Below, piece by piece: positions 1 through 64,000 of a DNA stretch of 64,000 nucleotides. Within the stretch, counting starts at the first letter, position 1; every line of letters begins with the position of its first letter. The DNA comes from Phoronis australis (lineage: Eukaryota; Animalia; Phoronida): assembly GCA_002633005.1 (NCBI GenBank), contig NMRA01000100.1, forward strand, positions 945,787-1,009,786, written 5' to 3'. The notes beneath the pieces are model-generated. The model did not search any database, was not told the DNA's origin, and was given only the letters and a program-made list of their open reading frames with translations. The position numbers and the translations under genes were made by a program.

Positions 1-3000
1 TGCTGACATTTGCGTTATCATTTTTGTAGCTAAACTGGTTACTTCAAGGGACACATTGAGTAGGTGCAGTGGAAAGAGGCCATGTGTTGTTCAATTCATT
101 CCAGAGAGTGATCGCATTTTTGATAACAATTTTCATTTTCAAAGTGATTCCGGTAGTGAGGAAACTAAGTAACTTTTGGCAAAAATTGACCCCTTCGCAG
201 ACAGCTCGAGCTCATCTGTCTGTGTACAACATTTTCTAATGAAAAACTGCTTCCGTTTAGATACAGAAAACCCCCGCTGGATGTTGCTGTATTAGTTTTC
301 CCAACGAAAATTGTTCCCATAATGGGAGTTAGTCTGGCTACTGCCATAATGGCAGAGGTCTGAGTGTTGTTTTCAATGCAGTGTGCAGTTTTGTTCTGAT
401 TTACAGTGTCTTTTTAACTGGTATCTAGTTCAACAGTGCGAACAGAACTGATATTTTACTGACCATTTTAGTACTGTGAACCACAAGTTGTTTCAAAATG
501 GAGTCAGCAAGTACTTTTTCCCTTGGTCACTCATGAACATGTGCACCAGTTGACCATGTGACCAGGAGAGCATTCCGTAAACTTAGTTTCTTACAAGAAC
601 AGCATGAACTAGCAAGACCTCGTAAAGTCTTGGGAGCTTATCCTGTCCAAGCAAAATGGTGGCCACCGAGTTGATTGGTTGGTGAGGTTGAAGTGTTGAA
701 TTATGGGATTGAAGTCTGCATTTCTGTGAAGATTTTTCATCGGGAGAGCAAGCTAATGTGTTGATCGAGGTCTAAGGAACTCTTAGATTCTGGTTTATAT
801 TCATATTCTTGTCTGGTCTATTTCCTGTCATTCACAAGTGGCTGCAGGTTGGTACCAAAACACAGTTCACTGGATATGTCCAGTGGGTCATTGCCCTTCA
901 GGTTGTTTAGCATAAAGTGTCAAATTCCCTGTCTTTAGTTTGTCACTGACTTATTGATTCCTTCCACAAAACCACTGCAATTCTACAGGAAGATTCCAAA
1001 GACTACCCCAGGATTGCTCGTTGGTTTTTGGCACCAAATGGCCAAGGTAGAGCTCAGAAAAGCTGACCCCTCGCTAAAAAGCACGACTTAGTGACATTAC
1101 GGGTGATATTGCCGTGTATTTTAAATTAGAACACTTGATTTTTGGCTAGATTTTAGCGAGGTCCTAGCGTTACTGAACTCTACCCAGCTCTGTATGAAGT
1201 GCCGGAGGGTAAAATGTCAATAAAATGTCAAAACTTGAATTACTCACTGCCTCATGAAAGGCATCCTTGTTAATTTATGATTATGGTATTTCCTTGCATT
1301 TCCTGTCCGCAAATCTCACGACCTTGGAAAAAGTGACTTAATACACTCAATGACTATTAGCAAAGTCTGAAAATGTCAAATATGCCTGCAATGTTCTTTT
1401 GTATTCAGGTGGCTACCTGATGCTACAGGTACAGCACTCATTGGGAGAACTTTTTAGGTTGAACCCCTGGTCTTATGAATGGTCATCGTGGCTCTCAAAT
1501 TTCCATTTAGTCTTGTTGAAGAAGGCCATGAGTTGATGTTCACTAACATCTTGTGTGTCGGTGCAGTTCATTCGAGTCTTAGTGTATAGTTGGTCTAAAG
1601 GAATTCTCAAGTACTACCAGAAAATTAAGTTTTAGAAAATTGTGTGCGTTCACAACATTGAATGTAGCCATTGAAAAATGAAAAAGTGCAATTTTTATTA
1701 ATTATTTTTCTTCCAGTTTGGTCTGCATTTTGTGTAGCACATACCAGATTTTCAACTTTGGTATAGCCAGCTGTATTTCTGTGTGGAAAAAAAATTGACT
1801 GTTAAGAATGCATGCTGTTTGCAACTTTTCAAGCCTTGAAGTAAGCATTGTTATTATCGTTATCATTAATATTAATTATTATGGAAATACTTCAAACAAT
1901 TGACAGACCTGTTGAATTTGTTTGAATTATTCAATACAAGCAAACACTGAGAACTCTTTACTCTATTATAGGCCTAATTTTTTCTGTATAGGTATCATCA
2001 AACATCAGCTGGTAAACATTGATTCGAGAAATAACGAAATGGTAACTTTGGCAATTTTTATTGTTTGAAATAACCGAAGTTCTATCATGTTTATTTAAAG
2101 TTCTTTCTAGAATTACTTCAAGTAAGATTTGTGATTTTGTTTCTGAGTTTGGCCTTATGTCAGAACAGTCTAGAATTCAGGGGCATGTCTTTCCATGAAA
2201 ATCTGATGTGGAACAGGTGCATGAGTAGTTAACTCCCCTCAAAGGCCATACCACATATCTCTGGGTCTTTGATAAGGCCTTGATCTGTGTGTCTCACAGA
2301 AGCTTCATCAATCACGTTAACAGACTGTGGATGGACTACTGTAGATGTTGAGTACATATCAGAGTTGTGCAGGTCTAGGTCATAGTGAGGGTTCATGCAG
2401 TAGGGTGAAAGACCTTAAGGGTGTTCCACCTCTCAGTCCAGGTGCTGAGATATTCCTAAGTTGATTCTTGCGCCATCTAATAAGTCAACAAATGCAAAAT
2501 ACCCCTGGACTTTCTACGCAGTATGGTTTCCATAGAGTAATTTTGTGTAACCCCTTAAAAGTGTGTTGATTATGTATTATTTTCTGTTGATTTGTAGTGC
2601 TGCTGTACAAACTAAGACTTTGTGGATGGAAACTCAGGTGTTCAGGCATGAAGTCTTATAATCTTATTTTGATTTAATTTCTCAACAAAAAGAAACATAT
2701 TTTACTTCCTAACGTGGCAGGTCTGCACAGAAGTTTTTGGTTAGTAGTGGCAAAGAGCATACTAGTCATCATTTTGAAAAGTCGTAAATGTTGGTATTGA
2801 CAAATACAGGTGCTAGTTAAAGAACTATATGTTGGTAACAAAATCGCTCAAAGATGGTATTACAACTCACCTACAAAATGTCAAAGTGAAATCGTGTTTC
2901 TGTAATCAAAACAAGATGCTTGTCTGAGAATTAGATCACAGTAACCTGGCAACCTAAAAGTGTGAGTTATATGCTAAAATGCGAGTTATAATCTAAGAAT

Positions 3001-3638
3001 TACGTGTCTCTTTATCATGTAAGGAATAACTGACTGTTTTATGAATGTGATTTCTGTCCCCCTTCAGCTGATATAGTATTTTGTTCGCATTTGATTGAGC
3101 TAAAATTAGGCAAGGAGGCTACCACTGCTGAGGAATCTTTAGGTGTATGAAATGCGTGGTCAAACGTCCACCACAAAGTAGCTTGACCAAGTGTATGTGG
3201 GTTTGTAGAAAGAGGCTGAAGGGTGTCCCAAATCAGCAGGGTTGTGCCTACCTTGTCTCTTGATTGGAGCCAGACTGTTTCTGAATTGGACTCCACTTTC
3301 CTGAAACACTTTTCTCCTCCTCATATAATCACTTCAAGCTTTTTACAAGGTCTAAAGTTGAGCTAGTATTCTTAGTAAATCTGATACAGACTGTGTATTA
3401 CAATATTTCCGGTTATACTTTTGTAATGTTTTCATTTTCGTTATTCGATCCAAGTTAATATAAATTCTGCGGAGTTTTGTATTTTTAAGTACTTGCAAGT
3501 TTTAATCTTTGGCAAATTGAAATGGAAACTTCTTTTGGGAAATGCATTCTGCTAGCTACGTTGTTACTTAGTTTCTATTCGTCATGTATGGAATAGAAGG
3601 TTCACCACCCCTCAGTGTTTCCTGCTCATGTTTTCCAG

Positions 3639-41443
<37,805 letters not shown>

Positions 41444-42185
41444 ACTCAACCTGTACTTGTCAGGGCTTTTGCCATTTTTGTACTGTACCTGACGTCCTCT
41501 GTGTATTTATCTAGACATATGCAAATTTTTGTGGGATGGGAAACCGATGTTTAGTATGTAGCAGAATTTTGCCAATAATTGTCCATACGCAAAATGGTGA
41601 CAGCACTTAAACCTGTTTAATGAAGTCTGTAGTCATGTTTTTCTTGAATTTTTGTATGACAAACATCTAACATGTCTCACGAAAAATATATGAAAAGGGA
41701 AGCTATTGGTACATTTGAATAGAAGCTTGAGTTGTTTAAAAGTGCCAGACTGTAAAAACACAAATGTTTGATAACTGGATGAATATTATTTTAAGCTGAA
41801 CTCGTTATTTACAAGCTTTGCTATGTACTCGTTATTGTTTTATAGGCGTTACTTTACCATTTGAAATGTGGTCTGTTGTGTCATTATAATGCACTCGAGT
41901 TGACTGATAGTGAATGAAACACCCCTAGATGGCACCACCTTACCATGGTTAGGTTTTTACCTCAGTGTGGCCATTAGTAAATTTAGCGAATGAGTGCTGT
42001 GAAGAGCTAACATGAACATGAATTAGAAATACACGGAATTATGTTTGAAAGAAATTTGTTTTTGAAGGTTCTTCATGAATCTAGCAAAGGTTGTTTTAGG
42101 AGAATGCGAGTTTCCAGTGTCTTAGTATAGGGTACATTGGTTGAATGCTTTACTCCCAAAAATTTGAGATACGCCATCAAATGAC

Positions 42186-42235
42186 AATAAACATCAGTTA
42201 GCCTTCTCTTTGTGTTGCTTTTTTTTTTAAATAAA
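42186..42235 (+). terminator. Candidate polyadenylation signals of alpha-actinin
   Basis: AATAAA at 42186 and 42230, each followed by GT/T-rich sequence, about 750-800 nt after the stop. Confidence 0.55.
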
Positions 42236-42892
42236 ACACTCAACATTGCTTGTGTGTGGTCTTGAACTGAAGTCCCTAAGAACTACCACAGATGGAGAGC
42301 CACAAGCTGAACTGTCTGCTTCAAGTAAACGATAGCTGAGCTAATAGCTCACATCGAGACATAAAAATTCAATTGAATAATCTGACTATAAATTAATTCA
42401 GTTGTTCTGGCGTCTCAACTATGATTGACTATACGGCTCAACTCGTAGCTCTCCATCTGCAATGTCTCTAAGCCAAGCGATCATAGGCCTTGAAAGTAAT
42501 GAAATGTTGGTGATTGTGCATTATGAAAACACTTGGTCCACTCTTGAGATAAAGCTCCAAAAGAAAGGCAAAGCAGTGCTTTTATTGTCAGAATCGGATG
42601 TGATGAGGTAATTACATTTTCTCAACATAAGTGATACAATGCCAGTGGACCAAACTCTGAATATAATATTTCAAAGCATGGAAAGTTGCAATTACAATAC
42701 TGTCGTAGACTCAGAGGTAATTTAGTTAAGCTACAGAATTCAGTTCAAATACTCAACTCTACACAATGAAAACACCTTACATGAACTAAAAAAATGTAAT
42801 TATGCTTCACATTGCGAACAATTTGTCCCGTCAGCATGCCATCTTTTTGGTCACATCGCGTGACCTAATGAATATAAGTCTGATAAGATTTC

Positions 42893-42945
42893 TGTCCCCG
42901 ACCGGGACTTGAACTCGGGACCTTCTAACCGAGCAGATACTTCAC
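42893..42945 (-). mobile_element. tRNA-derived SINE-like fragment
   Basis: On -: ggtcccgagttcaagtcccggtcggggaca (B-box/T-arm); no convincing 5' half. Confidence 0.45.
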
Positions 42946-43328
42946 ATTACTGGTATATTGTCAAGAACGACATCTAAAATTCTGCACACACACACATTTT
43001 TCAAATTTACTCGTAGCCAGTACAAATTTGTAATTTTACTTGAAGTACTGGGTATACCAAGCAATTTCAAGTCAAGTGCCAAGTTCATGGATTAGGGCAA
43101 GTCACTCGAAGAACCAGTTTCTCTACTGAATAACGAGCATCAAACTGATTCTCAAAGTTTGGGACTGTTGCACTCATGAGATGCCAGAGTACTCGGATCT
43201 CTATGATGCATTGTAAATCATCCTGGAAAGATATGTAAAATCTATGATGTTTCAAGACTCATTGACTTGGTGGACCATTGTGAACAATGATTCAAATAAA
43301 AGCAAAACAAATTGCACAACGTGCCACT

Positions 43329-43499
43329 TTAATAATTTCCATAAGAGTAATACTGGTCGCGGTAGGCATCACTGCACAGGCGTGACTGAGATAAGTTTTT
43401 CTTTGCGACGCCCCCCATAAACAATTCAAACGTTGCAGACTTCTTGGCATGGATGATGGCGGTTGCCGCATCTCGCTCGGCTACACTGTTTCGGCAGTG
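43329..43499 (-). CDS. cpras1: cpRAS gene probable last coding exon ([10 protein letters not shown]...[10 protein letters not shown])
   Basis: tttacag acceptor, phase 0, TAA stop; AATAAA on the minus strand at 42581-42586. Confidence 0.75.
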   Translation of the reverse strand, partial: HCRNSVAERDAATAIIHAKKSATFELFMGGVAKKNLSQSRLCSDAYRDQYYSYGNY

Positions 43500-46400
43500 C
43501 TGTAAATAAATATTTACAAAATATATAACATGTAGTGATTTAGCAGAACCACCATGGAACTGCATAGCCGCATGGAAATTCATTTACAACATATCCGAGG
43601 TCAAAGGTTACAGGGCTGTCACTCAAATCGAATCTCCCACCAGTCACAGAGAGTCTTCATATGCGCCCTCAGTCTTTTCATTCACTGAGTGCTCACAATA
43701 TTGAAACGAGGTATGCATATGATAGAAAGCTGCTGAGGGAATTGTGTATCTGCATGCATGCAACCGTTGAGAATGAATGCTCCGAGTTGCCTTTGTTCAA
43801 GAACACAGGAAGTTGTGAAATCCTCACAAAATTCTTTACTTTGATAGGTAATTTGACATTTTGCTGTTAACCGGTTCCTCTGAAAATTTAAACTTTTCTC
43901 TTTTGGTCCAAAGTCACGATTTTATAGGCAGATTTTGATAAATAATGAAACAAGTAACATCAATACCGCTTAAGTTTAAGAATATCTGTGCAAGCTTTAA
44001 AAGCGTCATCTCCTACTCGAGCCTAAAATTAAGCACAAGGTTAGTGTAAGTATCATAAACCCCGCTTGAATTTAAGCATANGCTCCGAGTTGCCTTTGTT
44101 CAAGAACACAGGAAGTTGTGAAATCCTCACAAAATTCTTTACTTTGATAGGTAATTTGACATTTTGCTGTTTCGATCTCATGCTCACGACGTGCTTTAAC
44201 CAGTGACTCGATTTCTGTAATCCATTTTATACTTGGTTTCATATCAGTCTCCCAGCATGAGGTGTGTATAACAATGCACTGTTGACCTACTTTTAAGTAG
44301 GTCAACAATTCATCGCCTATCAGACTGGAGATGGTAACAAAATTAATGTTTTAGCGATAATTATTAAGTTAATAATGCACTGCAAATTCAGTTGACATCA
44401 GAGTGAATGTTGAAATAGCGAACATAGTTAAAGCACGTTATGGTTATATTGACCGAAAACAAGCTTTCACCGAATAATTAACTGAAGACATTGAAAATTT
44501 CACGTGTCCCAACTTAATCAGCTTTTTCTCGACTTGGGCAAATTGACTTAATTTGAACTCTGGAACACAAGATCTCAAAAACGGTTCAGTGGATTTCACT
44601 GATAAAACTTTCCAAACTTGATTGTCTCAAAACGCTGTTAGCATTTTCAATATAAAGGCCAAGTTCTTGTGCAATGTAACAAAGATGAATACAACTGCTA
44701 TTTTTACAAAAATATCTTATGTTTTGTGAGTTGATTAGCCCTAGAAACCAAACTAAGAGATTAATAAAAAAATCCTAACAGCACTTTTGAGGTAACTGGT
44801 GAAGTTTTCATTTAAAAAGGTTTCATTAAAATCGACCGAGGCGTTATTAAAAATGGAATTTGGACTTAAAAAAGCGTTACTGTAATCTTACAATAGCACA
44901 TGAATATAAAATATACTTATAATCCCTGACCTTTTTTCTTTCAGAAAATATAACGTTTACTATATTTGACAAAGCCTGTTTTTGATAGAGTTAGAATGGA
45001 GTCCCCTAAATAAGGTTTGAGATAACCTTAACACTGTTCCGTGTTCAACCTCTGTATCATAGTTATCAATAGACAACATATAAAAAATTGAGGACATTTG
45101 CAACAATGTTAGAAGCCTTGAAAACTAGTAAAAAAGAGCAATTTTCATACTTATCTTTGTCCATTATTGGTAAGATTTTATTTTATGCACACAATTCTCA
45201 TCTCATTTCCTGTGACCACCTTATTGAAGTGTCTCAGCCAAAAACGTGATTTGAAAAATGATGTTAAGTGAAAGAACCAAATTCTTCATTTTCTTCACAC
45301 ATACTGACCTAGTTTTTACTTATAAGAGTCACATTTGGAAATGAAGACAGTCAAAGGTTTCATTAGCTGAAGCCGAAAGAGACAACAGAGGCGGTTTTAT
45401 GGGACTGATCCTGTTTAATTCCAAATTTCTTAAATTTGGAAATGTGAATTTTTGTGTAGGTCATTTGAACAGAACATAAGATTATTTTATAATCCAGGAA
45501 TGATTTATAAAAACTGTGAAGGTAGAACAAATTTCTTTGAAAACCTTTGCGTGACAAAACTGCAAGCAAAGCTACCATATGTTGGAACTCTTTTTCTGTC
45601 AGGATTAACCCAGCACCACGAATGAGTTCTTCCTCAACTCAGAAATTACTTTTAACTTGAGCAAGGAAGATATCAAGACCAATTGTACTACAGTGAGTGG
45701 TCTAAATCAAAATGCCCGTACCTTTTAGTTGGAAGAAGTCAGGTTCATAGCAGAGGCATTGTGCCCTGATTAGCAGGCTAAAAACAAAAATCAAAAAGGG
45801 CCCTTCACTAACAACATCAGTCTCATAACATTCCTTACTGCGATAGGGTTCTACTTTCACTACCAATTGCAAGTCACAGGCAGTGAACCGTTTTCAAATG
45901 GGTAATTTTAGGATTGGCCAACCCCAATAACCTCTGAAGCGTTTTCTTGAGTCATTGATGGTTTCGACATTCTTCATTGGTAACGGAAACAGAATATTGC
46001 CATGGTAAAGAATATTGCAAGACTGTTTTTACGAGAGCAAAAGACCAAATTTAACTTCTGTTTTTGACAGCAAAATAGAGAAAAATGCAGCCTTAAAATA
46101 TGAACTCAAGTAGTCAATCCTTGCAAAAAATGAAAATTTATTGTAAATTCTATATAAAGCCCAAATCACATAGACATCGTGAAGGCCCTCAACCACATAA
46201 TCCATGGATTAGCATAGTCGCGATCGAGTGCCATAGATACCAAACAACTTACTGAGGACTCCATGTCGGCCAACTGTCGATCAAACTCTTCGCACTCTAA
46301 GGCATAACTGAAGTTCTCCTCCAACTGACGAGAGTTTAGTGCCACCAAGCGATGTACTGCTCGTCTAAAATGTGAGAACAGAATTCCTGTTACCTTTCAG

Positions 46401-49400
46401 TATCACATGAATCTTCAGTAAAACTCGCATAAGTCGGACATGCATCAGTCAGATTTTCACAGCCTATGACAGCGAACAGCCTTGCCAAACTCTCTAACAT
46501 CACTGGCAAAATCAAATTCAGAATTGAGCCTCAAACTAGAAAGGTTTTCTAATAAATCAATTTGAAAAAATCCAAGAGTCCCACTACTTACAGATGACCT
46601 CTGGCCTCCTCATATCTGCCCTGTTCCGCTGCCTTAGCAGACATCTGCATCGCTGCTGTGCCAAGCACTGCTACGTTTGTAGTCTGAAAAGTAAAAATCA
46701 CGTGAAGTGTGCCTTGAATAACCTTGGACCCAAAATGTGATTTTTATCACTAAGCTGTAACCTTACATGTTCATCTAATGCCCAGTACAGAGTTTAATGT
46801 GATAAGCTAACAAATCGAGGAAGGACTTCAAATCAAACACAACGAAACAAGTGAAATTATTGTTATTTATTGTACGCTTGAGCTGAGCACCAACATTAGC
46901 TCTTACAGTATTTTTAAAAGACAAAAAAATTTTAAAGAGCACCGTTTTTCACAAACTTGCTTCATTTTCATGGATACAAATTTGCTAACAATCAACAATT
47001 AATGTATTTCAGACTCGGCACTTTCTGACACATAAATCTCAAGCAGAACAGAAAAAAATCTTTACCTGCTCCATTTTGTGTCTGTCTTCGGTCATTTTTC
47101 TTCGATAACTAAGAACACGGAGGAGCTTTGCACCATCTTTTCTTCGATACGTTATTTGTGCCTGAAAGAAAAAGGGCCGTTATGACACATGCGCACATGC
47201 AATTCTCTGCACAAACTATCAGACTCTTTGTGTTAAACTAACATGCGTTCTAACACGTCAACAAACAGAAATGTTTTTGGAAATGCTTTCAAACCAAATT
47301 GATTCAGCGGTCATAACTGGTTGCAAAACCTGTGTGGCCAATCTCTTCGCAAGACAAGAAAGTGTGTCATGACAGCTTTGGTGTTGCTGAAATTTTGTAC
47401 CAAAACAAAATTAAATGTGTACACAGAAGCTAAAGTTTCAATTACCTCTACAAAATATAACGACAGCTGATGTTGCTACACCTATGAAGATGGTGTTTAG
47501 GGGTTGCAAAACTCACCAGGTCATGATTCTTACCAACAACAGGAAGATAGTTCATAGCATAATTGGGGTATCATTCAGGGTTGCACACAAAACCAGTCAG
47601 ATTAAGAGGATCACTGAATTGAGCCATTGTGTTCACATTAGGAAATTTGTACCTTCCTTCTATGATCAAACGCCAACGCTGGTGAAATTCCACCAGGCCA
47701 AGGTCAGCCATGCAACCAAACAAAATGTGGGGATAAAGACATCAACGGGAAACAAATATTAAGTGTATAGTGACAGAATAAATACTACAAAATTTCTGGT
47801 CACAAGAGTTTGAGGGAAACCGAAAGGCACAACATCTATGTCGTGAATATGTCGTTAACAAAATTACCTCATCACAACCAGTTTCATCCATTTTCTTTCA
47901 AGCACAGCTTCTGTTGTAAGTTAGTGACATGTATAATTAGCTGGTAACTACTTTCCAATGAACAGCGCAAGGGTTTGGGTTTTTTTGACAAAATCACTAT
48001 AACTTGACCAATTTTGAAATTCAAAAACCCACGTAGTCTACTTTTCATACCCCTTTATTTATATTTTTTGGTTTCCATCAGTTTTTATGTCCCAAAAAGA
48101 AAATAGAAAATACAACCTGGATGCTCTCAAACCTTCTGTTCATACAGTCACTCTAATGATAACCCACCTGAAGAGGAAAGTCGTCATCCTTAAAGTCATG
48201 TTTGCTCACACCAAATGAGAAGGCGTGATCAGAGTCTTTAGTTACATTCCCAATCTCTTTTGCCAGCACACTGCCACACTGTAATAAAGACAACAATAAT
48301 TACACTGCTACCATGCTACACATATATCATACTATTGGCAAAAAACCCTCAGATAGGTGGTACTATAAACAGTACATAAGGTATTTGGATAGACTGGTAA
48401 CAAAGAATATTTTTTAAAAAGCTCTTTAAGGCTATAAAATTGCATGTCTTTAAAAACCTTTATGGTCACAGAATGTTATGTGCACAAAAATAATGCCCAG
48501 GTATTCATAATCATGTGATTTCATTTTGTCTAAAAATTCTTAATTTTTCATGGATATGAACACTAACATGAATTTCTTTGAACGAAACTTACAAATTCTG
48601 TTTCTTTATGTTATTAGCTACAAAAGGTGCTATAGATTTGCTTTAAATTCACTATCTTGGACCTTGTTAATCGAATCTAACTTCATGGTTACCAATAACT
48701 TATGTTTGTTCAAAGATGAAGATGTGACTAATAAAATTTCATCTACGACCATGCCCACCACACAGCTCACTCACCAGTTGACCATCGTTGTTTTTCCACT
48801 CCAATGACTTCTGAAGGTGAAGTGTCACTTGTACATCTGTTGCCACGACATTGTTCTGACCAATCAAGCGTATCTGGCGTATGAGTTCGCCTGGGTGAAG
48901 CACGTTGGCAGTGCCGTTTGTCACCGATGCTGCCGTGCCAATAGTCTGCAGCTCACATCCACCAAGACCCAGAATGGAAACTTTCGTCTGGTTTGACTTT
49001 GCAATGTTGCCAATCTAAAAGACCATATGCATAACCCATGCAGTAGATTCTATATCGATTACGATGGTCTGAACAAGAACAATTACTGATGACATCTGAA
49101 AGATCATCTGGTGATGTGCGCATCATAAAGCGTACCTCACTTGAGTTTTAAATAACTACCAAAATGTCAACTAATCATTTTGAAGAGTTATTCTGGTCGA
49201 ACAACAACACAGTTTTTATAAAGATCACTTGTAGTTCTCAAAATCTCATCCTGTTCTGGATTCACATTAGAAAAGGGTTATGGCCTTGATAAGTTATCTT
49301 AGCCAATCAGTTTCACTTCCCAAAGCAGCGTAAGGAGAATTTCAGGCATTTTATTTTTAGTAATCAGTTTTAATCCAAATAAAAGATAAGAATGCGATGA

Positions 49401-52400
49401 CTTTGTAGAGCTAACATGCCTGAGAAAAAATTGTATTTGACAACAGGGGTCATAACCATCAAACTTTTAATTAACAATAGGGCGGTTCTGGATTACCCAG
49501 TGATAGAACTCGACCTTTGTTCTGGAGATAACAAAGCACGTGACCTCGTTTTGGAAATCAGGCACATTTTTGTGTCTCTCATTGACATAGGGAGGGCGAA
49601 GAATTACACATCACACATATGCGAGTATTTATCCAGTTTATCTAACTTGCTCACATCCAAGTTGTAGCAGCAATACTTTGCTGGCATTGGAAGGATGAAT
49701 AGAGTAAAGCAACTGAGAAAAAAATCAAACAAATAACATGTGAAACTCCAATGGCACGAAAACAAGGCAACAAATGAGCCTGGCGGATGTTTATGGCAAT
49801 GTAGTTAAATACAGTGAGATTTAAGTGTCGCTGTATAATCCGGGATGGTCCTATTGCCTGAAATTTTAAAGTTTATTCAAGACATGCAATGTCGTTTGTT
49901 ACAGTGACTATAAACCAGTTTTCTGTCCAAGAAGCGAACTTTTGATTTAGGTCACTTCCTGCTAAAAAAATTGTCTCCACTTGTTTCTTACACAGATGAA
50001 AAGTGATTTGTTAGTTTGCAAACAACTGACAGTTTGATGTATTGGGACTATTCTCAGAGCACGCCGTCATGAGTCAACTTGTAAAGCCTGGGCTTTGTTT
50101 TATGAAAGTTTAAGTCTCAAAAGTCTGATTGTTGACATGATGACAACCATGGGCAAAAGCAACATTCAAAAAGCACGACATGTGATGGAATGATAGCATT
50201 GTTTTTTCGGTTTAAATTAAGACTAAATTCTTTCATGAAATGGAGCCCTGCATGGTCAACAACGAACTGCCATTTCTTTCAAAGTCCAGAAATCACCTCT
50301 AATTTGACTAAAAACAAATTGAGACGAATTTCATAATGGTAAGCAGTCTAAATGCAAACTTTGTGTTTGCGATGGGAAGTTTTATTACCTTTCTATAGAA
50401 GGGTGGACCTGCTTGTATTTGGCCCACACCAGCATTGGCCATTCCGTCGGTACACAGAATGATCTCAGAGCCTGGCGTCTGTGACAGTAATCCAACACCA
50501 AGGGTCAATGCAGGTCCCAGTGCCGTGGCGGAAGTAGGCGTAAGGGCAAGAACTTTGACCTTTAGTGATCTTCAACAGGAAATACAGACATTAAAAAATC
50601 CAAATTTGAATAATATTTCCAATGTACGGCTTATGGTTAGTTGACAAATTATAAAGAATTGAAATGCTATAACTACAAACACTATTAAGAAAAATTACTC
50701 CATACTGCAAATTAAAATCAATAGTCAACAGTTTTCAAGATGTAATCTCCCAACAAAAAATTTTAAAAAACAACAGATACAGGGAAAGCAGTTAATTTAT
50801 AAAACACAATGTTAATTTAGACAATGGCACCGTATAACAATTGTAGTTACTCACTCAAGCGACTTGCTAATTGGGCTGATTGTGAAACTGTTGGACCAGT
50901 CTACTCCCTCCGCCAATAGTTCACTAATGTTGTTCTGATTGGCCTCGGACCGTCTCATTTCTGGCATAACTCCATCCCCAATCAAACTGATGTCACTTGC
51001 AAATGTGATCATGGCAACTCTTTTATCTGGTTCTTCCAAAGCGAGTTTATCCAACTGCCTGAAAAATTTAATTTCATAAAATGCATTTAATTGAAAAGTA
51101 CGTTTAAGAAAATGACTCACAAAATGTTATTATTACAATTACGACAAGAGCAACGCGGAGCTTTGAAATGTGCCATGGAGTGCTTCTAGGGTTGTTTGTT
51201 TCATAAAAATAGCCGCCAGAAGGCGAAAAAACGTCCAATCCATCTGAAAATGAGTACATGCCATCGCTTCATTAATAGAAAGCTATTTACCAAATTTCAC
51301 AAAGTCATCTTCAGAATGGTTTGGTTGGGGTAGATGCCAAAAAACAAGACTCAAAAACAGGAAAAATGGCCACTAGGTGGCGCAAAAGTTCCTCGATTCC
51401 ATCCAAAAGCGGGAGGATAGCATCATCTCACCAATAAATGCCTGTATTCCAAACTTTCTGATAATCCGTTGAGGACATTTAAAGATACAGAGGTAAGCCA
51501 TGAAAATTGCCAATAGGGGGCACACTGGTAGTCAGATCCGTCCGAAAGTTGTTGTCATCCGTTGTTAACGTCATATAAATACACTAGCTAAATTTAGCAA
51601 AGATGCTGCAAACGGTTTAGGAGATACAGCCATGGGCACAAAAAAAAACAAAACTGCCACTAGGAGGTGCCACAGTAGTCAAAGTCATTGGTATATCATT
51701 ATAAGCTTCCTAGTAAAAACACACATGCCAATTTCCACAATCATCTTTAGAGAGGTTTGGTTGATAGAGGGGTGGACGCCAAAAAACAGACTCGAAAATA
51801 GCAAAAATGGCCACTAGGTGGTGCAAACTACGTCGAATCTGTCCGAAAACAGGAGGATAGTGTCATCTCACTAATAGGTGCCTATATTTCAAATTTTATG
51901 AAAACACATTGAGGACCATTGAATATACAGAGGCAAGCGTAAAAAGCATAAATTGCCACTAGGGGGCACACTGGTAGTCAGACCCATCGGAAAGTCATCG
52001 TCATTCATTGTCAACATCATATAAATACACTTGCAGAATCTTCTAGTAAAGATCCTGCCAATGGTTTACGAGATACAGCCATATGCGCAAAAAGAGACAA
52101 AACTGCCACTAGGAGGCGCCACAGTAGTCAAAATCATCGAAAAATCATCGTCAGCTGTCCTCTTCATAATAAAAACATACATGCCAATTTCCATAATCAT
52201 CCTTAAAGCGGTTTGGTTGATAGAAGGGTGGACGCCAAAAAAACACTCGAAAACAGCATAAATGGCCACTACGTGGCTCAAACTACGTCGAATCCGTCTG
52301 AAAACAGAAGGATAGCGTCATCTTACTGATAGATGCCTATATGATAAATTCTATGAAAATACGTTAAGGACCTTTGAATATATCGAGGTAAGCGTAAAAA

Positions 52401-55400
52401 ACTAAAATTGCCATTAGGGGGCACAGTCGTAGTCGGCTCCATCCGAAAGTTCGCTCATGCCGTCCCATTCATGATGGGAACATATGTGCAAAATTTCATG
52501 AACGTACGTCAAAGGGTTTTGGAGATAGAGCAGCGGATGCTGGACGCCGTACGTCGGAGGCGGACGGACAAACGCCGGACAGACGCCGGAAAGACGCCGG
52601 CCGGACGGACGGACGGAGATGACGGCATAATGTGTCCGCATATAAATATGTGGGCGCATATAAATATGTGGGCGCATAATAAAAACATGCATCTCAGTAA
52701 AAAGTTATGCAGCAGTGACGTCATCTTCTGTTAGCATTTCAGTGACAATTCTTCACCTGTTGGCAGTGAGGTGAACTCAACAAATATACAGATTAATAAA
52801 ATGTTGATTTATTATTAGCTTAACACAAACTGTATAGATGTCATGAAATGGCATTTGATAAAGTTTTCTTTCAGTACGGTAATTAGTTTGACAAATAAAA
52901 ATGCAATTACTTAGTGGAATTACCATGCAGTGAAGTTTCTTGAGCCCATAAAAGACAAAATGATAGAAAAACAACAATAGTGAGTGAGCAAAGTCCACAG
53001 TTGCGTAGAAGATTGAGGAAACATAATGGACCTATTTGGCAATCGGCCACTCAGGTTTAATTTTTCTTTGTCACAAAAGTCAGAATCAATCTCATTGAGG
53101 AAAAAGTGCTTCCACTGAGAACTCCCAATAAACTATGGCCTAAGACTCCTGGGAAAAATAATTCGCCAAGAAAGGAATTGAATCCACAATCTCAAGACTG
53201 ATTTTTACCAAGTGCTTCAAACACAAGGCCACTGACCAATGACAAATTCAAAAGCAACATGATCATCTGTCATTACCTGACATGCAACAATGCTTGCATT
53301 ATGCACTCAATGCATGTAAACATTACATCACCACTATACTTACCTTGTTATTGCCGTTTTCATACAGTCTAGACGCGACATGTTCTGACCACTGACGTCA
53401 CCACCAGATTTAAGTGCTCTCCATTCAGCTGTAACAACATTTTGATAAAGATGATAAAATCTCATTAAAATTATATTTTTTGATAATGCTTATGAAAGTT
53501 TGTCAGATATCTTGCCTGACTTTTACCCTCCGTCAGAGCGAAGGCGGTAGAGACTGTTCTCTATTTATCATTTTCACAAGTATCTGACCATGCCATAACA
53601 GAAAACTTAGGTTTCATCAGCAAACAACAATGGTTTCTAAATTGAGGCTCTTCCAGGTATCAAACCATGCAGTCAATTGTTAAGTGTTCCCATACACTTG
53701 TGTACGGCATCACAACTCGCACGCTAATTATCTACCACGGTTCAAAGAATTACCAGCTACAATTATTCATCTACGGGAATCTGAGAACTAAAACCTAATG
53801 TATTAATTTTGGCTAATTCTTCTTGTACTTTTTCGTGCAAAACTGAACCTAATTCAGCTTTTTACGAGAAATTCAATTTCAAGAGCCAAACAGGTTGAAA
53901 TACCATAAGTTTTAGCCTACAATCAATTACTTTTAACCAGTGTTTTAGTTATGAAGCCATCGCTAATGCGGTAATTGCTCTGCTCTACACAATAGAACCT
54001 TAGATCAAATTCCTTCGATAAACACCTGGTTTCTTGACAACAGTGACATCTATTGACAAAGAACAAGGTGGTCTGAAACGAGCAGAGTTTTAGCACTTTT
54101 CAAAACTGGCCCTCCCTGGAAAAGGTACAGAAGCGATGTTTTTAAGGGGAATACAAAAGGTAAGAAAGTCTATCTTATGTTTTGCTTATGTGCCAAATGT
54201 TAGCACAGTAGCTACATAAGCTATTGTAAAATTGCCTGGATGTTCCTATCAAAGAACCATGGAAATAGTTAAACCCCATGCTTTTAACATTTGTTACAAA
54301 GTAATAACAAACTAAAGAGCAAAATTTAGTTTTTTAGCATCATTATGCTCACGATATGAAAAACATATGTTAGCACCAAGCCTCGGTCCCCCTCCCTCCC
54401 AAAGCAAAACCTTATTACAGTGGTTCGTGAAAATGGTGAGAAGTGCGATGAACAGTTTCCTAGTCCATCAGCTCTATCCACCATTTATGAACGATCAGGG
54501 GAGCAGTTGTTCAGTGGTTTATATAATCAAATGAACAGGCCACGGCAATTAAAGGGCAGATAACACCAGCTACTATACTTGACACAGCTGACTGCACCTA
54601 CTCCCAAAAGCACTGGTTAGGATTAAAACTTTGATACTTTGAAAGACACCAATACCTAGAAGGGCTGGCATTTGGCAATTTGAACTCATGGACCCACTGA
54701 CGTCAACACAGTAGATTAATACACCAGAGGATTTCCCCCTCTCATCTCTAGCGTCATCTGTTGGTGGTGGAGTCAGCATATAATCCACTTGGTGCTCACT
54801 TGGCACTTGAGCTGCATCATCCAACTCTAGGTTGGCGCTGGCGTCACCACAGAATTCACTGTAAGAACACAATATTATACAATATATGGCATTATTTTAT
54901 CAATATAGAACCACTACACTATTGACCTTTGTTATAGATAACGAAAACTGATGCAAGCGCACCCCAGAGTGTAGATTTTTATGATAAGAGTCATCCAATC
55001 AAGAATACAGAAAATGTCAAGCACAAAATCATTTGCATGGTAAGCTAGCACTTGATTTTGAATAAAAGTTACTTGTTAACATGCATTTACATCTTTGATA
55101 AACTGAACTTCTAACTGCTATTAAAGTAAAGTGATTTCAACAGATCATTTATCAATGTCTATTAGCAGGGCTGCTTTGAATGACAGCTATCCCACAATCC
55201 TTTGTGTATATGAAGTCACGTGCTTTCACTAAAAAAAGTCAATCCCTCATCTACCTACCATCAGTTAGTGATGTGATGGAATTAGCAATCTCAGACAAGA
55301 TCTATTGATACAGTAGCTGACCTATTTAGCACACAATAATTGAAATTTCATTGCCAAATTTCTCAACAAAAATGACTAATAGAAAATTTTAGTCTTTAGT

Positions 55401-58400
55401 TGTACTGCATTTGGTGAAATTAACGTTATATTTATAGTAAAGTAACGAGCATCAGAAAAACAGAAATGACAATTTTGCAATTATTTTTGGGCAAAGCAAG
55501 TGAAGGATTGTACTTTTGTAATAACCAAAGACCATCATGACCTAGCTGACAGTCATATATAACAAAAGGCTAGCAGTGAATCGATGGCCATAGGTCTATC
55601 ACTTGGCTGCCAATGTTGTGACAACCCACAGAAGTATCACAGTGTAACATTAGTAGGTCTATGGTATCATAAATAGAGGGAGAGGCTCTGATCACAATTG
55701 CCAGTCATGACAATATTGACCAATATTGACCAATATTGACTTTGTTGGTCATACCCGAAGGCTGGGCAGGGATCTCTTCCCCCCGCAAATTTGCTTACTC
55801 CGGGGTTTTGTCAGGTTTAAATAAAGGAGAATGCAGTTCCTTCAAAAACTACTGCACAACAAACAGCACCACTGACCATTCCCACTGTACTGAATCCTTG
55901 TCTCTATTCAGTTTAGACACCGATGACAGTATCGCTTTGCACCCGCGACAAAAGATGGGGTCACCAGTCATAACGGTGACCTCGTCTGCAAGTGTGCCCA
56001 GACGTAACAGCACAATGTTGGAATCACTTTTCGAGCATTTGAAACTCTTTTGCTTTGAAGGCGGGTTTGAGCCTGTCTTTCCTTGACTTGTGTCACAAGT
56101 TGGAGCATTTCTTCGTCTGAATAAGTCTAAGAAACTTTTTCGCTTTGGGGACTTCTTGGGGCTTTTCTGCTTTGATCTAAAACCAGCTGCAAATAAAAAC
56201 ATAAAGACATTTTGATGGTAATTCTTCATTTATTTAACAATTGCTTGGACGGAGGCTACAGGAAAGTTTATAATGTCAAATTTCTAATCAATAATGAACG
56301 TTACCAAGCTTGTACATCATTATGAGTCAAATTTGTACTGAATAGCAGGTCATACAACATTTACAAATATTGGATTTTCACAACACATTGGTCGGCTAAT
56401 GAAAAATCCAAAATGACAATTTTGGTAACTATATTTTTGGGCAAATTAACTGAAGAATAACCGGCATTCTTAAAGAGTGGTAATAGCAATATGTAGTATT
56501 TTTAACTCTCCAAGTCACTTATGGTCCGTAAACTGTACAATTAATAACACTTGCATGATGCTTTACGTACACTACAACCCTGTTCACACCAAAGCGGTTA
56601 TGATGTTTAAAAAACCCATTTAATGGCTTTAATTCAAGACCTGAACATTTTAAACCCGGTTTTAATTGTAATGGCGTTGCTCGGTTATAACCCTTTGTGA
56701 TGGTGGTCTAGCGAGAGGTTATAACAATTGTAACTCGGTGTGAACATGAAAGTTGCAGTAGATGGCACTGCTGTCAAATCTAGTTGGAAACAAGCGGGCA
56801 CACTGAGGCACTAACTAGAGTGAATGAGACCACTAGCGTCTGTACTAGGGTTACAACAGCTGAATATGTCAAGGTCCTGTGCCTGTAAATGAGAAGGAAA
56901 TGTAGCTTAGCACAGATAGACACACTGACATTATTTTATAGTTTACCCTGTTTAGAGCAAAGTTGTTTGAGTCCTGCAATTTTTGTAGCTTTCCTGAACG
57001 AATCTTCTATGGTTGGGTCGTACTGGTCCACAAACATGTCACACACAAATCTGAGAGTCAGAGACGACTTCCCAACACCTCCACTGCCAACCATGACCAC
57101 CTGTCAAATTAATGAGGCAAACATTGCAACATCTCAAACAGATAGCTTTACCTCACTTACATAAAAGATGCAGAAAGTTTGTGATAAGATGGTTGTAACT
57201 TTGTAAAACAGTTACTAGTTTCCTCTCCAACTTTGATCACTCCTCTGAGATTGGTACTAGGTAAAATATTTTGTTCTATGTCATTATATAAAGGTTGACA
57301 AGTACTATTAACAAAATATTTAATTTTTTCAATTAAAAAAGCATTTTGGTCAGATTTCAACATAAACTGTCTTGAGTATTGTACATTACAGTTGGTGGCA
57401 GGACAGGAATTTCCATTTAGGCCCAATACTATTACCTTTTTATGATTACTTCAATAACACGCGTGTATTTGGATCAATACAGATCAATGCGGGCTTACAT
57501 ACCAAAACAGGTTAATGTGTTTAAACCTGAGAAATACTTGAGTGAAAGTGAGGAGCAAATTTTGTAAAATATGTCTTAGTGAAATTTGATTTATCAAGCA
57601 AACAGTGGTAGGCACTGAAATGCGTTCAATTTAAATGGATAAAAACTGCATTTCGCCCCGTTTAGGTGTCATTTCAGACATTTTTGAAGTTATTAATGGA
57701 AGAACTAAACCAGCAGCTGACCTGTAATGTATTCACAGACATTGTTGTATCACAAAACTGGTCTATTTTTAATGGAATTCCCTGCGCACCATTTTTAATT
57801 TCAGTATTGGCCAAACCTAATTAAATCAATGATTTTTTAACTCGTTTTGTGACCTGTTCAGGGTTGTATAATTGTTGCTCTTGGTAACAGAATACAAGCG
57901 CTATCATAGAAAGCAAATTTTGAGACAGGATAGAGTAAAAGGTTGAATTCAATTTTCATTTTAGCCAGCTAAACAAGGTGTAATGCAGCATTAAATTAAA
58001 ATGATAAAAACTGGACAAAACAGCCATTTTAAGACATGCACAAGAGATAGATGCATATATCCACAAGTGAAGTTAAGGTGCAAGCGCCTATGTATGAAAC
58101 ACTCAAGCAAAAATTTTCTGTAAAAAATCCTTATTTCAAATATAGCCAGGATTGAATATATGCATATAAAGCAACACAATGCCCTATTTCGCAGAACTAT
58201 CATTTGTTGATAGGTGAATAGTTACTTCAAATCACCTTGACAGGTGCAAGTGTTGCACTAAAGACTGTGCATAGGAGTCCGGACATAACATGCCCACATT
58301 TTGAGAAACTGATGCCTGTTATTCAGTGAAGAAAACTGGTTCTCAAAATGCGGGCACACTATATCCGACTTTGGGTACACAAGGTGCTGCGTTTTGTGGT

Positions 58401-60830
58401 GAGTGTCAAGACTTCATCACCCCATGTCATTGTTCTGCTCTTTGGAAAGTGTTCCACAACATGTGGTAAGCCAGGTTTTGTTACAAGCATATCTTATTCT
58501 TTCCCCTTACCTTGTATCCAACACTCGTTCTTGGTGCTAATCTGACCACGGCATGGAAGGCTTCCGTCACATTGTGGTTCGTTTTAGCAGAAGTGCGGAA
58601 AACAGGTTTCTTGCACTGTTTAGAAAATCGCTTCTCGTCCTCCTCCGACACCTGATAGGTGACAGGGTCAAGGTCACACTTATTGGCGCAAAATACCTGA
58701 TAAAGTAAAATTATAACTGAATAAACCGTTCAGTAGATATACTTCGAGGCCTGTTTAATAGTTTATATATTAGAAAAACTCACATACGGTAGTCCAATAC
58801 AACCACAGTATGGCACAAATCTCATTTAACTGAATAAAGGCCGAGTGCACGAATCAGAACAACTGTGAATGCTGAACTTAGTCTAACTTTTAGCCCCCGG
58901 GGGAAAATCAAACTAATATGCACATCTGATTGTCGCAGCTTTTATTGTAATAACAGTATAAGACTGGAGCCCATGGGCGGTGCAGCACTGAAAAAAGTGA
59001 GGGGCTATAGCCCCCCAGCCCCCCATGGTGCGCCGCCCATGCAAAAGCAAGATAAGAGAGTACCATAAATGAATCCCGGCAAACTATAATCACAACGTGA
59101 GGATTTGCACCCATAGCCTCTCTTTCATAAGCCCAGACTTACCAGTGGTACATCATCAACCCCTTTCAATTTTTTGATAAATGTGAGTAAATGTTGCGCT
59201 TCTGTAAATGACTGTCTCTGTGTGATGTCATAGACAACAAGGAAGCAGTCTCCGTCTCTCATATACTGTTCCCTTAAGACAGAGTACTCTTCTTGTCCAG
59301 CTGTGTCCAGAATGTCTAGTAAACAAGTCTGTAATAACACAAGAGAGATCAGTTATGGGGTCAGTACCAGCTCTACATCTTTGGGAATCAGAAGTTTGAT
59401 CAATGACTCTGGGGACCCCTCAAGCATATTGCATTGTCATCATGATGTGCACCCCATCCGATGGTCCCGCCCAGTCTAGGCTCTAGTCACCTTTCCAGAA
59501 CCACCAATGCCCATTCCAAAACAGCTCAGTAATGCCCGACCTGAACTCAATACCATCATATTACGAAGTACCAAGATGGGCTCCTTCATTCAGTTTCATC
59601 CTGTACATGAATAGTTTCACTCAGAATGGAACTTCAGAGTGGGGCTCCCCCACTCCCAGTAAGATGGGTCTGAAGCTTAAGCTTACTTGCCTATCTGCCA
59701 CTGGTACTAATTAAAGCTAATTTGCAACGTGATTCTTCAGTGTTTTTACTTAAACTTGGCACTCAGTCAAAGTCTCAGTACCAGCTCTACATCTTTGGGA
59801 ATCAGAAGTTTGATCAATGAGCATTGGGGACCCCTGAAGTTGCATGTTGTCATCATGATGTGCACCCCATCCCGCCCAGTCTAGGCTCTAGTCACCTTTC
59901 CAGAACCACCAATGCCCATTCCAAAACAGCTCAGTAATGCACGACGTGAACTCAATACCATCATATTATGAAGTACCAAGATGGGCTCCTTCATTCAGTT
60001 TCATGGTACGTGGAAAATAGTTTCACTCAGAATGGGAACTTCAGAGTGGGGCTCCCCACTCCCAGTAAGATGGGTCTGAAGCTTAAGCTTACATACCTAT
60101 CTGCCACTGGTACTAAAGCTAGTTTGCAAAGTGATTCTTCAGTGTTTTTACTTAAACTTGGCACTCAAAGTCTCGAATTTTCACTCGCGTTTGCCTATTA
60201 CTGATACTCAGCCGGGCTGTAGCGGCTCGATCAAATTTAGCTGCCAGGTAATTTGTAGGCCTAAGTGTGAAGTTGGACTAGAAACTTATCTTGGTGCGCA
60301 TACACTGTAACATGTAGTACAGCCCAGTCTAATTAGACACGTAACCCGTTCACTCAACAGTAAATTACAGTTTCACTGAGTTTACCACTTTTACCTTTTA
60401 CTTTAGCGCAGGCTCACAATTCATAGACAGCTCCACCTAGTGGATGAATAATTAAACCGATTGCGCATGAGACCAAGGCAAGAACAGTACTGGGGACGCG
60501 ATCAGAAGCTGAGGACGGCTGCGGTCTCATGCAGGGTCTTTGATGAGACACTTTTGAGCGAGTTCGCGTTAAATTCAGTTAAGCAACTCCATAAGTTACA
60601 AAAGAAGGATTATTGAATATTTTTCCAGCTAATTTTCATCTTATAATGGCATTGAGCATTATCAGCACAGTATCAAAAGCAATGCTCAATATTGTTTTTA
60701 AAAATACCTCTTCATCCATACCACCAACATTCATATTTCCAAAATTCTCTTCTAACAACTCCTCCGAAATGTCCTCGACGTCGTCATCAGTTGTATGCCC
60801 GATCCATAGGAATTCCCCTCCAAATTCCAT
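43329..60830 (-). CDS. cpras1: Circularly permuted Ras protein 1-like (cpRAS GTPase G3-G4-G5-G1-G2 + C4 zinc finger + VWA domain), 14 coding exons, about 817 aa
   Basis: Exons in transcript order, all GT-AG and phase-consistent: 60830-60708, 59328-59143, 58696-58511, 57100-56947, 56186-55877, 54858-54656, 53428-53344, 51058-50855, 50569-50389, 49014-48775, 48278-48168, 47161-47066, 46683-46592, 46364-46253, 43499-43329 (the list gives 15 segments including the less certain first exon). Motifs in order: [37 protein letters not shown]...[24 protein letters not shown]. Confidence 0.9.
46253..46364 (-). CDS. cpras1: cpRAS gene exon ([10 protein letters not shown]...ADMESS)
   Basis: 112 nt, ttttag/gtaagt. 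Confidence 0.8.
46592..46683 (-). CDS. cpras1: cpRAS gene exon ([28 protein letters not shown])
   Basis: 92 nt, tttcag/gtaagt. Confidence 0.85.
47066..47161 (-). CDS. cpras1: cpRAS gene exon ([18 protein letters not shown]...MEQ)
   Basis: 96 nt, phase 0/0. Confidence 0.85.
48168..48278 (-). CDS. cpras1: cpRAS gene exon ([16 protein letters not shown]...FPLQ)
   Basis: 111 nt, phase 0/0. Confidence 0.85.
48775..49014 (-). CDS. cpras1: cpRAS gene exon ([17 protein letters not shown]...[12 protein letters not shown])
   Basis: 240 nt, ttttag/gtgagt. Confidence 0.88.
50389..50569 (-). CDS. cpras1: cpRAS gene VWA exon (TALGPAL...[14 protein letters not shown])
   Basis: 181 nt, MIDAS Thr and Asp motifs. 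Confidence 0.9.
50855..51058 (-). CDS. cpras1: cpRAS gene VWA exon ([21 protein letters not shown]...)
   Basis: 204 nt, tttcag/gtgagt. Confidence 0.88.
51144..52685 (-). mobile_element. Apparently full-length Helentron-associated (HINE/DINE-1-like) element with central tandem array
   Basis: On -: T-run start, subterminal hairpin (52630-52680), (CCGT)n microsatellite (52555-52620), about 150-bp monomers grouped in 440-455-bp higher-order units, terminal ...GCTCTTGT. Family assignment rests on structure only. Confidence 0.75.
53344..53428 (-). CDS. cpras1: cpRAS gene VWA exon (AEWRAL...[12 protein letters not shown])
   Basis: 85 nt, ttacag/gtaagt, phases fit. Confidence 0.85.
54656..54858 (-). 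CDS. cpras1: cpRAS gene exon: CEFC and start of VWA ([10 protein letters not shown])
   Basis: 203 nt, MIDAS DxSxS motif. Confidence 0.9.
55877..56186 (-). CDS. cpras1: cpRAS gene exon: basic linker and first half of zinc finger ([15 protein letters not shown])
   Basis: 310 nt, ttgcag/gtcagt. Confidence 0.88.
56581..56746. mobile_element. Small MITE-like element
   Basis: Inverted ends tgttcacacc / ggtgtgaaca. Confidence 0.4.
56947..57100 (-). CDS. cpras1: cpRAS exon with G1 and G2 ([37 protein letters not shown])
   Basis: 154 nt, tgacag/gtaaac. Confidence 0.95.
58511..58696 (-). CDS. cpras1: cpRAS exon with G4 and G5 (VFCANKCDL...[15 protein letters not shown]...GYK)
   Basis: 186 nt, tatcag/gtaagg. 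Confidence 0.93.
58972..59041. mobile_element. 70-bp MITE-like element
   Basis: Inverted ends catgggcggtgca / tgcgccgcccatg. Confidence 0.5.
59143..59328 (-). CDS. cpras1: cpRAS exon with G3 ([24 protein letters not shown]...DVPL)
   Basis: 186 nt, ttacag/gtaagt; close to Ras switch II region. Confidence 0.95.
59361..60166. repeat. Tandem duplication of about 400 bp in the first cpRAS intron
   Basis: 59361-59765 and 59775-60166 are near-identical with several indels; no N at the junction. Confidence 0.85.
60708..60830 (-). CDS. cpras1: cpRAS gene, probable first coding exon ([12 protein letters not shown]...GMDEE)
   Basis: ATG in aaaaATGG context, acidic 41 aa, phase-0 donor GAG|gtattt compatible with the next exon. 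Confidence 0.7.
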
Positions 60831-61131
60831 TTTTGCAACTGGTCACGCAGTACAGTAAGCAAATCCGGCTTTTCGTACTCGGTAGTCTTGGGAGAGATTG
60901 GTTCATATAGAATCAAATCAATTTGCAAACGATCGTTGTTGCCTTTAGTTTATATTTACGAGATCCCTGTTCTAAAAATAACCTCACTGTGAACAGCACA
61001 CTCCCATGTCTAAAAATAGAAACAGGAAAGCCTTGGTTTTGTATAACAGCGCACTCTTTCGGTGAATGGAACAACTATCTACCTAACTCCGGCGCTGGAG
61101 CAGTTCGAGAGCCACTGAACTGGGATGCTCG

Positions 61132-61212
61132 CACGGGCAGATCCAGGATTTTGAGTTAGGTGGGGGGNGACACGGCCCCCTTGCATGGCCCGCCCCTCTA
61201 AATCCGCCACTG
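61132..61212. mobile_element. Short MITE of the same family (contains an N)
   Basis: cacgggcagatccaggattttgagtt...ctctaaatccgccactg; flanks gctcg/actcg. Confidence 0.65.
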
Positions 61213-63766
61213 ACTCGATCAAAGTAGGACGATGAATCGATCAATGTTTCCTGTACAAGAGGTTGCTTCCTGTGTTTTGATTTTGCATTTGGCAGACAAT
61301 ATAAGTTCCGGAATAATAGGCAATTAGTCATTTTTAGTTTCATGGATAATGACTTGCTTTTGCCGGGACCTAGGACCAATATCTCCTGACGGTCTGTGGA
61401 AGGGGAACCCGAAGTTCGCCGCCGGCGGCTCCCGACAAGTAAGTAGATTTTTAGTTTCGTGGATACTTCGTAATTACGAGCACATTATTTCTTTGGCTCA
61501 CTATTATAGTCTTTTCGTGACTGGAGGTTTAGTTTCGAACTGAAGCTGGCATGTTCGTGCCAGTCGATCCCAGCGGCCGCGACGGGCCTGATCTGGTTCC
61601 GAGCCACTGGCTGGGATAACGAGTCAGTCCGGCCGCGACGGGCCCGGCTGATCAGGGTTCCGAGCCAGACTAGTGGCCGGGATAACAAGCGTTTTGTGTG
61701 TTTAGATCACTAAAAAAATGACAAGTCTAAACAACAAAGATTTAGGTTCTCCTGTCTGTATTTCACGGTAGAATACTTCGAATTTATCTCTGAACAGATC
61801 CCTAACTCCTGCTACGGACCTTAGTAAATTGGCCTGCTCAACTTTGTAGTCTAGTGTTCAAACTCAGATACCAATAAATCCGTAACAGCGAAATAAAACA
61901 ACACGTTTTTATAAGAACTCGGTGTATTTTTAAGGGTTTTACATCGAAGTTTGATGATTTATTGGTGTTAAACGATGAATTCAAGCGATAAGCTGACACC
62001 AGTAACCCGTGTTGTCAGTCACTGCTGAACACACTGCGTGTGAAACCAATTACGTCATTGGATAATTTCAACACCTCCGTCTGCCGTCAGGTGTCAGGTA
62101 ACGCAACCGAACGTGCCGTTATCGAGTACTACTCGATCTAAATTGATACAAAATAGGTTGTTTTTCGGGTGCCATTGTCCTTTAACAAGACTATTCACAA
62201 AGGCCGCTGCGTTTATAGCGTCATGGACCGTGGCGACACTTAGCGGGCGTGTATGCGCCAACGAAGTACAAGAGGCGTTGAGTAGTACGGCCGATTTCAG
62301 TTTGTCAAATTCAAAATTGTGAAGTGTCTTTGCTTAAAATATTGAAAACAAAAAAAATATGAGCAGTGCCATGGAAAATACACATAGGCAAAATCTAGAC
62401 TCGGTATATCAAGAAAAAACTTTGGCAGTAAAGGTAATAAAGTTACGAGAAATACATCATAAGCTAGTGTGACTCAGAGAGGTAGACAGGTGAAAATAGG
62501 TGATTGGAGGGTGAGCAGGTACAGAACATGTTTAATTTTGTCCAAGGAGGTCAGGGAAGTAAAAAACATAAGACAGACCTGCTGAAGAAGAGGTAGGAGC
62601 AAAAAAAAAAACAGGGNCTTTCTTTCCCCAATATTCCAGGTGTTAATATCAATTAATAAACACTCAATTATTAAAAATTCAATGCACAAACTTTGTTTTA
62701 AAGTATAACTGAAAAATTAACAGACTCTCATCCCCCCAACCATCATATGTTTCCAGATCTTCACTCTCACACGGTAGCACAGGCAAAGCGGCAGAGAGGC
62801 AGAAAGAGGCAAGATAAACACATCAAATTAACTTTTTGGTCATTTTATAATATTCAAAATGTACCGAGTTAAAACTACTCTACACAGTTGCAGGCTGTAT
62901 CTCTCATTGTGCAAATGCCAGAGAAAACCAATTTGGATGTAATAACAACCATCATTGTTGAAACAGTGCTAGCTCAGAACTACATCAATACAAACGGGGA
63001 CCTGAATAGGCATCATAAAAATTATCTGGGGCTGAGGGAATCTAAGTGGTGACCAGTGTAAGGCGTGAAATTCTCCACATGCACTTCAGCACCAATACAT
63101 CTTTTTTGTCCAACAATACGAAAAAGGATGAACTGAAATTTACATTATCTTTTTACTTCAGTTTGTTCAATTTTATAACTTTTGTAATCATCCATACCTG
63201 TAGTAGATTAGTTTGTCATAATATATATGACGTTTATCTCACCCTCACGTGTTTTGTCCTTAAGATCAGAAAACTTTTTTGACTTCTAATAAAAATCCGC
63301 ATGCGGACATAAAACAGGAGTATACGAAACACGCTGCTCAGAAAAGTAACTTTCTCACGGCCAGTTTCCCTTCGGGTGCCTTTGTGACAAAATTGCCAAT
63401 GCAAGGGTGTCCAAGTTTCTTACATTATTCCTTACAGAAACTAGGAGATAGAAACTCTATAAAAAACCTATTCCAGCTGCAGAATTTTACAGGTTTCAAA
63501 AAAGTCTAAACTTTTGTTGCAAAAGTTGACAGCATAGAACCTCTTTTTGTGCTGTTTCCGGAGGTAAAAACTTCATCTGGAAAAATCCCTGCGATAGGAT
63601 TTATGGAATTAACACACTACAAAAAGGGTGATGTCATCTGGAAATAACATTTGATGGAAATTCCCTACTTTTTCCTGTCCACTTTATAGACGGATGGCAT
63701 CCTAATTTCCAGCTGTACCCGTTCACCCCGTCAATGAAAATATGCGAGTAACACTGAGAGCAAAGT

Positions 63767-63977
63767 TCAAAAATCAAAGTACACGGTGACTTTGCCGTCG
63801 ACAAGTTGATATAATAGAATATCACTTGATAGCAGTTCAGATTGGTTTTTTACTTGGCTCCATACTATGACACTCTCCCCAATTCCTGTCAATCTTCGAA
63901 CGTGGGGCAAAAGTGAGGATGCCGGACAGCTCCAGGGACTGTGGCAAGCGGTGTACCTTAGAACACATTCTATCCAG
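63767..63977 (-). CDS. Possible terminal coding exon of an unidentified upstream gene (WIECVLRYTACHSPW...LLYQLVDGKVTVYFDF*)
   Basis: cttctctacag acceptor followed by 69 open codons and TGA; no family recognised. Confidence 0.3.
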
Positions 63978-64000
63978 CTGTAGAGAAGCTCTCACTTCAG

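Follow-up and report, generated by a model that had tools for sequence, protein, structure and literature searches.

Proteins of the CPRas1 type (cpRAS-VWA proteins) were described by Elias and Novotny in 2008 (PMC2430557). Their common features are the motif order G3-G4-G5-G1-G2, a TIE motif in G2, a linker, a four-cysteine zinc finger and a VWA/Sec23 trunk, and their N-terminal region comprises about 40-66 residues. The available portion of that paper gives lengths of 840-970 aa, calls the N-terminus unrecognisable, does not mention beta-barrel or helical domains, and cites an argument that folding should suffer if the beta2-beta3 turn is broken. CPRas2-type proteins carry the permuted Ras in a very large protein with COG2373/A2M domains. 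The YRG (YawG/YlqF) GTPases show another permutation, G4-G5-G1-G2-G3, with the cut after beta3 and with unrelated flanking domains. Binding of Sar1 by Sec23 uses the trunk, helical and gelsolin domains, of which the last gives the catalytic residue, and the co-precipitation of Asgard Sec23-like proteins with Asgard Arf was weak and nucleotide-blind (PMC11914678). Outside subscription journals, the literature found on CPRas function, the insertion, Rab1-bearing members or an Asgard link consisted of the 2008 paper and passing mentions; neither biochemistry of the family nor a paper treating CPRas, Sec23, Asgard and Thorarchaeota together was found there.

The window analyzed here, a stretch of 64,000 nucleotides from Phoronis australis (contig NMRA01000100.1), contains an intact animal member of the published CPRas1 family. 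The gene is located on the minus strand (60830-43329) and comprises 15 exons, with GT-AG introns in 14/14 cases; the coding length of 2454 nt, with zero N and a sole stop at the end, yields 817 aa, and the alternative frames of the spliced model contain 38 and 51 stops. Matches of the exons to the family profile were colinear throughout (E 2.5e-35 to 0.4), the weak ones being those of exon 1 (E 0.4) and exon 14 (E 0.14); the joined model scored 883 bits, and all 817 aa are accounted for by the cpRAS-VWA profile. The exons, with host domains named as predicted, are as follows.

60708..60830, minus strand: exon 1, aa 1-41; start codon, a conserved host strand at the Sec23-like N-terminus, an acidic loop
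59143..59328, minus strand: exon 2, aa 42-103; Ras beta3, G3/switch II (Q61 at 59295), alpha2, beta4, alpha3
58511..58696, minus strand: exon 3, aa 104-165; G4, G5, alpha5, new short link to beta1
56947..57100, minus strand: exon 4, aa 166-217; G1 P-loop, F28, G2/switch I (T35 at 57013), beta2
55877..56186, minus strand: exon 5, aa 217-320; linker (basic, little conserved), second strand of the host (N273), first half of the zinc finger with C296 and C299
54656..54858, minus strand: exon 6, aa 320-388; zinc finger C320, C323, VWA start, MIDAS D372-x-S374-x-S376
53344..53428, minus strand: exon 7, aa 388-416; VWA insert with W390, first VWA helix
50855..51058, minus strand: exon 8, aa 416-484; VWA trunk
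50389..50569, minus strand: exon 9, aa 484-544; MIDAS T499, D525
48775..49014, minus strand: exon 10, aa 545-624; trunk end with Ras-clade-specific helix E587/R590/R593/Q597, beta-barrel start
48168..48278, minus strand: exon 11, aa 625-661; beta-barrel
47066..47161, minus strand: exon 12, aa 662-693; last beta-barrel strands
46592..46683, minus strand: exon 13, aa 694-724; helical domain
46253..46364, minus strand: exon 14, aa 724-761; helical domain with Q737/E739/E740
43329..43499, minus strand: exon 15, aa 762-817 and stop; D771, followed by the tail seen in Ras-bearing members (K794, R801, Y811)

The G3 Asp codon (59307, minus strand) is followed by the codons of G4 Asn (58684), G5 Ser (58591), G1 Gly (57088) and T35, i.e., by the order G3-G4-G5-G1-G2 within one domain. 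Pfam Ras matched exon 2 with profile positions 46-110 (E 6.5e-19), exon 3 with 107-159 (E 7.9e-8) and exon 4 with 2-45 (E 2.9e-11), so that the 162-position profile is covered once, in rotated order. The intact rotated Ras proposed in an earlier, sequence-only reading was thus recovered, as was the claimed retention of the equivalents of Ras G12, G13, K16, F28, T35 and Q61. G2 carries the TIE motif, the RAS-family signatures are intact, and the departures from Ras are Y40F and D69E. All nucleotide-binding and switch residues are shared with canonical Ras (HRAS/KRAS), which also gave the best matches of the family profile among PDB sequences. Canonical Ras, however, has the G1-G5 order and a hypervariable tail with CaaX, whereas the present domain is rotated, lacks these and is embedded in a large protein; a C-terminal CaaX was found in none of 28 sequences examined, the present protein included.

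The spacing of 31 residues between G5 and G1 is the usual value among 27 homologues (32-35 in a few), and the same motif order and spacing occur in transcript-derived and annotated homologues. Across these 27, from amoebae to animals, none of the catalytic and switch residues varies, Q61 and G12 included; G3 is invariant and resembles that of ordinary Ras, and switch I (positions 32-39) is identical to that of ordinary Ras in 27/27. Such a switch I fits outside partners equally well. The rotated Ras is likely an active GTPase, GTP binding and hydrolysis being presumed for the family.

Closure of the permuted fold, for which structure prediction had been proposed as a check, was assessed on AlphaFold models of a relative at 40% identity, in which the rotated Ras is predicted to fold closed. 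The permuted domain alone gave a pLDDT of 90 and a pTM of 0.84, and beta2 re-forms both in this model and in the full-length one. Residues 1-119 of the model aligned with M-Ras (Z 14.4, rmsd 1.5, 117 aligned), and residues 13-165 aligned in one pass with YRG-type permuted GTPases (YlqF: Z 10.4, rmsd 3.3, 136 aligned). The alpha5-beta1 link is common to both types, and the model aligns to YlqF and its relatives over 120-146 residues with 13-20% identity; the present protein differs in starting with G3. This G3-first order, together with relatives about 40% identical over the whole length (P0023, Owenia P0082 and Dysidea P0358 being the closest), bears out the earlier assignment to the cpRAS-VWA family as distinct from YRG. 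NCBI names such relatives 'circularly permutated Ras protein 1-like'. The N-terminal region of 41 residues is within the range of the CPRas1 type, and the length of 817 aa, slightly below the 2008 range, lies inside that of the homologues compared here (800-978); the protein differs from the type by a long branch and Y40F, with no difference of kind, and does not match the CPRas2 type.

The zinc finger has CxxC pairs with codons at 55950 and 55878/54858 (the latter codon split by an intron), corresponding to the four cysteines C296, C299, C320 and C323, and the MIDAS is complete (D372 at 54704, T499 at 50526, D525 at 50448). Among 29 homologues, Pfam zf-Sec23_Sec24 was found in 22, Sec23_trunk in 27 and Sec23_BS in 21 at E≤0.05, most of these scores falling below the curated cut-offs; Gelsolin and Sec23_helical were not among the 25 families listed of 33. 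The full-length fold was taken from the AlphaFold model of P0082 (803 residues, 40% identity to the present protein), which has a mean pLDDT of 84.6 and a pTM of 0.85 over its whole length. Its best Foldseek matches were Sec24/Sec23 (E about 1e-25), and VIA-align paired residues 1-777 with Sec23A 17-617 (Z 26.1, rmsd 5.2, 479 aligned). Only helices occur beyond residue 672, including the 26 residues beyond the position paired with Sec23A 617. The non-Ras part is therefore predicted from this model to be a four-domain Sec23/24 core (zinc finger, trunk, beta-barrel, helical domain) without gelsolin. The Sec23/24-like zinc finger and VWA domain noted earlier are present, but that description was incomplete, as the likeness continues through the beta-barrel and helical domains. 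Sec23 and Sec24 share the order and predicted fold of these domains, with about 15% identity to the present protein, which differs by its complete MIDAS and by lacking gelsolin and hence an Arg722-type finger; Sec23 uses a separate Sar1 GTPase, whereas here Ras lies inside the chain. The same gelsolin-less core is described for prokaryotic/Asgard Sec23-like proteins (PMC11914678; the loci fetched here may be other proteins) and for ArnB and a Catenulispora VWA protein (PMC12852372; PDB 8s05, 4fx5); unlike the present protein, these have neither an inserted GTPase nor the tail.

The N-terminus indicates that Ras, previously regarded as fused to its host, is instead inserted in an N-terminal loop of the Sec23-like host, with the first ~10 residues belonging to the host fold. 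Residues 1-10 of the P0082 model have a pLDDT of 95, residue 1 pairs with Sec23A residue 17, and the exon 1 N-terminal motif is common to Ras-less relatives. Met1 and the first zinc cysteine are 36-48 residues apart in 15/15 prokaryotic homologues examined, with medians of 150 in 70 Ras-less eukaryotic homologues and 315 in 81 permuted members (296 in the present protein). In relatives, the same loop is empty or contains an unpermuted Ras or a Rab1-like GTPase. The family is a known one, as noted before, but less rare than supposed: 119 of 265 relatives fetched were permuted, among them proteins of many molluscs, echinoderms, sponges, amphioxus, a hemichordate, a brachiopod and nemerteans.

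In trees of the non-Ras part (192 and 44 rows), Ras-bearing and Ras-less hosts form two clades, and the present protein, for which a phylogeny had been suggested, groups with the cpRAS-VWA proteins, separate from the paralogues that lack Ras; in the 44-row tree it nests, as a long branch, among the animal members (98). A pair with unpermuted Ras sits inside the permuted clade (99, 44-row tree), and holding the 22 permuted rows together was marginally rejected (AU p 0.044, the subset having been picked after the first tree). Unpermuted Ras is thus the less likely ancestral state, with reversal or replacement appearing likelier. The Ras-domain tree (62 rows, 4 skipped) was too weak to place the unpermuted domains. 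Prokaryotic Sec23-like loci scored 128-239 bits against the Ras-less family profile; their MIDAS is circular evidence, as it was a requirement of the scan patterns. Two Asgard Sec23-like proteins scored 104 and 97 bits against the present protein and 13 and 21 against Sec24. A conserved GTPase neighbor of the prokaryotic homologues was considered and rejected, since a small GTPase was found in the flanks of 1/19 loci (several flanks being short).

Host residues were compared between 70 Ras-bearing and 52 Ras-less members. E587 is present in 100% versus 13%, R590 in 93% versus 0%, R593 in 99% versus 0%, Q597 in 87% versus 0% and K794 in 93% versus 29%, all confounded with descent, as the two clades amount to a single contrast. 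Position 801 is Arg in 66/85 and Lys in 10/85. D771 (P0082 D758) corresponds to Sec23A 598, counting back ungapped from the end of the structural alignment, and thus adjoins E599, a Sar1 contact (PMC11883524); it is also kept in Ras-less hosts (11/11).

We tentatively favor, at somewhat short of even confidence, the reading that this intact CPRas1-type protein contains a likely active rotated Ras in a core predicted to be Sec23/24-like and functions as a one-chain switch that this core reads. The rotation would open Ras between beta2 and beta3, so that the first host strand would lead directly into beta3/switch II and switch I/beta2 would exit into the host. Upon GTP loading, the switches may dock on a surface that hosts retain only where Ras is present (E587/R590/R593/Q597, E739/E740 and the K794/R801 tail), near the site where Sec23 meets Sar1, and docking may alter binding by the scaffold of a membrane or a MIDAS ligand. 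Because gelsolin is lacking, the core would be less a Sec23-type GAP than an effector. The region before beta3 has 41 residues and the linker between Ras and host ~60; coupling from the linker side may be loose, as the linker is long, variable and of low confidence (pLDDT <50 across most of 218-249 in P0082). A complex prediction of Ras (P0082 42-214) with the core (250-803), GTP and Mg scored 0.01 in two runs made without alignment, a result that speaks neither for nor against docking.

The linker was also considered as a Ras-specific basic substitute for CaaX. A net charge of at least +5 was first counted in 95/108 Ras-bearing versus 18/73 Ras-less members on unequal stretches, but equal 50-residue stretches gave 69/109 versus 48/72, and the idea was dropped. 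An amphipathic linker helix found no support either, exceeding shuffles in 34/108 Ras-bearing and 17/73 Ras-less members, the present protein not being among them (p 0.35).

Somewhat unlikely, in our view, is that the active Ras uses ordinary outside effectors, GEFs and GAPs as a tethered passenger, the core only localizing it in place of the missing lipid anchor. The invariant, Ras-like switch I and G3, the lack of CaaX in 28/28 sequences and the flexible linker of P0082 agree with this, as does the unpermuted Ras or Rab1-like domain in the same loop of relatives, which makes rotation unnecessary for fusion. The whole-chain pTM, however, suggests that the domains of the model are fixed relative to one another, and only Ras-bearing members retain certain host residues and a C-terminal tail.

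A built-in GAP, i.e., a self-timing GTPase in which R590, R593 or tail R801 of the core acts in cis as arginine finger and replaces the gelsolin arginine of Sec23, we consider unlikely. The distribution of the three arginines and the invariance of Q61 and G12 would suit it, and model residue 788 (= R801) is the last aligned residue in several structural alignments, pairing with yeast Sec23 703 beyond the helical domain (judged from range ends only). Against it, the Arg722-bearing domain of Sec23 is missing, which makes a Sec23-type built-in GAP unavailable, R801 varies among members, and two trunk arginines on one helix could equally form an interface.

It is quite improbable that the rotated Ras binds nucleotide but stays in a single state and serves the scaffold as a fixed element. 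The folding argument cited in the available portion of the 2008 paper (PMC2430557) and the lower pLDDT of the switch regions in the full-length P0082 model (66-79) would fit a non-switching domain; the invariant catalytic and switch residues and the re-formed beta2 speak against it.

RNA data were taken from four runs chosen by species label. The joint 48278/48775 (exons 10-11) was seen in 4/4 runs (10, 9 and 4 reads; one contig), all reads being first-mate on the plus strand; one contig covers the joint 47160/48167 (exons 11-12), and another covers 50945-51057 in exon 8. The G5-to-G1 joint 58511/57100 is absent from the 15 joints listed of 181 and thus rests on splice signals, frame and homologues. 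That absence, and the mere 3.2 kb of window upstream of the start codon, might hint at a mis-assembly or at pieces of two tandem Ras genes (a refuting case raised earlier) that share no single transcript, but this can be practically dismissed, as a profile scan found no second copy of any Ras piece within 64 kb, the joints are GT-AG and in frame, order and spacing recur in homologues, and exon 1 encodes the family's own N-terminus.

The gene adds one animal member to the 2008 family, which is auto-annotated in many invertebrate genomes, and the analysis narrows the functional guess to a near-complete Sec23/24 core with a GTPase inside and specific mutable residues, for which relatives with unpermuted Ras, a Rab1-like GTPase or none provide natural controls. 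If Ras sits at the Sar1 position, this bears on the first coupling of vesicle coats to small GTPases and on the stability of a permutation once argued to be unfoldable. Going further, it is possible but doubtful that CPRas is a one-chain counterpart of Sar1-Sec23, with an Asgard-type gelsolin-less scaffold that persists in eukaryotes as a family in its own right, gained a GTPase more than once in the same loop (rotated Ras, unpermuted Ras, Rab1-like) and holds it on the Sar1 face, perhaps with a tail-arginine finger. If true, CPRas would serve as a living model for a GTPase-coat module that preceded COPII, and a lost membrane-trafficking step would have been kept in many invertebrates and protists.

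The cpRAS gene lies on the minus strand, where 15 exons run from 60830 to 43329. All 14 introns are of the GT-AG type, and the spliced frame (2454 nt, 817 aa, zero N) contains a single, terminal stop, versus 38 and 51 stops in the two alternative frames. Three exons match the Pfam Ras profile:

Exon 2, minus strand: Pfam Ras match, profile positions 46-110
Exon 3, minus strand: Pfam Ras match, profile positions 107-159
Exon 4, minus strand: Pfam Ras match, profile positions 2-45

The profile is thus covered by one Ras domain, used once and rotated, which bears out the motif order G3-G4-G5-G1-G2 read from the sequence. Searched end to end with the Ras profile and three ordinary Ras proteins, the window yielded no further Ras piece beyond exons 2-4, and the family profile matches 15/15 exons colinearly (two matches are weak); the alternative of separate tandem Ras genes is therefore not borne out. 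Within intron 1, a stretch of ~405 bases is duplicated in tandem with near identity (window 59349-60167), and the duplication ends just before the exon 2 acceptor. In intron 14 (window 43779-44171) a 90-base sequence occurs in two identical copies at a distance of 303, bordered by an N (44081); this may be a duplication made during assembly. CpG observed/expected is 0.9-1.2 at window 61001-62500, just upstream of the start codon and likely the promoter region, and ~0.2-0.6 beyond. An alpha-actinin-like gene (window 3597-41440, plus strand; two CH domains, spectrin repeats, EF hands, Ca-insensitive EF hand) is arranged tail to tail with the cpRAS gene and ends ~1.9 kb from its stop.

Four RNA runs, chosen by species label only, were mapped to 42400-61900; depth was low (<1 in the exon 4 bin). 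Regarding the exon order of the sequence-only reading, two joints were read in transcripts: exon 10-11 in 4/4 runs, all raw reads having their first mate on the plus strand, the orientation expected of a stranded library if the RNA comes from the minus strand, and exon 11-12 in one RNA contig. The G5-to-G1 joint (exon 3-exon 4, 58511/57100) was absent among the 15 joints listed of 181 (166 more unlisted) in a table dominated by intronic repeats; the evidence for it thus consists of the splice signals, the frame and homologues with the same spacing, several of which are transcript-derived. Intron 7 (window 51300-52620) contains a repeat of ~450-base period, likely a dispersed element, which is abundant in RNA reads originating at other loci. 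On either side of exon 3, the introns (at window 58310-58350 and around 59000) contain short palindromic or repeated elements with many partial reads. An exonic variant at window 47089, present in two runs, alters codon 686 at its first base; the Glu encoded there is poorly conserved.

The Phoronis gene is of the cpRAS-VWA type (excerpts of Elias and Novotny 2008, PMC2430557) and adds a new member to this already known family. The proposed identity is upheld by best matches with 40% identity across the whole length and by trees of the non-Ras part, which place the protein among animal members (four-row clade, support 98; also the 192-row tree). CPRas is listed only as a possible LECA gene in a 2026 paper (excerpts of PMC13393502). 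Dysidea avara (P0006 cluster) has short annotated cpRAS-only products (187 and 232 aa) alongside 842-aa forms, either stand-alone copies or split models. In Ras numbering, G10, G12, G15, K16, S17, F28, 32-39, 57-64, N116, K117, D119, S145 and A146 are invariant in 27/27 full-length homologues and G13 is kept in 24/27; zinc cysteines and MIDAS residues are each kept in 26-27 of 27. The Phoronis protein retains all compared Ras, zinc and MIDAS positions, with Tyr40 replaced by Phe, and the earlier claims of retained G12, G13, K16, F28, T35 and Q61 and of a complete MIDAS in the VWA domain hold in this alignment.

The host part, i.e., the non-Ras part of the protein, is predicted to be a four-domain Sec23/24 core. 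Pfam searches of 29 homologues (E<=0.05) matched the Sec23/24 zinc finger in 22, the trunk in 27 and the beta-sandwich in 21, with scores mostly under the curated cut-offs, and a profile of 47 Ras-less relatives had Sec24A as its top PDB-sequence match (E 1e-10). Sec24/Sec23 head the structural matches of the model that AlphaFold gives for the Owenia homologue (pLDDT 84.6, pTM 0.85); Catenulispora VWA and ArnB come next (Z about 22), the latter sharing the host's core (excerpts of PMC12852372). The Sec23/24 likeness noted from sequence therefore stands, but its extent exceeds a zinc finger and VWA module: model residues 1-777 align to Sec23A 17-617 (Z 26.1, rmsd 5.2, 479 aligned). The permuted domain alone (P0006) is predicted to close (pLDDT 90, beta2 re-formed); M-Ras and YRG-type permuted GTPases both superpose on this model.

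The Ras domain is an insertion within the host chain, not the end-to-end fusion first proposed. The N-terminal motif, which aligns with the Sec23 start (pLDDT 95 in the Owenia model), is common to Ras-less relatives; a simple pattern finds it in 73/119 permuted and 53/128 Ras-less proteins, many of the others being fragments. The distance from Met1 to the first zinc cysteine is 296 residues in the Phoronis protein; it is 36-48 in 15/15 of the prokaryotic homologues examined, and its median over 70 eukaryotic homologues that lack Ras is 150.

We tentatively favor an intramolecular effector switch. Ras cut between beta2 and beta3 would leave switch I and switch II each tied to the chain of the host, and the docking surface would comprise E587, R590, R593, Q597, W390, E519, K794 and R801. 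The first seven are kept only in Ras-bearing members (70 versus 52 Ras-less rows), and R801 in 66/85 (86/111 rows used). The E587-Q597 helix presumably lies at the end of the trunk, at the site occupied by F382 in Sec23. By gap-free back-count D771 equals Sec23A 598, beside E599, a Sar1 contact (excerpts of PMC11883524). Against the switch, the Ras-tracking residues represent one clade contrast only, D771 is present in Ras-less hosts too, the linker is loose and switch I is suited to outside partners; that Ras is a tethered passenger is rather unlikely. A built-in GAP is less likely still; the Owenia chain ends 26 residues past the aligned part, all helix there, and so lacks the gelsolin domain, which in Sec23 supplies the catalytic residue (excerpts of PMC11914678), Arg722 (excerpts of PMC5889017).

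A genome-contig scan, biased toward likeness to the cpRAS host family from which its patterns derive, yielded 19 prokaryotic loci, many of them Asgard; leaving aside the fragments L001 and L019, the 17 full loci reach 128-239 bits with the Ras-less profile. Against the Phoronis protein, two Asgard proteins reach 104 and 97 bits, compared with 13 and 21 against Sec24, a contrast that faster change in Sec23/24 could also yield; a third scores 50 bits against the Phoronis protein. A small GTPase lies nearby in 1/19 loci: at L005:4070-8243 an archaeal Sec23-like gene precedes a roadblock protein and a small GTPase that scores as Arf/Ras. The homologue at L001:3902-5422, from a bacterial bin, far exceeds the other prokaryotic loci with 432 bits on the eukaryotic Ras-less profile and possibly sits on a eukaryotic contig within that bin.

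Among 265 relatives with the core, 119 carry rotated Ras and 128 carry none, while 12 are partial and six carry a normal-order GTPase in the same loop. Four of these six and one of the partial class bear a Rab-like GTPase and form one clade (support 100) grouping with Ras-less hosts (89). The one insert tested matched Rab1A best; Rab1 acts in ER-Golgi traffic. P0221, P0296, P0216, P0285 and P0300 constitute the clade with a Rab1-like GTPase in a Ras-less host, those with a species name being amoebozoan. The other two, P0158 (Mastigamoeba) and P0252, carry unpermuted Ras, are nested among the permuted members (support 99; AU p 0.044, marginal) and possibly represent a reversal of the circular permutation. 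Neither the excerpts of Elias and Novotny 2008 (PMC2430557) nor searches of the literature outside subscription journals contained the reading as four domains, the insertion, the variants with unpermuted Ras or a Rab1-like GTPase, or the likeness to Asgard proteins. Since the Rab-like clade falls among Ras-less hosts and the unpermuted Ras pair inside the permuted clade, a GTPase would have entered the host loop on at least two occasions, provided that the prokaryotic root is correct.
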